IMG/VR virus record: IMGVR_UViG_3300048798_000032
Coordinates: 1 to 64,000 of that record
DNA from: a virus
DNA: 64,000 bases
Reading direction: 5' to 3' (one strand)
Shown: piece after piece, positions 1 through 64,000 of the stretch
Layout of the letters: every line of letters starts with the position of its first letter
Numbering within the stretch: the first letter of the stretch is position 1
Translations under genes and position numbers: made by a program
The notes under the pieces: generated by a model
The model's input: the letters and a program-made list of their open reading frames with translations, nothing else
Databases searched by the model: none
Told to the model about the DNA's origin: nothing

Positions 1-93
1 CGGCTTGGCCAGCACCCCGGCAAGCTCGGCGTGCAGCTTGCGCTCGGCTTCCTCGCTGGCCGCGTGACCAGATGCGCTGATAAAGTAGGACAT
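1..93 (-). CDS. hypothetical protein, 5' part only (MSYFISASGHAASEEAERKLHAELAGVLAKP...)
   Basis: ATG at 93 directly after portal stop; open to window edge. Confidence 0.5.
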   Translation of the reverse strand, partial: MSYFISASGHAASEEAERKLHAELAGVLAKP

Positions 94-95
94 TT

Positions 96-1712
96 TCAGA
101 CTCCTGTCGCCTTGCCGGCCGCCGGGCCCTGGAACGGCTCCGCGTCATCGGGTGGGGTGGTCTGCGCGCCCTGCGTCATCTGCGACTCAATCATGTCGTT
201 GAGTTGCGCCAGCGCGCCCCGCGAGGATGCGACTTCCTTCCACCGGGCCACTTCCTCAGCCGTGATGCCGGGGATGCGGGACCACAGTTCGGTGGCGGGA
301 ATGCCGAGCATCTGCACCATCTTGCCCAGCGCGTCCGCCGTCGCCGCGAAAGCGCGCGCCGAAGTGTCCCGCCAGATGATCGTGGAGGTCGTGTCGGCCC
401 AGCCGTCTTTGTTCCCGGCCGCGAGGGAGGCGAGGCGGAGGGTCTGCTTGTGCGGGTCGGACAGGATGCCCTGAAGCTCGCTGATCTTGCGGTCCAGGCT
501 GTCGCGGGTCGCTGCGAGCGCGTCGCTGCTGAGGTTCGCCACGGACCCCAGCAGGTAATACGGGGGCAACTGCGCCCCGATCGCCATGTGCCGGATCGAC
601 GCCTCACGGGCGGCGAGGAACGGTGTCAGGTCGGTGGCCGTGAACTCCCCGAACTTCGTGTCGGCGTCGTCGGCAACCCACAGCCGGTCCACCCCGGCAC
701 GGAACGGCTCACGTGGCCGGCCGTCCTCGTCGTCGGGCACCATCCCGGTCACCCAGCGCTGCCGGAACGCGGCGTACTGCTGGGCCATCAGCGTGTTGAA
801 CGTGGTCGTGTTGATCTGGTCCTGCAACGGGATCAGCGGCTCAACCTCACCGGACACGTCCATCTCGCCGTCAAGGTCGACGTCGTGCAGGAACCGGACC
901 ACCGGGCAGACACCCAGGCCGTGCTCCTCAATCACCGGTGCCCCGGTGGGCACTCCCCACCAGGCCGAGTCGCCGGGGGTGAGCACACCCGACCCGGTGG
1001 ACCAGTCGCCGGGCCAGTCCAGGGTGGGCTGATCCACCTTGCCGACGAGGGTGTACCGGTTGCTGTCGTCATACAGCCAGACGACCCGCACAGCGCCTTT
1101 CTCCGAGCGCATGACGCGTTCCTCGACGGCGTACTGCGGCCATTCGTCGTCGACGTCGTCGGCGTACAGGGCGGTCAGCCGCCGGGGTGACACGGGCCGG
1201 ACGACGGGCATGCCGATGGGCGGGCTGTCGCCGTTGCCCATCAGGGTGCCGGGCAGCACGACCGTGTAGGCGATGCCGTACTTGGCGACGGCCCGGTGCA
1301 GGCCGTGCTGGCGGGAGCCCATCCGGTTGGCGGTGAAAATGTTCCACGGGTTCGCGGAGTCGGCGAGGGCCGGTGCGGGTGACCGGCTGTCCTCCGGTGC
1401 GGCGGCGGGAGGGTCCTCGCCGGGTGAGCCGCCGAGTGCGCCCACACCCTCGGTGCCGTCGCCGCCGCCTGTGCGCATGTACCCGTCGACGTGCAGGTTC
1501 TCGCTGATGGTGGAGACAACCAGCGGCAGGAAGTTGACTACGGAGCGGTTGAGCAGCCATTTGTACTCGTCGCGGGCACCGTGCGGGACGTAAACGCTGT
1601 CGTGGTTCCCTTTCATGTACTGCGCGATGCGGTGCAGCCGGACCTGCTCCCGCTCGCGCATCGCCAGCACGCGGGTAGCGACATCCGGCACCTGGCCGGG
1701 GGTCAGTGCCAT
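96..1712 (-). CDS. phage portal protein (SPP1 gp6-like)
   Basis: 538 aa; GVCPVVRF, GEVEPLIPLQDQIN, QQYAAFRQRWVTG, NLSSDAL motifs of actinophage portals; downstream of terminase. Confidence 0.9.
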   Translation of the reverse strand: MALTPGQVPDVATRVLAMREREQVRLHRIAQYMKGNHDSVYVPHGARDEYKWLLNRSVVNFLPLVVSTISENLHVDGYMRTGGGDGTEGVGALGGSPGEDPPAAAPEDSRSPAPALADSANPWNIFTANRMGSRQHGLHRAVAKYGIAYTVVLPGTLMGNGDSPPIGMPVVRPVSPRRLTALYADDVDDEWPQYAVEERVMRSEKGAVRVVWLYDDSNRYTLVGKVDQPTLDWPGDWSTGSGVLTPGDSAWWGVPTGAPVIEEHGLGVCPVVRFLHDVDLDGEMDVSGEVEPLIPLQDQINTTTFNTLMAQQYAAFRQRWVTGMVPDDEDGRPREPFRAGVDRLWVADDADTKFGEFTATDLTPFLAAREASIRHMAIGAQLPPYYLLGSVANLSSDALAATRDSLDRKISELQGILSDPHKQTLRLASLAAGNKDGWADTTSTIIWRDTSARAFAATADALGKMVQMLGIPATELWSRIPGITAEEVARWKEVASSRGALAQLNDMIESQMTQGAQTTPPDDAEPFQGPAAGKATGV

Positions 1713-1740
1713 CGGACCCCCGTCGCTCTAAGCTGGGCAG

Positions 1741-1983
1741 ATGGGCGAATATGCAGCGATGACGGACTGCCCGCGCGGGTACTGCGAGGAAGCGGAGGCA
1801 CTCTGCCGTGACGCGCTCGCACTCGGCCTCGCCGAAGAAGGGCTGCACCCCGCTGGCGAACCCCGCGCTGGCTGGCACAAGATCACCCGTCAGGAAGCGG
1901 ATCCGGCTGCGGGATTGCGTGCTGGCGACTGGCAGGTGCAGGTCGTGGTCGACGTCGCCGAGGATCCGCCAGTGTCCGGTTAG
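1741..1983 (+). CDS. hypothetical protein
   Basis: 80 aa ORF; TAAGCT -10-like box 6 nt before ATG. Confidence 0.5.
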   Translation: MGEYAAMTDCPRGYCEEAEALCRDALALGLAEEGLHPAGEPRAGWHKITRQEADPAAGLRAGDWQVQVVVDVAEDPPVSG

Positions 1984-1993
1984 GCTGCGGGGC

Positions 1994-2314
1994 GTGGAGA
2001 TTTACGCGAAACCTCGCCAGGGCGGGAAGACGACTGACCTGATCAGGCTGGCCGCTGACGGGTTCCTTTACATCGTGTGCGTCAACCACGCCGAGGCATA
2101 CCGCATCGCGGAGCAGGCGCGGGAGATGGGGTTCGATATCCCGTTCCCCATGACCTGGAACGAGTTCGTGCACGACCCCCCGCAGGGACGCCAGATCAAG
2201 GGGTTCGTGATCGACAACCTGGACCTGTGCATTCAGATGATGGTCCCCGAGCCAATCCGGGCTGTCTCCCTGACCATGGGTGCAGCAGTGCTCCCCGGTG
2301 CGGTACCCGGTTAG
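1994..2314 (+). CDS. small P-loop NTPase-like protein
   Basis: GTG start; PRQGGKTT Walker A-like and FVIDNLD Walker B-like motifs in 106 aa. Confidence 0.55.
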   Translation: MEIYAKPRQGGKTTDLIRLAADGFLYIVCVNHAEAYRIAEQAREMGFDIPFPMTWNEFVHDPPQGRQIKGFVIDNLDLCIQMMVPEPIRAVSLTMGAAVLPGAVPG

Positions 2315-2323
2315 GCTGCGGTT

Positions 2324-2644
2324 ATGAGCGCGAACTGGCTGCCAGACGAGCAGTGGGAAGCCGCAACGGATGACTCGCTGCCGGCTGGTGTCGTCGGGCT
2401 GAACGGGCAGTTCATTCCGGTACCTGACCTGTTGCCGCTGCGCTCGATCGCGACGCCCCGCGAAGTTACCCAGGTTGCAGGTTGTGATTGCGGTGGCATC
2501 GAGTGGCACGCCGAGACTTGCACGATCTGGGACAGGCCGCACGCCGAGGGAATGGCGGCGGTTGATGCGGCTAGAGAACGCATCAAGGCGTTTACCGCAG
2601 CGCTCAACGATCGGCTGCATGAAGCGCTCGGCCAGAAGCCGTGA
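2324..2644 (+). CDS. hypothetical protein
   Basis: 106 aa ORF, CDCG...H..C motif; stop overlaps next start. Confidence 0.55.
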   Translation: MSANWLPDEQWEAATDDSLPAGVVGLNGQFIPVPDLLPLRSIATPREVTQVAGCDCGGIEWHAETCTIWDRPHAEGMAAVDAARERIKAFTAALNDRLHEALGQKP

Positions 2645-3210
2645 GCGACCTGATCGCGTTCTGGGCGGCACGGCTGGACGAGGACGAAGCCGACGCCAGC
2701 GAGGCGGCTGAGAACGATGGCCCGGACTGGCAACTCTGGGACGGCCGGAATGGTGGTGTCGGCGCGCACGGCATGGATCCAGCCTGCGATCTCTACGCCG
2801 ACGTAGGTCCGCATGTCGCCCGCCACGATCCGGCGCGTGGGCTCCGCGAGGTCGAAGCTGACCGCCGATTGCTCGCTGAGGCCGAATCGCTCGCGGGTGA
2901 TATCGGCTGGGACGACGCGATCATGCTCGCGGTGAAGCTCCGTGTCTCGGCCTGGAGCGACCATCCTGACTACCGGGCAGAAGAGTGCCGAGTGGCCCGA
3001 CTGATGATCCGGCGGCTGGCTCTTATCGGCATGGTTGCCCTGGTCGTGCTGCCCTTTGTTGCCATCGCGCTGGGTGCCGGATTGTGGGCGTTCGTGCACT
3101 GGCTGCGTGCAGGCCCGGATACGGCACGAACGGACCGCATCCTGTTCAACCCGGTGCTTGACTGGCTGGCCGACCTGCCGTTCAGGGTCACGGGCATCCC
3201 GTGCCGGTGA
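2641..3210 (+). CDS. DUF6221-like protein fused to a membrane ORF
   Basis: MSDLIAFWAARLDEDE, HVARHDPARGLREVEA, SDHPDYR motifs; hydrophobic tail from 3004. Confidence 0.6.
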   Translation: MSDLIAFWAARLDEDEADASEAAENDGPDWQLWDGRNGGVGAHGMDPACDLYADVGPHVARHDPARGLREVEADRRLLAEAESLAGDIGWDDAIMLAVKLRVSAWSDHPDYRAEECRVARLMIRRLALIGMVALVVLPFVAIALGAGLWAFVHWLRAGPDTARTDRILFNPVLDWLADLPFRVTGIPCR

Positions 3211-3307
3211 ACCCCCAGGAACCCGGGCCCGGCGAGTCATGGGCACCGTGGCGGAACGAGAATCCAGCACTCGCCGGGCGGGCAAAGTGCCTGCTGGCTG
3301 AGGCGCA

Positions 3308-3523
3308 ATGATCATCCAGGAGGCAAACCCGCACAGGGTCGGTGCCTGCCCTGAATGCGGCAACTACCGCACCGACGGCAAGCCTCCGTACCTGCACAAC
3401 CCTGGATGTCCCCGCGAGAATGACTTGCAGATCGAGCGGTACCTGACCGAGTTGCAAACTGGCGACCTTGGTGCCCCAGTGCTCTACTGTGGCGAGCACG
3501 ATCACGGCATCGAGATCGTTTAG
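3308..3523 (+). CDS. small Cys/His-rich hypothetical protein
   Basis: CPECG...HNPGC. Confidence 0.5.
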   Translation: MIIQEANPHRVGACPECGNYRTDGKPPYLHNPGCPRENDLQIERYLTELQTGDLGAPVLYCGEHDHGIEIV

Positions 3524-3532
3524 GCTGATCTT

Positions 3533-3645
3533 GCGGGAAGGCCGGTAGCTCAGTTGGACAGAGCGCCGTGTGGCCAGCCAAATGCGCAAGCGGCGAAGCC
3601 TGCGATCGGCAGATGCGGGTTCAAGTCCCGTCCTGGCCTTCCCGC
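3533..3645 (+). ncRNA. tRNA-like RNA with extended acceptor stem and expanded anticodon domain
   Basis: TAGCTCAGTTGGACAGAGC D-arm; GCGGG-TTCAAGT-CCCGT T-arm; 13-bp terminal stem GCGGGAAGGCCGG/CTGGCCTTCCCGC; no 7-nt anticodon loop, no CCA. Confidence 0.7.
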
Positions 3646-4268
3646 TACTTCGCCGCCTCGCGCTCCTGCCTGCGGGCTGCCCACAGGGCCTTGATGCGCG
3701 GCTGGATGTCCGGCGTAATCCGCGACCCCGCAGGCAGGGACGCCAGCAGGAAATCGGCCGCGTCGGGTTCGTGGGCGTACGGATGAAACTTCCCGCAGGC
3801 AGTGCAGGTCCCGTAGCTGCTGCCCGGCGTGAGCGTGGGGACGGGGCACAGGCACAGCCGGTGAGCACGCTTCACCGACGAGCAGTCCCCGTGGAACAGT
3901 CCCGGCTGCCCGCGCCACCAGCGCCCGCGCGGGCCATCCCACTGGTGCGAGGTGTTCACATAGTCGCCCTTGCGGGACCGTCCGCCGCACCATGCGCAGC
4001 GAGTCAGCGCCCAGCGGCGGAGGTGCTGGAGCGGGTGAACCTGGATCCGCCAGTGCCAGATATGGAGCCGCCAGCCGTTGAGGAACTTCGCAGGCTGGCC
4101 GGGGACTTTCCGGTAGTGCTTGCATACTTCACCGGAATCGTGGCCACCAGGTTCGCGATGCCAGACCGTGATCAGCGTGGGCCAGTGGTGGCGTCCCTTC
4201 AGGGCACCATGGAACTTCTGTGGCCACGGGCGCCGGATCTGGAAGGCCACCACCAGCGGGTCATGCAT
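3645..4268 (-). CDS. hypothetical His/Cys/Trp-rich protein
   Basis: 207 aa ORF with GGAGG RBS-like site upstream. Confidence 0.65.
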   Translation of the reverse strand: MHDPLVVAFQIRRPWPQKFHGALKGRHHWPTLITVWHREPGGHDSGEVCKHYRKVPGQPAKFLNGWRLHIWHWRIQVHPLQHLRRWALTRCAWCGGRSRKGDYVNTSHQWDGPRGRWWRGQPGLFHGDCSSVKRAHRLCLCPVPTLTPGSSYGTCTACGKFHPYAHEPDAADFLLASLPAGSRITPDIQPRIKALWAARRQEREAAK

Positions 4269-4340
4269 GAGGATAGCCTCTCACGCTTCCACCCTCCGTT
4301 TAGGCCAGAATGCCATGACCTGCGGGTGCCTTGATCATTC

Positions 4341-4622
4341 TTACGGGCACCTACCGGCCGGCAAGCGTGAGGCCCGTGTTCCGTGAGTCCGTATCCTCCG
4401 GTTAGGCGATGCCGCGATCAGTGGCTTCGGTGTCCCACACCAGGAGCAACGGGGGCTGATGGAGTAGGCGCGCGGAACGTGATGCCGCCCGCGCTTGTGC
4501 AGCCAGCGCATCCGGGCACGGTAGACGGTCGAGTACACGCCTGCGTAGAGGCTGTACAAGCCACCTTCCTCGCGCCGGAAGCTCGGGATGCGCCGGAAGG
4601 CTATCCGCTGCACAGCGTTCAA
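4341..4622 (-). CDS. hypothetical protein
   Basis: TTG start behind GAGGAGG; CSWCG. Confidence 0.5.
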   Translation of the reverse strand: MNAVQRIAFRRIPSFRREEGGLYSLYAGVYSTVYRARMRWLHKRGRHHVPRAYSISPRCSWCGTPKPLIAASPNRRIRTHGTRASRLPAGRCP

Positions 4623-4631
4623 GGTCCCTCC

Positions 4632-4676
4632 TCAGGCGAAGCCGTGAACTTTGCCCGACCGTGGCCGCTTCTGCGG
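4632..4676 (-). pseudogene. relic 3' end of a terminase large subunit allele
   Basis: translates PQKRPRSGKVHGFA*, versus PPKKPRSGRVHGF* at the end of the intact terL. Confidence 0.7.
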
Positions 4677-4733
4677 CGCGGCGTGAGCCGCGCAGCAGGA
4701 ATCCCCGCGCCTTCAGGGCGGGGAGGACGTCAA
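4676..4733 (+). mobile_element. orphan IS605 right end / omega-RNA 3' part
   Basis: 57/58 nt identical to the right end at 14440-14497; ends in hairpin + TCAA. Confidence 0.85.
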
Positions 4734-4742
4734 TCCCTCCGC

Positions 4743-5090
4743 TCAGGCGTGATCGTTGCTGTTGAGAGCGCTGGCGAACTCGGCCTGCTCGTCCCAGCCG
4801 GTGCAGCATCTGTTCTCTGGCCAGCGGAACTCCGAGCCAGGTATGCCGCAGGGGTGCTTGTGCGGGTGAACATAATCAGCCGTCAGCCGCATCCGGTGAA
4901 CATGATCATCACAGGCCGCCATCACCGCAACGATGGACAGCGCCTCGTCGTCCAGCACGAAACCGTGCCACACGGCCTCACGCCCGCAGTGTGCCCCGGT
5001 GCCTCCCGGCTGGTGGCCGCAGACCCACACCGCCGCGTCGGGCACCGATGTGCCGAGGTGCGGCAGCGGCCTCATGGTCACCTCGCTCAC
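4743..5090 (-). CDS. hypothetical Cys/His-rich protein
   Basis: 115 aa ORF following terL. Confidence 0.55.
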   Translation of the reverse strand: MSEVTMRPLPHLGTSVPDAAVWVCGHQPGGTGAHCGREAVWHGFVLDDEALSIVAVMAACDDHVHRMRLTADYVHPHKHPCGIPGSEFRWPENRCCTGWDEQAEFASALNSNDHA

Positions 5091-5099
5091 GACGGTCAG

Positions 5100-7844
5100 T
5101 TAAAAACCATGCACACGCCCTGACCTGGGCTTCTTCGGCGGATCAGCCGCCCGTTTGGCCAGCAGCAGCCGGCGCACCATCCGGGCCCCGATCACGCACA
5201 CCGCCGCGTCGATCTTCTTCGGCGAGTCCCTGGACTCCTTCGCGATGGCCACACCCCACCGGTTCGGGTGCCGCCGCGTGTTGGCCACATGACGGCCGAT
5301 CCGCGAATCGCCGTCGTGCCGGAACGACCTCTCCTCAGTGATCTCCGTCAGGGTCAGCTCACACGCCGCCGTGAAATCGTGCACGTGGTTCTGCGCCCGC
5401 ATGTCCCACGCGATCACCTGCGGTTCCCGGCCATGCGGTACCGCCTCGATCTCCAGCCGTTCCGCGTACCGTTCCGGCCACGTGACCTTGGTAAAGGATT
5501 CCCACTCGCGGACGTCGGCGAAGAACCCGCACACCTGCCAGCGGTCAAACATCTGCTCCACTGCCGCGTCAACCTCAGCGACGGGGACAGACCACGTATA
5601 GCCGGGCTCGTGCGGGCTGGGGGGTGCTTCCCACACGTCCACGCAGAACACGTAGCCGGTCTCCACGTGGCAGGCGACCAGGGCGGTGGCGTCCCTCGTC
5701 CTCGAGCCGTCGAAGAACGCCACGATCTCGTCGCCGTCACAGATCACCTGCGTGGCGTCGGCGAGGAGCGCCCACTCCTGCTGGGTCACCCACGCGTCAT
5801 AGGTGGCCGTGGGCTGGTTCAGGTAGAAGCGGCGCGCGGTGTCGGGCTTGGTCCGCAGCGACAGGATGCGGTCCCGGATGATCTCCTGGTCCACCCAGAA
5901 CGAGTCCCCGTAGGCGAACTCGATGCCCTTCCGCAGGCTCTCGTCATCGGTGAGGCTCGTGTCCGGGGGCGCCACCCGGGCGTCGTACAGGATCAGCGCA
6001 CCCGATTTCGTGCGCCCTTCCTCCTGCGCCACCCACGCGTCGAACGTGGCCTCGGCGACCGATCCGGCACCCGGCTCCCACGCGTTCGCGGTCTCAATCG
6101 CCCGTGACCCGCTCTTGGCGAGGTTCCGGTCAATGGTGGCGGCCAGGTCCACGCCGCCGTTGGCGATTTTCCAGTGTTCCGGCTCGTCTTCCCCGCAGAA
6201 CGTGACCTCGGCGCCCTCCGCAGCGGCGGCCGACGACGTGATGGCCTCGAGCTGGCCGCCACCGGGGCTGTAGATGACCGTCTTGCCTGGGTCCAGGCCG
6301 TACTCCCGGACCACCTTGGAGCGTTTCGCCGTCATCGCCCGGATGTGGCGCATCGTGTTCGCCGTCGCCGACTCGCTGACGCCGGCGATCTGCACCAGCG
6401 GCATGTCCACCGGCTTGCCCCGCACCCCACCAGGCATGCCGGGGTCGAAACGGTCCAGCCGCACCGGGCCCAGCAACTCGGTGAGTGATATGGCGGCTAC
6501 GGAGGGGCTGTTGTGCGTCGGGATGAGCCCCTCGCCGGCCAGATAGAGGCTCGATGGTGACGAGACCGTCACGCACCGGACGGGAACGCTCTCTGACGGC
6601 TCGATGGCGGTCACCGTGCGCACCTGTGAGTACGGGATCTGCGGACCGCGAGACTTCAGGAGTGCCAGTTTCCGGGCCAGCGAGAAGATCGGCTCCTCAG
6701 CGTAGGCGGTCACGCCGATGCGCCACCTGCGGCCCACCGTCCGCCCGTTGAGCTTTGCATCGGACTCGTTCACGCGCGGGTAAAGCCCGAGCGTCCTGAT
6801 GAGCGCCGCCGCATCAAGCGCGAGACGCCGGCACATCAGCGTGAGCTCGCACCCGGTGTAGCCACGGCCCGGCGCGGAACCGTCGCTATCCATCAGCCCG
6901 CGCAGCAGGTCAAGCCGCTGCTTGTAGGAACCGCGCATATAGGACGCGGGGATGTGCTTGTCGTTGAGTACGCCGATCTGACGCAACGCGTGCATCGCCG
7001 CGCCTTTCAGCGCAGGGTCGGCACCGCCGAGGCGCACGCGGTATGCGTGACCGGACGGATTGCCGGTGATTCTCGGGTTGCCGAGTGGCAGCCCACCGCG
7101 CTCGGCCGCCGCGCGAAGTTCCGGCAGGTCGGCCACGTCCACGGTAATCCGGGCACAGTCGCTGTCACCATCGCCGAGCCAGTAGCCCAGCAGGTACGGG
7201 TCAAGGGGAAAGCCGGCTTCCGGGAGGTCAAGAGCAGGTGTCGGCAGCGTCTTCCACCGTGCGACACCGTTCGTGTAGCACTTCGTGCGCCCGGTGGTGA
7301 GCGTGCGCGTGTACCGGATTCCCAGGTCGTGCGCCTGCTGCGTGGTCACAACCCGCGGGATGCGCTTTGGTCCGCCGACGAACTCGGCAAGCGGCCACAG
7401 ATGCTCCGCGTCGGCGATAATCTGCGTCCTGTCACGGAACGTCAGCCGGTAGCAAGGGCGCTCCGTCATGACATCACTCACGGCCAGGACGGTGCAGGGT
7501 GCGCCGGTCTCGTCCAGGAGCCGGTCACCGGGGCGCACGTCACCCATTGTCGTCCAGCCAGACGGCGTGGGCAGCGGGGTGCCCAGCGCCAGCGCCTTAC
7601 CTGTCCCTTTTGGGTGCCTTCGTACCGCATGCTGGTAGATCCAGCGGCCATCAGGGTGCAGGGCGTAGTACCAGAGCAGGAAACGGACCTGTGACTCCGT
7701 GTACTCCCAGTTCATCCCCGCTCTGGGGCCGTTCGGGTGCCGCAGGTACGTCCCGGCCCACTCGATCGCTATCCAGCCGAGCGTCAGATCCGGGATACCC
7801 GGCGGCAGTGTGACCAGACGGTCGGCCGGGGCGATCTCGCCCAC
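5100..7844 (-). CDS. terL: terminase large subunit with intein
   Basis: Walker A PKGTGK|S split by intein; GEDE Walker B; FFDGSRTRDATAL and KIDAAV nuclease motifs. Confidence 0.93.
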   Translation of the reverse strand: MGEIAPADRLVTLPPGIPDLTLGWIAIEWAGTYLRHPNGPRAGMNWEYTESQVRFLLWYYALHPDGRWIYQHAVRRHPKGTGKALALGTPLPTPSGWTTMGDVRPGDRLLDETGAPCTVLAVSDVMTERPCYRLTFRDRTQIIADAEHLWPLAEFVGGPKRIPRVVTTQQAHDLGIRYTRTLTTGRTKCYTNGVARWKTLPTPALDLPEAGFPLDPYLLGYWLGDGDSDCARITVDVADLPELRAAAERGGLPLGNPRITGNPSGHAYRVRLGGADPALKGAAMHALRQIGVLNDKHIPASYMRGSYKQRLDLLRGLMDSDGSAPGRGYTGCELTLMCRRLALDAAALIRTLGLYPRVNESDAKLNGRTVGRRWRIGVTAYAEEPIFSLARKLALLKSRGPQIPYSQVRTVTAIEPSESVPVRCVTVSSPSSLYLAGEGLIPTHNSPSVAAISLTELLGPVRLDRFDPGMPGGVRGKPVDMPLVQIAGVSESATANTMRHIRAMTAKRSKVVREYGLDPGKTVIYSPGGGQLEAITSSAAAAEGAEVTFCGEDEPEHWKIANGGVDLAATIDRNLAKSGSRAIETANAWEPGAGSVAEATFDAWVAQEEGRTKSGALILYDARVAPPDTSLTDDESLRKGIEFAYGDSFWVDQEIIRDRILSLRTKPDTARRFYLNQPTATYDAWVTQQEWALLADATQVICDGDEIVAFFDGSRTRDATALVACHVETGYVFCVDVWEAPPSPHEPGYTWSVPVAEVDAAVEQMFDRWQVCGFFADVREWESFTKVTWPERYAERLEIEAVPHGREPQVIAWDMRAQNHVHDFTAACELTLTEITEERSFRHDGDSRIGRHVANTRRHPNRWGVAIAKESRDSPKKIDAAVCVIGARMVRRLLLAKRAADPPKKPRSGRVHGF
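6510..7595 (-). mobile_element. class-3 intein with LAGLIDADG endonuclease (362 aa)
   Basis: starts ALALGTPLPTPSGW (Ala1), ends IPTHN|S; W in DAEHLW, C in VPVRC, T in THN; LLGYWLGDG and LLRGLMDSDG. Confidence 0.88.
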
Positions 7845-7847
7845 CGG

Positions 7848-8417
7848 TTACGCCTTAGCCGCGAGACCAGCCAGGAACTCGTCAATCACCCAGTTGCGCC
7901 GCGCGTCGGCCAGCGCGTTGTGCTCACCCTCGGCCTGCTGCGGAACCTTTGGGTTGCCGAGCCGCTCGCACTCCTGCTTCAGGTCGTTCGTCCACATCGG
8001 GACACCCTTGGGCAGGCTGACCATGGTTCCCCAGAGCTGGCAGAGCGCCACATGGTCATACGCCCCGTACCAGGCCCACAGCGACGGGTCAGGCGTGGCG
8101 AGGATGAAGTCGCGGACCTCGTTGGCGATCAGCCAGCGGGGACGCACGTCCGAGTTGTACCGGTCGATGGCGAACGCCCACCGCTTTCCCGAGGCCGGCC
8201 CCATCTTTGTGATGAGATCGGGCAGCGTGCCGCATGGCATCAGCGGCAGCGAGGGCACGACGTTTTCACATAGCCAGTCGCTATCGGCAATGCGGTCCCA
8301 GTCCGCATCGGCATTGACCGCGTAGTATTGGCGGCCGTCCTCGGCGACCATGCCGATCGAGATCAGGTCGATCGTGTGGCCGTCCTCAAGGAACTCGGTG
8401 TCGTACCAGATGCGCAT
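7848..8417 (-). CDS. DEDDh 3'-5' exoribonuclease (Rv2179c / RNase AS-like)
   Basis: YDTEFLEDG, LISIGMV, WAWYGAYDHV, HNALADA. Confidence 0.88.
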   Translation of the reverse strand: MRIWYDTEFLEDGHTIDLISIGMVAEDGRQYYAVNADADWDRIADSDWLCENVVPSLPLMPCGTLPDLITKMGPASGKRWAFAIDRYNSDVRPRWLIANEVRDFILATPDPSLWAWYGAYDHVALCQLWGTMVSLPKGVPMWTNDLKQECERLGNPKVPQQAEGEHNALADARRNWVIDEFLAGLAAKA

Positions 8418-8758
8418 CAGACGACCCGCTGGAGAAATCGGCAGCCGACCATCGTGCCCTCGTCGTTGCGCACTTCGGCGAACGGGGCCAGAAGGTCACC
8501 GCGATGGCAGGCCAGGGCAACGACCAGCGAGACGATGTAGTCGGTGTCCTTCTCGCGCGGCGGGAGGTCGTGGACGTGGCCGTACTCCACCAGCTCGCAC
8601 CTGCGCCCGCTCTGCGGTGACAGGCTCGTGCCCAGCTCGATCACGGCGACGCGCGCCACCGTGCCCGATGGCGGGATGACCTCCTCGGGGCCGTCCGCGA
8701 TCGTGCGCTCCGGGCCGTAGACCGCGATCGGGTGCGGGGTCAGGTTGACGAGAGTCAC
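8417..8758 (-). CDS. conserved phage hypothetical protein
   Basis: VNLTPH N-terminus, IVSLVV, VRNDEG motifs. Confidence 0.65.
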   Translation of the reverse strand: MTLVNLTPHPIAVYGPERTIADGPEEVIPPSGTVARVAVIELGTSLSPQSGRRCELVEYGHVHDLPPREKDTDYIVSLVVALACHRGDLLAPFAEVRNDEGTMVGCRFLQRVV

Positions 8759-9054
8759 GGCGCATCACCGTCAATGTCGTGCTCGGCCCCGATGACCACC
8801 CGGCGGGCGAACAGCGTCAGCGTGACCCTGACGACATCGGCGGGCCCACCAAGCTCCATCTCGTGAATCTTGATGCCGTGCTGGGCAACAAGGAGCGCCT
8901 GCCCGTTGATCCGCACCTCGTCGGGGACGACTATCGAGCCACCTGCCGTGTCATCTGTCCGCAGGCCGCGCTCAACGATCTCAATAACGGCAGCGGGAGG
9001 CAGAGGCGCGGTCCCGGGACGTCCCACGGTCCCCGGGTAGTCACCGGAACCCAT
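8755..9054 (-). CDS. hypothetical protein
   Basis: coupled to terS stop and to next start. Confidence 0.55.
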   Translation of the reverse strand: MGSGDYPGTVGRPGTAPLPPAAVIEIVERGLRTDDTAGGSIVVPDEVRINGQALLVAQHGIKIHEMELGGPADVVRVTLTLFARRVVIGAEHDIDGDAP

Positions 9055-9518
9055 CAGGCACCCCCGGCGAGCTTCTTGCGCCACGACTGCATGCTCGCCA
9101 CACCAGCCGCCTTGTCCGGGTCGTCCTTCCCGGCCTTCTCCAGCTCAATCCGGACCCGGCGCCGGTCCCCTTCGGTCACCAGCAGGCGCGCCGTGTGCGA
9201 CGACCACGACGCGAACAGCATCGCCGACAGTTTCTCCGCGTCCAGCATCTCCGACAGAACCTCAGCGGCGACGTACGCCTCCATCCAGTCCGAGGCTTCA
9301 TACCACGCGCTCTGGCCCGAGAAGCGCAGCGCCTGGTACCACTTCTTCGCTGTCGGATGCCACTCACTGTCAGCCAGCGGCACCCTGAAAGTCCCCCGTG
9401 GTGACGGTGTGCCACCCGGGGGGCCGGGACGGGCCGTGGGGGCCTTGTCCGTGGGCTCAGCCTTATGGTGCCCATGCCGCTGATCAGTCCTCTTCGGGAC
9501 CGGGCCGCGTGCTGCCAT
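9054..9518 (-). CDS. terS: terminase small subunit
   Basis: MAARGPVPKR, WHPTAKKWY..L..SGQ..WYEASDW, TEGDRRRVRIEL typical of actinophage terS. Confidence 0.82.
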   Translation of the reverse strand: MAARGPVPKRTDQRHGHHKAEPTDKAPTARPGPPGGTPSPRGTFRVPLADSEWHPTAKKWYQALRFSGQSAWYEASDWMEAYVAAEVLSEMLDAEKLSAMLFASWSSHTARLLVTEGDRRRVRIELEKAGKDDPDKAAGVASMQSWRKKLAGGA

Positions 9519-9786
9519 GATCGTCAACTCCCGTTGCGGGATCCGCGGTGGCTGCCGTTGCGGCTGCCAGCGCCTTTGCCTGCCTTACCTCACGTGCTGC
9601 CGGGACACCCTCCAGCCAGGGAAGGAACATCTCAGCGATCCGGATCGTCGCCGTCGCGGCCTGATCCGGATGCCGGTCCACCTTCCCCGGCGGGGCGGCT
9701 GGCCCGATCAGCGCCGCAGCCGCCACCAGGGCAGCCCGGCGCGACGCCGCCAGAGCTTCCCGGGCCGCAGCGGCGTCCACGGCGGC

Positions 9787-10152
9787 CTAACTGATCACGT
9801 TCGCGTTGATGCCCGGGTCATCCTGGCCGTCGTCGGCGACCAGCGGCCCCCGGCGCGTCTCCCGGTGCATCCCCGGGTACGCCGAAGGATGCAGCGCCGC
9901 CTCTTCCTCGCGCTTCAGCCGGGCCTCCTGCTGCTCCCTGGACTCCGCGGCACCCGGGACATCACCGGGAAGCCGGGCGTGCAGCTCGTCCACCGTTGGC
10001 GTCCGCTCAGGCACCGGCTGCGGGTGGCCGGCGGGTTCTGATGTCCCCGCGCCCGTGCTGCTAGCCGGCGGGGCATTCTCCTTCACCGGCACCCCCGGCG
10101 TACCTGGCGTGGCGGGTCCCGGCTTCGGGTCAGGCGTCTTCGCGTCAGTCAT
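9787..10152 (-). CDS. hypothetical Pro-rich protein
   Basis: AAAGGAA RBS before MTDAKTPDPK. Confidence 0.55.
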   Translation of the reverse strand: MTDAKTPDPKPGPATPGTPGVPVKENAPPASSTGAGTSEPAGHPQPVPERTPTVDELHARLPGDVPGAAESREQQEARLKREEEAALHPSAYPGMHRETRRGPLVADDGQDDPGINANVIS

Positions 10153-10177
10153 GACCATTCCTTTCGCTACAGCGCAA

Positions 10178-10761
10178 TGTTCCGGTGTCCCATTGTTCCG
10201 GTGCGCGAAATGCGCCGCCGTTGTTCCGGCTGTTCCGCCCATTCCCGCGGGCTAGCCGGAACATTGCGCAATTTTTGGCCAATCGCCTTTCTTGGCGCAC
10301 CTTTTCAGCCGCCGCAGGCTTCAAAAAGCGGGGCGATTCTGCCACGCTATGACGTGCCGGTCGCGCGCCGGCTCAGCTAGGGGGCCAGTCCCCACGCCCC
10401 CCTGCCGGTGCGGCGATGTTCCGGCCGCAGCGCGGCACTGTTCCGGTCACTGCCTGTCCACCGACCGGGCATCGCGCCGCAGGTCAGCCGGCGTTCCAGC
10501 CGGTGCCGACCCAAGCGGCTGGTGGCGAGCCCGGCGCGGCTGTGCCGCACGCTGCGGAGCTGCTGGCCTGGTACTCGGCCTGATGGTGAGCGGCTGTCCT
10601 GGTGGCACCCAGAATGCCGCTGGCGGCTGTTCCGGCAATGGAACGCAGGCTCGTGCGCGGGGCGCTGTTCCGGTCTCGCGTTCCGGCTGTTCCGCTTGTT
10701 CCGGTCAATTGACGCCGGATGTTCCGGTGAATGGCGCAGAGGAATTGACATTGACCGGAAC
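10178..10761. repeat. dispersed TGTTCCG(G) repeat cluster
   Basis: TGTTCCG at 10178, 10194, 10222, 10231, 10417, 10439, 10628, 10666, 10688, 10697, 10720; variant at 10679; inverted copies near 10256 and 10755. Confidence 0.8.
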
Positions 10762-10773
10762 GGCGCGCATACT
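10745..10773 (+). promoter_or_regulatory. sigma-A-type promoter
   Basis: TTGACA-17 bp-CATACT upstream of the + strand cassette. Confidence 0.75.
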
Positions 10774-10845
10774 GAGGACATAAGCGAGGCCCGCGCAACG
10801 GGAATTGCCGGGCCTCATGATCACAGATGAACCGTTGGAGGTTCT

Positions 10846-11079
10846 GTGATGAGGAAGATTCTAGCCGCTCTCGTGCTGGCCGTCACGCTGGCCGGATGCG
10901 GTACGGTGCATCACCAGCCGGCGGGATGCGTCTCGCCGTCTGAGCCTGCCGGGACTGCGATTCAGGTCAACGGGGATGGCAGCGCGGTCGTTGCCCCGTC
11001 GCTGGACGTGGCCAACTACGTGTGCGTGTCCACTGGTGCCCGGTTCACCTGGGTTGCCACTGCGGTGCCGGTCCGGTGA
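10846..11079 (+). CDS. putative lipoprotein
   Basis: MRKILAALVLAVTLAG-C signal and lipobox; GGAGG RBS. Confidence 0.7.
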   Translation: MMRKILAALVLAVTLAGCGTVHHQPAGCVSPSEPAGTAIQVNGDGSAVVAPSLDVANYVCVSTGARFTWVATAVPVR

Positions 11080-11312
11080 GCACCACCACGAAGCACACCT
11101 GCGGTGGCCCGGTGTTCGGCCGCAAGACGCCCGGGTGCCCGCGCTGTGACGAGCTGACCGCCGGCGCGGCCCCGGTCGTGCAGGCGTGGCGCTCACGTCC
11201 CACCAGGGCGCAGGAAGACGCTCAGCGGTGCGCCGAGATCAGGGCTCACTTCGCTGGCGGGCGGCACAACTCCGGTGGCTGTGGCCCGGTCTGCACGTTC
11301 GGGGAGTGGTGA
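11076..11312 (+). CDS. small Cys/His-rich hypothetical protein
   Basis: HTCGG..GCPRCDEL..CGPVCTFGEW; GTGA coupling. Confidence 0.6.
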   Translation: MSTTTKHTCGGPVFGRKTPGCPRCDELTAGAAPVVQAWRSRPTRAQEDAQRCAEIRAHFAGGRHNSGGCGPVCTFGEW

Positions 11313-11695
11313 TCATGAGCCGCCTCGTGTGGCACGGCCACAACCTGATCGCGTTCTGGTTCTGCCGTCTGGGCGAGCGTTTGATGGGCGGCTCACGGTG
11401 AGCCCCGTGACCGACCGGACGCTGGCGCTGGCCGAGCTGGCCGAGCTCCACCACAACGAGTGGACGCTAGAGCAGACCGCGCTGTGGCTGGACGCGTGCC
11501 AGAGCGCGGACATGGAGTCATGGGCTAACGAGCGCGCCGGCGAGGAAGATTTCGCGGCTCAGTTGCGTCCGTCCGCGGTGCTGGCAGCCGAGTGGTCGGC
11601 TGAGGCCAGCATGGCTACTCAAAAGTAACGTCCCGGTGCTGGTTGCACAGCGCCGGGACGGGCGAACCATCCGAGACCACTGGAGGGTCTAAGAC

Positions 11696-12841
11696 ATGTC
11701 CACCGTAACAGGCTTGAAGATCACCGTGAACCGCGCCGAGTTCGCTGCCGCGGTCGCGTTCGCCGGCAAGGCACTTCCGCGCAGCCCGGCTGCCGCGGTG
11801 CTCGCAGGCATGCGGCTTGAGGTCGCTGACGGGCACCTGACCGTCGCCGCGTTCGACTATGACGAAGCGCGCCGCGTGCACGTCGCCGGCGAGTTCGCTG
11901 AGTCTGGCGTGATCCTGGTGAACGGCGCGCAACTCTCAGCGGTCGTCAAGGGCATGGCCAAGGGCAAGACCGTCACGGCCGAACTTGAGGCTGGCGGCAA
12001 CGGCCTGACGCTGCGGTGCGCTGGCGCTGTCTCGCAACTGGCCGCGCTGCCGCTGGACGACTACCCGGCGCTGCCGCCGATGCCCGCACTGTCAGGCACC
12101 GTAGACGGTACCGCGTTTGCCCGGTCAGTGGCCCGTGTCGCCGTGGCGGCGAGCCGCGATGACACGCTGCCCGTGCTCACGTGCGTCCAGCTTGAGACCG
12201 GCACCGGTTCGCTCACGCTGGCCGCCACCGACCGCTACCGGCTGGCGACGGATGAACTGCACTGGACGCCGGCCGGGCTGGACGCTGAGTCGGGCCGGTA
12301 CCTCGTGCCGGCAGCGGCGCTGACCGCGTTCGCGAAAGGCTGCAGCGGCAAGGTGACCGTGCACTTCGGCACCGATCCCCGCACTCCTGCCGGTCACGCC
12401 GGTTTCAGCGACGGCACGCGCGAGATGATCGTGCACTGCATGGGCGGCGAGTATGTGAGGTACAGCCAGATCCTGCCGGGCAGCTGCGAGGCGTCGGCCG
12501 TGCTGGACGCCAGTGCACTGGCTGGTGCCGTCAAGCGCGCTGGCGCGATGGTTGAGCGCAACATGCCGGTGCGGCTCACGTTCGACGGCTGCACGTCGGT
12601 GGTCACGGTGACTGCGGTGCGTGATGGTGCTGTCGCCAGCACTGAGCATGTTCCCGCCGAGTTCACCGGAACGCCGCTGGATGCCGGCTACAACCCGGCG
12701 TATCTCGGCTCGCTGCTGAGCGGCGTTGACGGTACCGCGCGGCTCAGTTTCAACGGTGCCACCAAGCCAGTCCAGGTGACCAGCAACAGCAGTAAGGACG
12801 CCTACCGGGCGATCTGCATGCCGATCCAGAATGCAGCCTGA
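11696..12841 (+). CDS. dnaN: DNA polymerase III beta sliding clamp homolog
   Basis: 381 aa; AFDYD, DYPALP, AASRDDTLPVLT, LAATDRYRLA, YNPAYL, ICMPI. Confidence 0.88.
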   Translation: MSTVTGLKITVNRAEFAAAVAFAGKALPRSPAAAVLAGMRLEVADGHLTVAAFDYDEARRVHVAGEFAESGVILVNGAQLSAVVKGMAKGKTVTAELEAGGNGLTLRCAGAVSQLAALPLDDYPALPPMPALSGTVDGTAFARSVARVAVAASRDDTLPVLTCVQLETGTGSLTLAATDRYRLATDELHWTPAGLDAESGRYLVPAAALTAFAKGCSGKVTVHFGTDPRTPAGHAGFSDGTREMIVHCMGGEYVRYSQILPGSCEASAVLDASALAGAVKRAGAMVERNMPVRLTFDGCTSVVTVTAVRDGAVASTEHVPAEFTGTPLDAGYNPAYLGSLLSGVDGTARLSFNGATKPVQVTSNSSKDAYRAICMPIQNAA

Positions 12842-12979
12842 CCCGCCCAGCCTGACCGGTATCCAAGCCGGGACCCTCGTGCGAACCGGGGGGCACGCAC
12901 GTGCCAAGCCTTCAGGCCACCAGCATGAGCCGATGGCCTGAGTCATCCCCAGATACCGCCAGGAAGTGGAGACACGATC

Positions 12980-14332
12980 ATGATAGACCAGGAAGCCATC
13001 ATCGACGCGGAACTAGTGGACGACGACAGCGCGGGCACGGCGGTTGCGGAAACGCGCCCGCGTGCCTCCATGGCCGTTGCCCGGCACGAGGAGCAGATCG
13101 ACGGGGCGTGGCTGCTGAACCTTGCGGACGCCTGGATCGGGCGGCACTGCTATATGTCCGATGCGGCGCGGCACACGCTGGCGCTGTGGACGATGGCGCA
13201 GCACTTCCGCAGCAATGGCCGGATGATCTGGGAGAAGTTCGGTCACCTGCTGTTCATCGCCGAGACGCCCGGATCGGGCAAGTCGACCGCGATGACGATC
13301 GGCGGCTACCTGTGCGCGCCGTGGTTCTTCGGGCTCGACCTGAACCCGACAGCACCAGGGCTCTGCATGACGATCGGGCAGGAGCACGCCGTGGTGTGCA
13401 TCGACGAGGCGCACCGGCTGATCGGGCCGAAGGGCACGAAGAAGGCCGACGTCGTGACGATCATGTGCGGCTCGTTCGAGAAGAACGGCTCGTACCTGAA
13501 CGGGCGCGGCGGCAAGGCGACCCGCGTCAGGGTGTGGTCGCCCATGATGATCGCCGCGAAGAAGGACCCGTTCCTGACCAGCGCCGGCGAGGAGATCAGC
13601 GACGTGATCGACCGCTCGGTGCTGATCATGATGTCCAAGCCGCCCGCCGACGACGACCCGGAGAATCCCGCGCTCATGCCGCTGACGGCCGAGACGGAGA
13701 TGATGGGCGCCCAGATCGCCGCACGCGCCGCCGCGTGGGCCGCTCAGGCAATGGCCGACCCTGACCGGATGCGCACTGCCATGGCCGCCGCGCGGACGGC
13801 TGCGGCACAGACTGGGCTGGTGGGCCGTGACGCTGACGTGTGGCTGGCCATGTTCACCGTCGCCGCGCTGGCCTCACCCGGTCATCTGGAGGTGGCCTGC
13901 CAGGCCGCCGCGGAGTTGCGGCTGCACCGCCCGGCCGCGCAGGAGGTGGAGACCGACCCGCTGCGCGAACTGGAGGCCGGTCTCATGCGGGACGGCGCAC
14001 CGCTCGGCTGGGGTGCTGCTGTCACGCCAGCCAGGGTGCACGAGGTTCCGGTGGCGGCCGCAGCCGGCGAGGCGGCCGGGTCAGCCGATCCGCAGATCCT
14101 CGGGGACATCGCGGATGTGTGGCCGGATGGTGAGGCGAAGATGGCGAGCGCCGGCCTGGTGGCGCGGCTCGGCTGGGATGTGAGCGGCCCCGATGAGGTG
14201 CGCACCGCCCAGCGGGAGCTGGCGGCGCTGCTGAAGCCGCACGGCGTGGTCCCGGTCAAGGTCCGGATCGGTGACCGGACGGTGTGGGGATACCGGCTCG
14301 CGGACTTTCCGGCGCTGGCGATGGCTGCGTAA
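12980..14332 (+). CDS. P-loop NTPase with DUF3631-like C-terminus (replication protein of actinomycete elements)
   Basis: PGSGKST, CIDE; C-terminal LAALLKPHGVVPVKVRIGDRTVWGYRLADF. Confidence 0.7.
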   Translation: MIDQEAIIDAELVDDDSAGTAVAETRPRASMAVARHEEQIDGAWLLNLADAWIGRHCYMSDAARHTLALWTMAQHFRSNGRMIWEKFGHLLFIAETPGSGKSTAMTIGGYLCAPWFFGLDLNPTAPGLCMTIGQEHAVVCIDEAHRLIGPKGTKKADVVTIMCGSFEKNGSYLNGRGGKATRVRVWSPMMIAAKKDPFLTSAGEEISDVIDRSVLIMMSKPPADDDPENPALMPLTAETEMMGAQIAARAAAWAAQAMADPDRMRTAMAAARTAAAQTGLVGRDADVWLAMFTVAALASPGHLEVACQAAAELRLHRPAAQEVETDPLRELEAGLMRDGAPLGWGAAVTPARVHEVPVAAAAGEAAGSADPQILGDIADVWPDGEAKMASAGLVARLGWDVSGPDEVRTAQRELAALLKPHGVVPVKVRIGDRTVWGYRLADFPALAMAA

Positions 14333-14342
14333 GCCGCACCAC

Positions 14343-14391
14343 CAGGAAACTGCCTGTCACCTGCGCAAACGGGTGGCGGGCAGGTTTCCTG
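14343..14391. terminator. long hairpin ending the + strand cassette
   Basis: CAGGAAAC-TGCC...GGCA-GGTTTCCTG inverted repeat after stop. Confidence 0.55.
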
Positions 14392-14486
14392 TGTACACGG
14401 TGTGCAGAAACGTACAGTCAGTCAGGAACCATGAACGAGTTGACGTCCTCCCCGGCCTGAAGGCGCGGGGATTCCTGCTGCGCGGC

Positions 14487-15683
14487 TCACGCCGCGCTCC
14501 GGTGGGTTCCTGTTTCACGGACAGCCGCCGGGGCAAGCCCCGGCCTTACGCCGTCTCCGCAGGCGTTTAGAGTGTCCCTGCGTCCCAGGGCCACTATGTT
14601 CCGGGCCGCGTTGACGTCCCGGTCATGCGCTGCTCCGCACCCGCCGCACGTCCATGCGCGGACACTCAGCGGCTTCGGGCCGTCCTTCACGCCGCACACC
14701 GAGCACACCTGCGACGTGGGCTCGAACCGGCCGATCTTGCCAAAGGTGCGGCAATGCCGGGCGGCCTTGTATTCCAGCATTCCGGTGAAGGTGGCCCACC
14801 CGGCGTCGTGCACTGACTTGGCCAGCCTCGTGCGCGCCAGGCCCCTGACGCACAGATCCTCCACGTACACCGCTTGGTTTTCGCGGATGATGCGCGTGGA
14901 TTCCTTGTGCAGCCAGTCCCGGCGCGAGTCGGCCACGTGGGCGTGGACCCTGGCGACCCTAACCCGGGCCTTGGTGCGGTTGCTGCTGCCCTTGGCCTTG
15001 CGGGACAGGGCCTGCTGCGCCTTGCGGAGCTTCCGCTCAGCCCGGCGCAGGAACTTCGGGGAGGCGACCTTCCGGCCATCCGACAGGACCGCGAAGTGGG
15101 TCAGCCCGAGGTCGACGCCTACCTCAGTACCCACCTCGGGGAGTGGGTCACCGGGGACCTCGACCACGAACGAGGCGAAGTACCGGCCCGCCGCGTCCTT
15201 GGTCACGGTCACGCTGGACGGTTCGGCGGGGAGCGGGCGGGACCAGCGGACTGGTATGTCCCCGATCTTCGGCAGCCGCAGATTCCCGTTCGGGAGCACC
15301 TTGAACCGGGCGTTGGCGGTGAACCGGGCCGACTGACGGTGGTCCTTGCGGGACCGGAACCGCGGTGGTGCCACCTTCGGCCCCTTCCGCTTACCCGTGG
15401 CGGAGGCGAAGAAGTTCCGGTAGGCGGTGTTCAGGTCCGCGAGGGCCTGCTGAAGCACCACCGACGACACGTTGCCCAGCCACGCCCGTTCCGGGGTGGT
15501 CTTGACAGTGGTCAGCTGGGCCGACAACTCGGCGTCGGTGATGTACGGCTCCCCGGCGGCGAATGCTTCCCGCCGCGCGGCCAGCGCGTCGTTGAACACC
15601 ACCCGGGTGCAGCCGAACGCCCGGCCGAGGCCCTGCCGGTGCCGGGGGGCCGGGTCGAGGCGGTAGTTGTACCGGAGCTGCAC
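14487..15683 (-). CDS. tnpB: TnpB RNA-guided endonuclease
   Basis: GTG start VQLRYNYRL; RuvC GVDLG / YVEDL / DRDVNAA; CSVC..CGGC zinc finger. Confidence 0.95.
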   Translation of the reverse strand: MQLRYNYRLDPAPRHRQGLGRAFGCTRVVFNDALAARREAFAAGEPYITDAELSAQLTTVKTTPERAWLGNVSSVVLQQALADLNTAYRNFFASATGKRKGPKVAPPRFRSRKDHRQSARFTANARFKVLPNGNLRLPKIGDIPVRWSRPLPAEPSSVTVTKDAAGRYFASFVVEVPGDPLPEVGTEVGVDLGLTHFAVLSDGRKVASPKFLRRAERKLRKAQQALSRKAKGSSNRTKARVRVARVHAHVADSRRDWLHKESTRIIRENQAVYVEDLCVRGLARTRLAKSVHDAGWATFTGMLEYKAARHCRTFGKIGRFEPTSQVCSVCGVKDGPKPLSVRAWTCGGCGAAHDRDVNAARNIVALGRRDTLNACGDGVRPGLAPAAVRETGTHRSAA

Positions 15684-15704
15684 CCGCTCAGTATAATTGG
15701 TTTT

Positions 15705-16121
15705 ATGGCCGAGTACGGCACCGTACGCACTGGCAGGCATTGTGTTTTCATCCTGCACGCACACTTGGTTTTCGTCACCAAATACCGGCATCAGGTGTTC
15801 ACCGCCGCGCACCTGGAACGCATGGAGGAGATCATGCGGGACGTGTGCGCGGACTTCGGCACCGAACTGGCCGAGTTCAACGGCGAGGCAAACCACGTCC
15901 ACCTACTGGTGAACTTCCCGCCCACCGTGGCCCTCTCCCGGCTGGTCAACAGCCTCAAAGGCGTCTCGTCCCGCCGGCTGCGGCAGGAGTTCCCCAGCCT
16001 CGTAAGGCACTACTGGCGGGCTAAGCGACTGTGGTCCGGGTCGTACTTCGCCGGATCGGTCGGCGGGGCACCCATCAGCGTCCTGCGCCAGTACATCGAG
16101 CAGCAAGACCGGCCGGCTTAG
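15705..16121 (+). CDS. tnpA: Y1 HUH transposase
   Basis: HLVFVTKYR, HVHL, LWSGSYF, YIEQQ. Confidence 0.95.
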   Translation: MAEYGTVRTGRHCVFILHAHLVFVTKYRHQVFTAAHLERMEEIMRDVCADFGTELAEFNGEANHVHLLVNFPPTVALSRLVNSLKGVSSRRLRQEFPSLVRHYWRAKRLWSGSYFAGSVGGAPISVLRQYIEQQDRPA

Positions 16122-16232
16122 GGCACGGGCTTTCACCTCCGCCCTGAAGGACGGAGCACTAGCCCGCATTTTGGTAGCCCAAGCCCCAGCGGATCTGATC
16201 CTCGGCGGCTGGCGGTGCGTAGCTGTCGCACA

Positions 16233-16436
16233 TCAGGACACCGGATCAAGGCGGTCAGCGGCTGCGCGCAGGAACTCTGCCAGTGGCTTGCCCACATCCA
16301 GATCCACCGTGACTTCGGAGATGCGCAGCGGCGTGCTGGGTGGCATGCGCAGCCGCACGGTGGGAGTGAACGAGCCGATCCTGGCTTCGCTGCCATCACT
16401 GGAGCGCACGATCAAGTCCATGCCAGCCATCTCCAT
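16233..16436 (-). CDS. hypothetical protein
   Basis: ATG right after HNH stop. Confidence 0.45.
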   Translation of the reverse strand: MEMAGMDLIVRSSDGSEARIGSFTPTVRLRMPPSTPLRISEVTVDLDVGKPLAEFLRAAADRLDPVS

Positions 16437-16438
16437 TT

Positions 16439-16765
16439 TCAGATCAGCCCGGGGTGACGTTCGCTTGGGCGTGTCCGCGCCGCTGCCATCTTGCGCCGGA
16501 TCTGGCCCCACGCCTCGCCGCCCTGCCCTGAGCTCCGGCGCGTGTGGTGCGGTGCGCAGATAGCTCTCAGCATTTCCGGGTGGTGATCCCACGGTGCGCC
16601 CATGTGGTCGGCCTGAGACGCCCGCACAGCGCAGGGTGCGCCGTCCTCGCCGGGCAGTTCACCCCAGCGGCAGCGGTACCCGTCGCGCACGAGCACGGAC
16701 GCCGACAGGGCATCCCAGCCAGGGGGCAGCGGTACCGACCGCCAGGAACCGGGGCGGCTGACCAT
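16439..16765 (-). CDS. HNH endonuclease (packaging-associated type)
   Basis: LPPGW, RDGYRC, ADH, LRAICAPHH, ERHPGL. Confidence 0.85.
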   Translation of the reverse strand: MVSRPGSWRSVPLPPGWDALSASVLVRDGYRCRWGELPGEDGAPCAVRASQADHMGAPWDHHPEMLRAICAPHHTRRSSGQGGEAWGQIRRKMAAARTRPSERHPGLI

Positions 16766-16839
16766 CAGCGCCAGCGCACGAGCCAGAGAATCAGCAGGAT
16801 TACCAGCACCAGGACGATCACGCCACCGCCGACGTACAT
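16765..16839 (-). CDS. 24-aa membrane peptide MYVGGGVIVLVLVILLILWLVRWR
   Basis: GGAGG RBS; TGATG coupling to HNH. Confidence 0.6.
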   Translation of the reverse strand: MYVGGGVIVLVLVILLILWLVRWR

Positions 16840-17021
16840 CCTGCCTCCCTGGCATCATCGCTAGGCTTGGACCGCACCAGACTCAGGCACCGGGGGGTTC
16901 CGTGGCGTGGCCGTCGCCCGAGGATGCGGCCTGGGACGGCGCACGTGATGGCCTGCGCGGCGCACGGCTTCTGCGCCTTCCTGCACCCGCTGGCGGACGG
17001 ACGGTGCCTGGTGTGCGCGGC

Positions 17022-17570
17022 TCAGGTCTCCGTGGCCGGCGTGCCGGGAACCAGCGCCACCTGCGTTGCCGGGCCAGACGTCACGATGATCGCCTCGGCA
17101 CCGGTGAATCCCGTGGTCTGCCCGACCACCGACAGGGACAGGTTCGGCGTCGGCGTCCCCGCGGCCACGGTGGCGGACAGCGTGTCGGTGGAGACGGTCA
17201 GCACGGCACCGGAGTTGTCCGGGTCGGTCAGCGTCCACGCCCACGTGTCCGCGGGTGCCGGGGCCGGCTCGCCCTTGGCGTCCAGGCCGCCGAGGGTGAA
17301 CGGAAGGACGTTGCTGTCGAGGATGTCGATGGATGCGGTCACGGGAGACTCACTCTCTGAGGTGGGGGTGCCTGGGATGAGGACAATCGAGGCCGGCCGG
17401 AGCGTGACCCGGTTGCGCAGCCACGCGTAGGCGACATTCGCGGTCTGCTGGTAGAAGTTGCCGCCGGCGGTGGCGAGCTGGGCGGCGAACTGCCGGTCGG
17501 CCTGGTCGGCGGCGGCGTATGCGGCCGAGCCGGGGACAGCGGCCGGATCGGGTGGGGTGGGCGTCGTCAA
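17022..17570 (-). CDS. hypothetical protein with beta-rich (Ig-like) C-terminus
   Basis: 182 aa; Thr/Val-rich strands. Confidence 0.6.
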   Translation of the reverse strand: MTTPTPPDPAAVPGSAAYAAADQADRQFAAQLATAGGNFYQQTANVAYAWLRNRVTLRPASIVLIPGTPTSESESPVTASIDILDSNVLPFTLGGLDAKGEPAPAPADTWAWTLTDPDNSGAVLTVSTDTLSATVAAGTPTPNLSLSVVGQTTGFTGAEAIIVTSGPATQVALVPGTPATET

Positions 17571-17657
17571 GGAAGCGCCTCCGTTTTCCCGGGGAGCGCT
17601 GAACAGGGGGGGATGACGCGGGGGGTGATGACCTGCGGTTATGCGCCGTGCTGGCGG

Positions 17658-17864
17658 TCAGGCGGCGCAAGAGAGGCTTTTGCTGGCCTCGATCGCAGCA
17701 ATCTCGCGGTAGTCGTAGACGTTCCAGCGGCCGATCTTGCCGAGTGGCTCGATGCCGTAGCGCTCGATCCAGGTGCGCACCGTGGAGGCGGGAACGCCGA
17801 GCAACTCACCAGCCCGGGTGGGGGTGACGATGTCCTCGGGCTCGATGCCAGGACGGGGCGGCAT
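17658..17864 (-). CDS. MerR-like HTH DNA-binding protein
   Basis: AGELLGVPASTVRTWIERY. Confidence 0.75.
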   Translation of the reverse strand: MPPRPGIEPEDIVTPTRAGELLGVPASTVRTWIERYGIEPLGKIGRWNVYDYREIAAIEASKSLSCAA

Positions 17865-18011
17865 TGACCACCACCCCGGCACAGGAAAATCCCGTCGGCG
17901 CTCAGCGGGCGGGATTTGGGCACACGTATCTAGGTCGGTAGCGTCCCAGATTTTAGCGATCATGTCAAAGGCTGGCCTGCGGGCACGCCGCAGAACGCGC
18001 CTTCAAGAGCA

Positions 18012-18962
18012 TCAGGTGCTCCTTGAAATACAGCGGGTGCCCACGGAAGTCGCGGCCGACTGGGTGGATCTTGCCGCCTTTCCGAGTTCCTCCAGCTGGA
18101 CCTGGTACACGCGGCCCATGAGCAGGTCGTAGGACGGCCCAATGTAGGCATTCGGGCAGTCGGTGCAGCGGACTTTGGGTTCCCATCCGCCGTCGTGAGC
18201 CTCGTACTGGACGAGGGTTTTCCCTTTGCACTCGTCGCAGCGGACCTCAGTGATGCGCCGGCGCTGGCGGGACTTGCCGAGCATCCCTCGCGCCCGGCCG
18301 TTGAGGGCAAGGAACTCCAGGCCGGCCCCTGTGCCGTCCAGGGTCACGTCTTCCCAGGCGTCGCCGGACGTGTCGTACCTGATGGGCTGCAAGGCTACCC
18401 AGGGCTGGCCGGCTTCATTGAGCACGAGTTCGGGGGTCTCGTCACCGTGCTCGGCAATAACCTCATCCACCCGGATGCGGGTGGCGGCGCGAGTGTACTC
18501 GTGCGGTTCCAGTGACAGGAGGGTGCCAAGGTAGCGGTTGAGGTAGCGGCATGCGTGGTCCAGTGCCACCGAGTCGCGGCGCCGGCCATCCGGGTAGTCC
18601 GACAGGTCCGCAATCCCGTAGACCCGTTCTTCCCACGACAAAGTAACGTGAACGATCTCCCGCATGAACGCCTGGACATCGGCGGCGATGGGGATCGGCG
18701 GCTCGCGGGAGCCCGAGACGCGCTCCTCAAGTTGCTCGCTGCGGGCCAGTAGCCCCCGCAGCTCCACATAGGTCAGCGGAAGCTCAGTGATGGCGCGGGC
18801 GATGTATTGGGTGTCTGTCTCGCAGAACGCCCTCGGGCACAGGTTCGCGTTGCCCTGGTAGTCGCGTTCCTCGCAGCGCATTCCCCGGGCGCACGGTGTC
18901 AGCCCGGCCTGGTCGCTGTAGGTGTCTGGTTCAGGATCCCGGTAGTGCCCGCGACGTCCCAC
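18012..18962 (-). CDS. hypothetical zinc-ribbon protein
   Basis: 316 aa; CDEC..CTDC. Confidence 0.65.
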   Translation of the reverse strand: MGRRGHYRDPEPDTYSDQAGLTPCARGMRCEERDYQGNANLCPRAFCETDTQYIARAITELPLTYVELRGLLARSEQLEERVSGSREPPIPIAADVQAFMREIVHVTLSWEERVYGIADLSDYPDGRRRDSVALDHACRYLNRYLGTLLSLEPHEYTRAATRIRVDEVIAEHGDETPELVLNEAGQPWVALQPIRYDTSGDAWEDVTLDGTGAGLEFLALNGRARGMLGKSRQRRRITEVRCDECKGKTLVQYEAHDGGWEPKVRCTDCPNAYIGPSYDLLMGRVYQVQLEELGKAARSTQSAATSVGTRCISRST

Positions 18963-19215
18963 TTACCCCCCTGAACTGCGAGAAGCACCGGACTGTAACT
19001 CTCTGCCTGAGCTAGAGGTTAGTGTGCCGTATCCGTTAGGGAAGTGCCAATAGAACCGTGTTCGGGTGGCAAGCAGGAAGATCAGGCCCGCGGCGAGGAG
19101 GATGAGCGGCAGTGCTCCGGATAGATCGTGAGGTGGGCATGCAGGCTGAACGCTCACTCAGGCCACCCGCCTCGCCGCCGCATCTTGGACCGCGCCGAAC
19201 GCGATCTTCGCGCAT

Positions 19216-19306
19216 TCCGGGTCACCCCGGGTGCAGTCGGCTGTGAACCAGGAACCCCGGCCCGCGAGGACCGGAATCCCCGCCGTTCACGGCGGGGAGT
19301 AGTCAA
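19216..19306 (+). mobile_element. second orphan IS605 right end / omega-RNA part
   Basis: GTGAACCAGGAACCC...GGAATCCCCGCCGTTCACGGCGGGGAGTAGTCAA, closely resembling the end of element 2 at 30005. Confidence 0.8.
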
Positions 19307-19414
19307 GAGTGTGCCCCGTTCCCGTTCGGTGCCATCTCTGCGCCGACGCGGATCTTAGTCTTGGCCATGTGAACCGCTCCTGTGACTAGGTCATCAAAGC
19401 ATCACCGATGACGC

Positions 19415-20278
19415 TCACCCTTCCTGTCTCACAAGGTGCGGTCGCTTGTCCTCTTTGATCCACCGTCCCGCAGTCGCCTTTGAGACACCAACCGACTCAG
19501 CCAGTGCGGCCTGAGTGATCGACGGGTTGGCGCGGATGAGGCGGCGTGCCCTGGCTCGCTGCTCCGGTGTGGCGCGAGGCTTGGATGAGTCATTCGTACG
19601 TCGTTGCTGCGTCATCGGATGCGGGTCAGGTGAGCCGGTAAGTGACTCACCGGATGCGTCATCGGTCAGATCATCAGCGACGAGAGATTCATCCGCTGAT
19701 GCCTCATCGTCGCTGGCCGGCCCATCGGCGGGCGCTTCATCCCGGCGTGCTTCCCACCTGCTGACCGCTTCCCGTGGGTCAGTGATACCGGCCCACGTCG
19801 CGTCGAACATGACCTGCGCCGACCGGAGCGGATGCCACGCCCACCGGGTCATCCCGAGACGCAGCGCGTGCGGTTCAACGAGCCCCCTGGCCATCAGCGC
19901 GTCACGGGACGCCCGGCGCGAATGGACCGCCCACAGCCACGGTGACGACACGGACATGAGCCCGAACGCCACCGCGGCAAAGGTGGGGCGCCAGCCGGGC
20001 CCGGCGTAGTGGTCGTAGTTCATCGCGCCGATCACCGCGGCGAACGTGTACGCGGCCAGCCGTAGGCGCAGCGCTGAGTCGTTGGCGAGCTGCGCGACGT
20101 GCGCGTGATAGCCGAGGTAGACGGCGATGGACTCCAGCGCCAGGGCCACCAGGATCTGGCCGCCTAGCGGCCAGTGCAGGTGAGTGCGCAGGAATGCGAG
20201 CTGGCCAGCGAACGCCACCGCGTTGACCAGGGCGACAGGAACCGCTGCGGCGATGGGGTGGGTCTTGCCGGTGCTCAT
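19415..20278 (-). CDS. Spd-like (DUF2637-type) membrane protein with C-terminal HTH
   Basis: 4 TM segments then ITQAALAESVGVSKATAGRW; downstream of traB. Confidence 0.7.
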   Translation of the reverse strand: MSTGKTHPIAAAVPVALVNAVAFAGQLAFLRTHLHWPLGGQILVALALESIAVYLGYHAHVAQLANDSALRLRLAAYTFAAVIGAMNYDHYAGPGWRPTFAAVAFGLMSVSSPWLWAVHSRRASRDALMARGLVEPHALRLGMTRWAWHPLRSAQVMFDATWAGITDPREAVSRWEARRDEAPADGPASDDEASADESLVADDLTDDASGESLTGSPDPHPMTQQRRTNDSSKPRATPEQRARARRLIRANPSITQAALAESVGVSKATAGRWIKEDKRPHLVRQEG

Positions 20279-20374
20279 CTGGCTATCCTCCGCTTTCGTC
20301 CTCGTTGGTGACGGGGTTTGAACTGCCCGTTTCCGTCACTCTCCGTGACGCTTGCGGGTTGCCCCTCCCCCATC

Positions 20375-20452
20375 CGGCCATTGCCCGGCCATTAGCCGTG
20401 GCCATTCGGCGGCCATTGCCCTATGCAGCCACATCCCGGCCATTCGGCCATT
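20375..20452 (-). repeat. 8-bp direct repeats AATGGCCG (clt/TRS-like)
   Basis: CGGCCATT at 20375, 20386, 20410, 20437, 20445; TGGCCATT at 20399; just past traB stop. Confidence 0.7.
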
Positions 20453-20486
20453 GCGTGCACGGACGTGTGCGGGTGCGCGCCCGTCG

Positions 20487-22577
20487 TCACAGAGGGTGAG
20501 AGTTCAGCCAAGCCTCACCCTCGGCAGTGATCTTGAACTTGGCGCCCTTCCCCTTGCCGGGCGGACCCACCAGGCCGTCGAGCCGAAGGCGGTTCATCCA
20601 GGCTGTGACCTCGTGCCTTTTCGCGCCGAGTTGATCAACCAAGGCGCGGCCGGAAACGCCCTCACCTGCGGAAAGCTGCAAAAGCCGCCGCTTCTGCTCG
20701 TCGGTGATCATGGTCTTGCGGGCTTCCTCGGCCCACGCTGCCGAGGTGAAGCGGTCCAGTTGATCTTGCGGCACGCTGGCGAGCCGGGCGGCCATCTCCT
20801 CGTTCTCGCTGGCCACGCGATCATTCGCGGCGCGCTTGCCGTCGAGTTTGGCGAGCAGCGCGCGGGCTTCCGGGTCGAGCGCGGAGTCAAGGCTGCCGTG
20901 TTCCATGTCGTACGCTCCGAGGTCGCCGGGGGTCTCCGGTGCGGGGGAGGGGGTTGTTACTGGCGGGTAACTTCCCGGTGGCCCGGCCGGTCCGCCACCC
21001 GCCGTGACCGTGACCTTCGCGCTGGGACGCTGCGGCAGGCCAGCCTCCAGCTTCACCGGGCGGTCGCGGCGCTCGTACGCCAGTTCACGGACGTCCAGCA
21101 GGTCGGACAGGTTGAAGGCGCGGCCGATCTCCGAACGGCCACCCGCCTCGCGCTCACCGATCCACCAGACGCCCGAGTGCGCCTCGCCGTAGGCGGACAT
21201 GTTCGGCGCGTCAGCCTCCCCGGCGGCGTGGTTCGCATCGGTCTGGTTGCAGCGGCCGATGCACGCCAGGTCTGCCTGGCTGCGGACGTTCGCGCCGCCG
21301 AACCACTGGGCTACGCCGCGCTGGCCGGCGAGCAGCACGGCCAGGGCCTCGCTGCGGTGCTTGGACGTGATGTGCTGGAGCCGCTCGGACGCGCCGGGAA
21401 TCTTCATCAGCGCGTCGATCTCGTCGGCGACCAGGACGACGCCCGGCTGCTCGCTGGAGGGGATCAGCGTGGCGACGTCGCGGCCGAGCAGCGGCCGGCC
21501 GTCGATGATGCCGCACAGCCAGTCCAGGATCGCGATCGCCTTGCGGGACTGGCCTGGGCCGATCGCGCTCTCGTAGCAGGCCGGCGACCACTCCAGCGCC
21601 TCGATCGCCTTCGACACGTTGATGTACACCAGCAGCGCGTCATCGCAGGCGGTCACGGCTTCGCACACGTCGGAGATCAGCGTGGTCTTGCCGGCATCCT
21701 TCTTGCCGACCATGATGACCGTCTTGCCGCCGTGGGAGTCGAACAGGGTCATGCGGAGCGGGCGCCCGCTGTCGGGGTCCTGGCCGACGATCAGCGGCTG
21801 CGTGATGGTGCGCGGCCCGGTCAGGTCGATCTCCGGTGCGTCATCAAACAGCGGGTGCGGGATCGGGTGCTTCCACGGGTCGCGGAGCTGGATACGCAAC
21901 CGCAGGCGGCCGGGCTTGGGTGCGCTCGAATGCACGCGCCCAAACGGCAGTCCGCGGCGTTCGGCGTAGCGCTCCTCGAGGTCCCGGCCCGCTAGCGACG
22001 TGGCGCGGCGGCCCGTGCCGGTCGTGTCGAACTCGAGCACTTCACCGAGCCGGGTCTCCTCGTGGCTGATCAGGTGCGCACCACCGATGCCGAGGGGGTG
22101 CGCCTCGCGGAGCGCGCCCATCTTGCGTGCGCGCCACGTCTTCGCCGCGGTGACCACCTCGTGCCGGTGCAGCCAGCGCAGGCCCCACAGTGCGAGCGCC
22201 AGCCACACCCACGTCACCGCGCAGTACGGGCCGTACAGCGGGCCGTGCCAGGTGGCCAGCGCAAGCCAGCCGCCCGCGAACACGGTCCCGGTCAGGACTT
22301 GCCGGGCGTGCTTGAGCCGCTTCTCCGGATCGGCGCGCTTGTGCGCTTTGCGCGCCATCCGGGCATGCAAAAGCGCGCCAACGGCAACGGCGGCGAGTGC
22401 GATGTCGAGCGCGGGAACGTGGGTCAGGTGGAACGTCTCCGACGCGACCCACAGTGCGACCGCACCGGGAAGCGCGGCGCGTGCGGCCTGCTCGGCTGGC
22501 TCACGCTTCAGCGCGGCGTGATGCGCGTCGACAGCGGCAGGCGCGCTTGGCGATGGCGGCAGTTCAGCGAGGGCCAT
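20487..22577 (-). CDS. TraB-like FtsK/SpoIIIE conjugative DNA translocase
   Basis: N-terminal TMs; GKKDAGKT, VVLVADE, RSEALAVLLAGQR; C-terminal winged helix. Confidence 0.8.
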   Translation of the reverse strand: MALAELPPSPSAPAAVDAHHAALKREPAEQAARAALPGAVALWVASETFHLTHVPALDIALAAVAVGALLHARMARKAHKRADPEKRLKHARQVLTGTVFAGGWLALATWHGPLYGPYCAVTWVWLALALWGLRWLHRHEVVTAAKTWRARKMGALREAHPLGIGGAHLISHEETRLGEVLEFDTTGTGRRATSLAGRDLEERYAERRGLPFGRVHSSAPKPGRLRLRIQLRDPWKHPIPHPLFDDAPEIDLTGPRTITQPLIVGQDPDSGRPLRMTLFDSHGGKTVIMVGKKDAGKTTLISDVCEAVTACDDALLVYINVSKAIEALEWSPACYESAIGPGQSRKAIAILDWLCGIIDGRPLLGRDVATLIPSSEQPGVVLVADEIDALMKIPGASERLQHITSKHRSEALAVLLAGQRGVAQWFGGANVRSQADLACIGRCNQTDANHAAGEADAPNMSAYGEAHSGVWWIGEREAGGRSEIGRAFNLSDLLDVRELAYERRDRPVKLEAGLPQRPSAKVTVTAGGGPAGPPGSYPPVTTPSPAPETPGDLGAYDMEHGSLDSALDPEARALLAKLDGKRAANDRVASENEEMAARLASVPQDQLDRFTSAAWAEEARKTMITDEQKRRLLQLSAGEGVSGRALVDQLGAKRHEVTAWMNRLRLDGLVGPPGKGKGAKFKITAEGEAWLNSHPL

Positions 22578-22580
22578 GAC

Positions 22581-23462
22581 TCATTCCCTGATCGTCCAGT
22601 GACCGTCTTTGGTCGGGTCGTGAGTCTCGGCCCACTCCAGGTGCTCCCTGAAGTAATCGACCGTCCGCTTCACCGCGAGATGCAGACCGGCCGCCACCTC
22701 GTGGAAGCCGTCCGCGAACTCGAACGTGGTCCGCAGCGCGGCCGGGTGGACGCCGGGGCCATGGATCAGGCCGTCCGCATAGGCCGCGAACGCTTCCCCG
22801 TAGCCCGCGAAACCTCTCGCCTCACGGGTCATGAAGTCGATGTGCTCGGGCAGCCCGACCGGCTCGAACTCCGCGATCCGCTGCTGGGCTGCCGCATGGT
22901 CTGGGGGGATCACCGCCGTGATGGTGGCGAATCGCTGCCGGGCCGGGGGTGGTGCGGGACCGTCGGCGGGGGGAAGGGCCGGGGGTGGTGCGGCGCGGCG
23001 CACACCGGAACTGGTCCGGGCCGCCGGCTCCGGCGGTGGCACGGAACGCAATGCCCGAAGGGAGCCAGCGTCGGGCTGCTTGCCATCTGCTCGTGCCTGC
23101 CGCTTGGCCTGGGCCTTCGCGCGCGCATCCTTCAGTGCGGCGATCATGGCGACTGCGGCGGCGGCGATGGAGGCACCCACCGTGCGGTCCTTGCCTGCCT
23201 TCACGTCCTGCCGGATGCGCCACAAGGCCATGAACAGCCCCACGACGCCAACAGCAATCCCGGCAATGAGGGCACCGGTATCAGCGCGGGCGCCAACCGC
23301 CAGTGCCCACCCCAGAAGCGAACCCGTGACCGCGCTCGCGATACCGAGGGAACGGGCGAGCTGCTCGCGGTCGGCCCACCGATGCTGCTGGACGGCCAGG
23401 AGCACGAACAGCGCGGCGAGTGCCACGAATGCCAGCCATGCGACGGCGGTCAGGAAAGACAC
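22581..23462 (-). CDS. membrane-anchored transfer accessory protein (TraA-like position)
   Basis: 293 aa, TM N-terminus, directly upstream of traB. Confidence 0.55.
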   Translation of the reverse strand: MSFLTAVAWLAFVALAALFVLLAVQQHRWADREQLARSLGIASAVTGSLLGWALAVGARADTGALIAGIAVGVVGLFMALWRIRQDVKAGKDRTVGASIAAAAVAMIAALKDARAKAQAKRQARADGKQPDAGSLRALRSVPPPEPAARTSSGVRRAAPPPALPPADGPAPPPARQRFATITAVIPPDHAAAQQRIAEFEPVGLPEHIDFMTREARGFAGYGEAFAAYADGLIHGPGVHPAALRTTFEFADGFHEVAAGLHLAVKRTVDYFREHLEWAETHDPTKDGHWTIRE

Positions 23463-23742
23463 GCTTCCTCCTCGGTGATGTCTTGCTGAACTTCAGCCTC
23501 GGCCAGCAGTCGGCCACGCCGGCGCTTCTCCGTCCGCCACGTCGACACGAACAGGCACGCACCGACGAGAGAAGCCGTCCACAGGTAGGTCACGAGCAGG
23601 CTCACGTCTGGTGCGGTAGCCAGAGCGCGGTAGTCGGCCAGCGCGTTGCGTGACAGGTGGACGGAGGTGTCTGGCTCAAGGCTGCCGATCAGGCCGGCCG
23701 CTAGGCCGCTGAGCAAGATGCCGGTGATGACGGCGGCGCGCA

Positions 23743-24225
23743 TCAGTACCAGCTCCACTGGAGCTCGTGCCGCCATGCGTTGCACGGCGTGAGGTACCGG
23801 CCGCTGATGTAGCCGAGACCCCAGCGGATCTGCGTCACGGCGCTGGTCTGCCAGTTGGTGCCAGCGCTGGCCATCTTGCCGGGGGGCAATGCCTGCGGGA
23901 TGCCGAGCGCGCCGGAATCTGGGTCAACAACCTCGGGTGACCAGGTTCCGGCCGACTCGCGGGTCCACAGCCAGTCCAGGCACGAGGTCTGGTGACCGGT
24001 CCAGCCGTAGCCGCTGGCCGCCATGTCGTTGGCGAGCTGCTCGTTGCTGGAGTAGTGAGCGGGTGCAGCGATCGCCATTGTTGCCGCGTCGGGAGCGTGG
24101 TGTCCTGACGGCTGGTGGCTGGCACCCTGGATCAAACCCGCGGCAACGAGCGCAGCACCGAAACCGGCGGCGGCTCGCTTGACTGTGACCGTGTGGCCGT
24201 AGCGCGGGTAGCGGTAGCGGGTCAT
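23743..24225 (-). CDS. lytic transglycosylase-like protein
   Basis: CLDWLWTRES, GIPQALP..KM, TQIRWGLGYI..RY..PC.AW. Confidence 0.85.
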   Translation of the reverse strand: MTRYRYPRYGHTVTVKRAAAGFGAALVAAGLIQGASHQPSGHHAPDAATMAIAAPAHYSSNEQLANDMAASGYGWTGHQTSCLDWLWTRESAGTWSPEVVDPDSGALGIPQALPPGKMASAGTNWQTSAVTQIRWGLGYISGRYLTPCNAWRHELQWSWY

Positions 24226-24406
24226 CGGCGACGCCGGTTCTTGCGCCTGCACCGGGGGCATACCGGCGCGTCCGGGCCCGGGTCGCGCTCACCGGGACCG
24301 AGGACGAGGGAGGCTCCGCATATGCCACGAGGCTCGAAGCCGAGCAACTCCTTGAATATCTGCCAGCGGCCCACGATGTGGGAGTAGGGGTCATGTCTGG
24401 GGGCCA

Positions 24407-24940
24407 TCAGCGCACCTCCGCGTAACCGATGATTCCGCCCGCGTTCGCGGCGAAGTTGCTGAGCGGCACTACGTCAAGGGGCCACCCCGTGGCGTATGCC
24501 TGTTCCACCGTGTTGCGGCCAAGCAGGATCCCGACGTGACCGGGGTAAGACCACGAGCCATCGGCGCCGGGGGCGAATACCAGGTCCCCGGCCGCGCGCC
24601 GGCTGGCCGGGACGTGCCGCAGGCCGAACCACTGGTCTGCGGCGGTGCGCGGGATGTCCTCACCAGCCGACGCGTAGGACTCCATCGTGAGGCCCGAGCA
24701 GTCGTAACACGATGGGCCCGTGCCGCCCCAGCAGTAGGGCTTGCCGAGCTGTGCGCGCGCGTAACCGATTGCGGCGAGCGCTGCCCCGCGAGCGGGCGTG
24801 CTGTGCGCGGTCTGGGCGGCGTCTGCGGGCTGCGTGTGGTGGTGCCCGCTCACTGCGGCAGCGAGGACGACACCCACGGCGGCGAGCGCGGCCACCTGCC
24901 GTGGGGATGTCCTGCCGTAGCGGTACCCGTAGTAGGCCAT
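24407..24940 (-). CDS. NlpC/P60 (C40) peptidase
   Basis: QLGKPYCWGGTGP, YDCSGL, IPRTA, GDLVF, GHVGI. Confidence 0.92.
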   Translation of the reverse strand: MAYYGYRYGRTSPRQVAALAAVGVVLAAAVSGHHHTQPADAAQTAHSTPARGAALAAIGYARAQLGKPYCWGGTGPSCYDCSGLTMESYASAGEDIPRTAADQWFGLRHVPASRRAAGDLVFAPGADGSWSYPGHVGILLGRNTVEQAYATGWPLDVVPLSNFAANAGGIIGYAEVR

Positions 24941-25644
24941 AGGTCAGGGCCGTCCCAGGCAGCGGGCAAGACTGCGGAGGAATTTAGTGCGCAGGAGAGC
25001 CGGCGGCGGGTAGCGGAGGAAGTCGTAACCCTCGGCGTCCACGCCCGCAATGACCTTGCCCTTGCACCGCTGGCACTGGCCAGCGAACTCGGGCTTCCCC
25101 TTCCGCTTGGTCCAGGTGAGGGCATGCCCTCTGGTGCCCAGAGCGCTCGTCATGGCATCCCGGAGCCTGCGGGCCTGCTCCGTGGGCGTCTGCGGCCGGC
25201 GCGTCCTGGTGGGCATCTCAGGACCCGTATGGCGAAGACGAGGACGACTTGCGCTTGCGGCTGCCCGTGCGCCGCTGCTGGGGCTTGGGCAGCAGGCCGA
25301 CCGCCCTGCCGACATCCCGGCCAGCGCTGATCAGGACGCAGAGCACGACGATCACCAGCACGGCGATCACGCCGACGACGAGAGCGTCACCTGCCATGTG
25401 GCTCACACCCCAGGACGGGTGATGCTTGGCGGTGTGGGCTGTGGCTGCGGGGACCATGTGGGGCTTCTCTCGTCGGTGCGGGTTTTGACCGTCAGGTGCG
25501 CGGCGGCGGCTACGGGGGGCAGGCCGCCTTCAGGCCGCGCACCTGACGGGGATTGCGCCACCGGACACGGGGCCTGGTCCGTGCCCGGTGGCTGAGCCGC
25601 CGCTGTGCCAGCCCAGCGACGGCGGCCTAGGAAGGCGGGAAGGA

Positions 25645-26001
25645 TCATGCCGCGGCCCGCTTCAGCCTGCGGATCTCGGTGCGGCGCTCGTTGGGTGACA
25701 GGCCACCCCATACACCGTGGATACGGTCCGGGGTGTCCCACTCCAGGGCTATCGCGTACTCACCGCACTGGGTGCGGACAGGACAGCCTGCACAGACCGT
25801 CTTGGCCGCCCGGACGGATTCACTCTTGGGCGGGTAAAAAATCCCCGTGTCAATGAACTGGCAGGCCGCGAAGTCGTACCACGCAGGTATCTCGCCGGTC
25901 ACCGGATCGCGCGTCGCCAGCAGGGCGCCGCTGCCGGGGACAGCCGTCAGCAGCGGCCCAGCGGCACCAGGGCTCTCCGCTATGCGAGAGACGCGGGTCA
26001 T
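25645..26001 (-). CDS. WhiB-family transcription factor
   Basis: AAC...C..CPVR..C, GVWGGLS. Confidence 0.9.
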   Translation of the reverse strand: MTRVSRIAESPGAAGPLLTAVPGSGALLATRDPVTGEIPAWYDFAACQFIDTGIFYPPKSESVRAAKTVCAGCPVRTQCGEYAIALEWDTPDRIHGVWGGLSPNERRTEIRRLKRAAA

Positions 26002-26311
26002 GATGCCCTCCTGAGCCAGCGATGGCACGGAGCGGTCACGCCGCAGCCTTGTCCCCGTAGCTCGCCAGTGCCGGGGCTGCCGCTGCGAGTGCCCGCTGAA
26101 GTGCGGCCTCGTTGGCGCGGGTCTCGGCCAGCTCGGCCATCAGGACACGGCGGCGCGGCTTGCGGTGGAACAGATGGAATCGACGGTGCTTGGTGTGGGC
26201 GTGCCGGGCTGTTACGGTTGCCATCGGGCTTGTCCTCTCGTACCGGGATTGGACGGGTTGCGAACGGCTCGGATGTTCCAGCATCCGGGCCGTTGTTTTG
26301 CGTGCGGGGGA

Positions 26312-26506
26312 TCATGACTCTGCCTCGGGCCACGAGGTGATGGCGTCTAGCCAAGCCCGGGGGATGAGCCACAGCGAGCCGATCCGGCGGGCCGGGGCGC
26401 GGCGCTTGAGAGTGTGCACCGATACGCCGGTCAACTCAGAAACCTCAGCGATAGGCAGCAGCAGCCTGCGGTCTTCCTCTCGGGCAGCTACAGCCGATGC
26501 GCTCAA
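26312..26506 (-). CDS. excisionase-like HTH protein
   Basis: IAEVSELTGVSVHTL...RIGSLWLIPRAWL. Confidence 0.7.
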   Translation of the reverse strand: MSASAVAAREEDRRLLLPIAEVSELTGVSVHTLKRRAPARRIGSLWLIPRAWLDAITSWPEAES

Positions 26507-26618
26507 GGATGGCTCCTGGTGTCCAGATCGGTCATCTCTTGCACTAATGTAAACGTGATAGTTGGTGTAGTCAACCCGCGTCTTTCACTAGATCAGTCGC
26601 GTGAACTAGCCTTGGCGC

Positions 26619-27086
26619 ATGCGCGTACCCGACTACGCCGACCCGACGCCGGCCTATCAGCAGATAGCGGCCGACCTGCGGGCCCGCATCAAGGCGGCCG
26701 AGTACAATCTGGGTGGCAGGCTGCCGTCAAACAAGGCGCTGGTGACGGCGTACGGCGTGTCCGAGGGAACAGTCCGGGCCGCACTTGACGAACTGCGCGC
26801 CGAGGGCATCGTGGCCACGCAGTCCACGCGGGGAACCTATGTCGTGGGCATGCCGAGGAAACCGGCGGATGACGATTCGGCGATGGCTATCGCGCAGATG
26901 CGGGACGAGGTACGCGACTTCGGCCGGCGCATGGACGCTCTGGGCCCAGAAGAACTCCGGGCGGCCTTGGTGCGCCTGGAGCTCAACCTGATCGACCTGT
27001 ACGGGAAGCTCGGGTTCGACTATCCCCGCGAGGACGAGGTGCCCAGCCAGGACACCGGGACGGCGGCACATGGGAACTCCGCATAG
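26619..27086 (+). CDS. GntR-family repressor (KorSA/TraR-like)
   Basis: PAYQQIAADLR, RLPS, YGVSEGTVRAAL..L..EG, RGTYV; divergent from transfer operon. Confidence 0.88.
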   Translation: MRVPDYADPTPAYQQIAADLRARIKAAEYNLGGRLPSNKALVTAYGVSEGTVRAALDELRAEGIVATQSTRGTYVVGMPRKPADDDSAMAIAQMRDEVRDFGRRMDALGPEELRAALVRLELNLIDLYGKLGFDYPREDEVPSQDTGTAAHGNSA

Positions 27087-27864
27087 CGCCGATGTCGTCA
27101 GCATCGGCAGGCACACCGCCTACCGGGCCGACTTCGGGAGCCTCGCCGCCCAGCAGATGCGGGCAGCGAGAGAGAAGTCCGGGTGTGACCGCGCCGCGTT
27201 CGCCGCAGTGCTGACCGGGCTGCTTGGCTGGGGCGTCTCGGAACCCGCGCTAGCGCGGTGGGAGAGAGGCACCACACCGCCGGGGGACGTCCTGCTGGCC
27301 GCCGCATCCGCGTCCGAGGGCGGCCTGATCGCGCCGCCGGGCACACTGCTCGGGCCGGTGCCGCACAGCTTCCCGGCGTCTGCACTGGAAGGGCCGTGGG
27401 TCACCGCCTACCAGTTCACCCACAATGGCACGCCGTGTCACCATGCGGACATCGCCATCGTGGCAGCCGAGACTGAGCGCCAGATCCGGGCAGCGAACCA
27501 TCCACCGGAACCCCGCACCGAGGGACGGGCGCAGCCGTTCCGCAATGAGATCGAGGCGCGGCTAGCGGGACGGCATCTCATCGGGCACTGGAAGAACACG
27601 AGCGACGCCCGGTACTTCGGCTCGCTGCACCTTGCGGTGCTCCCCGGCGAGACCGTGATGGAGGGCTATTACACCGGTCTCGCCAGCGACATCGGCGTGT
27701 CGGTTGGGCCGTGGCGCTGGTGCCGTCTGGAATATGCGGCGCGAGCTGAGGGTGCATTGGCCGGCCTGACCCTGCACGAACCGGCCGCGGTCTACGAGGC
27801 CGTGATGAACCATTCGCAGTACGGCGCGGGACTCGCGCTGCATGAGATCGGAGAGGAAGCCTGA
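27070..27864 (+). CDS. XRE-type HTH protein with beta-rich C-terminal domain
   Basis: MRAARE...ALARWERG..P; alternating beta strands in C-terminal half. Confidence 0.7.
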   Translation: MGTPHSADVVSIGRHTAYRADFGSLAAQQMRAAREKSGCDRAAFAAVLTGLLGWGVSEPALARWERGTTPPGDVLLAAASASEGGLIAPPGTLLGPVPHSFPASALEGPWVTAYQFTHNGTPCHHADIAIVAAETERQIRAANHPPEPRTEGRAQPFRNEIEARLAGRHLIGHWKNTSDARYFGSLHLAVLPGETVMEGYYTGLASDIGVSVGPWRWCRLEYAARAEGALAGLTLHEPAAVYEAVMNHSQYGAGLALHEIGEEA

Positions 27865-28265
27865 TGGCCCTGACCAAGCCGGAAGTCCGCGATGTCATCG
27901 ACGTCTACATCAAGGCGTGGGAGACGCAGGATCCGGACCTGATCGTGACCATCTTCACCGAGCAGGCGACCTACCACGAGCGCATCATGGGCGAGCCCAT
28001 CCCGGACCGCGAGGCGATCCGCCGCTACTGGCAGGACAAGGTGGTCGGCGCTCAGGCCAACATCTCCTGCCGCCTGCTGAATCTGTACCTGGACGGGGAG
28101 ACGGCGATAGCCGAGTGGCTGGCCGAGTTCGATGACATTGCGCAGGGCTGCCGTAAGCGCATGCAGGAGATCGCCGTCCTTGAGTTCGAGGACGGCAAGA
28201 TCGCGTCGCTGCGGGAGTACTGGGCGAGCGTGACCGTGGGGGACTTGCACGGGAGCGCAGTCTGA
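27864..28265 (+). CDS. NTF2/SnoaL-like protein
   Basis: YIKAWE, GETAIAEW, FEDGKIASLREYW. Confidence 0.85.
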   Translation: MALTKPEVRDVIDVYIKAWETQDPDLIVTIFTEQATYHERIMGEPIPDREAIRRYWQDKVVGAQANISCRLLNLYLDGETAIAEWLAEFDDIAQGCRKRMQEIAVLEFEDGKIASLREYWASVTVGDLHGSAV

Positions 28266-28321
28266 CCCGGGCTTTGGGCGGCGCAAGCCCCGGCGTTCAG
28301 GCCGGGGATAGCCGCTTGCCC

Positions 28322-28726
28322 TCAACTGGGCCTGCGCTGGCCCTCGACGTAGGCCCGGATGATCGACAGCGGTGCGCCACCGCAGGATGCGGCGAAGTAG
28401 GACGGGGACCACAGGTGCTCGCGGTGAGTACGGACCCGGTACCGCTGGCGGAGCCTGCGCGCCGATACGCCCTTGAGGGAGTTCACCAGCCCGGCGACTG
28501 GGACCTTGGGCGGGTACTCGATCAGCAGGTGCACGTGGTCGTCCTCGCCGTTGCACTCCACGAGGGTGGCGCCGAAGTCCTCGCACACCTTCCCGAAGAC
28601 CCCGGTCAGGTAGCTGATCATTTCCCCGGTGAGGACGCCGCGCCGGTACTTGGTCACGAAGACCAAGTGAACATGCAGGGCCGAAACCGCGTGCCTGCCT
28701 CGGCGGTAATCATCGATGGTGTCCAT
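28322..28726 (-). CDS. tnpA: Y1 HUH transposase
   Basis: HLVFVTKYRR, DHVHL, LWSPSYF, YVEGQ. Confidence 0.95.
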   Translation of the reverse strand: MDTIDDYRRGRHAVSALHVHLVFVTKYRRGVLTGEMISYLTGVFGKVCEDFGATLVECNGEDDHVHLLIEYPPKVPVAGLVNSLKGVSARRLRQRYRVRTHREHLWSPSYFAASCGGAPLSIIRAYVEGQRRPS

Positions 28727-28750
28727 AGACCAACATGGTACAGTGGTCGT

Positions 28751-29959
28751 GTGCTGTCCCGATACCGCTACCGCGTGTACCCGGAGCCGGGTCAGATGAT
28801 CACGCTGGCCCGGACGTTCGGGTGCGCCCGCGTGGTCTACAACGACTCGCTGCGGCTGCGGGAAGACTCCCACGCGGGCGGCCAGAGGATCTCCGACACC
28901 GAAGTGCAGCGGCAGGTCGTCACCCTCGCGAAGACCACCCCGGAGCGGGAGTGGCTGGGTGAGGTGGCGTCGGTGGCGCTGGTGCAGGCGTGCCAGGACG
29001 CGCGCCGCGCCTACCGAAACTGGTTCGATTCGCTGTCCGGGAAGCGCAAGGGCCGCAAGGTCGGGCACCCGCGATTCCGGTCCCGTAAGGACAACCGGCA
29101 GTCGGTGCGGCTCACCCGTAACGGCTTCACCCTTCGTGGGGACAGGCTGTACGTGGCGAAGGTCGGCGACCTGAAAGTCCGCTGGTCCCGGTCGCTGCCA
29201 TCGCAGCCGTCCAGCGTCACCATCATCCGCGAGGCGGACGGGCGCTACTACGCCTCGTTCGTGGTGGAGGTGGCCGCCACCCCGCTGTCGGCCGTCAGCC
29301 GCGACATCGGCCTGGACCTCGGCCTGGCCGTCCTGGCCGCAACCTCGGACGGTGAGCTGATCGCCAACCCGCGTCACCTGCGGGCACGGGAACGGCATCT
29401 CGCACGGGCACAGCGGGCACTGGCCCGCAAGGCCAAAGGCTCCGCCAACCGGCAGAAAGCCAGGGTCCGCGTGGCGGTGCAGCACCGCAAGGTCCGCGAG
29501 GCGCGGGCTGACCACCTGCACAAGACAGCGCTTCGGCTAGTCCGTGATAACCAAGCGGTCTACGTCGAAGACCTGGCGGTATCCGGCCTGGCCAGGACCA
29601 GGCTGGCGAAGTCCGTGCACGACGCCGGGTGGGCGACGTTCGTCCGGCTGCTGGAAGAGAAAGCGCAGCGGTACGGGCGCACGGTGGTCAAGGTTGGCCG
29701 CTGGTTCCCGTCCAGCCAGATCTGCTCCATGTGTGGCGTGAAGGACGGCCCGAAGCCGCTGAACGTCCGGGAGTGGACCTGCGGCGACTGCGGCGCTACG
29801 CACGACCGGGACGTGAACGCGGCGCGCAACATCCGCCTGGAAGGCAGGAAGGTGGCGGCCGGGCAGGCCGACACCCTAAACGGCTGCGGAGGGACTGTAA
29901 GACCGGGACGTGTCCCGGCTGGACCCAGTGAAACAGCAACCCACCGGAGCGCGGCGTGA
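28751..29959 (+). CDS. tnpB: TnpB RNA-guided endonuclease
   Basis: VLSRYRYRVYP; GLDLG / YVEDL / DRDVNAA; CSMC..CGDC. Confidence 0.95.
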   Translation: MLSRYRYRVYPEPGQMITLARTFGCARVVYNDSLRLREDSHAGGQRISDTEVQRQVVTLAKTTPEREWLGEVASVALVQACQDARRAYRNWFDSLSGKRKGRKVGHPRFRSRKDNRQSVRLTRNGFTLRGDRLYVAKVGDLKVRWSRSLPSQPSSVTIIREADGRYYASFVVEVAATPLSAVSRDIGLDLGLAVLAATSDGELIANPRHLRARERHLARAQRALARKAKGSANRQKARVRVAVQHRKVREARADHLHKTALRLVRDNQAVYVEDLAVSGLARTRLAKSVHDAGWATFVRLLEEKAQRYGRTVVKVGRWFPSSQICSMCGVKDGPKPLNVREWTCGDCGATHDRDVNAARNIRLEGRKVAAGQADTLNGCGGTVRPGRVPAGPSETATHRSAA

Positions 29960-30677
29960 GCCGCGCTGGAGGAATCCCCGTCGTTCACGGCGGGGAGGAT
30001 GTCAAAAAGCCCGGCGCTTGCAACGCCGGGCCGTGCGGCTGCTGTGAGGATGCGGGAGGCCGGGCCAGCGCTCACACGCCGGGGCGGTTGATCGCTGGCC
30101 GGAAGATCCACGGCAGCCGTACCGGCACTTCCTGGCTGCCGCTGGCAAAACTGTTCCCATTCGCCCATGTCATGCGCCAACCATAACCCTCCTGCTGAGG
30201 TTTACGGTGGATGTGCTGGGGGTGGCTGCATCGTGCAACCGTTCGCATCGGCCTGCCAGCGAAAACGGTTCACGTCCCGCAATCCCGCATGTCGCAATAT
30301 TCCCGTATGTCACGATGGCGCAGTTCTTGCGGCAGCGGGCAGCCGGGCGTAGCGTGAGCGCAATTGCGTGGATGGGCCGGGGGAGGCCCCGGTAACGGTG
30401 GGGAATGCGCCATGCAAATCCCTGGCCGCACCGCGTGATGAACGGGATGAGGCTGGCCAGCCCGTGAACGCCAGCGGCGGGGGCGTGTCGCGGTGCGCAC
30501 TATTGCTTCCGGCCCTGCCGCTGGCCCGGATGGCTACCCCGGCTTACTGAACGCGTGCACCGTTTTGGCTGTGCCGTTACCCTGCCAGCGGGTAATGTCG
30601 TGGAGCGCACCGCGACAGACAGTCCTGTCCCGACAGCGGACAGTTGTGGCTTATGTCCGCATTGAGAGGTGTGCCCT

Positions 30678-30959
30678 ATGCCCGGCCTGATCGTCGCCGC
30701 ACTGGGAGTCGCCACCGCCGCCCTGGTGGCGGCTGGGCTGGCACTGTGGCTGCTCTGGCAGCGCAGGCCCAGCCGGGACACCGGGGAGGTAGCGGTGATA
30801 CCGATGGTGACCGCCGAGCGGCTCGGTCACGAAGTGTCGGCGCTGCGCTGCGCACTGGCCGACGTGTTCGAGTACGCCGAGACATCCCCTCCCGCCGACC
30901 TGGTGCCGACGAGTCCGCAGCCAGCCCTGAGCCTGATTCAGGGTGAACGCAGTGCTTAG
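30678..30959 (+). CDS. single-TM hypothetical protein
   Basis: GAGAGG RBS; hydrophobic N-terminus. Confidence 0.55.
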   Translation: MPGLIVAALGVATAALVAAGLALWLLWQRRPSRDTGEVAVIPMVTAERLGHEVSALRCALADVFEYAETSPPADLVPTSPQPALSLIQGERSA

Positions 30960-31438
30960 GCTACGGGCCGGTCACCCTGTTCCTTCTGGGCTTTCATGAG
31001 CGTGGCCAGTCCGATCAGGGCACGGCGGATCGCCGTTTCCCCCGGCTCGTCCAGATCCTCCATGTTCCGAATCCGCTCCAGGGCCGGATTGCTGTAGTGC
31101 GGCAATTCGGGCGCGGCGGACTTGGAGCGCTGCCGCACGATTTCCGTCAGAATCTCGGCGGCATCGGTGCGGCCAGCGCTCGTGAGTTCTTCGGGTGTGA
31201 CACCTACGGCGTAGGCCATGTGTGCGAGCGTCGCGGCACTGGCGCGGGCCGGGACACCTCGCTCGCCGCGTCGGCTGCCTGTTCCCTTTTCGACCTCTAG
31301 CCAGTAGGCAGCCGTGATCACGGCGTCTGGTGGGCTCATCTCGGCCATGCGCCGGACTGCGGCGGATGCCTTCAGGCCCAGCGCTTCGCGGGCAATGCGG
31401 ATCAGATCCGCCTCGGGGGGTGGAGTTGCGGTCTCCAT
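30956..31438 (-). CDS. immunity repressor-like HTH protein
   Basis: LIRIAREALGL...WLEVEKG...TLAHMAYAVGVTPEEL; divergent from cro-like gene. Confidence 0.72.
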   Translation of the reverse strand: METATPPPEADLIRIAREALGLKASAAVRRMAEMSPPDAVITAAYWLEVEKGTGSRRGERGVPARASAATLAHMAYAVGVTPEELTSAGRTDAAEILTEIVRQRSKSAAPELPHYSNPALERIRNMEDLDEPGETAIRRALIGLATLMKAQKEQGDRPVA

Positions 31439-31468
31439 AGCGGGATGCTCCAGCTCCGTCAGGCTCCT

Positions 31469-31619
31469 GATGACTAACGATGACACTAGCCCACGGGAAG
31501 CGTTACCGCATAGGGCCACGCGGGGGCAGACATACGATCCCGGCTTTGAGCCGGGCCGAAAATGACTACAGAAGAGTTCTGACAAAACCTTGCGTGTCAT
31601 CGGGAGTCATCGGTAGCCT
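31469..31619. promoter_or_regulatory. genetic-switch operators and rightward promoter
   Basis: GATGACTAACGATGACAC (31469-31486) and inverted copy GTGTCATCGGGAGTCATC (31594-31611), 16/18 match; TTGCGT-18-TAGCCT 6 nt before GTG. Confidence 0.65.
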
Positions 31620-31625
31620 GACGGG

Positions 31626-31877
31626 GTGAGCGAAGACACCGCAGCCCCGGCCCGTCTCCTGGATAGTGCCGAACTGAAGCGCAGGCGCATCCTTGCTGGC
31701 TACAGCCAGCCCGAGCTTGCTACGAGGGCCGGGATTAACCAGGCGCACATCTCGCGGCTGGAGGCCGGTGCCCGTGACGTGAAGCCCGCGACGCTCCGCA
31801 AACTGGCCAAGGTCCTGCAATGCAAGATGACTGATCTGATGCCGCAGCCGGTCAGCGACGGGCAGCGTGCATCATGA
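31626..31877 (+). CDS. Cro-like XRE regulator
   Basis: GYSQPELATRAGINQAHISRLEAG...LRKLAKVL. Confidence 0.88.
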   Translation: MSEDTAAPARLLDSAELKRRRILAGYSQPELATRAGINQAHISRLEAGARDVKPATLRKLAKVLQCKMTDLMPQPVSDGQRAS

Positions 31878-31920
31878 CCGCCAACCGCAGGTATGACCCC
31901 TGCTGCTGCGAAGGTGCGCG

Positions 31921-32262
31921 ATGAGTGCCCCGCCCAGCATCCCCCGCCTGCCGCGCGCGCTCCCCGTCGCCGCGCTCTGGCCCGAACCGCGCACCCCCGC
32001 CGAACTCCGCGCCTGCGGTGCCCTGTACCGGGCCGGAATCCAGGATGCCGGCTCCCTCACCCGGTGCACCGCCGGGGGGCTGCTCAAAGTGGACGGCTTC
32101 GGGGTGTGGGCGCTGGAGCAGGTCCGCCAGCGTCTCGGGCGGCTCGGCCTGTCGCTGCTCGGTGAGCAGGTGCAGTCTGCGTCGGCATGTGAGCAGGCCG
32201 TGAGCGCGATGCAGGACCACAAGCGCAGCGGCGGGAAGAACGGGCCACGCCGGGCCGCATAA
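31921..32262 (+). CDS. stand-alone RNA polymerase alpha-CTD-like protein
   Basis: LRACGALYRAGIQDAGSL...LLKVDGFGVWALEQVRQRLGRLGLSL parallels RpoA CTD. Confidence 0.7.
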   Translation: MSAPPSIPRLPRALPVAALWPEPRTPAELRACGALYRAGIQDAGSLTRCTAGGLLKVDGFGVWALEQVRQRLGRLGLSLLGEQVQSASACEQAVSAMQDHKRSGGKNGPRRAA

Positions 32263-32352
32263 GAGACTTCCGCCCGGCCGGGGTCAGGTCGGCCGGGCGG
32301 TGGCGAAGGGCATCGCAGTCCTTCGTGATCAAGATAGCAGAAGGGTATCGCA

Positions 32353-32538
32353 GTGACCATCACCAGCGCCGTCCCCGTCCTGACGGCTCAGGAAGTGGCC
32401 GACCTCTGGCGGGTCCGGAAGTTCACCGTGACCCGGTGGGCGAAGGCAGGCAAGATTCCGGCGGTCAAGACCCCCGGCGGCGACTGGCGTTTCCCCCGGG
32501 CCGAAATTCTGGCCCTCCGGAACGGCGGCACGTCATGA
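32353..32538 (+). CDS. BldC-like / HTH_17 DNA-binding protein
   Basis: LTAQEVADLWRV..TVTRWAKAGKI..KTPGG.WRF..EI.AL. Confidence 0.8.
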   Translation: MTITSAVPVLTAQEVADLWRVRKFTVTRWAKAGKIPAVKTPGGDWRFPRAEILALRNGGTS

Positions 32539-33056
32539 CCCACACCGTGGACGCAGCCGGCCGTGAGCATGAACTGACCCTGACCGAGGAACGCCACGCG
32601 ATCGAGCGCCAGTTCCCCGGCTGGGAAGTGCGGATGAAAGACGGCCATCCGCAGGCCACCAGGGGCGACGCGACCCTGGCGGCTCCCGCGATCGGGGTGA
32701 TGGGCCACATGATCGCGGACTACGAGCACCGCGAAGAGGCCCGCATCCGCCGTGAGGCCGCCGGGGCCGTCGCGCGGGGTGTGGCGCTCATGGACGAGCG
32801 CGACCCCGGCTGGCTGGAACACATCGACCTGAACCGGCTGAACCTGCGCAGCAACTGCAACTGCATCGTGGGCCAGCGGTCCGGCGGCAACTACAGCATA
32901 GGGCTGCGGGTCCTGGGGCTGGGTCTCGATGGCGAGCCTGCCTCCCGCTACGGATTCGACACGGGAGTCCTCGCCTCGGGCCTGTACCGGCTGGCCTACG
33001 ACGCCCTTGAAAACGAGTGGCGGAAGGTCATCACCGAGAGGCGGTCAGCGGCATGA
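32535..33056 (+). CDS. hypothetical protein
   Basis: GVALMDE..PGW..IDL..L....CIVGQ domain shared with next gene. Confidence 0.65.
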   Translation: MTHTVDAAGREHELTLTEERHAIERQFPGWEVRMKDGHPQATRGDATLAAPAIGVMGHMIADYEHREEARIRREAAGAVARGVALMDERDPGWLEHIDLNRLNLRSNCNCIVGQRSGGNYSIGLRVLGLGLDGEPASRYGFDTGVLASGLYRLAYDALENEWRKVITERRSAA

Positions 33057-33448
33057 GCACGGCAGCGGGGACCCCAGAGCAGTACGCCGTTTCCCTTGGC
33101 GCCGCCATGCTGGACGAGCACGACAACGGCTGGTGGCGCGAGGACGTGGAGCGCGCGATCGACCTGGACACGCTGCAGATGCAGGACGGCCGCACCTGCG
33201 TGCTCGGCCAGCGCTGCCCGCTGGAAGTCCTGGAGGACTACCGTCGTGGCCACCACACACAAGCGCCGCCCTACTTCGCCTATGCGGCGCTGCTGGGCGG
33301 CGGCGATTGGCCCGGCCGGGATCGCTGGGCAATCGTCCATGGCTTCGTGGCAGATTCCGGCAGGTGGAACGAACTTACCGGCGCCTGGCACGACCTCATC
33401 ACCAGGCGCCGCAAGGGCGCAGCAGAAGCGGGCGAGCTGGCGCAATGA
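33053..33448 (+). CDS. hypothetical protein, paralog of upstream gene
   Basis: GAAMLDE...GWW...IDLDTL....CVLGQ. Confidence 0.65.
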   Translation: MSTAAGTPEQYAVSLGAAMLDEHDNGWWREDVERAIDLDTLQMQDGRTCVLGQRCPLEVLEDYRRGHHTQAPPYFAYAALLGGGDWPGRDRWAIVHGFVADSGRWNELTGAWHDLITRRRKGAAEAGELAQ

Positions 33449-34885
33449 CCACCACCAAGGCCCCCGCCACCCGCAAGCCACGGGCCACCAAGAACGCGGC
33501 GGCGGGGACGGACATGCGCCCCCTGCTGCCGTGGCTGGCCGACGCCGCCGACACGCTGCTCGCCGAAGCCGCGCCGCAAGCCGCGCCGCAAGCCGCCGCC
33601 CCGGTGCTGTTCGGGCCGGGGGAACTGGCCCAGATCGCCACCCTGCCACCTCTGACCCTCCCGACGTGGGACGAGAACTACCAACGGGCCCTGCGGGTGG
33701 CCTGCCCCCGGTGGACGTGGTACCTGGCCAACACGCCGGAGCACCGCCATGCCCAGGAGATGTGGCAGTGCGGATGGTGTGACCGGACGTTCGACATGGT
33801 CACCCCCGACCATGAGCCGTGCAGCCAGGTGCACCCGCTGGACGCTTCCGCAACGCCCGTGCGTGGCCCGTTTGAGGCCGCCGCGCAGACCGTGACCATC
33901 ACCCTGCCTCCCGCCGTCGCTGAGGGTTCAGGGACCCCCGCACCAGACCCCGAGCCAGTTCAGGACACACCCACGCTCGGTGCCCTGGACGAGAACGCGG
34001 AGAGGCACCTCGCAGCGTTCGTGGCCGCACACGACGAAGAGGACGCCCCGGACTTCCCCGCAGAAGACACCCCAGACACCCCCGGGCCGGCTGAAGCCTC
34101 CTTGTCCCCGGAGGCCGGCCCGGGGGCCCAGACCGGCAGCGACGAGGACGGGCAGGACGGCACAGCGCTTGATCAGGCTGGCCCCCTGCCCGTAGGCGAC
34201 TGGCAGAAGTCCGGCACCGGGGGGAAAGCGGCGGAATGATCGTCATCGGCCCGGAACTGCCCACGCTGCCCGGCATTCCCTCGCAGATCGGTCCCGTCCT
34301 GTGCCCGGACTGTAACCAGCGGCTGGCCGCCGTCCACCACCTCGCAGACGGTGACGGCTACATGGCCACGCTGATCTGCGATGGCTGCGGCGCGGCCCGC
34401 GAACTGGACCCCGAGTCGTACACCGCTGGGCTTGCGGCAGGCGTCCTGCACGAGCACCAGAAGTGGCACGAGTCCGACGGTTCTCAGTGCGCAGCCGAAG
34501 CTGAGCAGGTGCGGACATGACCACCGACACCACAACCCTCTCTCTCGTCGCCGCGATGTTGACCGACGAAGACCGGGGCAAAGCACTCACTGAGCTAGCC
34601 GGTAAAGCCGAATGGATGCGTCATGGGGAAGTCACGGCAGAACTGGCCAAGCTAGCTCACCGTTCCCTGTCACCAGGACGACGGGCTGACTTGTTCGAGT
34701 CCTTCAAGGAGCACATCGAGCGCGCGACAGCACTCCGTGCCGGGGTCGCGTACTGGACTGAGTTCTTCGACGCAAGCGACTTCCTGGGTACCTGCGGGGA
34801 CTGTCAGGACAGGGCTGCCGAACTGATTGCGGACAGGGCTGCTGAGCTGCTGTTCGCCCTGGTGCATGGAGAGGGGGAGAAGTAA
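33445..34885 (+). other. three coupled hypothetical genes (33445-34239, 34236-34520, 34517-34885)
   Basis: ATGA overlaps; CxxC motifs. Confidence 0.6.
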
Positions 34886-35784
34886 TGGCATTCAACGAGC
34901 AAGGTCTCAACAGTTACGTCGATGTCGCACAGCGCATCGCAGACTTCCGCGAACGCTACCCGGACGGGTCACTGCAACCTGCGGACCAGGCGAACCCGTT
35001 TGATATCCGCCAAGTCGAAGGCGTGGACAAGGCTGGCAAGGAGTTCAAGGCCACATTCATTGTCTACCGGGCGGCGGCCTACCGTACCCCGGACGACCAG
35101 CGGCCAGGGATCGGCATGGCATGGGAGGTATTCCCCGGCCGCACCCCCTACACACTCGGCAGCGAACTAATGAACGCGGAGACCTCGGCATGGGGCCGGG
35201 CAATCGTCGCCGCCTTGGCGTCGGACTCTAAGCGAGGCGTGTCTAGCCGCGAAGAAGTGCGTAACCGCTCTGCTGAGCAGGACGAGAGCTGGCGTGATCA
35301 GGCCCCCGTCAACCGGAACCCGCGCCAGCAGGCCCGTACGCCAGACAGCAGCGAGTGGGAGACCGCACCCGCCGGCAACAGCGCGAACGGCCATGCTCCC
35401 GCGCAAGCTCCCGCCGACGACGGGCCTGACGGGGAAGCGCAGGAGATTGCCCAGCTCGCACACGAAGCCCGTCAGGTCAGCGACGTTTCCGCACTGACCG
35501 CGAAGGCGCATGACGCGGGCAAGCTCAGCAAGGTCATCGTCAACCCGGCTACGGGCAAGAGTGGCCCGCTCGGCCGTTACCTCGGATGGCGCAGGCAGCA
35601 GGTCACGGCCGAAGTCGCCGCCTTCGCCGCGCTGACCGAAGCCGGTAAGGCCGCCGGCCTGGAGGATGAGGCCCTGGGCGCCGTGGTTGAGGAACTGACC
35701 GGCGCGAACATCGAAGCAGCCACGGTCGCGCAGATGAAGGAAGCCACGGCCAAGCTTGCGGCGAGAGCGGGTGCGCCGGCGTGA
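34885..35784 (+). CDS. putative single-strand annealing protein
   Basis: YVDVAQRIADFRERYPDG, ELMNAETSAWGRAI, SSREEV; position in recombination module. Confidence 0.55.
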   Translation: MAFNEQGLNSYVDVAQRIADFRERYPDGSLQPADQANPFDIRQVEGVDKAGKEFKATFIVYRAAAYRTPDDQRPGIGMAWEVFPGRTPYTLGSELMNAETSAWGRAIVAALASDSKRGVSSREEVRNRSAEQDESWRDQAPVNRNPRQQARTPDSSEWETAPAGNSANGHAPAQAPADDGPDGEAQEIAQLAHEARQVSDVSALTAKAHDAGKLSKVIVNPATGKSGPLGRYLGWRRQQVTAEVAAFAALTEAGKAAGLEDEALGAVVEELTGANIEAATVAQMKEATAKLAARAGAPA

Positions 35785-36887
35785 CCACTCCTCCTGCCCT
35801 CACCGTCCAGCAGCGCCTGACCCTGGCGAAGTGGCTGCTGGAGAGCATCGGCAACCAGCGCAAGGACGACCTTGTGCCAGCAAGCCGGGACGAGATGCCC
35901 TCTGGCAGCCGGGTAGCGGCCATGTTCGGCGGCAAGGTCGCCGCCTGGGTGGTCATGCCGAAGCCGAAGCAGCCGGGCGCTTATGTGTCCGACCCGGTGA
36001 AACTGCTCGCCTGGGTGCGGGAGAACTTCCCGCACCAGGTCGTGCCGGTGACTGAGGTCGTGGAGTCACCGGAGCTGATCGAGCACCTGCGGAAGCACTT
36101 CCCCTCGGCGCTCAAGGTGACCGACACGGTAGAGACCTACCTGGTCTCCGACATCTGCACCGGACTCAAGGACCGCGGTCACTTCTACGACGGCGACGAG
36201 GAGAAGGTCTCCGACATACCGGGGATCACGCTGCCCGAAGCTGAGCCGCCAGTCCCCACGGTCACCCTCACCGACGACGCGGAGGCGGTCATCGGTGAGG
36301 CGTGGCGCGGTGGGGCCATCCCCGTAAGTGAACTGCTCGCACTGCCCGGCGGCGGTGAACCTGATGCCACCTGAGTACACCACTCCCGAGGACGGCGACC
36401 TAGTGCTCTGGGCGGCGTGGGCCGAGGACCATCTGGACTGTGCGGGCTGGAGCTTCGACGGCCACGCGCTCACCTGCGCATGCGGAGCGCCTATCCCGCT
36501 CGCCGCTGAGGTTTCGGCATGACCGCCACCGAACAGCGCTCCGTACACGATCCGGTCGCTGTCGAGCAGAAGATCGAAGAGACGAAGAACCGGATCGCCA
36601 AGGGCGTCACGATCATCACCGAAGCCGAGAAGAAAGCCAAAGCGGCCCGGACCAAGTTCGACTTCGAGTTCGCTCTTGCGATGGGCCGTGCCACAGGTCC
36701 AGCGACCAGCCACAAGTATCAGGCGACCGTCGACACGATTGAGTGGCGGAAGATCGCCGAGGGTGCCGAGATCGCGTTCAAGCACGCTGAGCGCACCGCC
36801 CACGCGCTGGACAAGGAACTGTTCGCGTGGCAGTCGATTCTCAACTCCGTCCGGTCGATGTACAGCGCCGTGGGGGTGCGCGGGTGA
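35781..36887 (+). other. coupled hypothetical genes (35781-36374, 36364-36522, 36519-36887 coiled-coil)
   Basis: overlapping start/stop codons. Confidence 0.6.
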
Positions 36888-36978
36888 ATGTAATCCAGGC
36901 ACGCGAGGAACTGGTCAAGGCTGCTATCGGATGGCACACAGAGAACTCACTGCCCGCCGTCGGTGAGGGGCTGGACTC

Positions 36979-37578
36979 ATGAGCGCACCGATCGCTTTCC
37001 TAGACACTGAAACGACAGGGCTTGACCCCGACCGGCATCAGATTTGGGAAGTCGCCCTCATCACACCTGACGGCGGCGAGCATGTCTGGCAGTTCCCCAT
37101 TGACGAGATGGAAGCCGACCCGTTCGCGCTGAATATCGGCCGCTACTGGGACCGCCGCTGGCCCCCGGGCATCAGGGAAATCTCACTTCCCGCTGCCATC
37201 TACTCGGCGCACACGCCGGAGTCGCGGCGCAAGAACTTCCCCGGTCAGGGCCGCGCGATCACCCCTGGCCCCGAATGGTGCCGCCACTTCCGCGACCTGA
37301 CCGCCGGGCTTCACCTCGCTGGCGCGGTCGTGTCGTTCGATGAGGAACGCCTGCGGCGGCTCCTGCACCGCAACGGCGTGCTGCACCGCTGGCACTACCA
37401 CCTTTGTGACGTGGAAGCGCTTGCCGCCGGGAAGCTCGGCCTTGAGCCGCCGTGGAACTCCGACGACCTGTCGGCCGCGCTCGGCGTCACGGTCAGCGAT
37501 GAAGACCGGCATACCGCCCTCGGTGACGCCCGCTTTGCCAAACGCATTTACGAGGCGGTTATGGCTGGTGACCGATGA
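36979..37578 (+). CDS. DnaQ-like DEDDh exonuclease
   Basis: FLDTETTGL, SFD, HTALGDA. Confidence 0.88.
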   Translation: MSAPIAFLDTETTGLDPDRHQIWEVALITPDGGEHVWQFPIDEMEADPFALNIGRYWDRRWPPGIREISLPAAIYSAHTPESRRKNFPGQGRAITPGPEWCRHFRDLTAGLHLAGAVVSFDEERLRRLLHRNGVLHRWHYHLCDVEALAAGKLGLEPPWNSDDLSAALGVTVSDEDRHTALGDARFAKRIYEAVMAGDR

Positions 37579-38156
37579 GAAGTGTGGAAGAACGCTTTCT
37601 GTCTCACGTTGATAAGCGTGGACCCATTCCCGCCCATCGTCCCGACCTGGGTGCATGTCATCTATGGACTGGCTCGGTTGACGAGAAGGGTTACGGATGC
37701 TTCGGTGACGGTAAGCGCTCCAGGAAAGCGCATGCCTTCGCGTATGAAGCGGCCAAAGGCCCAATTCCCGAAGGCAAAGAACTTGATCACCTATGTCGTA
37801 ACCGGCCTTGCGTCAATCACGCATACCTAGAAGCGGTAACCCATCGGGAGAATTGCCAGCGAGCACAGTATTTGCAGGAAACATGCTCACGAAATCACCC
37901 GCTGCCAGATCCGGGCCCTGATGGCCGGCGTATCTGCCGCGAGTGCGCCAATGAGCGCAACCGGGCATACAAGAAGCGCCAGCGCGCAAGTCGGACCCCA
38001 AAAGAATCACGGCCATTTACGCATGGCAGGGGTGCGTACACGCATCACGGCTGCCGATGTGAAGTGTGCTGTGACGCGGAAAATTCCTACAAGCGTCAGT
38101 GGCGACGAGACCAGAAAGTGCGGATCTATGACGCGGTGATGCGGGGTGCGCTGTGA
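37575..38156 (+). CDS. HNH homing endonuclease
   Basis: CHLWTG, GYG, AH, DHLCRNRPCVN..LEAVT.REN; lower GC than neighbours. Confidence 0.88.
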   Translation: MRSVEERFLSHVDKRGPIPAHRPDLGACHLWTGSVDEKGYGCFGDGKRSRKAHAFAYEAAKGPIPEGKELDHLCRNRPCVNHAYLEAVTHRENCQRAQYLQETCSRNHPLPDPGPDGRRICRECANERNRAYKKRQRASRTPKESRPFTHGRGAYTHHGCRCEVCCDAENSYKRQWRRDQKVRIYDAVMRGAL

Positions 38157-38346
38157 CCGCCGTCCGCGAACCAAGCCTCAAGCGGCGCTGCAACAAGAAG
38201 AGGGGCTACAGCTCCCGCGCTGAGGCCGAGGAACACCGGGACCGCCTGATCGCCGAGGGCGACGAGGCACGCAGCCTGGATGTCTTCTGGTGCATTCACC
38301 ACCGCCTGTATCACGTGGGACACCTCGGGATGCCGGGGAGGGCGCT

Positions 38347-38880
38347 GTGACCCTCACCACCAGAACACCACTTCGCCGCTGTGGCCAGATGTGGGCAACT
38401 GAATACGACGCCCTCCACTCCAAGCTCTACCTGGCTGGGGGACAGGAAGTTATCTCCTGCTACATCGGCTGCGGGGGATTCCACCTGCGGCCTGAAGTCA
38501 AAGACGCGCCGAGTGGGAGCAGGGAGCCAGCAAAGGCCCGTGCCCTACTGGCCCAGGTGAGCAGGAAACGCCAGCAGGAGAACCGTGACCGCAGGCGCAT
38601 GGCGAAGCAACTCTACCCAGAGCAGCCCTTGTGCACGGTCTGGGAACTGGCCAGCAACACGGCAGTGAATCTCCCGGCCGATGTGCTCGCCGGGTGCCAC
38701 CAGTGGGCCGACGACCTCCACGAGCCGCTGACCCGTGGCCGCAGTGGCTCTATCACTGACCCGTCAAACGTGGTCCCGCTGTGCCGCCCATGCCACGACG
38801 TCATCACATTCGCACCCGAATCCACGCTCCTGTGGGCGTACGAGGTTGGGCTGTTGCGTCACTCCTGGGAGGCAGCATGA
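38347..38880 (+). CDS. HNH-like nuclease
   Basis: DDLHEPLTRGRSGS..DPSN..PLCRPCH. Confidence 0.7.
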   Translation: MTLTTRTPLRRCGQMWATEYDALHSKLYLAGGQEVISCYIGCGGFHLRPEVKDAPSGSREPAKARALLAQVSRKRQQENRDRRRMAKQLYPEQPLCTVWELASNTAVNLPADVLAGCHQWADDLHEPLTRGRSGSITDPSNVVPLCRPCHDVITFAPESTLLWAYEVGLLRHSWEAA

Positions 38881-39522
38881 GCGAGCGCGTACAGGTCGAG
38901 GCACCCCCCTACGACCGCTCAGCCACGGTCACCGGCGCCCTGCTGGTCATGCGGCAGCGGATGACCGACACCGAGAACCCGCTTGAAGTCGCCAGCATGG
39001 TCGCCGACGTCGGAGCGCTAGCCCTGGACTGGCTCGGCTACCCGGTCAGCGGTGAGCCAGAGGTCAGCATTCGTATCGGTGCCGACGAAGCGCCAAACAA
39101 GGCCCAGATCATTCTGACGTGGCCGCTCCCACCAGTTGAGAGCGGTGGCACCACATGAAGCCCAGGCCCGCGTACTTCGCCGTCAAGCTCGGCGCGAGCG
39201 GCCAGACCGTCACAAAGCCGGGCGGTTTCACCGAACGGGAAGCCGACGAATTCGCGGCCACCCATGGGCGCGTCACAAGCAACTTCGTCATCCCCGTCTA
39301 TGTTGTCGGGCCGGTTCAGGCTGACCTATTCGGGGGGTGGCGCGTGATCGCCTGCCTGTCCAATCACGCCGCCTGGATCATCCTGGCCGTCGTCGTGATT
39401 GTGACCCTTTTCAACCTGGTCCAGCGGCTAAGGGGAAGACATGGAGCCGGGTGTACCTGTACCCGTTGCTGGCGGCGGGCGGAAGCTAATGCCCGCAGCC
39501 GTGAATACGAGGGGCGGTCCTG

Positions 39523-40038
39523 GTGAGCCTCCGCATTGTGCCTGTCACCTATGAGACTGCGGCCGGATTCAACCGGATGTGGCATCGCACCCACGAACGC
39601 CCCCCCCCATCACACAAGTTCTCTATCGGGGTGGCTGACGACATGGACATCTTGCGGGGTGTGGCCATCGTCGGCCGCCCGGTCTCCCGTTTCTACGACA
39701 ACGGCCTGACACTAGAAGTCAACCGGACAGCCACGGATGGCACGAGGAACGCCAACTCAATGCTGTACGGCTCGTGCTGGAATGCGGCAAAAGCACTTGG
39801 GTTCCGGCGGCTGATCACCTACAACGTGACGCCCACCGAGGGGCCAGCGTGTGAGGGTACCTGCCCTCATGAGTCCTGTTTCATAATCCGCGCCAGCGAA
39901 TCAGGGGCAAGCCTGAAAGGTGCCGGGTGGGTAATCATCGCGCAGCGCCCACCACGGCCCGGCTGGGACACACCCTCGCGCCCGCGTGAATCGCGTGGTG
40001 CCGACTGTCTTCCCCGCACCCTATGGGAGGCATCGTGA
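39523..40038 (+). CDS. XF1762-like protein
   Basis: WHRTH, GVAIVGRPVSR, LEVNR..TDGTRNANSMLY, ESGASLKGAGW. Confidence 0.75.
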   Translation: MSLRIVPVTYETAAGFNRMWHRTHERPPPSHKFSIGVADDMDILRGVAIVGRPVSRFYDNGLTLEVNRTATDGTRNANSMLYGSCWNAAKALGFRRLITYNVTPTEGPACEGTCPHESCFIIRASESGASLKGAGWVIIAQRPPRPGWDTPSRPRESRGADCLPRTLWEAS

Positions 40039-40967
40039 AGCGCAACCTCTTCAGTGCCGCTTCTGTCCTCGCCGCGCTTTCGTTTATCGCCACCATCTAC
40101 CGGAAGGCTGCCCGGCCACATATACCCGGATTGCCTGAAGATGGTGAGCCTCTTTCCGGTCAGGAAGTACGGCGCTGGATAGGTATCCGGCAGACCTATG
40201 AAGCAGTGGATATCAGTGAACCCGTAACCCCGCACCGAGGGGAGGGTAGATGAGCGCCGCATTGAAGCCGCCCTTTCCCGCCGGGGGGATTATCCGTTAC
40301 TGCCCTCATTGCAGGCAGCCATGGCCGGTACCTGATACCTGCGAATGCGATCACGGCAAGACAGTTCACAACCTCAGCAAGGACGGGAAGCAGCGCACAG
40401 AGTGCTCTGTGTTCACCGTGGAGGGTCCTTGCGGGTGCACGGAATACACCCCTGCGGAGGTGCCCAGTGGCACTTGAAAGTGACATCCGCATGGCAGACG
40501 AGGCAGGCAGGTCGCGGTCAACCCTGGACAGCAGTTACGCCGAGGCACGGGCACTTGCGCTGATCGGGAGTGCGGGGACTACGGCAGAGCAGGACCGGGC
40601 AGCGGCGCTCACGCTGGCGGAATGGGCACGTGACGGAAACGAGTTGGCGGACTGGCTCGAAATGTGCGGGCTGGCACGACCGAAAAGCGCGGCGACGGGA
40701 GTAAGGTCATGAGGCAATTCTATCGTAAATGGCGCTGGATTGCACTGGAGAATGCCTCCACTATGCTACCGTGGGAATGGTGGCGAGTGCGCGTTGACCC
40801 ATTCTGCCGAGGCTGGCAGAAAGCCGTGCGGAATGGGGAGATAGGGTGAAGAAAGCCCTTCCCGTTGCTGCGGGTTTGACCATTCTGGCCGCCATTTTCG
40901 CACGTTCCGGCTATCGCTGGGCATTGCGCCATGACTGTCTTGGCTGCGAATTGTGGAATGGTGCGGC

Positions 40968-42638
40968 ATGACCCCTCTTAATTCCCATTCACCCGGCCGG
41001 GTAGCTGGGGAAGGGTACCCGGCCGGTGGAGGGCCCGGCGTCAACCTGGATCTGTTCGGCGGCCCTGGTGGGTGGGCCGAGGCCCTGGCCGCGCTCGGCC
41101 TGACTGAGATCGGGATCGAGCTCGACGCGGCAGCGTGCGCGACCCGCCGGGCCGCAGGCCACCTAACGATCCGGGCCAGCGTCGCGGCCTTCCCGGTTGA
41201 GCAGCTCGCCGGGCGCGTGCGCGGGCTAGCAGGCAGTCCCCCTTGCACCACTTTTTCGCAGGCTGGCCTTGGTGCGGGTGTCAGGGTCATGGAGATCCTC
41301 GCTCTGGCCATCCGTGACGCGCTCGCTGGCCGCAAGACAAGGGCGCGGCGGATGCGGGAGATGGCCCGTGCGCTCCGTGCCGCCTGGTGGACCGACGCGA
41401 AAGTCAAACTCGATGCTCGGCTCACCCGCGCGGAACGGTCGGCGCGCATCTGGAAGGCCGTCAGGTCGGCCGCCCTGGTCATCGAGCCCGCGCGGTACAT
41501 CCACGCGTGCCGTCCCGAGTGGATAGCGCTGGAGCAGGTTCCCGCCGTCCTGCCGCTGTGGCAGGCGTACGCCACCGAACTCCGCAAGCTGGGCTACTCG
41601 GTATGGGTGGGCAAGCTCAACGCCGCAGATTTTGGTGTGCCGCAGACCCGCGTCAGGGCCATCCTCATCGCCAGCCGGGTACGGAAGGTCACGGTGCCGG
41701 AGCCGACCCACTACGACCCGCGCAAGGGTGATCAGCTCTGGGGTGAGCACTGGGTCAGCATGGCCGAGGCGCTCGGCATAGGCGCGACCGGCCGCCCGGC
41801 ACCCTCCGTGACCGCCGGTGGAACGTCTACCGGGGGTGCCGAGCCGTTCGCCCGCGGTGGCCGGGGCGCGCTCGAGGCCGAGCGGGACGCCGGCCGGTGG
41901 GTGCTGCGGATGGACACCCAGGCGCACGCGTCCGTCCGTGACGTGACAGCGCCAGCGCCAGCGCTGAAGATTGGCCATTCTGCTGCGGATTGTCAATGGG
42001 TGCTGCTGCACACCAACCGTGACCAGCGTCCCGATGGCACCCGGCAGACCGCAGACCCGCATACCGCGCCCGCGCCCGCGCCCGCGCTGACGAGCAAATC
42101 GGGTGGCCAGTGGGAACTGCACCGCAGCAGGGGCGCGAGTGTCAGCCGCCGCGACCATCCCGCCGATGAGCCAGCACCAACGATTACCGGCGCTGGCGGC
42201 AAGCCTGGCGGCAACCTGACGTGGAAACTCCGCAACAACAACAACAACAACAACGCGTGTGAACGGTCAACCGATGAACCGGCTGGGACGTTGTTCTTTG
42301 GCCAGCGGTCCAACTGGGCGGCATGGGTGACCGAGCGCCCGGCAACGACCGTTCAGGGCGACCCGCGGATCGGCCGGCCGGGGCACAAGGGCCCCGAGTC
42401 CGGTGGCGAGTCACAGTTCGCCGTGGACTCCGTCCGCATCACGGTCACCGAGGCTGCGGTACTCCAGTCGTTCAGGCCGGACTATCCGTTCCAGGGGACT
42501 AAGTCGGCGCGGTTCCGGCAAGTGGGCGACGCCTGGTGCCCGCTGGCGGCTATCGCTGTGGTCGGCGTGGCTACCGGTATCGACTGGCGCCCGGTCGCTG
42601 AGAAGTACACCGAGTCGTGCCGGGAGCAGGCCGCATGA
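40968..42638 (+). CDS. orphan DNA cytosine-5 methyltransferase
   Basis: DLFGGPGG, GSPPC, EQV, GVPQTR.R, QVGDA; long variable region with PAPT repeats; start uncertain. Confidence 0.88.
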   Translation: MTPLNSHSPGRVAGEGYPAGGGPGVNLDLFGGPGGWAEALAALGLTEIGIELDAAACATRRAAGHLTIRASVAAFPVEQLAGRVRGLAGSPPCTTFSQAGLGAGVRVMEILALAIRDALAGRKTRARRMREMARALRAAWWTDAKVKLDARLTRAERSARIWKAVRSAALVIEPARYIHACRPEWIALEQVPAVLPLWQAYATELRKLGYSVWVGKLNAADFGVPQTRVRAILIASRVRKVTVPEPTHYDPRKGDQLWGEHWVSMAEALGIGATGRPAPSVTAGGTSTGGAEPFARGGRGALEAERDAGRWVLRMDTQAHASVRDVTAPAPALKIGHSAADCQWVLLHTNRDQRPDGTRQTADPHTAPAPAPALTSKSGGQWELHRSRGASVSRRDHPADEPAPTITGAGGKPGGNLTWKLRNNNNNNNACERSTDEPAGTLFFGQRSNWAAWVTERPATTVQGDPRIGRPGHKGPESGGESQFAVDSVRITVTEAAVLQSFRPDYPFQGTKSARFRQVGDAWCPLAAIAVVGVATGIDWRPVAEKYTESCREQAA

Positions 42639-42694
42639 ACAATCCCATCCCTCTATCCCCTCTAAGAGCAAAGCTCAGCGAGGAGGGGAGAGGG

Positions 42695-42898
42695 TCAGGA
42701 GTCGGCGGAGACCTTCTCGAACTCAGCCTGATAGCGGCGCACCTGCTCGCGGGTCAGCTTGAGCGTGGCCGCGATGTCGGCCTGCGTGATGTCGCTGCCG
42801 CGGGCCTCCACGATGGCGCGGCCGAGCGCGAGCCGGGTCTCTCTCACCTGCTCGCGGGCGGCCAGATAGGCGTCTCGCGCAGCAACGACGTTGGCCAT
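42695..42898 (-). CDS. small HTH regulator
   Basis: ITQADIAATLKLTREQVRRY; divergent from the repeat locus. Confidence 0.75.
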   Translation of the reverse strand: MANVVAARDAYLAAREQVRETRLALGRAIVEARGSDITQADIAATLKLTREQVRRYQAEFEKVSADS

Positions 42899-42968
42899 GG
42901 CACCGGTCACCTTCCGATTGTCACATGGATGTGGCCTAGGGCAAGTATGCAACATAGACGGGTGCCAC

Positions 42969-43005
42969 GCAACATGTTGCACTGCCACATACTGTGTGGC
43001 ATAGT
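42969..43005 (+). promoter_or_regulatory. promoter with overlapping palindromes
   Basis: TTGCAC-17-CATAGT; GCAACATGTTGC (42969-42980) and TGCCACA-N5-TGTGGCA (42983-43001). Confidence 0.7.
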
Positions 43006-43010
43006 CGGGA

Positions 43011-43367
43011 CCAGCGTGGCGAGGCCCGGCGGTGCGGGGCATGACCGGTCGCGGCTATGGCTAGCCCGGGTTGGGCGAGGCATGGATTCACCAGGGCGGA
43101 TGGCATACAGCCGGGTTCGGGTCCCGGTCGCCCACGCTGGGCTTGGCAGGCCAGTGGCATCGCTGGCCCCGGCATGGTTCGGCTGGGCGCGTCATGGCTC
43201 GCCAAGGCCGGGCTAGGCAAGGAACTACGGCCGACAGGAAGGCACTGGGGTTCGAGCCCTCAGCGGTCACGCAGGGTGCGGCAGGGCAGTGCCAGGCAGG
43301 CCCCGGCGCGGCTCGTTATGGCTGGGCACGGCAGAACCCGGCTTGGTATGGCCCGGCAAGGCAAGGA
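43011..43367 (+). ncRNA. NN-GGY pentamer array, tracts 1-3 with two mini tRNA-like elements
   Basis: tracts 43011-43086 (15 pentamers), 43138-43223 (17), 43273-43367 (19; 14 with GGY); elements 43094-43136 and 43229-43271. Confidence 0.8.
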
Positions 43368-43386
43368 CGCAACGAAAGGGAGAGCG

Positions 43387-43959
43387 ATGGACTTCCGGAT
43401 CACGATCAAGGGCACGGACAGCTTGCTGATGCACAATGCGCGGCTGGCCAATCCGCTCGACCCGGCCGCGAAAGCGGTCAAGAAGCTCACGGGCAAGCGG
43501 AACAAGACCGATGACGACTACGAGGAACTCGCCCACGTTGAGTGGCAGGGGTCGTTCTACTTCGATCCCGACGTCGGCCCGTTCATCCCCGGCGACAACA
43601 TCTGGCGTTCGCTCTATGACGCGGCCAAGAAGCACAAGAAGGGCCCGCGCATCAAGGAAGGCGTGTTCATCGCCACCAGCATCAACCCGATCGCCTATGC
43701 GGGTGCGCGCAGCCTGGACGCGCTGTGGGCTGACGAGAACTTCAAGCACTTCGCCTCGGTGAAAGTCGGCACGGCGCGGACCTCCCGCTGCCGCCCGATG
43801 TTCCGCCAGTGGAAGGTCGCAGCCGATGGCGTGCTGGACACGAATGTCATGGACCTAGCCGAACTCCAGCAGGTTGCCGAGACGGCCGGCTCACTGATCG
43901 GGCTAGGGGACTGGCGCCCGCGGTACGGCCGGTATGTGGCCGAGGTGGAGAAGGTCTAG
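43387..43959 (+). CDS. stand-alone Cas7/RAMP-like protein (190 aa)
   Basis: GAAAGGGAG RBS; FRITIKGTDSLLMHN strand, PFIPGDNIWRSL, C-terminal G-loop GSLIGLGDWRPRYGRY. Confidence 0.75.
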   Translation: MDFRITIKGTDSLLMHNARLANPLDPAAKAVKKLTGKRNKTDDDYEELAHVEWQGSFYFDPDVGPFIPGDNIWRSLYDAAKKHKKGPRIKEGVFIATSINPIAYAGARSLDALWADENFKHFASVKVGTARTSRCRPMFRQWKVAADGVLDTNVMDLAELQQVAETAGSLIGLGDWRPRYGRYVAEVEKV

Positions 43960-43967
43960 GTCTCACC

Positions 43968-44268
43968 TGGGCGTGGCGGGGCGGCGCAAGGCAATCCCAG
44001 GCTTCGCGGGGCGTGGCCGGACAGTGCACTCCTGGCCAAGGCAGCACCAGGGCTTGACAGGGCATTCAGGGTGACCGGCAGGCATCAGGGTTCAAGCCCC
44101 TGACACCCGCGCAGGGTGCGGCTTGCCTGGGCGAGTCGGGCCTGGGCGCGGCCATGCGAGACCGGTCACGGCCGGGCAGTACCTGGCTAGCCGAGGCAAG
44201 GAAGGGCGACATGGCAGACATCAGGGTCCGAGTCCCTGACGCCCACGCTAGGCATGGATACGCAAGAC
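43968..44268 (+). ncRNA. NN-GGY pentamer array, tracts 4-5 with two mini tRNA-like elements and a short stub
   Basis: tracts 43968-44063 (19), 44113-44202 (18); elements 44069-44111 and 44204-44247; stub 44249-44268. Confidence 0.8.
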
Positions 44269-44282
44269 GGAAGGAATCAGGA

Positions 44283-44843
44283 ATGGCAGACAGGGCACCA
44301 TTCGAGCCCATCGGAGAACAAGCCCGGTGGCGCGTGATCTATGAGGCACTGAAAGACGTCCCAGTGGGCGAGACGATTACCTACGAGCGTCTCGGGACTG
44401 TTCTCGATCTTGACCCGAAGGACGACCGGAGCGTCATTCAGCAGGCCATGCACCGCGCAGCCTACGAGTTGGAGACGCAGGACAAGCACGCGGTCGACTC
44501 GGTGCGCGGCATTGGCTACCGCGTCGTAGAGCCTGTAGAGCACATGGGCCTAGCGGTCAGGCAGCAGAAGCGTTCCCGCAGGGCCTTGGAGCGCGGCCAG
44601 TCCAAGGTTGTCAACGTGGACCTCACTGGCATGGAACCGGAAATCCGCAAGGCGTTTGAGGTGCTAGCGACCGGGTTCGCACTTCAGGCCGACTTTAACC
44701 GCCGCATCGAGAACCGGCAGGCGCGACTGGACCGGGCACTGCGTGAGATCAGCGACACGCAGGACACCGACCGCAAGCACAGCGACGAGGAGATCACCGA
44801 ACTCCGCGAACGGCTGGCGCGGCTTGAAGCGGGCACTACCTGA
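44283..44843 (+). CDS. accessory protein, winged-helix-like N-terminus plus coiled coil
   Basis: VPVGETITYERLG...SVRGIGYRVV; heptad-rich C-terminus. Confidence 0.65.
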   Translation: MADRAPFEPIGEQARWRVIYEALKDVPVGETITYERLGTVLDLDPKDDRSVIQQAMHRAAYELETQDKHAVDSVRGIGYRVVEPVEHMGLAVRQQKRSRRALERGQSKVVNVDLTGMEPEIRKAFEVLATGFALQADFNRRIENRQARLDRALREISDTQDTDRKHSDEEITELRERLARLEAGTT

Positions 44844-44850
44844 GTCTTCT

Positions 44851-44905
44851 GGGGCAACGCGTGGCTGGGCACAGCTAGGCGAGTCCAGGCGTGGCGCGGC
44901 ATGGC
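44851..44905 (+). ncRNA. NN-GGY pentamer tract 6
   Basis: 11 in-phase pentamers, 8 with GGC. Confidence 0.7.
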
Positions 44906-44931
44906 AACTACAAGCGGGAAGGTGGCCTTAG

Positions 44932-45894
44932 TTGGCCCGCATCCGGAGCATCAAGCCCGAGGCGTTCACGTCAGAAACGCTGGCCAGCCGCCATGTTCAT
45001 GCGCGGTGGACGTTTGCCGGGCTGTGGTGCTACGTGGATGACGAGGGTCGCGGGCTGGCGAATCCCGGTCTTATCAAGGCTGCCGTTTGGCCGCTAGATG
45101 ACGACATTTCAGTAACCCAGGTGGGCGCATTTCTGGATGACCTTGAAGCCGCCTATGTGATCTGCCGCTACGAAGTTGACGGTAAGCGATACCTGCATGT
45201 CGTCAACTTCGGGGAGCACCAGCACCCGAACCGGCCGCTCCCCAGTAAGTTGCCCGCCTGCTCACGGAGGACTCACGGAGGACTCAGTGAGCAGGCAGTA
45301 CGCACTCATCCGGAAGGCCCTGGCGGTGCTCCTGGCACCCCGGCGGCATCTTCTGAGGCCACGACCACCGAAACCGGGATCCAGGGCGACATAGGCGCAG
45401 GTCAAGACCCACTCACTGAGGACTCAGTGAGTGGTCACGGAGTTGTTAATCCAAAGCCGTCCGGTACCCCTCCTACTCCTCTCCGTTACGAACAAGGAGA
45501 AGGAGATGGAGGGGGAGATGGAGTTCAGCAGGCTACGCCTGCTGCCGCGAAGGACTCGCGGCAGCTCACGGTCACGCAGCGCTCAAAAAGGCTTACCGAC
45601 GCCTATGCCGAAGCCGAGCCGATGTGCAAGTGGCCGGCCGTGAACACCGCCGTCATCCGGGCAATCAAAACCGAGAAGTACGCCGACGAGGAAATCCGCG
45701 ACGCCCTGCTGCGAATGGCCAAGGACGGCACGGGCGTGACCATTGAGTCGCTGCGGGTCGAGCTGGCCGGCTTCGGCAAGCGTGGCTCTGGCCAGCAGTC
45801 CGCTACAAGCCAATCCACGGGGGCCGACCGTGCCCGTGCTGCCCGTGAGGCGGGCCAGCGTGTTCAGGCAATGCTCGAAGGAGGGAACCGGTGA
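44932..45894 (+). CDS. phage replication initiator-like protein
   Basis: MARIRSIKPE, GLWCYVDDEGRG, RYEVDGKRYL..NFGEHQ; internal GAGGACTCA repeats. Confidence 0.75.
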   Translation: MARIRSIKPEAFTSETLASRHVHARWTFAGLWCYVDDEGRGLANPGLIKAAVWPLDDDISVTQVGAFLDDLEAAYVICRYEVDGKRYLHVVNFGEHQHPNRPLPSKLPACSRRTHGGLSEQAVRTHPEGPGGAPGTPAASSEATTTETGIQGDIGAGQDPLTEDSVSGHGVVNPKPSGTPPTPLRYEQGEGDGGGDGVQQATPAAAKDSRQLTVTQRSKRLTDAYAEAEPMCKWPAVNTAVIRAIKTEKYADEEIRDALLRMAKDGTGVTIESLRVELAGFGKRGSGQQSATSQSTGADRARAAREAGQRVQAMLEGGNR

Positions 45895-46385
45895 ACGCTG
45901 CCGAGATCGGGGACCTGCTCGGCTTCGCCGCGCTCTACGACAACCGCAAGGCGTCCGACCCGGATGTCATGGCTTGGCTCAAGGCCATCGGTGATCTGCC
46001 CTATGCGGACTGCGAAGCCGCGATTGCCGCGCACTACGGCGACAGCACCGAGCGCGTCATGCCGGGCCACATCCGCACGCGGGTCAAGGCGGTCCGTGCC
46101 GAACGTCTCGCCCGGACTCCACTGGCCCCTCCGGCCCCATCACTCACCGAGCAGCCGTCGCTCTACCGGGAAGCCCTGCGCCGGCAGGTTCAGCGCCTCG
46201 CTGACGGGTTCGCGGTCCCGGCCGCCATCAAGGGCGCACCGGGGGACGGGGAGCCGCCAGCGGAGTACGTGGCCGCACGGAAGGCCCCGCCTGACGCCGA
46301 GCCACCGAAGCCGGATCCGCAGGCGATCGCCCGCGAGCAGGTGGCCGAATCCCGCAAGGAACGGCGGGAGGGGTGGCCGTCGTGA
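45891..46385 (+). CDS. putative helicase loader/inhibitor
   Basis: YDNR...AW...IGDL.Y......AAHY.....MPGHI; follows initiator. Confidence 0.55.
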   Translation: MNAAEIGDLLGFAALYDNRKASDPDVMAWLKAIGDLPYADCEAAIAAHYGDSTERVMPGHIRTRVKAVRAERLARTPLAPPAPSLTEQPSLYREALRRQVQRLADGFAVPAAIKGAPGDGEPPAEYVAARKAPPDAEPPKPDPQAIAREQVAESRKERREGWPS

Positions 46386-46794
46386 CCGAGGCCGAGGTCC
46401 GCGAGCTGCTGAACGTCTGCGGCGAGTACGACGGCACCGAGTACGGGGAACCCGCGGTGGTGTTCTGGGCTGAGGCCCCGGACTGCCGGTGGCTGCCGAA
46501 CCTGGCCTGCGACGAGGCTCCCGCCGCAGCAAAGATCGCGAGCCTGCTCCTCGGTGATCGGCGTCCCAAGAATCCCGCCGCGTACTGCCGCAAAGCCATC
46601 CAGAGCGACCCTGATCCGGTAGCCCGGTTCGCCATCCCGCCGCTGGCATGGCCGCCCTGGTGCGGCGAGTGCGATGAGCGCGACCGGACCCGCGAGACCG
46701 AACCGCGGCCCGGTGCCGTAGTCACCGTCGAACGGTGCCCGAACTGCCACCCCCTGCGAGACGCAGACCCCAACCCTCCACGAGGAGCAACGGC

Positions 46795-47724
<930 letters not shown>

Positions 47725-48051
47725 CCACCTCCACCTCATCCATCAACGAACTCGTCGCGTTCGCGCTTGCCGAACGTGAAACCTGGACCGAGGCCGGCCT
47801 CCGGGCCGCACTTGCCTCCGCGGCCGCCAGTGGCTGGCCCTACCGGCAGGCCGCCGCCGAGGTTTGCCGCCTGGTGTTCATCGATGATGCCACCCCGCAG
47901 GCCCTTGTCGAGGCCAGCCGGAACCCGGTCAAGGCCCTGCGTCACCAGCCGAAGCCCGCTCCTGGCACCGAAGTACGGGGCGCTGCGCTGGCACGGGAAG
48001 CACTCCAGCACCGGCATGACGGTGCCCGGTGGACGTGGGAAGCGATCACTG

Positions 48052-48729
48052 ATGCATGACCCCGATCCCGCTGCTGGCCTCGTGCTTACCGATCCTGAGC
48101 ACGAACCAGGCCTGGTTGCGGCCGTCGTCAACCTGGGCCGTCTGGCGCTCGCGTTCGGCCGCATCGACCGGACCGCCTGCTATCACCCAGACGGCGCGAC
48201 CAGGGAGTCCGACAGCGACCACACGGTGATGCTCGGGTGGCTTGCCCCCGCGCTGGCCACGCGCTGGCTCCCGCAGCTTGACGTCGGCCTGGTGGCCCAA
48301 TTCGCGCTGATCCACGACATGCCCGAGGTGTACGCCGGGGACACGCCGACACTGCGGATCAGCGACGAGGGCCGCGCCGCCAAGGCCGAACGGGAAGCCG
48401 CCGCCGTCGACCGGCTTCGTGGCGAGTTCGGCTACCACCTCTGGTGGGTGACGAACACCCTGGACCGCTACGAGGCGCAGGTTGAACCCGAAGCGCGGTT
48501 CGTACGCGGCCTGGACAAGTGCCTGCCGAAGATCGTCCACCTGCTCGACGGCGCGGCCGGCCTTCGCGAGGAGCGGATGGGCAGCACCGAACTTGCCGGG
48601 GTGTTTGCCCGGCAGGAAGCCGACATGGCCCGGTACGTGGGTGAGTTCACCGACCTGATGGACCTCCGCGCCGAACTGGTACGCCAAGTCGTCGCGCTCG
48701 TTGCCGAAAGCGAGACAGCCAGTGCCTGA
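48052..48729 (+). CDS. HD-domain phosphohydrolase (YfbR-like)
   Basis: RESDSDH, LIHDMPEVYAGDTPT, EARFVRGLDK. Confidence 0.88.
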   Translation: MHDPDPAAGLVLTDPEHEPGLVAAVVNLGRLALAFGRIDRTACYHPDGATRESDSDHTVMLGWLAPALATRWLPQLDVGLVAQFALIHDMPEVYAGDTPTLRISDEGRAAKAEREAAAVDRLRGEFGYHLWWVTNTLDRYEAQVEPEARFVRGLDKCLPKIVHLLDGAAGLREERMGSTELAGVFARQEADMARYVGEFTDLMDLRAELVRQVVALVAESETASA

Positions 48730-48810
48730 GACCACCCTTGCCGGCTATGGCGCGTTCCTGGACGCTAAGGCCCGGCTGGCACCGTGCCGGCGCGCGGAGA
48801 GGAGGGGCGT

Positions 48811-51800
48811 GTGATGAACCGCGACGACCTCGAGGCGTTCCTGTGGCGGGTCATCGGCTTCCGGGCGACTGCGGGTCTGGTGGATTCCATTCTGGCCGCC
48901 GCCGACGCCTATGCCTCGCTGGAGTCCGGACGGCTGCTGGCTGCGCGGAGCCAGTACCGGCCACCGCTTGAAGCCAGCCTCACCGCCAGCCGGCGCGCGG
49001 TGCTCTTGCAGTGCGGCGACCCTCCCGAGGTGACGGTCCAGCGCAGGGCGGCTCTGGAAGCGGCACTGCGTGACGGGACCGAGGCTGCCTGATGTCCTGC
49101 GGTCTATCCCCTGAAAGATCAGCAACGAGGAGAGAAGGGCACGGAAATGAGCAGCAATAGCAATGGCGGAAGTGGGCGCGGTCACCGATGACATCACGTT
49201 CGGCGGCATCGTCCGCGACATGGAAACCCGCACCGAAGGGGAGAAGCGATGACCTACTCATCTGGTGCTGACCATCGGCCAGTTGGTGAGCGTACATATA
49301 GCCAACTCGTAGAGACCGAAAACGAGGCCATTGCCACGAACTGGGATGGCAATCAGGAACGCCATCTCCAAAACGTAGCCGACGAGCGCAACCGCCGCGA
49401 TGACAATGAAAGGGCGAAGGTATGAACCGCGCATTGAACGCATTCGTAACTAGGTCAGCCTTCAATCTCACGCTTGGGCATACCCATCTCGACTTGCTGC
49501 TAGACCTCGGTTACGCAGCAGAGGATGGCAGATACAAAAGCATCTACATCCGGCACCCCGGCGTTAAGGGCCTGGAACTGCGCGGCCTGATAGAGCACGC
49601 CAAGCATGAGCATAAGCCCGGCGAGGTTGAACTCGTGTGGAAGCTCACCCGCGCAGGGGAACTAGTTCATGGGCTACTGGTGGAGGCAGCCGTCTTCCCT
49701 GACAACCAGTTCGTTCAGGTTCTGCCGCACATCAGCGATGACGATGAGGCGGAAGAAATCGAGCGCAACCGGAAGATGACAGTCCAGGAGTGGCGCCAGC
49801 GAGAGCGCGAGCGGGCGGCGATCGAGGAAGCGCACCGCCTCAAGCTCGGAGAGGACTTGGTGACCGAGTAACCCCCCAAGAACTCAGCGAGGGAGAGAGA
49901 CCTGATGACCGAGACGGAGCCACAAGACACAGTTACCGGCGATCCCGTTATGGACCTGCTGGAAACCGCCTGGGGCGTGATCGCATATGCTGACTGGGAC
50001 GAGACCAGCAAGAGTCCCGGCTGGCAGGTAGCGGCCGAAACGTGGCGTGACCGCTACCACGCCTACCTCAAGGCTGCCGCCGAAGAGGCACCGAAGCCAG
50101 AGCCCAAAGGACGCCGCGCCCGCGTGGAAGTCAAGGGCTTCCGTGACCTCGGCATCGTGCGTGTCTCCGAGACCACCCTTGCTGGTGAGCCCATGCTGCA
50201 CGCCGAGTGTGACGACGGGTCATCGGCCGACTTCCCGCCCTCGTCGCTGCATTTCATCACATGGCTTCCGGAGGGCGCGGTGGGCAAGACCAATCCGCCA
50301 CGCGCTCTTGGTGTCGCTGTGGATGGCTGGGAGAGCGATGAGGACTCCGTGTACGACGACGGCCGAGAGGAGGAGCCGTTCTGATGACCGAGACCGGGGG
50401 ATTCCCCGTACCTGAAGCTGACAGCAGCCTAGGAGACCTAGCCGCCGATCTGGCTAAAGCAGAACGCTCTTGTGTATGCGGTAGCCCAGATCAAATTCGC
50501 ACCGAGGGAGAGAAGCCGCAAACCGCAGGCGTGACCCGGTGGTACCCGAAGCCGCACCCGTTCGACATGGTGCGGTGGGACGGCAGCCTTGAAGCTCTGG
50601 CCGCGCTCCAGGAAATCGGTGCCGGACCTGACCTGCGCCCCGATGGCACCGTTAGCATCTACTGCTACCTCAGTGATGACGAGGCAATTCTTAGCCGGGG
50701 TGACTGGGTAGCGAACGACCCTGAGGCCGGTAATCGACCGTGGGCCATCACGGCGAGAGAGCACGCAGAAGGCTACGAGCCAGCAGGAGAGCCCACTTCT
50801 CCCGTCGCCGCGAATTTGACCTCCGGCTCGGCAGGCACAGTCATGCGCACTGGCCGCACCTTGAGCAAGGAATCCCCGGTTACCGGGGGACTGGTCACCC
50901 TCTACCGGGTCACTGCTGGCGATGGCCCTGACGTCTGCGTCGGGGCGGTGCCTGCGGCTGAAGCGGACATGATCGTGCGTGCGGTCAATGAGTACTTCGC
51001 CCGCTACGACGGAGAGCGTGTCCCCGTTCTCCGTCAGGCTCTTTGGGACTGCTACGGCGCGGCCGGGGGAGACCAGGACGGCGACCAGGCGTGCCCGCCT
51101 GCTGGTGCGATGGCCCCGGATGTGCATGTGCTCGCGGTGGAAGCGGTCCGCGAGTTGCGCCGCGACTACGGCGAAGACGAGCCCTTGGTCCGGGCCGACG
51201 AGCGAAGTCGGATTGCCCTGCTGGCCCAGGAGTACGGAGCCACGTACCCGACTTGCCCCTGCCAGCCAGAACGAGGCATCGGGGATCAGTCGCACATAGG
51301 CGGCAGCCCAGCCCCCTTCGCCGACCTGATCCGGGGTGATCAGCCTTGACCGCCGAAGCCCTTGCCAGTTCCGCACCCATGACCTGGCAGGCTGCCGACC
51401 TTGACCGGCTGGCTGATGTAACAGGCTGCCGGGTACCTGGCAGCAGAGGTGAAGCGGGGACTATGCCGGGTGAAGTCAAGGGCGCGGCGGCGAGGGAAGA
51501 GAGGGCGGCATGATCACGGCACTTATCGTCATCGCCTCAGTGGCCGCCTACTTCGGCACCGGCTTTGCGGTAGCAGCTCGCCGCCGACCTGGCATGTGGG
51601 AGAAGGCCCGCAAGGCCTGGGCTGCCGAAGACAATATCCGGGGCAGCGTGAAGGGCCAGTTCATCAGCGTAGTGCTGGTGTGGTGGGCTTACCTTCCCAT
51701 CGCATGGCTGAACCAGGGCCTCAGCGGGTTCACTGCTGCCGGTGATCCACAGGAACTTGACCGGCGTGCGGAAGAACGCGAAGAACAGGTTCGCGTCCGC

Positions 51801-54800
51801 GAGCGCCACATAGCCGACCTGGAGGCTGAGAACGAGCGGCTGCGGCACCAGCAGGAAGGCATCTCGCCGTGACCACCTCCCACCGTGCCTCCCGCCGCTG
51901 GCCCCTCCATGCACTCAAGCAATGGGCGATGGACTACGACCACACCACTGCCCGGCAAATCGCAGCGAGGGACATAGCCGGGCTCATCGCAGCCTCAGCG
52001 CCAGCAGTCCCGCATTGCGCGGTAGGCGTGGACCTATGCCCAGGATGCGCACGTGCGGACCAGGCGGCGATAGACGCGGGGATAGCGAGGAAGGCGGAGA
52101 AGTGGCGATGAATACACGCTATTCAATTGTCAAGTGCCTGCTTCCAGAATACCATCTGCTGGGCCGTTCCGGGGGATATGCTGGAGAAAAGCGCAGCGAC
52201 GGGAGAAATGCGCAATGAGGCAGCCAATCCACGAATGGATGCACCGCAAGCCATACACCACCAAAGTGGCCGCCGTCCTTGCGCTGACCCTGGTTACTGG
52301 CATCGGTGAAGCGCTGGGCGGCGAGAGTGCCAAGGCATCCGTCGCTGCGGCTTTCTGGATATTCGCTGGCCTGATCTTCGGCATGGCGCTGGGGGAGTGG
52401 AAGCCGTGAGCCCAGCGCAGCGGGACCTCATTCCCGCCGTCCACGCCACCACCCTGGACGAGCTGCGGGACCACCACGAGGACACCGTGGGCAGCGCGGC
52501 CAGTTACCTGGAGGACCGCATCAGCGAGGTCCGCGCCGGCCTGGCAGCCGGGCGCATCCCCGAGCGCCCGATCATGCGGGCAGCGGCCGAACTGGACCGG
52601 GCCGTCGCCTCACTGCGGGCAATAGCGGACACGGAAAAGATCAGCGGCGGGAGCGTGGCGCAATGACCGCCATTGAGCAAGCGGTATCCGATGAGGCACT
52701 GGACGCGGCCATGGCCAAAGTGCCCGGTCGGCATCTCGGTTTTGCTGGTGGCTGGGAACCGGCGATCTCGCGGAAAGATGCCGCAGCAATCCTCGAAGCC
52801 GCCGCCCCTTTTCTCGCCGCTGATGCCCTTAAAAACGCGGCTGCGGAAACGGAACGGCTCCGTACTGCTGTCTCCGCGCTTTCCGGCGCTGCGGCCAGGA
52901 ACGCGGCAAAAGCCGGGGCGGAACGCCAACGCCTGGAGACTGCGCTGGCTGAATGCAAGTTCACCCGTAAACGCCGCACCGGGGGTGTGGAGATGGTCCG
53001 CTGGTCCGACGTTGAGCGTGTGCTGGGCGGTGGCGATGCCTGAGATCACGCCACCGGAGCGCGGCACCCTCGCCAGCGTCCCCGTGGACAGGTGGCGTCT
53101 CCCGAGCCCCAAATGCAGCGAGGGTGACCATTACGCCTGCACCTGGTGTGCGGGATGCGACTGCCATGACCCGCATCTGAGGGAGCCAGCATGAGCCGCG
53201 AGGAATGCATCCACGAACTCGACCCGCAGGGCTGCTCGGTGTGCACGGGCCGCGACGCGAAACCGCCTCCCGGTGTCCTTGACCCGTCAAAGTCTGGCCC
53301 GTGGTTCAGTGCCCGCTATCCGGGCCCGTGCTCGCTCTGCGATGAGCCGTTCGATGAGGATGACGAGATCCGCGCCGACGGCGAGGGTGGCTACCTTGCT
53401 GGGGCTTGCGGCAAGGAGGAGGCGTGACCACGATCCGGCCACCTATCCCGGTCACCTGCATGGACCGCCCGCTGACCGGTGGGCTGGTCATTCCCTATGT
53501 GAATGTCCACCTAGCCGATGGGGGAGCAGACTTCCGCACCGCCCACCATGCCCGCTACGAGAAGTGCTGGACGGAGGGACTGTGCCAGACCTGCGGTGGC
53601 CGGCTCGCCGGGCTGGCAGTCCTGTTCGGCGGCCCGGGCCAGCTCCGCAGGCGGCATTTCAGCGAGCCGCCGCTGTGTGCCCCGTGTGCCCTGTATGCCT
53701 CGCAGGCGTGCCCGATGGTCGGCGGCCGGATGGAAACCTACGCCGGCCGCGACCCGGTAGCCGTGGGATCACGCGGGAAGCGGTGCGCTGAGCCGGGCTG
53801 TGACTGCGGCGGGTGGGTTCCCTCCGACCCGGCCGTCCAGGGCCACCCCGGCGACCCGGCGCACCCGTGGTATGCGCTGTACGTCCGTCCCGGCGCGTAC
53901 AGCGTCACGGCTTACCGGGCAGTGGTGCGGTGCTCGGACCGGGGCTGCGAACACGGACGGCTGCTGGTGAACGGTGCCCTTCTCGCAGATGCGCCCTTGA
54001 AAGCGGTCCAGGTGTCGGAACCGGGCCGGGGCCGCATCTGGAAACGGCTGGATACTGCCGCCCTGGCTGAACTGCTCGGGCCGCTGCCGGACCTGTCCCA
54101 GCATGAGACGGCGGTGCTGCCGTGACCGGGTGTGCCCGGCCCGGCTGCGGCAAGCCAGCCACCACGGACGGCCATTGTGAGAGCGACTACCGGTATCTGC
54201 TGCACACCGGCCAGCGCGGCGGTTTCCGTGACCCGTCCGCAGCCCGCGGGCACGTGATGGCGCTGCGCGGGCTCGGCTGGACGTGGCAGCAGATCGCGGA
54301 CGCCGCCGGAACCTCGAACTCGGTCCCGTTCTGCCTCGCCAGCGGCAGGTACAAGACGATCCGCCGCAAGTCGGAGGTGGCTCTCCTGTCGGTGCCGCTG
54401 CTGCCCGCCGAATCCCACCGCGGCGTGAATGCGGCCGGCACCCGCCGGCGGGTGCCGGCGCTCGCGTGGATGGGCTGGAGCGGCGCGGAGATAGCCCGCC
54501 GCGCCGGCTGCCATCACGCGACCCTGCACACGGAAATCTACCGGGGAAGCCTGTCAGTGCGCCTCGCGGGACGGGTGCGGGTGATCTACCGGGAACTGTC
54601 CGCCACGCCGGGACCGTCGCGGATGGCCGCGGTGAAGGCACGCCAGTTCGGCTATGCCCCGCCGGCGGCGTGGGACGGGGACGAGATCGACGATCCGCGC
54701 GCACGGCCGAAGGGTGTCCGGAAGGTGGCGGCGTGACGGCCCGGGTGCGCCAGGTGGCCGCCCACCTTCCCGCCGTCGTGGCCGTGGGTGACCGTGCCGG

Positions 54801-55498
54801 GATGCAGAGGCTTGTCTGCAAGGCCATCCGCGCCGAGGGCGGCCTGTACGCCCTGATCGCGATGCTGGCGTGGGCTGCCGACCTTGACCGGCTGGCCGAG
54901 GTGACGGGATGCGATGTGCCACCACGCCGGGATGAGGCCAGGGACGCGGCGGCGGGACGGAGGGCGGCGTGACCGGCGCATGCCTGCTCTGCCAGCCCAA
55001 TGAGACAGTCCCTCTCGCTGAGATTCTTGATCATCTGCGCCTGATACATCCCAGCCAGTGGGACGGACTGGAGACCTGGCCGGACGGGTCTCCAGTCATC
55101 TACGAGGACACAGAGTTGTTCTGGCTGGAGGCGGGGGAGTGACCATCTACGTTGACCCGCTCTCCGTCCGGTGCCCGTACTGCGCGACCGTCGCTGGTGG
55201 CCATTGCACCGCAGAGCCGAGCCTGAGACAGCGGCGGTCGCACGCAGTGCGGATCCGGTTCGCTCTCGAGATGGCAGCTCACTCTGACCCAGCCCTGGAC
55301 GCCTTCCCCGGATTCGGCCCTACGTCACCGTGCGGCATATGCGGTTCAGGACTTCCGCAGCGCCACCGGGTGGTCGATGCGATAGCTGGCCGTCTTGCCG
55401 CTGGCGAGAGTGAAGGTGACGTAGCAGCGGACTATGACCTTCCCCTGGAGGCTGCCCGGCTGGTGGGGGAGTGGGCGCGTAAGTGGGGTGTGGCATGA
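48811..55498 (+). other. run of small coupled hypothetical genes (e.g. 49422-49871, 49905-50384, 50384-51349, 51510-51872, 53424-54125, 54122-54736 HTH, 55139-55498 DUF433-like tail)
   Basis: ATGA/GTGA overlaps and RBS motifs; typical phage accessory arm. Confidence 0.6.
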
Positions 55499-55529
55499 AA
55501 ACCCGGCACCGACGGGAGGAGTCAGCCTG

Positions 55530-55706
55530 TCACTTCGCGGGTCGCTGCGGCATCTCGTTGATGTCGCCCACGAACCACCGGGCGAACTTCCGCAGCACCG
55601 CCGAGCGGTTGGAGTCGGGATCGGCCTGCTTGGCCGCTTCGTCTAGGCGCTTCCACAGATCGTCATCCATGCGGATACGGCGGAACGGTGTTCCCTCGGC
55701 TGGCAT
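55530..55706 (-). CDS. ribbon-helix-helix protein
   Basis: TPFRRIRMDDDLW..L.......NRSAVLRKF..WFV. Confidence 0.75.
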   Translation of the reverse strand: MPAEGTPFRRIRMDDDLWKRLDEAAKQADPDSNRSAVLRKFARWFVGDINEMPQRPAK

Positions 55707-55830
55707 CTTGTCGTCTCCGTTGTCGGCCCTTGTGACGGTCACGGCCAATCCTCTCATTAGTCTTGCCTGTAGCGTCAGTATGCCCTACAATAGAGACATC
55801 AGCAAGCACTACAGAGATGGAGGGTCAGCA

Positions 55831-58800
55831 ATGAGCACCACGCAGACCGCCAGCACCGCCAGCCTCACCACACTCCCGGCTGGAACCCTGGTCTCCTACC
55901 ACGGCTCCATCTACGACTGGCACGGCCTGTACGTGACCCTCAAGACGTGCGGCTGCCGCGCCTGCCTGTCGTCGGGGGACCTGCGGTACGTGCTGGCCGA
56001 CGCCGGCTGGGCGGACCCCATGAACCACGATGCCGAGCTTGAGCACGTCCGCCCGCAGAGCATCACGGTCGCGGAGGACGCTGGCAGACGGTGTGTGAGG
56101 AGCACGGGTTCGTGTGCTCGCACGAGACGCTGTCGCTGGCCCGCCAGTTCGCTTCGTGCCCGGAGGAGTGGTGTGAAGTGTGCTCAGGTGATGAACCCGA
56201 TGAAATCGCCTCGGGGGAATGACTTCAATGACTGAGATGCGCATGACGGTCACAACGAAGTCCATCCAGACTGTCGTCCAGCCCGTCTTTCCCGATGCCG
56301 ACCCGGCAGAGCGCCCATGGCTGGACGAGGTAATCGCCCGCTTCGGTGAGCCCAGCGTTTACGTGGTGCCCACCCGGCTCCTGGGAACCAGGAGCACGAT
56401 CCGTGAGTGCTGGGTCTGGTTCCCCGAGGGCAAGAACTGGAATCTAGCCCTGGACCAGCACCCGCGCTACTGGATCGTCAAGGCCAATGCGGAGTGGGGC
56501 AACAAGGCCAGCGCAGAAGCCCGGATTGATGGCACCGCGCCGCCGCCCGCGTCGGCTATCCGTTCCGTCCTCGTCGCAGCGATGTTCCTGGAGGGCTGAC
56601 CAAGTGAGCACCGATACCCCCCGTATGCCAGTCAGCTACGACGAGGACATCTCACGGGAGCCAGAGGGCGAGACAACCGAGTTTCCCGTCTGCACCCAGC
56701 ACCCCCTTACCTACTGGTCCTCGTGCCCGGACTGCCGTGCGCAGGTGGCAGCAGAGCAGGCCGAGCAGGACGCAGGGAACGCCACCGAGATCGTCCAGCA
56801 CAACCGCGAGTTCGATGAGGCTCTCCGGATGGCCAGCGGCGCACTCAACCACACCATCGCTGAGCTTGGCCACCTGATGAGCGACAGCGTCCACGACATA
56901 GAGCTGACCGAGTCCACCCTCGGCGATGACGCGAAGGCCGAACTTGAGACCGCAGCCCGTGCAGTCCGGAACGTACAGCGGATAGCCACTCTGCGGCTGA
57001 AGATGATGGAGGGCTGACCAGTGGGCACCAGCAAGCTCGGCCGCATTCCGTTCCGCACCGCCGAGATCATCCCGGACGAGCCAGACGGCCGGCGCGTCAC
57101 CTACGTCACGGGAATCAACTGCTCTGGCACCCACCAGAACGAAGTGATCCAGCGCGTGCGCCACCCTGACGGCCAGGGGTTCGAGTACGTCATCATGCGC
57201 GGCCTGTCGTCGGCTAAGGCTGCGGCAATATGCCTGATCCTGAATGCACCGGAGGTCTGAGCAATGAGCGCCAGCGGGCTTCCTTATGCCGACTTTGACC
57301 GCTACTGCGACGAGCACAATATCAAGCCGGGCGAGGAACCAGCCGCTTTCGCCGCATGGCTGCACGAGATCAGCAACGGCAAATGGAATGGGCAGATGGG
57401 GCAAGTCTCGCCGGGGGAGTCCCAATGACTACCGCAACAGACCAGACCTGGGAGGTAGTTCCCTCCCCCTCGTCGCCGCGAATTAAAACCAGCACTGAGG
57501 GAGAGCAGGCCACATGTGCAGCCTGCTACCAGGAAATCACCCTCCTAGGTGGTAGCTGGACAGACCCAGACGGATGCACGAACTGCTACGGCGACTTGTC
57601 TGCACCTTATGTACCACACAAGCCCACAGAGGGAGAGCACCCAATACCACTAGCCAAGCCTGCTGACCCATTCTTCGGTATCCCTAACGCTGACGACGAG
57701 CAGAACGAGCCGTGGTGACGATGCCCTACCCACCGAAGCCCCCGACGCCGCAGATCGTCGGCGCGATCCTCAAGCGCGCAGGGTTCAACCGGTCACAGTC
57801 CAGCGGCGTCTACGTCCGGACTGCCGGTTACGCGGTGCGCAAGTCCCGCACTCAGCCAGATGCCGTTGAGGTCCGGTGGTGGCCCGACTTGCCCGACTTG
57901 CGCGAGGTTGCGCCTGACGCTGACGACGACATCACGGGCCGCCGGTACCGGTGGCTCCAGCGGTACGCCGACGCAATCACCACCGACGCGCTCTATCACG
58001 GGCGCTTCGTGGTCCGGTTCACCAGCCAGGACGGCAAGGTCACTGTTTACCTGCGCCGCCCGGCCGCCGTCGTTGAGAACTTCAAGACCAGCACCGACGA
58101 GAACGGGGGCTGAGCTATGGCCGACAAGCACACCGAACGGGCACTCGGCAACGAGCGGAAACGCCATACTGACCAGGCCCGCGCGATGGCCATGCGTATC
58201 CAGCGGGAAGCGGGCTACATCCTGGACGAGCTCGACGGCGGCCACATCCCGTCTCACCATCTTGTCGCTGACGCCGTTGAACTTGAGCGCCGGATGGCCG
58301 CCCTGGAAGCCATCAAGGACACGTCTGGCATCTACGAGGCGCAGCTAGCCGCTATGGCCGACGCCGATGAGAACGGGGTAGTAGCTCCCAATGCCTGCCT
58401 CGCCATGGCTGCGGCAGCGACGGCGGCCTGACGTGACCGCGATGCGCGAGGTTCCGTCACCCACGCGAGGCAGCGGCGCGACCGTCTGCTGCGGCGGCCA
58501 CCGCGAGCGCTGCCTGTTCGGTCATATGCACTCCTGGTCGACCTGGTACGAGGGCGGCAAGCTCCAGCGGACGACCGACACCTTCCACTGCCACGTCTGC
58601 GGCGGAGTCTGCACCGCCGACGAGGAAGACTGCCCGGCCACGTCGGCACCGCACACGAGCACGAGCTCGGCCATCGTCGCCGGGACGAGCCTGCGCGCAA
58701 GCCGGCGCACCGCGGGCTTGGCCGGGCGGTACGTGAACGCCGACCCGCCCCCATCGCATCCACCGGACGACCCCATCTGGATCGAGCACGCCGCGATCGC

Positions 58801-60706
58801 GCTGGCTGAAGCACATGGTGCGTCCATCGCTCTCACTGGCGCCATCCTGAACGCGCAGCGCAAGATAACCGATCTGGCTGTCGAGTGGGCAGAGCGGCAG
58901 TCTCCGCAGAGAACCCCGCACCAAAAGGGGGAGCAGTGACTCCCGAAGCGCGGACCGCAATCAAGCGCGCCTATCTTGACGGCGCATCTATAGACGAGAT
59001 CGCCTGCGCCGCCGGAGTGGCCGCCGACCGCGCCGAGACCTACCTGCGCTGGTGGTGTGACCGCGGCTGCCCGGGAGCCGAGAAGGACAGTGAAGGCAAC
59101 TACAGGCTTGCCGGTAAGGGGGAGCAGTGAGCGCGCTATCTCCCGCTGAGTGGTCCCGGAACTGGCAAGCCCTTAAGGACTACCTGGCCGCGGAGATCGA
59201 CGCGAACCTTGAAGTCGCGGTGTCCTGTGACGGCGAGGAACTCAAGCCCACGAAGGCAGCCCACTACTCGCTGGTGGCTGCTCAGCGCGCCACGCTGGCC
59301 AAGATGCGGGAACTGGAGGCTGGGCAATGAGCCGCCACGACGAAGACATCGCCTCCGACTACGCCGACTGGTCAGGCGATGACGGGGACGACGGCGATGA
59401 CCGTTATGAGGAATACAAGGACGCCGTGGCCATGGGCTACATCTGGCCGGACGGCACCCAGCGCGAACCGCCCGAACCTGACTGGTCTGCCAGGGAGTAC
59501 GCCGAGCACTGCGAAGAGATGCACGGGGGCGGCGCATGCGACTGCCCGATGGTGCCGCTCGAACCAGCATCGCCCGGTGATCCTGGCTACTCCGACGAGC
59601 CTCCGTTCTGAACCCCGCACCGAAGGAAGGATGAGTGAGATGCCCGACTGGTACCGAACCCACAACGCGAGCCCAGACGCCTACCCGGACAGTGAGTACA
59701 CCGACTGGGCGCAGGACAACGGGCTGTATGTCGATGCGGCCGGAAATGTGGACTACGGCCCACCTGTCCCGGACGGCGACGTGATGCCATTCGACTCTTG
59801 CGCCGAGTGGCGCGAGGACTGACCCATGCCACACCGCAGGGTTGTACGCCGGGTGGTGCTGGCTCCAGTGGGCTGCCTGATGTGGGTGGCGATTCCTCTC
59901 CTGTCCCTCGGTGCGATTTTGGTTGTGGTGATCTGAATGCCCTGCTGTAGTGAGCACGGATGCCGCCGCAAGACACCCATCGGTGTCAGCCGTGGAGCTT
60001 TCTCAGGACGCATCTACGCGATCACCCGGTCACGTCTCATCAGCGATGACGGTGGCCACTCGGGAACCTTTGAGGCCAGCGAGAAGCACGACATCACCAA
60101 CGCTATGAAGTTCTTCATCAAGGCTAACCGGGAGTGGGTAGAGCAAGTGCTCAGCGAGGAGAACGGCGGTGCCTGACCTGCCCGCGATCGAGCGCCCCAA
60201 CGGGAAGCTCTACCGTCCCCGCAAACTGGTGGCCTGCCCAGTCAGTGACACCTACGACGAGATAGCCGCGGTGGTCGTCTTCGGCACCCACGATCCAGAC
60301 CGCGCGCAGGCTCTCGCTGACTCACTGGTCCGCTGTGACGTGGACAGCGGCTACGTTGCCGCGAATCCCGGCCGCGTCTGGTGGCGCGACGGATTCGAGT
60401 GCGGCCAGCGGGTGTGGGTCGTTGACGACGAGCACGGCCGGGCTGGAGTGCTGTTCGAGATAGTGGAGGACGGGAATGCCTAGCCACAAGAGCACCCAGC
60501 TAGCAGGTCACGGACTCCAGGCTGAAGGCAAGCCCTACACGATCGCAGGCAGTGAGCTGATCCGGGTTCAGTGTGGACGCCATGGCCGCGGGCTGTGCTC
60601 TTGTGGAGCGGCCTCTGAAGTGCTGCCCACCGATGCCGCGCGGAAACGCTGGCACGCTGCCCATAAAGATCAAGAGCGGCAACGACAGGAGCAGGGTGAT
60701 GGCTGA
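55831..60706 (+). other. second run of small coupled hypothetical genes
   Basis: starts behind GGAGGG RBS at 55831; about 15 short ORFs with coupled starts. Confidence 0.6.
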
Positions 60707-61040
60707 CGAGCTGCGGGAGGAAATGATCCGCTCCGTCCAGAACCGGGCGTGGCGCAACAAGCTCGGCAAGGGGTTCAGCACCAGCGATGTCCCGCTGGAG
60801 TTCTGTCTTCTGTCGGCCGAGGTGTCCGAGGCGTTCGAGGCATGGCGCAGGCAAGACCCCCGTGCCCTCGGTGCCGAACTGGCCGACGTGATGATCTTCC
60901 TGGCTGGCCTTGCGGAGATGACGGGCACCGACCTCCAGGCCGAGGTTCTGGCGAAGCTGGCAGTCAACGAAGGCCGCACCTACGAACGGCTGGCGAACGG
61001 ATGCAGCATCAAAACCCGGGCTGGAGGCCAGGATGGCTGA
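60699..61040 (+). CDS. MazG-like nucleotide pyrophosphohydrolase
   Basis: LLSAEVSEAFEAWR, ELADVMI, K...N..R. Confidence 0.85.
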   Translation: MADELREEMIRSVQNRAWRNKLGKGFSTSDVPLEFCLLSAEVSEAFEAWRRQDPRALGAELADVMIFLAGLAEMTGTDLQAEVLAKLAVNEGRTYERLANGCSIKTRAGGQDG

Positions 61041-61693
61041 ACCCGGCCTGCTCACCGAGCTAGACGAAGCCGAGCACTGCCGCTGCGGCAAGACTCACGA
61101 GGAGTGCGCCGAAGACGGCGGCTGCCGCTGGTCGCGCCTGGACAGCAGCGAAGCCGAAGCCGTGAGACTCCTGGAATACGCCCTGCACCTCCGCAGGAAC
61201 GGGGAGAACGCTCCAGGAGGCACCGAGACATGGGCCCAGTGGGATCGTGACGCAGAGACGTTCCTGCGGGCGAGGATTGAGGCGAGCGGTGCCTGACTAT
61301 CCTTCCGAAGCGCTGGCCGCAGCAACAGCCGCACTCGTCCAGTACTGGAACGGCGACAAACTTGGCGCCGACGAGTACAAGGGAAGCGCCCGCGCAGCAC
61401 TGGACGCTGCTGCCCCTCTCCTCGCTGATGCTTGCGCAAAGGCGATCCTCCAGCACATGGAAGATCATGGGCTGCCGATGCATGTGGACCTGCCAGCCGA
61501 CGCGGCAGTACGGCGGAACATGCGCCGGATCCACTTCACCACCGCTGCCCGTGTCGCTGCCAGCGCATTCAGCACCGACGAGGAGATGAAGCGGCAGGCA
61601 GCCGAAGCCCTGGCCACTGGTGACTACATCGCCTGCCAGATACCCGAGAGCGGAGAGTAGCCCGATGCCCGCACTGCTGCCAGGGGAGCGGTG

Positions 61694-62119
61694 ATGGGTA
61701 CCGGCTGGCGGCCGCGCAAGCGGAGAGGTGCCGACAAGCGTCAGCGTCAGAAGCTGGTCGGTGTCCGGCTCGTGGACGCGGAGTATGAGGCCATCAAGTC
61801 CGCGGCCTATCGCAAGGGTGTCTCTCCCGGTGCGCTGCTGCGGGACGCATTCGCTGAGAACAGGCAGTTGCGTGCCGAGGTGGCGCAGTTCCGCAAGGAT
61901 GCCCGTGACGCGCTGCTCGTCGTGACGGTGCTCATACGCAAGCTCGGCGGCCATGCCCTGATCGCTGACGCCGACCTCGCCGTCGAAACCGGCGCGCTGA
62001 TCCGGTTCCCGGAAATGGGCGGCTACAGCCTGACCATCAAGGACGGCCCGGCCAGCGGTGGCCCGCGGCTCGACGACTACACCGGCAGTGGGCCCGGCCA
62101 GCAAGGAGGGGAACGATAG
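61694..62119 (+). CDS. MobC/RHH-like DNA-binding protein
   Basis: KRQRQKLVGVRLVDAEYEAIKSAA..G.S...LLR. Confidence 0.55.
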   Translation: MGTGWRPRKRRGADKRQRQKLVGVRLVDAEYEAIKSAAYRKGVSPGALLRDAFAENRQLRAEVAQFRKDARDALLVVTVLIRKLGGHALIADADLAVETGALIRFPEMGGYSLTIKDGPASGGPRLDDYTGSGPGQQGGER

Positions 62120-62253
62120 ATGCTGCGCGATCGCCTCTGGCTGCACCGCCACCGACCTGCCCCCGCAGCGTGAGGGTTCCCGTGTCGTGCGCGGGGCGAT
62201 GTACAAATGGGAGCCGACGCAAGATCAAGAGCGGCAACGACGGGAGCAGGGTG

Positions 62254-62706
62254 ATGGCTGAACCACTCCACGTCGGCACCCTCAGCGCTGACCATCTTTA
62301 CCGCGTCCTGGTGACCGGCAGCCGCACTTGGGACGATCCTGAAGCGGTCGTGTTCGAACTCGCCGGGCTGTCGCTCCAGCACGCGCCAATCGTCGTGATC
62401 CACGGTGCAGCCAGAGATGGTGCCGACCGGTTCGCCCGCTTGGCCGCGAACGCGATCGGCGTACCCGAGGAACCCCACCCGGCCGACTGGCACAAGTACA
62501 ACCGCCGCGCCGGGATGATCCGCAACGCCGAGATGGTGAAGGCTGGGGCCGATGTCTGCCTCGCCTTCATCATGCCCTGCCGCTTGGCGAGCTGTGACCG
62601 TGGCGGCCCGCACGGCACCCACGGGGCAACCCATTGTGCAGACCTAGCCGGGAAGGCAGCCATCGAAGTCCGGAGATTCACGAGCAGCAGCGGCGAGGAG
62701 ATGTAG
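62254..62706 (+). CDS. DUF2493/YspA-like SLOG protein
   Basis: RVLVTGSR.W, IHGAARDGAD, HPADW, AGMIRNAEMV. Confidence 0.85.
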   Translation: MAEPLHVGTLSADHLYRVLVTGSRTWDDPEAVVFELAGLSLQHAPIVVIHGAARDGADRFARLAANAIGVPEEPHPADWHKYNRRAGMIRNAEMVKAGADVCLAFIMPCRLASCDRGGPHGTHGATHCADLAGKAAIEVRRFTSSSGEEM

Positions 62707-62815
62707 CCATCTTGCCGGGCAGTACAGCAAGCAAGACGCTTACGGAGCACTACAGGAAGCGGCATGACGGTTAATTGCGTTGCCCGATCAGCCCCGAAGA
62801 TGGAGAGTCCTGAAC

Positions 62816-64000
62816 ATGGAAATGCTGACCAAGCACCTGATGAACTGGGCGTCGATCCTGGAGCCGAACACTCTGGAGCAGGCGCGGCGCACCTCCGAGA
62901 TGCCGTTCATCCATCCTTGGGTGGCATTGATGCCAGACGCCCATCTCGGCAAGGGCTCCACGGTCGGCTCCGTCATCCCCACCCTCGGCGCGATCATGCC
63001 CGCGGCGGTCGGGGTCGACATCGGCTGCGTAGACGCTCAGAGCGAGTACCTGTCACCGTCTGGCTGGCGCAAGATCAGTGAGTACCGCGGCGGTCCCGTC
63101 ATGCAGTACGAACCGCTCACCGGACTAGCCCGGTTCGTAGAGCCGTCGGCCTACATCGTGAAGGCGTGCGAGGAGTTCTACCAGCTTAAGACCAAATACG
63201 GCATCGACCAGATGCTGTCCGCCGATCATCGCGTCCTCTGCTGGAAGATCACGGGCCGCGCTAGGTGCCGGGTCATGATGGTGATCCCCGCCGCTGATTT
63301 CGCGGCTGAGCACGCTCGACTGAGGCAGGGATTCAAGGCGGAGTTCAAGACTACGTTCACGCCGGACTTGGATACCAAAGTCGATCTGAGTGATGCGCAG
63401 ATTCGGGTGCAGGTCATGGCAAACGCCGACAGCACCTTGAATCACGGGGCAGCCGTCCTTCATCTCCAGAAGGAACGCAAGATCACGCGCGCCCGGCAAC
63501 TCCTCGCTGATGCCGGTATCGCCTGGACAGAAAACGCCAACCGGGACGGCACCGCGACCATCCGGTTCCACGCGCCGATCGCGGAGAAGTCCTACGAGCC
63601 ATTCTGGGAAGCGTCGGCCGCGCAACTTGCGGTGATCGCGGAGGAATGCTTGCTCTGGGATGGCAATCTGGATGACCGCTGCTTCTACACCAGAACCCGC
63701 GCCGAAGCCGACTTCATCCAGTACGCGTTCACGGCCTGCGGCTACCGCGCCGTGCTCCGCTCGGATGACCACTACCGGGATGGACAGCCCGACTACCGCG
63801 TGTTTGCCAACACCAACACCATGATCAGCATGAGTGGTGTTCCCAAAACCGAGATCACCACAGAGCCAAGCCCCGACGGCTACGCCTACTGTTTCACCGT
63901 CCCGTCGGGCTTCTGGGTGATGCGCAGGGGTGGCAACGTGGCCATGACCGGCAACTGCGGTATGCATGCCGTTCAGACGAGCCTGACTGCGGCCGACGTC
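62816..64000 (+). CDS. rtcB: RtcB RNA ligase with intein, 5' part (absent from ORF track because open at window end)
   Basis: ALMPDAHLGKGSTVGSVI...PAAVGVDIG|intein|CGMHAV; frame open to the end. Confidence 0.92.
   Translation, partial: MEMLTKHLMNWASILEPNTLEQARRTSEMPFIHPWVALMPDAHLGKGSTVGSVIPTLGAIMPAAVGVDIGCVDAQSEYLSPSGWRKISEYRGGPVMQYEPLTGLARFVEPSAYIVKACEEFYQLKTKYGIDQMLSADHRVLCWKITGRARCRVMMVIPAADFAAEHARLRQGFKAEFKTTFTPDLDTKVDLSDAQIRVQVMANADSTLNHGAAVLHLQKERKITRARQLLADAGIAWTENANRDGTATIRFHAPIAEKSYEPFWEASAAQLAVIAEECLLWDGNLDDRCFYTRTRAEADFIQYAFTACGYRAVLRSDDHYRDGQPDYRVFANTNTMISMSGVPKTEITTEPSPDGYAYCFTVPSGFWVMRRGGNVAMTGNCGMHAVQTSLTAADV
63026..63955 (+). mobile_element. intein in RtcB (310 aa)
   Basis: CVDAQSEYLSPSGW, SADHRV, YCFTVPSG, TGN|C; degenerate LAGLIDADG blocks (VMANADS, CLLWDG). 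Confidence 0.88.

What the first reader, a model, noticed from the sequence alone, without database searches (positions are those of the whole stretch)
42695..44905. Candidate non-CRISPR RNA-guided system: lone Cas7/RAMP-like gene within NN-GGY pentamer arrays
Seen: promoter, tracts 1-3, a 190-aa RAMP-like gene, tracts 4-5, an accessory gene and tract 6, all on +, inserted between the methylase and the replication initiator, with no cas1/2/5/6 or CRISPR repeats in the window. Known: Cas7-group RAMPs polymerise on guide RNA at a fixed nucleotide step. Inference: one protomer binds each 5-nt unit by the constant GGY and presents the variable NN, so each tract is a programmable guide, possibly used against competing phages or elements. 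This matches my recollection of recently reported viral RAMP/GGY-NN (VIPR-type) systems; that is recall only and I could not verify it.
Basis: partly seen in the sequence, partly recalled or inferred. Interest (0 to 1): 0.96.

Follow-up and report, generated by a model that had tools for sequence, protein, structure and literature searches.

The report
Phage VIPR guide-RNA system, tRNA-like punctuation
This stretch of an actinobacterial phage genome is a real VIPR system, an RNA-guided DNA-silencing system first reported in 2026 and distantly related to CRISPR; it differs from the published examples in that small tRNA-like hairpins separate its guide RNAs.

Summary
The window contains six same-strand tracts of 11-19 NN-GGY pentamers, a 190-aa RAMP gene (43387-43959) and a 186-aa accessory gene (44283-44843). 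They lie between a C5 methylase and a replication initiator, in a 103-kb IMG/VR phage genome with no Cas1.

The interpretation also holds, but the system is already published. VIPR was described in three 2026 bioRxiv preprints. The protein is 36% identical (E 1e-40) to SUSP1 Vipr, whose structure is solved (PDB 36pp). It keeps the residues that contact GGY, and its model folds like Csm3/Cas7. The accessory gene is a distant Vap1 homologue.

Across 83 homologous loci there are 215 tracts on the vipr strand and 1 on the other strand. NN positions are about as variable as random sequence, while GGY is conserved.

What appears to be new is four 41-42-nt tRNA-like minihelices (acceptor stem, GG-containing linker, T arm, discriminator) in place of the SUSP1 pseudoknot tail. 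A covariance model finds 72 more in related actinophage loci, all on the vipr strand, with compensatory changes in 10 of 11 pairs. None of the four VIPR texts I searched mentions tRNA. Other first-stage notes of this scan flagged the same minihelices.

One guide's 10-unit core spells, under the published one-base-skip rule, the RFDIAHEIGH zinc-protease motif of prophage ImmA/IrrE regulators. No full-length target was found, and no RNA data were available.

The parts
42977..43005 (+). Possible weak promoter: -35 TTGCAC at 42977-42982, -10 CATAGT at 43000-43005. A start near 43012 would fall just before tract A.
   Evidence: Read by eye. It falls below the threshold of the consensus scan, which found nothing. 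This is inference only.
43016..43086 (+). vrRNA tract A: about 14 NN-GGY units with one 6-nt unit. It ends in the unit atGGA.
   Evidence: lag-5 statistic.
43094..43134 (+). tRNA-like minihelix 1: 5-bp acceptor stem, 11-nt linker containing GG, 6-bp T stem, 7-nt T loop, discriminator A.
   Evidence: Covariance model R1, 50.3 bits, E 3e-12. The minimum-free-energy fold gives this structure.
43138..43223 (+). vrRNA tract B (17 units), preceded by CGC. Read antisense, the NN string of units 6-15 spells RFDIAHEIGH.
43229..43269 (+). tRNA-like minihelix 2.
   Evidence: R1, 39 bits, E 8.5e-9. It is 88-90% identical to its counterparts in L008 and L011.
43273..43367 (+). vrRNA tract C (19 units), preceded by CGC. 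It runs without a minihelix into the ribosome-binding site of vipr.
43387..43959 (+). vipr: a 190-aa lone RAMP protein. The 300-aa ORF that begins at 43057 is an over-extension through tracts B and C.
   Evidence: 36% identity and E 1e-40 to SUSP1 Vipr. PDB 36pp_D at E 1.8e-31. phrog_4652 at E 1e-55. AF2 model pLDDT 91.5. Foldseek hits to Csm3/Cas7 at E 4e-6.
43968..44063 (+). vrRNA tract D (19 units, the most degenerate). It starts 9 nt after the vipr stop codon.
44069..44109 (+). tRNA-like minihelix 3 (discriminator G).
   Evidence: R1, 46.5 bits, E 4.5e-11.
44113..44202 (+). vrRNA tract E (18 units), preceded by CGC. It ends in the unit aaGGA.
44204..44245 (+). tRNA-like minihelix 4, followed by CGC and a 4-unit stub (44249-44268) before vap.
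   Evidence: R1, 49.3 bits, E 6.5e-12.
44283..44843 (+). vap1-like accessory gene: 186 aa, a predicted winged-helix DNA-binding N-terminal half and a coiled-coil C-terminal half.
   Evidence: hhalign of family profile A6 against SUSP1 Vap1: probability 91%, E 1e-6. phrog_5926 at E 7e-12. Weak winged-helix Pfam hits. Found beside vipr in 5 of 5 related phages.
44851..44905 (+). vrRNA tract F (11 units), with no adjacent minihelix. It ends 27 nt before the replication-initiator start codon.

Best explanation
This is a VIPR (Viral Interference Programmable Repeat) locus of the SUSP1/type-II kind, carried by a roughly 103-kb phage of a high-GC actinobacterium.

Shown here:
- a Vipr homologue with the GGY-binding residues
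- a Vap1-like gene
- six co-oriented NN-GGY tracts with a conserved scaffold and variable NN positions
- four conserved tRNA-like minihelices between the tracts

Inferred from the published mechanism: the locus is transcribed rightward. Vipr protomers polymerise along each tract, clamping every GGY and presenting every NN. The filament then recognises double-stranded DNA that reads NN-x-NN-x (one skipped base per unit) and silences transcription there, with Vap assisting.

Inferred from the anatomy (about 55% likely): the minihelices mimic the acceptor/T-arm half of a tRNA, so host tRNA-processing enzymes cut the long transcript. RNase P would cut at the 5' side and RNase Z or a similar enzyme after the discriminator. 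This would release the guides and the vipr and vap mRNAs, a natural counterpart of engineered tRNA-guide arrays.

Likely use: repression of a competing prophage or integrative element. The core of guide B matches the HEXXH-motif coding sequence of ImmA/IrrE-type lysis-lysogeny regulators. The phage itself has no such gene.
For: Protein:
- E 1e-40 to SUSP1 Vipr; the only PDB sequence hit is 'SUSP1 Vipr protein' 36pp.
- H16, K32, R136, D175, W176 and R177 align with SUSP1 H17, K33, R138, D177, W178 and R179, named as RNA/DNA contacts in 10.64898/2026.04.26.720927. They are invariant in 30 homologues.
- The model resembles Csm3/Cas7.

RNA tracts:
- The lag-5 statistic is far above shuffles.
- In 83 homologous loci there are 215 tracts on the vipr strand and 1 on the other.
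- Against relatives with 74% Vipr identity, NN positions are 24-41% identical, GGY 69-74% and the minihelices 78-90%.

Minihelices:
- The four window hits score E 3e-12 to 8.5e-9; the next best hit in 64 kb is E 0.1.
- All 72 hits in the related loci are on the vipr strand.
- 97.7% of cells are paired, and 10 of 11 pairs show changes on both sides.
- The pair closing the T loop is G-C in all 62 distinct sequences.
- The spacer after the minihelix is CGC in 27 of 65 junctions.
- In L045, L044, L039 and L034 the array opens with a minihelix directly after a gene. In L045, L039 and L030 it closes with one.

Vap.

Target lead:
- The guide B core matches 20/20 NN positions in two IMG/VR genes.
- In 151 Streptomycetales genomes it gives 11 hits at up to 2 mismatches, against 0 for the reversed control. 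Seven lie on the AHE(I/L)GH motif.
- Four of these genes, tested against Pfam, are HTH plus Peptidase_M78.
- The equal-sized core of guide C gives 0 hits in 101 genomes.
- The phage's own genome has no M78 gene and no self-target.
Against: - There is no RNA evidence: transcription, RNA ends, processing and Vipr binding are all untested. No RNA run was listed.
- No full-length natural target was found. The best whole-guide match for guide B is 25/34.
- About 30% of units have a degenerate GG, and tracts D and E are only weakly periodic, so some guides may be decaying.
- The promoter is weak and no terminator was found.
- Tracts C and F have no downstream minihelix. Tracts A, D and F have none upstream. 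Punctuation is therefore incomplete in this window.
- The acceptor plus T stems stack to 11 bp, not the 12 bp of a tRNA.
- Folding energies of the minihelices are not better than shuffles (z -0.15 to -1.6).
- Supplementary figures of the VIPR papers were not available, so the minihelices may already be described there.
Confidence: 0.85

Rival explanations
1. The VIPR system is the same, but the minihelix is the clade's version of the vrRNA 3' tail. It would stay attached to the upstream tract, cap or nucleate the Vipr filament, and protect the 3' end, as the SUSP1 pseudoknot does. Only its 3' side would be cut. A minihelix that directly follows a gene would then simply stabilise that mRNA's 3' end.
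For: - SUSP1 vrRNAs need a structured 3' tail that caps the RNA, and filament order spreads from it.
- Four of the six window tracts are followed by a minihelix.
- The junction after the minihelix is fixed (discriminator plus CGC in 27 of 65), while the distance from tract end to minihelix varies from 0 to 14 nt. This fits a precise cut on the 3' side only.
- Tracts end in a semi-conserved unit, a(a/t)GGA.
Against: - Acceptor/T-arm minihelices are classical RNase P substrates (established knowledge), so survival of the 5' junction would need protection.
- Tracts C and F, and the equivalent tract upstream of vipr in MakoManhole (L001), have no tail at all.
Confidence: 0.3
2. The locus is a decaying or partly inactive VIPR remnant. 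The protein is intact, but several tracts no longer work as guides.
For: - 30% of units are non-canonical.
- Tracts D and E barely exceed shuffles (6 against a shuffle maximum of 7).
- A 4-unit stub follows minihelix 4.
- No exact targets were found.
Against: [quoted passage not shown]
- Vipr contact residues are invariant.
- The minihelices and the vap gene are conserved.
- The final C of the units is kept almost everywhere.
Confidence: 0.1
3. The pentamer tracts act as DNA, for example as iterons or binding sites of the neighbouring replication initiator, and are unrelated to the RAMP gene.
For: Tract F abuts the replication-initiator gene.
Against: - The tracts follow vipr, on its strand, in 83 loci with unrelated neighbours: tail genes in LittleE and DNA polymerase in Trine.
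- The strand bias is 215 to 1.
- Hypervariable NN positions are the opposite of what binding sites would show.
Confidence: 0.02

Closest known systems
SUSP1 / Pseudomonas fulva VIPR systems (type II VIPR; bioRxiv 10.64898/2026.04.26.720920 and 10.64898/2026.04.26.720927)
   Same: - A lone Vipr RAMP of about 190-200 aa with the same GGY-contact residues.
- A downstream Vap1-like DNA-binding gene.
- NN-GGY tracts on both sides of the genes, on the same strand.
- Conserved GGY and hypervariable NN positions.
- Phage-borne, with no cas genes or CRISPR array.
   Different: - Only 36% protein identity.
- The repeat is NNGGC rather than mostly NNGGT.
- Tracts are longer (17-19 units, against the published 9-16).
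- There is no pseudoknot tail. A 41-nt tRNA-like minihelix sits between tracts instead.
- Tracts flank vipr directly, without spacers, and an array lies between vipr and vap.
- The host is a high-GC actinobacterium.
Hammerhead-ribozyme-interspersed VIPR arrays (mentioned in 10.64898/2026.04.26.720920)
   Same: A structured RNA element alternates with guide tracts and presumably cuts the array into single guides.
   Different: The hammerhead cuts itself. The minihelix has no ribozyme features and would rely on host tRNA-processing enzymes.
Engineered tRNA-guide arrays: polycistronic tRNA-gRNA constructs, and the Haloferax Cas6-independent crRNAs flanked by tRNA-like elements (own knowledge; the latter is mentioned in PMC6546412, which I did not read)
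   Same: Guides are flanked by tRNA-like elements so that RNase P and RNase Z release them.
   Different: Those are man-made and use whole tRNAs or t-elements with CRISPR guides. This one is natural, uses a half-tRNA and serves a non-CRISPR system.
Cas7/Csm3 backbone subunits of class 1 CRISPR effectors
   Same: RRM core, glycine-rich loop and thumb hairpin. The protein polymerises on guide RNA at a fixed step (Foldseek probability 1.0, TM about 0.5).
   Different: 10-16% identity, a 5-nt step rather than 6, no partner Cas5/Cas6/Cas10/Cas11, and no CRISPR repeats.

Membership tests
VIPR system | Vipr protein homologous to an experimentally characterised Vipr | tested here: met
   BLASTP E 1e-40 and 36% identity over 186 aa to SUSP1 Vipr. 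phmmer E 1.8e-31 to PDB 36pp 'SUSP1 Vipr protein'.
VIPR system | RAMP fold with glycine-rich loop and thumb | tested here: met
   AF2 pLDDT 91.5. The top Foldseek hits are all Csm3/Cas7. The G-loop motif G-L-G-D-W-R-P-R-Y-G lies at residues 172-181, and a beta hairpin at 120-139 serves as the thumb.
VIPR system | Residues that read GGY and hold the skipped base (SUSP1 H17, K33, R138, D177, W178, R179) | tested here: met
   They align with H16, K32, R136, D175, W176 and R177, which are invariant in 30 homologues.
VIPR system | At least 4 tandem YNNGG/NNGGY units in non-coding DNA beside vipr, on its strand | tested here: met
   Six tracts of 11-19 units, with shuffle statistics. Across 83 homologous loci the count is 215 on the vipr strand and 1 on the other.
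VIPR system | GGY conserved and NN hypervariable between relatives | tested here: met
   NN positions 24-41% identical against GGY 69-74%.
VIPR system | Invariant structured 3' tail after each repeat tract (a pseudoknot in the SUSP1 clade) | tested here: inconclusive
   No pseudoknot tail was seen. A conserved tRNA-like minihelix follows 4 of 6 tracts. Whether it remains on the mature RNA is unknown.
VIPR system | Adjacent vap accessory gene | tested here: met
   hhalign probability 91%, E 1e-6 to SUSP1 Vap1. Present in 5 of 5 related phages.
VIPR system | No CRISPR array or cas operon; viral genome | tested here: met
   No Cas1 in the 103-kb IMG/VR virus record. Only short-period repeats were found near the locus.
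VIPR system | vrRNAs are expressed and co-purify with Vipr | not testable with these tools
   No RNA run was listed for the locus.
VIPR system | Guides match natural DNA targets under the one-base-skip rule | tested here: inconclusive
   The 10-unit core of guide B matches the HEXXH region of Peptidase_M78 genes. No match to a whole guide was found.
tRNA gene | Full cloverleaf with D arm and anticodon arm | tested here: not met
   ARAGORN finds no tRNA in the window and there is no Rfam tRNA hit at E up to 5. Only an acceptor stem, an 11-12-nt linker and a T arm are present.
tRNA-like processing element (RNase P / RNase Z substrate) | Coaxial acceptor and T stems, T-loop consensus, G-C closing pair, unpaired discriminator | tested here: met
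   5+6 bp stems, a T loop of the form UUCGAGU, a G-C closing pair in 62 of 62 sequences, discriminator A or G, and covariation in 10 of 11 pairs.
tRNA-like processing element (RNase P / RNase Z substrate) | Actual cleavage by the enzymes | not testable with these tools
   This needs end-mapping or an in vitro assay.
CRISPR-Cas | CRISPR repeat-spacer array and adaptation genes | tested here: not met

The most novel reading that the evidence does not exclude
Actinophage VIPR arrays are natural 'tRNA-punctuated' guide arrays. Half-tRNA minihelices recruit host RNase P and RNase Z to cut one transcript into guides and mRNAs. After cutting, the vipr mRNA would keep guide tracts as its 5' and 3' untranslated regions (tracts C and D). 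Excess Vipr could then coat its own leader, 20 nt from the start codon, and shut off its own translation.
Probability: 0.4. Interest if true: 0.75.

Novelty: new variant of a known kind. Interest (0 to 1): 0.55.

Why it matters
- Reach of the family: this places VIPR in actinobacterial phages, including ones that can be worked with in the laboratory. Examples are mycobacteriophage LittleE, Gordonia phages Trine and MakoManhole, and Mycobacterium abscessus prophages such as prophiBWHA-1.
- Guide maturation: it points to a third way that VIPR guides may mature, by borrowing the host's tRNA-processing machinery. If confirmed, this would be a natural precedent for the tRNA-guide arrays that genome engineers designed independently. 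It would also offer a compact 41-nt processing element for multiplexed VIPR tools.
- Target: the guide B lead is a concrete, testable hypothesis. It agrees with the published observation that VIPR guides aim at lysis-lysogeny regulators of rival prophages.

Tried and rejected
Annotation and RNA searches
- Rfam at E up to 5 gave only chance-level miRNA and riboswitch hits.
- ARAGORN found no tRNA.
- Pfam finds nothing for Vipr.
- Promoter and terminator consensus scans found nothing.
- Sequencing-run search: no RNA holder was listed.
- No supplementary files of the VIPR paper are held, so VIPR type tables and array figures could not be checked.

Target searches under the one-base-skip rule
- Nothing above permuted-guide controls in the phage's own 103-kb genome or in about 570 kb of related loci. 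Only the trivial self-match at skip 3 appeared.
- Exact 10-11-unit seeds of guides C, F and B gave 0 hits in IMG/VR.
- The guide C seed gave 2 hits in JGI metagenomes, with chance-level extension.
- 8-unit seeds of guides C and B gave 10 and 12 IMG/VR hits. All were chance-level except the two M78 genes.
- Fifteen units of guide C at up to 3 mismatches gave 0 hits in 401 Actinomycetes genomes.
- Guides A and C-F showed nothing in the M78 loci.

Ideas rejected
- The 300-aa ORF starting at 43057 as the real gene: homologues start at the M-D-F-R-I-T position, and a period of 5 is not a coding period.
- The upstream HTH gene as part of the system: it is not conserved.
- Minihelix folding energy as evidence: z-scores are weak.
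- NN GC content (0.50, against 0.67 for the genome) as proof of codon-position targeting: it is only suggestive.
Full report
WHAT IS THERE

The window is the first 64 kb of a 103,428-bp IMG/VR virus record. CheckV estimates it 95% complete and its GC content is 67%.

Between a C5 cytosine methylase (40953-42638; PF00145, E 1e-21) and a replication initiator (44932-45894; phrog_2149, E 2e-36) lie the following:
- a divergent 67-aa HTH gene (42695-42898, minus strand)
- a 115-nt AT-richer gap with palindromes
- on the plus strand, in order: tract A, minihelix 1, tract B, minihelix 2, tract C, a 190-aa gene (43387-43959), tract D, minihelix 3, tract E, minihelix 4, a 4-unit stub, a 186-aa gene (44283-44843) and tract F

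The tracts have 11-19 units of NN-GGY. The final C is kept almost everywhere, and the GG is degenerate in about 30% of units.

IS IT MORE THAN CHANCE?

I counted GGY pairs exactly 5 nt apart and compared them with 1000 dinucleotide-preserving shuffles:
- upstream region: 19 observed, 2.8 +/- 1.7 expected, maximum 9
- vipr-vap region: 6 observed, 1.6 +/- 1.3 expected, maximum 7
- last region: 4 observed, 0.6 +/- 0.8 expected

Tracts D and E alone are therefore only modestly significant. No other place in the 103-kb genome, on either strand, reaches the tract score.

The stronger control is comparative. In 83 loci that encode homologues of the 190-aa protein, the same caller finds 215 tracts on the gene's strand and 1 on the opposite strand. 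The four GenBank actinophages examined also carry them.

THE PROTEIN

Pfam has no model for it, but PHROG 4652 matches at E 1e-55.

It is 36% identical (E 1e-40) to the Vipr protein of coliphage SUSP1 (KT454805.2, 28495-29049, minus strand). The only sequence hit in the PDB is 36pp, 'SUSP1 Vipr protein', at E 1.8e-31.

The cryo-EM preprint 10.64898/2026.04.26.720927 names SUSP1 H17, D177, R138, W178 and R179 as the GGY contacts, and K33 as the contact beside the skipped target base. These align with H16, D175, R136, W176, R177 and K32 here, and all are invariant in a 30-sequence alignment.

An AlphaFold2 model (pLDDT 91.5, pTM 0.85) hits only Csm3/Cas7 subunits of type III and type VII CRISPR complexes (E 4e-6, probability 1.0, TM about 0.45-0.53).

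THE ACCESSORY GENE

It matches PHROG 5926 and gives weak winged-helix hits. It lies beside vipr in 5 of 5 related phages. A 23-sequence profile aligns to SUSP1 Vap1 with hhalign probability 91% and E 1e-6 over 61 columns, including a shared G-(I/V)-G-Y-R-V-V-E-P motif.

WHAT IS KNOWN

bioRxiv 10.64898/2026.04.26.720920 defines VIPR by these features:
- a phage-borne lone RAMP and a vap gene
- vrRNAs of 9-16 YNNGG units followed by a structured 3' tail
- recognition of double-stranded DNA that reads NN-x-NN (the 'one-nucleotide skip')
- transcriptional silencing
- natural targets in rival satellites and prophages, often lysis-lysogeny regulators

A third preprint, 10.64898/2026.10.15.759431, shows SUSP1 using VIPR against a satellite. 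The locus meets every sequence-level criterion I could test (see the membership table). This includes the hallmark contrast between conserved scaffold and variable guide positions. Against the two closest loci (L008 and L011, 74% Vipr identity), NN positions are 24-41% identical, GGY positions 69-74% and the minihelices 78-90%.

WHAT DIFFERS: THE MINIHELICES

SUSP1 tracts end in a roughly 40-nt pseudoknot tail. Here there is none.

Instead, four 41-42-nt elements share one design: a 5-bp stem, an 11-12-nt linker with a near-invariant GG, a 6-bp stem, a 7-nt loop of the form UUCGAGU, the return strands, and an unpaired A or G. They lie at 43094-43134, 43229-43269, 44069-44109 and 44204-44245. 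This is the acceptor/T-arm half of a tRNA with a D-loop-like linker. It is not a tRNA gene (ARAGORN and Rfam are negative).

Evidence that the element is real:
- A simple pairing regex found 64 such elements on the vipr strand of the related loci and 1 on the other strand.
- A covariance model built from them finds exactly the four window elements (E 3e-12 to 8.5e-9), with the next hit in 64 kb at E 0.1.
- The model finds 72 elements in 435 kb of related loci, all on the vipr strand. Twelve or more of these had not been picked by the regex.
- They occur only in loci whose Vipr is at least about 44% identical to this one (the high-GC actinophage clade). They are absent from the more distant loci, including the SUSP1-like coliphages.
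- 97.7% of cells pair, 10 of 11 pairs show changes on both sides, and sliding the partner by one column drops pairing to 52-57%.

Two caveats apply. The seed sequences were chosen by a pairing rule, and the second alignment was fitted to the model. The strand and position specificity, and features that no rule required (the G-C closing pair in 62 of 62, the GG in the linker), are therefore the independent evidence. Folding energy alone is not informative (z -0.15 to -1.6).

None of the four texts that mention VIPR contains the word tRNA. The main paper lists 'staggered', 'hammerhead ribozyme-interspersed' and single-guide arrays. Its supplementary figures were not available, so I cannot exclude that the element is drawn there. 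Other first-stage notes in this scan independently flagged the four minihelices.

HOW THE MINIHELICES PROBABLY WORK

Two readings fit, and RNA ends would decide between them.

(a) Punctuation. RNase P cuts before the acceptor stem, and RNase Z or a similar enzyme cuts after the discriminator, releasing the guides and mRNAs. In favour:
- In L045, L044, L039 (phage Trine) and L034 the array opens with a minihelix directly after a coding gene.
- In L045, L039 and L030 it closes with one, giving n+1 minihelices for n tracts.
- Acceptor/T-arm minihelices are classical RNase P substrates (established knowledge).

(b) Tail. Only the 3' side is cut, and the minihelix stays on the upstream guide as its cap, like the SUSP1 pseudoknot. 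In favour:
- The junction after the minihelix is fixed (discriminator plus CGC in 27 of 65), whereas the gap before it ranges from 0 to 14 nt.
- Tracts end in a semi-conserved unit, a(a/t)GGA.

I put (a) at about 55%, (b) at about 30%, and the rest on neither. In either case tracts C and D would remain joined to the vipr coding region. Tract C ends 20 nt before the start codon, so Vipr could repress its own translation. This is speculation.

TARGETS

No guide matches the phage's own genome or the related VIPR loci above permuted controls. The phage therefore does not target itself.

Exact seeds of guides C, F and B found nothing meaningful in IMG/VR or JGI metagenomes, with one exception. Units 6-15 of guide B match 20 of 20 NN positions in two viral genes (L111, L108). 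Read on the coding strand with the skipped base as the third codon position, those ten units spell R-F-D-I-A-H-E-I-G-H.

With up to 2 mismatches, the same 20-base pattern hits 11 sites in 151 Streptomycetales genomes, against 0 for the reversed control. Seven of these sites lie on RF(D/T/V)(I/V)AHE(I/L)GH. A same-sized core of guide C hits 0 of 101 genomes.

Four of these genes, tested against Pfam, are XRE-type HTH plus Peptidase_M78 (the ImmA/IrrE family; PF06114, E 4e-13 to 3e-24). This is the anti-repressor protease class of prophage and integrative-element switches.

The phage's own genome has no M78 gene. The flanking units do not match any sampled gene (best 25/34), so the true target is unsampled or the lead is coincidental. 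I rate 'guide B targets an ImmA/IrrE-type gene' at about 50%.

VERDICT

- Observation: confirmed.
- Interpretation: supported.
- System: already described in 2026, so this is not a new class.
- It is a new, divergent member from actinophages with an apparently undescribed array architecture.
- Expression, processing, binding and targets remain inferred.

Noticed in passing
L003:2554-2943 (Mycobacterium phage LittleE, gp35, minus strand): The annotated hypothetical CDS gp35 lies opposite two NN-GGY tracts and two tRNA-like minihelices upstream of the LittleE vipr homologue (gp34). It is probably a spurious gene call over vrRNA genes.
   Followed up: partly
L047-L051; GenBank OQ417975.1 (prophiBWHA-1) and relatives: Mycobacterium abscessus prophages carry the same vipr/vap pair, with two tracts and two minihelices upstream of vipr.
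   Followed up: partly
window:42695-43005: A divergent 67-aa HTH gene, and a gap containing palindromes (TGCAACAT/ATGTTGCA at 42948-42981, and 19-nt arms at 42963-43001). They overlap the possible VIPR promoter and look like operators. The HTH gene is not conserved in five related phages.
   Followed up: partly
window:43162-43201 and L001:1694-1751, L001:2894-2966: Tract B contains an internal duplication of about 20 nt (4 units). Tracts B and C share runs of units with tracts of Gordonia phage MakoManhole (for example tgGCC ccGGC, and gcGTC ... tcGCC aaGGC). This hints that guides arise by unit duplication, or share ancestry or targets.
   Followed up: no
window:47267-47701: A roughly 300-nt trinucleotide repeat reads as about 100 residues of Ala/Thr in the 329-aa ORF 46735-47724. 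In other frames it reads as poly-Pro, poly-Gly or Arg/Trp.
   Followed up: no
window:40953-42638: The methylase ORF contains a run of seven Asn codons in a 67% GC genome. This is a short trinucleotide repeat inside the gene.
   Followed up: no
window:43273-43367 (guide C): Read antisense, the 3' half of guide C spells F-G-I-K-G-L-V-Q-I-D. Both chance metagenome hits carry this peptide in an open frame. It loosely resembles the GxxGLVHIS motif of S1 RNA-binding domains. It had no support in 101 Streptomycetales genomes.
   Followed up: partly
same genome, beyond the window's end: Earlier notes of this scan report a Ro60 gene with an array of five Y-RNA-like RNAs in this phage. If so, the genome carries two separate families of tRNA-mimicking small RNAs.
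   Followed up: no

What the first reader, a model, noticed from the sequence alone, without database searches (positions are those of the whole stretch)
43011..44905. Six tracts share one scaffold but carry different dinucleotide strings
The triad position is conserved (mostly GGC/GGT) while NN varies. T1 cc gt ga cc gg gg at cg gc at ta cg tg ga at. T2 tg tt ag gt at tg cc at tc tg gc at tc aa cg ta aa. T3 ag gc ag ag ca ag cc gc tc at tg ac ag cc tt at cc aa aa. T4 tg gt gg gg aa aa ca tt gg gt cg ag ac tg aa ag ag tt ag. T5 ag gc tt tg ga gg tg gc ca ga cg ac cg ag ct ta ga aa. T6 gg aa gt tg ac ta ga ca gt gc at. T1, T2 and T4 each have one 1-nt phase slip; T1, T2, T3 and T5 end GGCAWGGA. 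Lengths of 15-19 units (11 in T6) are too uniform and NN too diverse for slippage repeats. Inference: spacer information is interleaved; if read NNxNNx it could ignore codon wobble (T4 would begin W-V-G-G-K-K-Q-L, T6 G-K-V-x-T-Y-x-Q-V-A, both speculative).
Basis: partly seen in the sequence, partly recalled or inferred. Interest (0 to 1): 0.88.

Follow-up and report, generated by a model that had tools for sequence, protein, structure and literature searches.

The report
Phage VIPR guide-RNA arrays

Summary
Six tracts of period-5 NN-GGC units lie on the + strand between 43011 and 44905. They score far above shuffled sequence and occur nowhere else in the 103-kb phage genome.

They flank a 190-aa gene (43387-43959) that matches the solved SUSP1 Vipr protein (PDB 36pp) at E = 1.8e-31 and folds as a minimal Cas7-type RAMP. 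A winged-helix accessory gene follows at 44283-44843. Together these form a VIPR system as described in 2026 bioRxiv preprints: one Vipr protomer binds each GGY triad, and the NN pairs read double-stranded DNA while skipping every third base.

I checked that rule in this clade. Only the 1-nt skip gave matches above controls. A relative's guide matches rival vipr genes at 25/26, and this window's vipr at 24/26, but its own at only 19/26.

Guide T2 of the window reads antisense as YRFDIAHEIGHIT, the zinc motif of ImmA/IrrE anti-repressor peptidases. It matches such a gene at 22/26. I found no targets for the other five guides.

tRNA-like minihelices separate adjacent guides. This is an array architecture that the main text of the VIPR preprints does not mention.

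This scan has already noted VIPR loci, tRNA-like separators and ImmA-directed guides on other DNA. Verdict: a new member of a known kind.

The parts
42695..42898 (-). Divergently transcribed small HTH regulator gene (67 aa), a repressor or Cro-like neighbour. Context only, not part of VIPR.
   Evidence: ORF list. PHROG 686 'HTH DNA binding protein' at E 4e-6, plus weak Pfam HTH hits.
42929..43005 (.). Divergent control region with operator-like palindromes (TGCCACA-N5-TGTGGCA; TGCAACAT...ATGTTGCA). Presumed start of the rightward early transcript that carries the arrays.
   Evidence: Inverted repeats I1, I4 and I6. No sigma-70 consensus promoter and no intrinsic terminator between 42600 and 45100. 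The transcription start is inferred, not shown.
43011..43086 (+). vrRNA tract T1. NN string: gt ga cc gg gg at cg gc, a 1-nt slip, then at ta cg tg ga. Ends GGC-at-GGA.
43095..43132 (+). tRNA-like minihelix E1: a 5-bp acceptor-like stem, an 11-nt GG-containing linker, and a T-arm with loop TTCGGGT. It separates T1 from T2.
43138..43223 (+). vrRNA tract T2. The 13 NN after its slip (gt at tg cc at tc tg gc at tc aa cg ta) read antisense as Y-R-F/L-D/E-I/M-A-H/Q-D/E-I/M-G-H/Q-I/M-T, which fits the ImmA/IrrE HEXXH motif. Ends GGC-aa-GGA.
43229..43268 (+). tRNA-like minihelix E2 (acceptor GGCCG/CGGTC, T-loop TTCGAGC). It separates T2 from T3.
43272..43367 (+). vrRNA tract T3: 18 NN, no slip, ends GGC-aa-GGA. 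It runs straight into the vipr ribosome-binding site with no minihelix after it.
43387..43959 (+). vipr gene: 190-aa minimal RAMP (Cas7-like) protein with the C-terminal glycine-rich loop GLGDWRPRYGR.
   Evidence: phmmer against PDB 36pp_D 'SUSP1 Vipr protein' gives E 1.8e-31 over 184 residues; the family profile gives E 3.5e-44. AF2 model pLDDT 91. Every row of the Foldseek list is a class 1 or type VII CRISPR effector complex or Csm3. VIA Z 10.2 to a Csm complex chain and 9.4 to Csm3. PHROG 4652. 573 homologues.
43468..43505 (+). Site inside vipr (codons for A-K-A-V-K-K-L-T-G-K-R-N-K). A relative's guide (L007) matches it at 24 of 26 NN positions under the 1-nt skip rule, so it is a predicted target of a rival VIPR.
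43968..44063 (+). vrRNA tract T4: 17 NN, then a slip near the 3' end. It starts 9 nt after the vipr stop codon.
44069..44108 (+). tRNA-like minihelix E3 (GGGTG-ACCGGCAGGCA-TCAGGG-TTCAAGC-CCCTGA-CACCC). About 90% identical copies occur in Streptomyces and Mycobacterium phages.
44110..44202 (+). vrRNA tract T5: 17 NN, no slip, ends GGC-aa-GGA.
44204..44244 (+). tRNA-like minihelix E4 (GGGCG/CGCCC acceptor, T-loop TCCGAGT). It lies between T5 and the vap gene.
44283..44843 (+). vap-like accessory gene: 186 aa, with an N-terminal winged helix (residues about 15-81) and a long coiled coil.
   Evidence: AF2 pLDDT 88. Foldseek gives weak hits to OmpR/PhoB-, GntR-, MarR- and ScpB-type winged helices (E 0.007-0.1, probability up to 1.0 on about 75 residues). 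Weak Pfam DNA_binding_1 hit and PHROG 5926. 61 homologues, one of them on the L007 contig.
44851..44905 (+). vrRNA tract T6: 11 NN, with neither the GGA-type ending nor a minihelix. It lies directly upstream of the replication-initiator gene.
44932..45894 (+). Replication initiation protein gene. Context only: the next gene of the early operon.
   Evidence: PHROG 2149 at E 2e-36.

Best explanation
The locus is a VIPR (Viral Interference Programmable Repeat) system of an uncultivated temperate actinophage from peat. It consists of vipr (43387-43959), a winged-helix vap-like gene (44283-44843) and six vrRNA genes.

By homology with the solved SUSP1 system, the expected mechanism is as follows. 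The early rightward transcript is cut into guide RNAs. One Vipr protomer binds each GGC triad, building a helical filament that sequesters the triads and presents the NN dinucleotides. The filament then reads double-stranded DNA two bases at a time while skipping every third base, and represses transcription of the bound gene.

The targets are most likely genes of competing mobile elements. T2 appears aimed at the HEXXH codons of ImmA/IrrE-type anti-repressor peptidase genes. Relatives carry guides against rival vipr genes, including this phage's own vipr.

The tRNA-like minihelices between adjacent guides are most likely processing signals read by host tRNA-maturation enzymes (RNase P, RNase Z).

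What is shown and what is inferred:
- Shown here: the sequence anatomy, the homology, the conserved gene-tract association, the skip-rule statistics and the covariation in the minihelix.
- Taken from the preprints: filament formation, the pairing rule and silencing.
- Inferred: transcription of this locus, the cleavage sites, and the real targets.
For: 1. The window protein matches PDB 36pp_D 'SUSP1 Vipr protein' at E 1.8e-31 over 184 aa (family profile E 3.5e-44). SUSP1 R39 and K82, reported as clamps on the non-target strand, align with R38 and K81.
2. The AF2 model (pLDDT 91) is a Cas7/Csm3-type RAMP: Foldseek E 1.6e-5 with only class 1 and type VII CRISPR effector entries listed, VIA Z 10.2 to a Csm complex chain and 9.4 to Csm3.
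3. About 70 of 79 viral loci that encode a homologue (35-74% identity) carry period-5 GGC tracts on the gene strand close to the gene. The count is about 200 tracts on the + strand against 5 on the - strand. The low-GC SUSP1-like loci carry GGT-NN tracts instead, 1-2 upstream and 1-3 downstream of the gene, and some end GGTATGGA.
4. Triads are conserved and NN are near-uniform.
5. Skip-rule test. Exact 8-unit seeds gave 0, 5, 0 and 0 hits for skips 0-3, against 0, 1, 1 and 0 for shuffled seeds. For 12-unit windows, only skip 1 exceeded 20/24.
6. The L007 guide matches L004 vipr at 25/26, the window's vipr at 24/26 and L026 vipr at 23/26, but its own vipr at only 19/26. All matches are in codon register.
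7. T2 matches an HTH plus Peptidase_M78 (IrrE/ImmA) gene at 22/26, and at 21/22 over its 3' 11 units, with skipped bases at wobble positions. Three independent phages carry guides that read H-E-x-G-H, against 0.016 expected by chance.
8. There is no self-target in the 103-kb genome, and the genome has no Peptidase_M78 gene of its own.
9. Minihelix test. With candidates chosen on sequence alone, 67 of 140 + strand candidates have a 6/6 T stem, against 0 of 45 on the - strand. Of those 67, 55 have 5/5 acceptor pairs, against 0 of 67 in slid controls, and there are 25 distinct compensating stem pairs.
10. The preprints describe the same anatomy and mechanism.
Against: - No RNA data exist for this phage, so transcription, guide ends and RNP formation are not shown for this locus.
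- Five of the six window guides have no identified target. The best T2 match lies in contigs of 55% GC that are unlikely to share a host with a 67% GC phage, so it points to a target class and not to the actual target.
- The seed for that T2 match was fixed by the search. Only the extension (5 of 6 further bases next to the seed) and the codon register are independent support.
- Guides here are longer (up to 17-19 NN) than the 9-16 repeats reported.
- T6 lacks the usual ending and may be degenerate or serve another purpose.
- The DNA-binding role of the vap-like protein rests on weak fold matches (E above 0.001).
Confidence: 0.92

Rival explanations
1. The tracts are a TRAP-like cis-regulatory array. 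An oligomeric protein, perhaps the RAMP itself, would coat the leader and intergenic RNA only to control translation, stability or termination of the early operon. The NN would be mere spacers carrying no target information.
For: The tracts lie in the 5' leader and between genes of one operon. Triplets with 2-nt spacers recall the TRAP binding site (my own knowledge). Most window guides have no identified target.
Against: The protein is a close homologue of SUSP1 Vipr, for which NN-programmed DNA targeting was shown experimentally. NN strings in this clade match rival vipr genes and ImmA motifs only under the 1-nt skip rule and in codon register. Pure spacers would not do that.
Confidence: 0.04
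2. The tracts act at the DNA level next to the replication initiator gene. The G-rich non-template strand would promote R-loops, or serve as a dense zone of primase or initiator sites for the origin.
For: The tracts are strictly strand-asymmetric and G-rich, and they lie just upstream of a replication initiation gene.
Against: Across 79 loci the tracts track the vipr gene and not a replication gene. The intervening minihelices covary as RNA. Homologous systems yield about 100-nt RNAs that co-purify with Vipr.
Confidence: 0.02
3. The tracts are slippage-generated simple repeats or a compositional artefact of GC-rich DNA, with no function.
For: The genome is 67% GC, and GGC is a common triplet.
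Against: Scores lie far above shuffles and are confined to one strand and one 2-kb region. NN are near-random, so the units are not copies of each other. The feature is conserved beside one gene family down to 35% identity and in genomes of 41-71% GC.
Confidence: 0.01

Closest known systems
VIPR system of Escherichia phage SUSP1 and the Pseudomonas fulva prophage (type II; Vipr structure PDB 36pp; bioRxiv 10.64898/2026.04.26.720920, .720927 and 10.64898/2026.10.15.759431)
   Same: - A homologous Vipr protein (E 1.8e-31).
- A vipr gene followed by a small predicted DNA-binding accessory gene.
- GGY-NN pentamer guides both upstream and downstream of vipr, on the gene strand.
- A GGY-AW-GGA type ending.
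- The 1-nt skip rule, with skipped bases at wobble positions.
- Guides against rival vipr genes and against lysis-lysogeny regulators.
- No self-targeting.
   Different: - The host is a high-GC actinobacterium (peat metagenome phage).
- The triads are almost all GGC.
- Guides are longer (13-19 units).
- In place of the pseudoknotted 3' tail, adjacent guides are separated by tRNA-like minihelices, and guides that abut a gene have none.
- Nothing has been tested experimentally in this clade.
Hammerhead-ribozyme-interspersed vrRNA arrays (VIPR types I and V; fig. S19 legend of 10.64898/2026.04.26.720920)
   Same: A structured RNA element sits between successive guides and presumably sets the cleavage points that release single guides from one transcript.
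   Different: A hammerhead cuts itself. The minihelix has no ribozyme features and would need host RNase P or RNase Z, or another tRNA-processing enzyme. Its cleavage is inferred only.
Class 1 CRISPR effector backbones (Cas7, Csm3, Cmr4 filaments on crRNA)
   Same: The RAMP fold, a glycine-rich loop, one protomer per fixed step along a guide RNA, and periodic interruption of guide-target pairing.
   Different: There is no CRISPR array, no other cas genes and no adaptation module. The step is 5 nt with 2 pairing bases, instead of 6 nt with 5. Protein recognition of the guide is sequence-specific (GGY). The outcome is silencing, not cleavage.
tRNA punctuation and t-elements (mitochondrial transcripts), tRNA-like mascRNA, and the tmRNA tRNA-like domain
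   Same: An acceptor-like stem stacked on a T-arm with a canonical TTCRANN loop, plus a GG-containing linker that could mimic the D-loop contact. Such an element is expected to be recognised by RNase P or RNase Z and so to mark cleavage sites.
   Different: The element has only about 40 nt and no D or anticodon arms. It has a 5-bp acceptor and a 6-bp T stem, and no encoded CCA. ARAGORN and Rfam do not recognise it.
TRAP-trp leader RNA (Bacillus)
   Same: Conserved triplets separated by 2-3 variable nucleotides, each bound by one subunit of an oligomer.
   Different: The protein fold is unrelated. TRAP forms a closed ring of 11 subunits. Its spacers carry no information, and it acts in cis on attenuation.

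Membership tests
VIPR system | A Vipr protein homologous to the characterised Vipr | tested here: met
   phmmer against PDB 36pp_D 'SUSP1 Vipr protein' gives E 1.8e-31, covering residues 4-187 of 190. The family profile gives E 3.5e-44.
VIPR system | A minimal RAMP fold: a single RRM core with a glycine-rich loop and no second RRM | tested here: met
   AF2 pLDDT 91, 190 aa. Foldseek and VIA top hits are Csm complex chains, Csm3, Cmr4 and Cas7. The motif G-L-G-D-W-R-P-R-x-G-R is invariant in the family alignment.
VIPR system | vrRNA genes: tandem GGY-NN (YNNGG) pentamers with a conserved triad and hypervariable NN, flanking vipr on its strand | tested here: met
   Six tracts of 11-19 units. The triad is 78-83% conserved and NN are near-uniform. 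The same feature occurs in about 70 of 79 homologous loci, almost only on the gene strand.
VIPR system | A conserved 3' tail after the repeat tract | tested here: inconclusive
   T1, T2, T3 and T5 end GGC-AW-GGA, and SUSP1-like tracts end GGT-AT-GGA. The structured element that follows, the tRNA-like minihelix, is present only between adjacent units. It is absent after T3 and T6, so it may be a separator and not the tail.
VIPR system | An accessory vap gene next to vipr, predicted to act on DNA | tested here: inconclusive
   A conserved 186-aa gene follows vipr. It has 61 homologues, one of them on the L007 contig. The model shows a winged helix plus a coiled coil, but the Foldseek matches are weak (E 0.007-0.1), and the gene has no sequence link to a named vap.
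VIPR system | NN strings match natural DNA targets under the 1-nt skip rule (at least 80% of NN positions), better than other skip rules or shuffled guides | tested here: met
   For the clade, only skip 1 exceeds the controls, and the L007 guide matches rival vipr genes at 23-25 of 26. For the window, T2 matches an IrrE/ImmA gene at 22/26, or 85%. T1 and T3-T6 have no target found.
VIPR system | No self-targeting by the element's own guides | tested here: met
   The best skip-1 matches of all six guides in the 103-kb genome are at the level of shuffled guides. The L007 guide matches its own vipr at only 19/26.
VIPR system | The tracts are expressed as discrete small RNAs that co-purify with Vipr and silence targets | not testable with these tools
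   No run listed for this stretch is on record as RNA; the listed runs hold peat and lake-water metagenome contigs.
CRISPR-Cas (class 1) | A CRISPR array of 25-40-nt direct repeats with spacers, plus further cas genes | tested here: not met
   No such repeats were found in the window. The neighbours are an HTH gene, the vap-like gene and a replication initiator.
tRNA genes (for the four minihelices) | A full cloverleaf with D and anticodon arms | tested here: not met
   ARAGORN finds none. Rfam finds no tRNA hit in 42850-45000 even at E up to 10. Only the acceptor-like stem and T-arm are present.

The most novel reading that the evidence does not exclude
The tRNA-like minihelices would be a distinct, host-dependent way of maturing VIPR guides. 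RNase P and/or RNase Z would cut at them to release single vrRNAs. The same roughly 40-nt module is a general and so far undescribed 'cut here' mark between ordinary genes in many actinophages: 10 copies in 6 kb of Mycobacterium phage Send513 and 7 in 5.4 kb of Streptomyces phage Izzy, both without VIPR. This would be a phage counterpart of mitochondrial tRNA punctuation.
Probability: 0.5. Interest if true: 0.6.

Novelty: new member of a known kind. Interest (0 to 1): 0.4.

Why it matters
The report adds an independent, purely computational check of the VIPR 1-nt skip code in a distant high-GC actinophage clade. It shows that the system sits in the immunity and early region of temperate actinophages.

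It also suggests what these phages silence: the anti-repressor (ImmA/IrrE) genes of rival prophages, and each other's vipr genes.

It flags tRNA-like separators as a likely host-dependent route of guide maturation.

It corrects a GenBank annotation. The gene 48 'hypothetical protein' CDS of Mycobacterium phage Donkeykong is a 70-unit guide tract, and gp49 is a divergent Vipr. This matters because Donkeykong is a cultured phage of M. smegmatis mc2 155, so the system can be tested at the bench.

The principle itself was published in 2026, and this scan has met it many times.

Tried and rejected
- Known RNA families: ARAGORN finds no tRNA in the window. Rfam at gathering and at E up to 10 finds no known family for the tracts or minihelices.
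- Thermodynamic folding: z-scores run from -0.8 to +0.2 for both tracts and minihelices, so energy alone is uninformative in this GC-rich RNA. Support for the minihelix comes from covariation only.
- Early ideas dropped once the RAMP fold and the Vipr match appeared: TRAP-like attenuator, G-quadruplex, R-loop origin, primase sites, Chi-like sites.
- T3 and T5 target searches: exact 9-unit NNx patterns gave 0 hits in IMG/VR.
- T4, T6 and T5 target searches: the T4 8-unit seed gave 9 hits and the T6 8-unit seed gave 18 hits, and the T5 9-unit seed gave 16 hits in JGI metagenome contigs. In all of them the flanking units matched at chance level.
- T2 5' seed: 17 hits, 10 of which read AHE[IM]GH[IM]T, but the rest of the guide did not match.
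- Whole-genome searches: T3 (12 units, up to 3 mismatches) was not found in 401 genomes of the family of G001. T2 (13 units, up to 3 mismatches) was not found in 301 genomes of its class. These results mean 'not found in those searched', not absent.
T1 was not scanned against the large collections.
- Sequencing runs: no RNA holder is listed. Other peat runs hold identical pieces with no differing letters, so they say nothing about NN microdiversity.
- Donkeykong gp47 showed no similarity to Vipr; gp49 did.
- The vap-like profile has no significant relative in the PDB.
- Complex prediction was not used. Filament formation is taken from the solved homologue.
Full report
**Observation.** The region 43000-44920 holds six stretches in which GGC recurs every five bases on the + strand. 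On a 12-unit score (maximum 36) they reach 29-31. The window mean is 12.1, the - strand maximum is 25, and shuffled sequence reaches 23-27. Nothing else in the 103,428-base genome reaches 27. Over 589 units from this and five related loci, the triad is 78-83% conserved, while the two N positions are near-uniform and use all 16 dinucleotides.

**Context.** The tracts lie in the early rightward operon of a temperate phage. A small HTH gene is transcribed leftward (42695-42898). Next comes a control region with palindromes, and then the + strand carries, in order:
- T1, minihelix E1, T2, minihelix E2, T3
- a 190-aa gene (43387-43959)
- T4, minihelix E3, T5, minihelix E4
- a 186-aa gene (44283-44843)
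- T6
- a replication initiator gene (44932-45894)

These assignments rest. There is no sigma-70 consensus promoter and no intrinsic terminator within 42600-45100. The record is a virus contig that CheckV rates 95% complete, and it comes from peat metagenomes.

**The protein.** The 190-aa gene has no Pfam family. It belongs to PHROG 4652 (function unknown) and has 573 homologues. An AF2 model (pLDDT 91) matches Cas7-type RAMPs. Every row of the Foldseek list is a class 1 or type VII CRISPR effector complex or Csm3 (best E 1.6e-5). VIA-align gives Z 10.2, 10.0 and 9.4 for a Csm complex chain, a Cmr-beta chain and Csm3. The decisive result is that the sequence matches PDB 36pp_D, 'SUSP1 Vipr protein', at E 1.8e-31 over 184 residues (family profile E 3.5e-44).

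**Literature.** Four 2026 bioRxiv preprints describe VIPR systems:
- A phage-encoded minimal RAMP (Vipr) works with an accessory vap gene and with vrRNAs made of 9-16 GGY-NN pentamers followed by a tail.
- One protomer binds each repeat and sequesters the GGY.
- The NN pair with double-stranded DNA while every third target base is skipped. The skipped base is usually the codon wobble position.
- Binding represses transcription.
- Natural targets are satellites, rival prophage regulators and rival vipr genes.

**Association of gene and tracts.** Of 79 IMG/VR loci that encode a homologue (35-74% identity), about 70 carry period-5 GGC tracts near the gene. About 200 tracts lie on the gene strand and 5 on the other strand. 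This holds across contigs of 41-71% GC. The GC-poor SUSP1-like loci that my GGC score missed carry GGT-NN tracts, 1-2 upstream and 1-3 downstream of the gene, and some end GGTATGGA.

**Test of the code in this clade.** I took NN strings from all tracts in the fetched loci and searched about 0.6 Mb of related phage DNA on both strands.
- Exact 8-unit seeds gave 0, 5, 0 and 0 hits for skips 0, 1, 2 and 3. Unit-shuffled seeds gave 0, 1, 1 and 0.
- With 12-unit windows, only skip 1 exceeded 20/24 (four windows at 21, one at 23). The other rules and the shuffles stopped at 20.
- The best case is the guide just upstream of vipr in L007. Its last 13 NN match the vipr coding sequence of L004 at 25/26, of this window at 24/26 (43468-43505) and of L026 at 23/26, all in codon register. 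They match L007's own vipr at only 19/26.

Guides aimed at rival vipr genes are already in print for SUSP1-family phages.

**Targets of the window's own guides.** None of the six guides has a self-target in the genome or a match in the related loci. Spaced-pattern scans of IMG/VR and JGI metagenomes found only chance-level matches for T3, T4, T5 and T6.

T2 is the exception.
- Its 3' 8-unit seed hit four prophage-like contigs in one gene, an HTH_3 plus Peptidase_M78 (IrrE/ImmA) protein.
- The match extends to 22/26, and to 21/22 over the 3' 11 units, with the skipped bases on the wobble positions of the minus-strand codons.
- Read antisense, T2 spells Y-R-F/L-D/E-I/M-A-H/Q-D/E-I/M-G-H/Q-I/M-T, which is the zinc-binding motif of these anti-repressor peptidases.
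- Two other phages carry guides with the same H-E-x-G-H reading: L004 (TLSAHELGHLVMH) and Gordonia phage MakoManhole. That is three cases against 0.016 expected by chance.
- The window genome has no Peptidase_M78 gene of its own.

The matched contigs have 55% GC. They therefore indicate a class of target and not the real rival.

**Minihelices.** Between adjacent guides lie elements of about 40 nt. Each has a 5-bp acceptor-like stem, an 11-nt linker with a conserved GG, a 6-bp stem and a TTCRANN loop. I chose candidates on sequence alone (GG, 12 bases, then TTCRANN).
- 67 of 140 + strand candidates have a perfect T stem, against 0 of 45 on the - strand.
- Of those 67, 55 have a perfect acceptor stem, against 0 of 67 in slid controls.
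- There are 25 distinct compensating stem sequences.

ARAGORN and Rfam do not recognise the elements, and folding energy is uninformative.

The elements occur only between units. They are absent after T3, after T6, and between a gene's stop codon and the next guide. They therefore behave as separators and not as an obligatory tail. The same module occurs without any VIPR in other actinophages: 10 copies in 6 kb of Mycobacterium phage Send513 and 7 in 5.4 kb of Streptomyces phage Izzy.

My inference is that host tRNA-processing enzymes cut there. The main texts of the four preprints never mention tRNA, but their figures and tables were not available to me.

**Accessory gene.** The 186-aa protein models as a winged helix plus a long coiled coil (pLDDT 88). 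It has weak Foldseek matches to OmpR-, GntR-, MarR- and ScpB-type DNA-binding domains. This fits the winged-helix vap proteins named in the preprint, but it does not prove the link.

**Verdict.** This is a new member of the VIPR family with a clade-specific array architecture.

Earlier notes of this scan report VIPR loci in hundreds of genomes, tRNA-like separators, and an ImmA-directed guide on other DNA. I reached the same readings here from my own tests. Those notes are not independent evidence.

Noticed in passing
L008:2387-2732 and L008:2723-3466 (Mycobacterium phage Donkeykong, NC_051648.1 about 36887-37232 and 37223-37966): The CDS annotated as gene 48 'hypothetical protein' consists almost wholly of about 70 GGC-NN pentamers, so it is a guide tract and not a protein gene. 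The next gene, gp49, is a divergent Vipr (hhalign probability 86%, E 5e-6, with the GDWRP...YGRY motif kept). The host, M. smegmatis mc2 155, is cultured, so this is a testable system.
   Followed up: partly
L001 (Mycobacterium phage Send513, 10 copies in 6 kb); L009 (Streptomyces phage Izzy, 7 copies); L002 (phiHau3, 2 copies): The same tRNA-like minihelix sits between ordinary small genes in phages that have neither pentamer tracts nor a Vipr hit. It is always on the gene strand and unannotated. In the phage collection, 126 records matched a query containing such elements.
   Followed up: partly
L004:2800-2879 and L003:2882-2976: Guides in a 74%-identical relative and in Gordonia phage MakoManhole share the core NN string tg-cc-xx-tc-tg with window T2, which reads H-E-x-G-H antisense. 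NN are therefore not fully free between relatives when the target motif is conserved.
   Followed up: yes
window:42929-43005: Operator-like palindromes lie in the divergent region between the HTH gene and T1 (TGCCACA-N5-TGTGGCA; TGCAACAT-N18-ATGTTGCA). This is likely the immunity switch.
   Followed up: no
window:47344-47577: A run of 39 copies of the hexamer GCCGCC (87% matches) lies inside long overlapping ORFs. This is either a low-complexity coding repeat or a different kind of repeat.
   Followed up: no
window:3540-3639: Rfam calls a tRNA (32.4 bits, 100 nt long) that ARAGORN does not report. It may be a tRNA with an insertion or an atypical one.
   Followed up: no
window:40953-42638: A 561-aa C-5 cytosine DNA methyltransferase gene lies just upstream of the immunity region.
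   Followed up: no
G000 65180-65215 (+) and 94759-94797 (-), outside the window: Two further matches to the loose minihelix pattern occur elsewhere in the phage genome. They were not checked and may be chance.
   Followed up: no

Follow-up and report, generated by a model that had tools for sequence, protein, structure and literature searches.

tRNA-like elements between the guide tracts of a type II-like VIPR locus in a peat actinophage

A minimal system of RNA-guided DNA binding, VIPR was first described in 2026 and may predate CRISPR. Its protein, Vipr, is an ancestral RAMP protein of ~20 kDa, vap is an accessory gene, and each guide (vrRNA) is built of 9-16 YNNGG units and closes with a structured 3' tail that does not vary (10.64898/2026.04.26.720920). 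The NN dinucleotides of the vrRNA pair with DNA, and one base is skipped per unit (10.64898/2026.04.26.720920). The type II VIPR of Escherichia phage SUSP1 is covered by three sources (10.64898/2026.04.26.720920, 10.64898/2026.04.26.720927, 10.64898/2026.10.15.759431); its structured 3' tail is retained on the mature vrRNA and caps the filament (10.64898/2026.04.26.720920, 10.64898/2026.04.26.720927). The VIPR preprints report pseudoknot tails, staggered arrays, and hammerhead-interspersed arrays, the hammerhead ribozymes being found between the vrRNAs of types I and V (fig. S19, 10.64898/2026.04.26.720920). How multi-guide VIPR precursors are cut has been worked out for the ribozyme and staggered arrays only.

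The window analyzed here is a stretch of 64,000 nucleotides, positions 1 to 64,000 of the IMG/VR virus record IMGVR_UViG_3300048798_000032. An initial annotation, made from the letters alone, had described four mini tRNA-like elements that punctuate guide tracts in this window, and had proposed that host tRNA-processing enzymes replace Cas6 to release or protect individual guides.

Identity and layout of the locus

Positions 43018-44910 are a type II-like VIPR locus of a peat actinophage. It encodes a RAMP protein (Vipr) and a DNA-binding protein (vap1-like) and contains six tracts of GGC-NN pentamers, the guide tracts (vrRNAs). Because the Vipr homology, the vap gene, and the pentamer tracts match published VIPR, the guide tracts of the initial annotation are real and serve a RAMP-based system; that system is not new, however, but one already published (10.64898/2026.04.26.720920). 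The features are listed below, with the elements numbered e1 to e4.

42899..43017, + strand: divergent control region of lower G+C, between a small HTH gene (42695-42898, minus strand) and tract 1; sequence reading
43018..43093, + strand: vrRNA tract 1, ~15 pentamer units (GGC-NN) whose phase slips by 1 nt near 43058; 3' end GGCATGGATTCACCA
43094..43134, + strand: element e1, including the discriminator-like A 43134; covariance-model match of 54 bits, E 5.5e-9
43135..43228, + strand: vrRNA tract 2, opening with CGC in phase with the GGC units after it; middle irregular
43229..43269, + strand: element e2, including A 43269; G.U in both stems; 48.7 bits, E 9.4e-8
43270..43369, + strand: vrRNA tract 3, 20 in-phase units from CGC-AG, with no element after it; runs into the vipr ribosome-binding site
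43387..43959, + strand: vipr, 190 aa, RAMP/Cas7-like; phrog_4652
43970..44068, + strand: vrRNA tract 4, starting 10 nt past the vipr stop codon
44069..44109, + strand: element e3, including G 44109; 55.6 bits, E 2.4e-9
44110..44203, + strand: vrRNA tract 5, opening CGC-AG-GGT-GC-GGC
44204..44245, + strand: element e4, with a 12-nt linker and the loop TCCGAGT, including A 44245; 55.8 bits, E 2.1e-9
44246..44282, + strand: short remnant (CGC TA GGCAT GGATA ...) and vap ribosome-binding site; no full tract after e4
44283..44843, + strand: vap1-like accessory gene, with a winged-helix DNA-binding N-terminus and a coiled-coil C-terminus; phrog_5926
44853..44910, + strand: vrRNA tract 6, 11 in-phase units, without an element; upstream of a replication-initiator-like gene (44932-45894)

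The true start of vipr is the ATG at 43387, inside an over-long ORF (43057-43959). Gene 43387-43959 had no Pfam match and matched phrog_4652 with an E value of 1e-55. Its product was 36% identical over 186 aa to the characterized Vipr of SUSP1 (BLASTP, E 1e-40), and a tblastn comparison with the SUSP1 record KT454805.2 gave an E value of 7e-31. The AlphaFold (AF2) model had a mean pLDDT of 91. Foldseek matches to this model at E ≤ 0.001 were CRISPR effector complexes, mostly Csm3 and type VII Cas7; the best had an E value of 4e-5 and a TM score of about 0.5, and the top matches were all Csm3/Cas7. VIA-align gave Z values of 10.2 to 8 against Csm3, Cmr4, type VII Cas7, gRAMP domains, and Csf2. 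As modeled, Vipr is a small single-RRM RAMP protein with a Cas7 fold. In SUSP1 the residues of the thumb and G-loop that hold GGY are R136, the aromatic residue at 176, and R177 (10.64898/2026.04.26.720927). In our alignment of 28 Vipr sequences R136, W176, and R177 (SUSP1 numbering) were invariant and aligned with the SUSP1 motif RP..GDWRPR, of which the GDWRPR G-loop was also invariant.

The vap gene matched phrog_5926 (E 7e-12) and, weakly, the Pfam family DNA_binding_1. Its similarity to the SUSP1 gene downstream of vipr was weak (BLASTP, E 1e-5 over a GxGYRVVEP motif). The vipr-vap pair was also found in Gordonia phage MakoManhole, where the vap homologue is annotated as a DNA-binding protein, and in Mycobacterium phage LittleE. 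We compared 145 loci that encode Vipr homologues, some viral and others in the genomes of bacteria of many phyla. At nearly all of them the sequence beside vipr was 50-79% self-identical at lags of 5 and 10, vs. 20-30% at other lags, and the periodic sequences read as runs of NNGGC, NNGGT, or NNGGA.

In the window, GGC spacings of 5 and 10 nt occur around and between the elements. Chains of in-phase GGY were found on the + strand only, and within the 103-kb genome they were confined to the locus except for one chain of 7 units at 36284. [quoted passage not shown] About one-third of the trinucleotides in this phage's tracts are non-GGY, and several tracts have phase slips; some tracts may therefore be decaying, and not every tract need be active. 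Target scans found no natural targets of the tracts, and a search of IMG/VR with three exact 10-unit patterns gave zero matches. Three other readings were dropped: the tracts as an origin with iterons, once the VIPR identity was established; the tracts as protein-coding sequence, because pentamers cannot hold a reading frame and because of the same identity; and the locus as CRISPR, again upon VIPR identity.

The distances from e1 to e2 and from e3 to e4 are 135 nt each, and the two intergenic regions align nearly gap-free. The six tracts and two genes apparently share one precursor transcript. No promoter-like sites were found between the tracts of the window, and no intrinsic terminator (GC hairpin plus T run) was found in 42600-46000, where the elements run into RCGC and G-rich tracts. 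The region 42899..43017 is the presumed promoter/operator of the array-vipr-vap transcript; it contains inverted repeats of the TGTGGCA/TGCCACA type and has a comparable layout in locus L002, and a consensus scan of it gave no sigma-70 site.

The sequencing runs that contain this DNA are DNA runs of peat and lake metagenomes. Contigs of four runs had zero differences at 42900-44950, contigs of other peat samples being identical, and so supplied no natural variation.

Structure, covariation, and tRNA likeness of the elements

The four + strand elements are each built from an outer stem of 5 bp, a linker of 11-12 nt that includes GG, a further stem of 6 bp, and a 7-nt loop; the outer stem is followed on its 3' side by an unpaired purine and then CGC. 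The loops are TTCGGGT (e1), TTCGAGC (e2), TTCAAGC (e3), and TCCGAGT (e4). All of these parts had been given in the initial annotation, and all were present on our reading of the sequence, as follows.

e1, 5' half, + strand: GGGCG 43094-98, linker 43099-109, GCCGGG 43110-15, TTCGGGT 43116-22
e1, 3' half, + strand: CCCGGT 43123-28, CGCCC 43129-33, A 43134, CGC 43135-37
e2, + strand: stems and loop 43229-43268, A 43269, CGC 43270-72
e3, + strand: stems and loop 44069-44108, G 44109, CGC 44110-12
e4, + strand: stems and loop 44204-44244, A 44245, CGC 44246-48

With RCGC included, the full limits are 43094-43137 (e1), 43229-43272 (e2), 44069-44112 (e3), and 44204-44248 (e4); the ends reported earlier (43136, 43271, 44111, and 44247) were each one base short of the full RCGC.

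The elements matched no Rfam family. ARAGORN found no tRNA in the window and did not call the elements, and 42600-45000 contained no match to the Rfam tRNA model (RF00005) even at E 10. The best Rfam match, to the c-di-GMP-II-GCG model, was rejected as the identity of the elements, its score of 20 bits (E 2.4) being far under the gathering score. For the hammerhead ribozyme there was no Rfam match at the gathering score in the window, nor at E 10 in the region. A scan of the 103-kb genome for T-arm-like hairpins gave few in all; e1 to e4 were among them, and three others were tRNA genes called by ARAGORN at 65-71 kb.

The claim that the stems covary was borne out in the window itself, where the stems of e1 to e4 differ by compensatory changes. 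Beyond the window, a scan for T arms with an outer stem revealed this architecture beside vipr in many phage and prophage loci of actinobacteria, among them L002 (seven copies), MakoManhole (three), and LittleE (four). A covariance model across homologous loci, suggested in the initial annotation as a check, was built from 44 copies and searched against 565 kb. It gave 63 matches representing 56 distinct sequences, with the best E values down to 1e-10, and every match was co-oriented with vipr. The four copies of the window scored E 2e-9 to 9e-8 in this 565-kb search. In the whole 103-kb genome e1 to e4 were the only strong matches (next best, E 0.04). In five bacterial genomes (26 Mb) all matches lay inside a vipr locus, and real tRNAs did not score.

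Over the 56 copies, 92% of stem cells were paired, vs. 52% or less with the partner column slid; because the copies were gathered by structure-aware tools this percentage is partly circular, whereas the variety of pair types and the E values are not. Both-sided changes were found in 10 of the 11 stem pairs. A further pair, absent from the search model and missed in the initial annotation, joins a linker base to the last base of the T loop. It was Watson-Crick in 30 of the 32 copies with a GGCA linker, with all four pair types represented, a level of pairing reached by 0 of 10,000 shuffles. The neighboring C:G pair was kept in 31 of these 32 copies, and e1 to e4 have both pairs. The stems contain 25 G.U as against 9 A.C; this excess and the single orientation indicate that the element is an RNA on the gene strand.

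The single-sequence folding energies of the elements were no better than those of shuffled sequences (z from +0.26 to -0.94), so the support for the elements comes from comparison between copies and not from thermodynamics. Folds no stabler than shuffles would suit a DNA-level or non-functional origin, such as tRNA gene remnants, att-like recombination sites, or chance hairpins. We consider such an origin scarcely credible: it is contradicted by the compensatory changes in both stems and by the tertiary pair in the 56 copies, as well as by the restriction to one strand, the preference for G.U over A.C, and the E values. At the level of sequence comparison, the four elements are established as real, conserved, covarying RNA structures tied exclusively to vipr.

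The acceptor/T-arm likeness noted earlier held throughout the family. G53:C61, T54, C56, and R57 were present in 56 of 56 copies, T55 in 51, and A58 in 49. The GG of the linker, placed where the D loop would offer G18 and G19, was kept in 49 and 51 of the 56 copies at its two positions. The outer stem and T stem add up to 11 bp in 33 copies and 12 bp in 12, split as 5+6, 6+6, or 5+7, and a purine follows the outer stem on its 3' side in 48 of 56. There is no D arm, anticodon arm, or CCA, only the 11-12-nt linker between the outer stem and the T stem. Judged by these sequence features, the element mimics one half of a tRNA, the acceptor/T-arm half, without being a tRNA. No true tRNA was found as a separator in 120 related loci; an 85-nt "tRNA-Glu" call in locus L015 coincides in part with an element and is probably an artefact.

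An acceptor/T-arm minihelix is accepted by both RNase P and RNase Z; for these two enzymes, as for the CCA-adding enzyme, it is the smallest substrate. Natural tRNA-like processing signals include mitochondrial tRNA punctuation, the mascRNA of MALAT1, the tRNA-miRNA transcripts of MHV68, and the C4 RNA of phages P1 and P7, and synthetic tRNA-gRNA arrays exist. The phage's own genes for tRNA-Pro, tRNA-Gln, and tRNA-Asn encode no CCA, which indicates that substrates without CCA are usual in this host.

A complete T-arm signature with a discriminator-like purine would also be expected if the element had another tRNA-linked role, as a decoy for a host defence that targets tRNA or as a substrate for CCA addition or modification, with its position being incidental. 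This is very improbable, because the elements are confined to vipr loci, where they always lie between or beside tracts, have neither an anticodon arm nor CCA, and are missing from many sibling loci.

Position of the elements and their proposed role in releasing the guides

The Vipr tree placed 24 of 24 element-bearing loci in one clade of 38 rows (support 98/95), in which the organisms, where known, are all actinobacterial. Only one covariance-model match lay outside this actinobacterial clade, and it was weak (L066, E 0.02). Occurrence of the element across the clade is patchy and requires at least eight changes. With its filters switched off, a second-round model detected neither an element in 14 actinobacterial sibling loci nor divergent copies in 47 other loci including SUSP1 (L146). 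The element-less actinobacterial siblings have single tracts, or a GC-rich hairpin following each tract; the tails of SUSP1 and other proteobacterial loci differ from the element.

In-phase GGY averaged 6.8 per 60 nt upstream of the elements and 7.5 downstream, vs. a background of 1.9; this enrichment on both flanks shows that the elements sit between tracts, and they are located exactly where the ends of neighboring guides must form. The downstream junction is strict. The next tract takes as its first unit the CGC that follows the purine, since 236 of the 400 GGY within 55 nt downstream were in phase with it (20% expected). The RCGC of the initial annotation, in which this had been missed, is thus a discriminator-like purine plus the first in-phase unit of the next tract.

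Such a register between the 3' end of the element and the downstream units could mean that the element forms part of the vrRNA downstream of it and sets the place of the first Vipr protomer, a role like that of the 5' handle which a crRNA derives from its repeat. Two arrays that begin with an element and lack an upstream tract (L005:1646 and L028:2106) fit this arrangement. We nevertheless regard a 5' handle as improbable: a downstream tract is missing after e4 and after at least five other elements, tracts 1, 4, and 6 have no upstream element, and the published polarity is that of a 3' tail (10.64898/2026.04.26.720920).

The polarity of the tested system, in which the tail lies 3' of the tract and caps the filament, agrees better with a retained 3' cap. 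The element would then be the actinobacterial counterpart of the SUSP1 pseudoknot tail, protecting the 3' end of the vrRNA and marking where the Vipr filament stops or starts; its tRNA likeness would reflect reuse of a stable T-loop/elbow fold, and the ends would be made by general RNases (RNase E, RNase J, or exonucleases). Several observations point this way. A tract lies directly upstream of 54 of the 56 elements, and about six arrays end with an element vs. the two that begin with one. The linker/T-loop pair gives a compact, pseudoknot-like fold, as in SUSP1, and GGGTGGATGG opens the SUSP1 vrRNA1 tail and recurs on the 5' side of several elements. The upstream junction, however, is loose. 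The upstream tracts have no preferred phase, and an A/U-rich spacer of variable length, after an end resembling GGCAGGGGAT, joins them to the element, whereas the SUSP1 tail follows its tract directly. Tracts 3 and 6, and whole sibling loci, manage without the element, and a cap leaves the universal T-arm bases, the purine discriminator, and the near-constant stack unexplained. We therefore hold the retained cap, the strongest of the alternatives, to be possible but doubtful.

The reading we prefer, which on the sequence features we judge evenly poised between right and wrong, is that the elements are punctuation read by host tRNA-maturation enzymes, which would cut the guides apart. The GG linker, docking on the T loop, would stand in for the D and anticodon arms. 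RNase P, by cutting where the outer stem begins on its 5' side, would free the 3' end of the upstream guide, and a cut of the RNase Z type after the unpaired purine would make the 5' end of the next guide, with CGC-NN as its first unit. The element would be discarded or kept on one guide; this, like the enzymes involved, we infer.

Punctuation is favored by the full T-arm signature, the near-constant stack, the purine discriminator, and the start of the next guide one base past this purine. It is also favored by the sibling loci, which have hairpins or nothing in the slot of the element, by the phage tRNA genes that encode no CCA, and by the lack of promoters and terminators between the tracts. 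That a cutting module can occupy this slot has a precedent in the published VIPR arrays with interspersed hammerheads. Other features argue against the tRNA enzymes: the stack is mostly 11 and not 12 bp, the outer stem is 5 and not 7 bp, the base before the stem is not U, and the linker/T-loop pair is not a feature of tRNA and could point to a self-contained fold. In addition, the SUSP1 tail stays on the mature vrRNA as a cap, and an RNase P cut would remove such a cap. In the window, no element follows tracts 3 and 6 and none precedes tracts 1, 4, and 6; other routes for making ends must therefore exist anyway. That tRNA enzymes "replace" Cas6, as initially worded, holds as an analogy only: the comparison of roles stands, but VIPR never had Cas6, and other arrays use hammerheads or staggered ends.

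More broadly, actinobacterial VIPR arrays may be natural tRNA-punctuated arrays from which RNase P and RNase Z excise the modules, giving each vrRNA a defined first unit; from the sequences compared here we place this tentative generalization a little below an even call. The excised mini-helices may receive CCA or have a role of their own.

Comparison with known systems

The system itself is known; the tRNA-like array or tail layout is new relative to the searchable VIPR literature. In our literature search the VIPR preprints were silent on tRNA-like elements and on tRNA, RNase P, and RNase Z alike; nothing relevant emerged on guide arrays of a natural tRNA-like kind; and a paper on cluster J mycobacteriophages mentioned neither the elements nor the gene pair. 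If the punctuation reading is true, guide maturation can be handed to the universal tRNA enzymes of the host. This would be a third, host-dependent route of VIPR maturation besides those of the ribozyme and staggered arrays, would parallel in nature the engineered tRNA-gRNA arrays, and would account for the release of guides that lie within the vipr/vap mRNA. For multiplexed guides in high-G+C hosts (e.g., Mycobacterium and Streptomyces), the element of ~41 nt would be a compact processing module of natural origin. Two cultured phages, Mycobacterium phage LittleE and Gordonia phage MakoManhole, carry the element, so the question is directly testable.

The closest system is the type II VIPR of SUSP1. 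Like it, the present locus is phage-borne, has a homologous Vipr with a vap1-like gene directly downstream, has pentamer tracts on both sides of the genes, and has a structured element after most tracts. The SUSP1 tail, however, is a 40-nt AT-rich pseudoknot that directly continues the tract and reads as a hairpin with its loop paired to the final units, whereas the element described here is an acceptor/T-arm mimic closed by an outer stem, with a variable spacer upstream and the next tract immediately downstream in register. The tracts are also longer (up to about 20 units) and less regular than those of SUSP1.

With the hammerhead VIPR arrays the locus shares a module between successive vrRNAs of one precursor, cutting being predicted in the present case; the hammerhead cleaves itself, whereas the tRNA-like element would depend on the RNase P or RNase Z of the host. 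Cas6-cut CRISPR repeats are similar in that a repeated structured element lies between the guides of a RAMP-based effector. The present locus differs from CRISPR in having no Cas6, Cas1, Cas2, or spacers, in having pentamer repeats as guides, and in that its element is a tRNA half and not a Cas6 hairpin.

As in natural tRNA-like signals and tRNA-gRNA arrays, the elements are flanked by RNAs to be released. With the tRNA minihelix they have in common a coaxial stack of 11-12 bp, the T-loop signature, a GG for the elbow contact, and a purine discriminator. They differ from a tRNA in their outer stem of mostly 5 bp and the extra Watson-Crick pair between linker and T loop, and in lacking the D and anticodon arms and CCA.

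Pairing between the linker and the T-loop

In the alignment of element copies (A5), the last base of the T-loop forms a Watson-Crick pair with a base of the linker in 30 of the 32 copies whose linker is of the GGCA type, and four different pair types are represented. A conserved C:G pair adjoins it. In the four mini elements (e1 to e4), which separate the guide tracts, the pairing was located as follows:

43099-43122, and the equivalent parts of e2 to e4: linker/T-loop pairing (A5 columns 20-21 with 36-37)

The second linker type, GGTC, is accompanied by the loop TTCGACT; this combination suggests that elements of that type use a different pairing register, of 3-4 bp.

tRNA genes and tRNA calls

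None of the three tRNA genes of this phage (Pro, Gln, and Asn; genome positions 65028-65219 and 70854-70934, outside the window) encodes CCA. The four bases A-CGC come after the tRNA-Pro gene, as they do after the mini elements. In the related locus L015, ARAGORN reported an 85-nt "tRNA-Glu" (2196-2280) that borrows its T arm and 3' strand from a mini element; this call is probably false, and it demonstrates that mini elements can mislead tRNA finders. Separately, Rfam called a 100-nt tRNA at 3540-3639 of the window, where ARAGORN was silent. The score of this call, 32.4 bits, barely exceeds the gathering score, and the call may represent a tRNA that carries an insertion or has a long extra arm.

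Guide tracts and their surroundings

In the tracts of this phage (43018-43369, 43970-44203, and 44853-44910), approximately one trinucleotide in three is not GGY, the forms found being TGC, GAC, GTC, GCC, GTT, AAC, and CGC, and several tracts contain 1-nt phase slips. Both irregularities may represent tolerated variants, staggered guides, or decay. Upstream of the VIPR locus lie the following features:

40953-42638: C-5 cytosine DNA methyltransferase gene (561 aa), immediately before the HTH gene and the VIPR locus
42695-42898, minus strand: HTH gene (67 aa)
42899-43017: divergent region with repeated TGTGGCA/TGCCACA half-sites, between the HTH gene and the array

The divergent region is likely an operator governing the VIPR transcript; HTH gene, divergent region, and array are arranged alike in the related locus L002. 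In Mycobacterium phage LittleE (L006, 2054-4004), a vipr-vap pair with tracts and four elements is located between the tape-measure and minor-tail genes. The vipr-vap stretch is on the strand opposite to those genes, and looks like an inserted cassette.

Likeness to the SUSP1 tail and to sibling hairpins

The vrRNA1 tail of Escherichia phage SUSP1 begins with the 10-mer GGGTGGATGG (L146, 1690-1702), which in several actinobacterial elements (L008, L012, and L014) constitutes the 5' strand of the outer stem plus the start of the linker. The shared 10-mer may be inherited from a common ancestor, reflect a contact with Vipr in both, or be a coincidence in sequence this rich in G. In sibling actinobacterial loci that have no tRNA-like element (L019, L020, L021, L016, and L013), a GC-rich hairpin, often enclosed by CATGG...CCATG, is found directly 3' of each tract. 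Such a two-stem layout is reminiscent of the tRNA-like element with its outer and inner stem.
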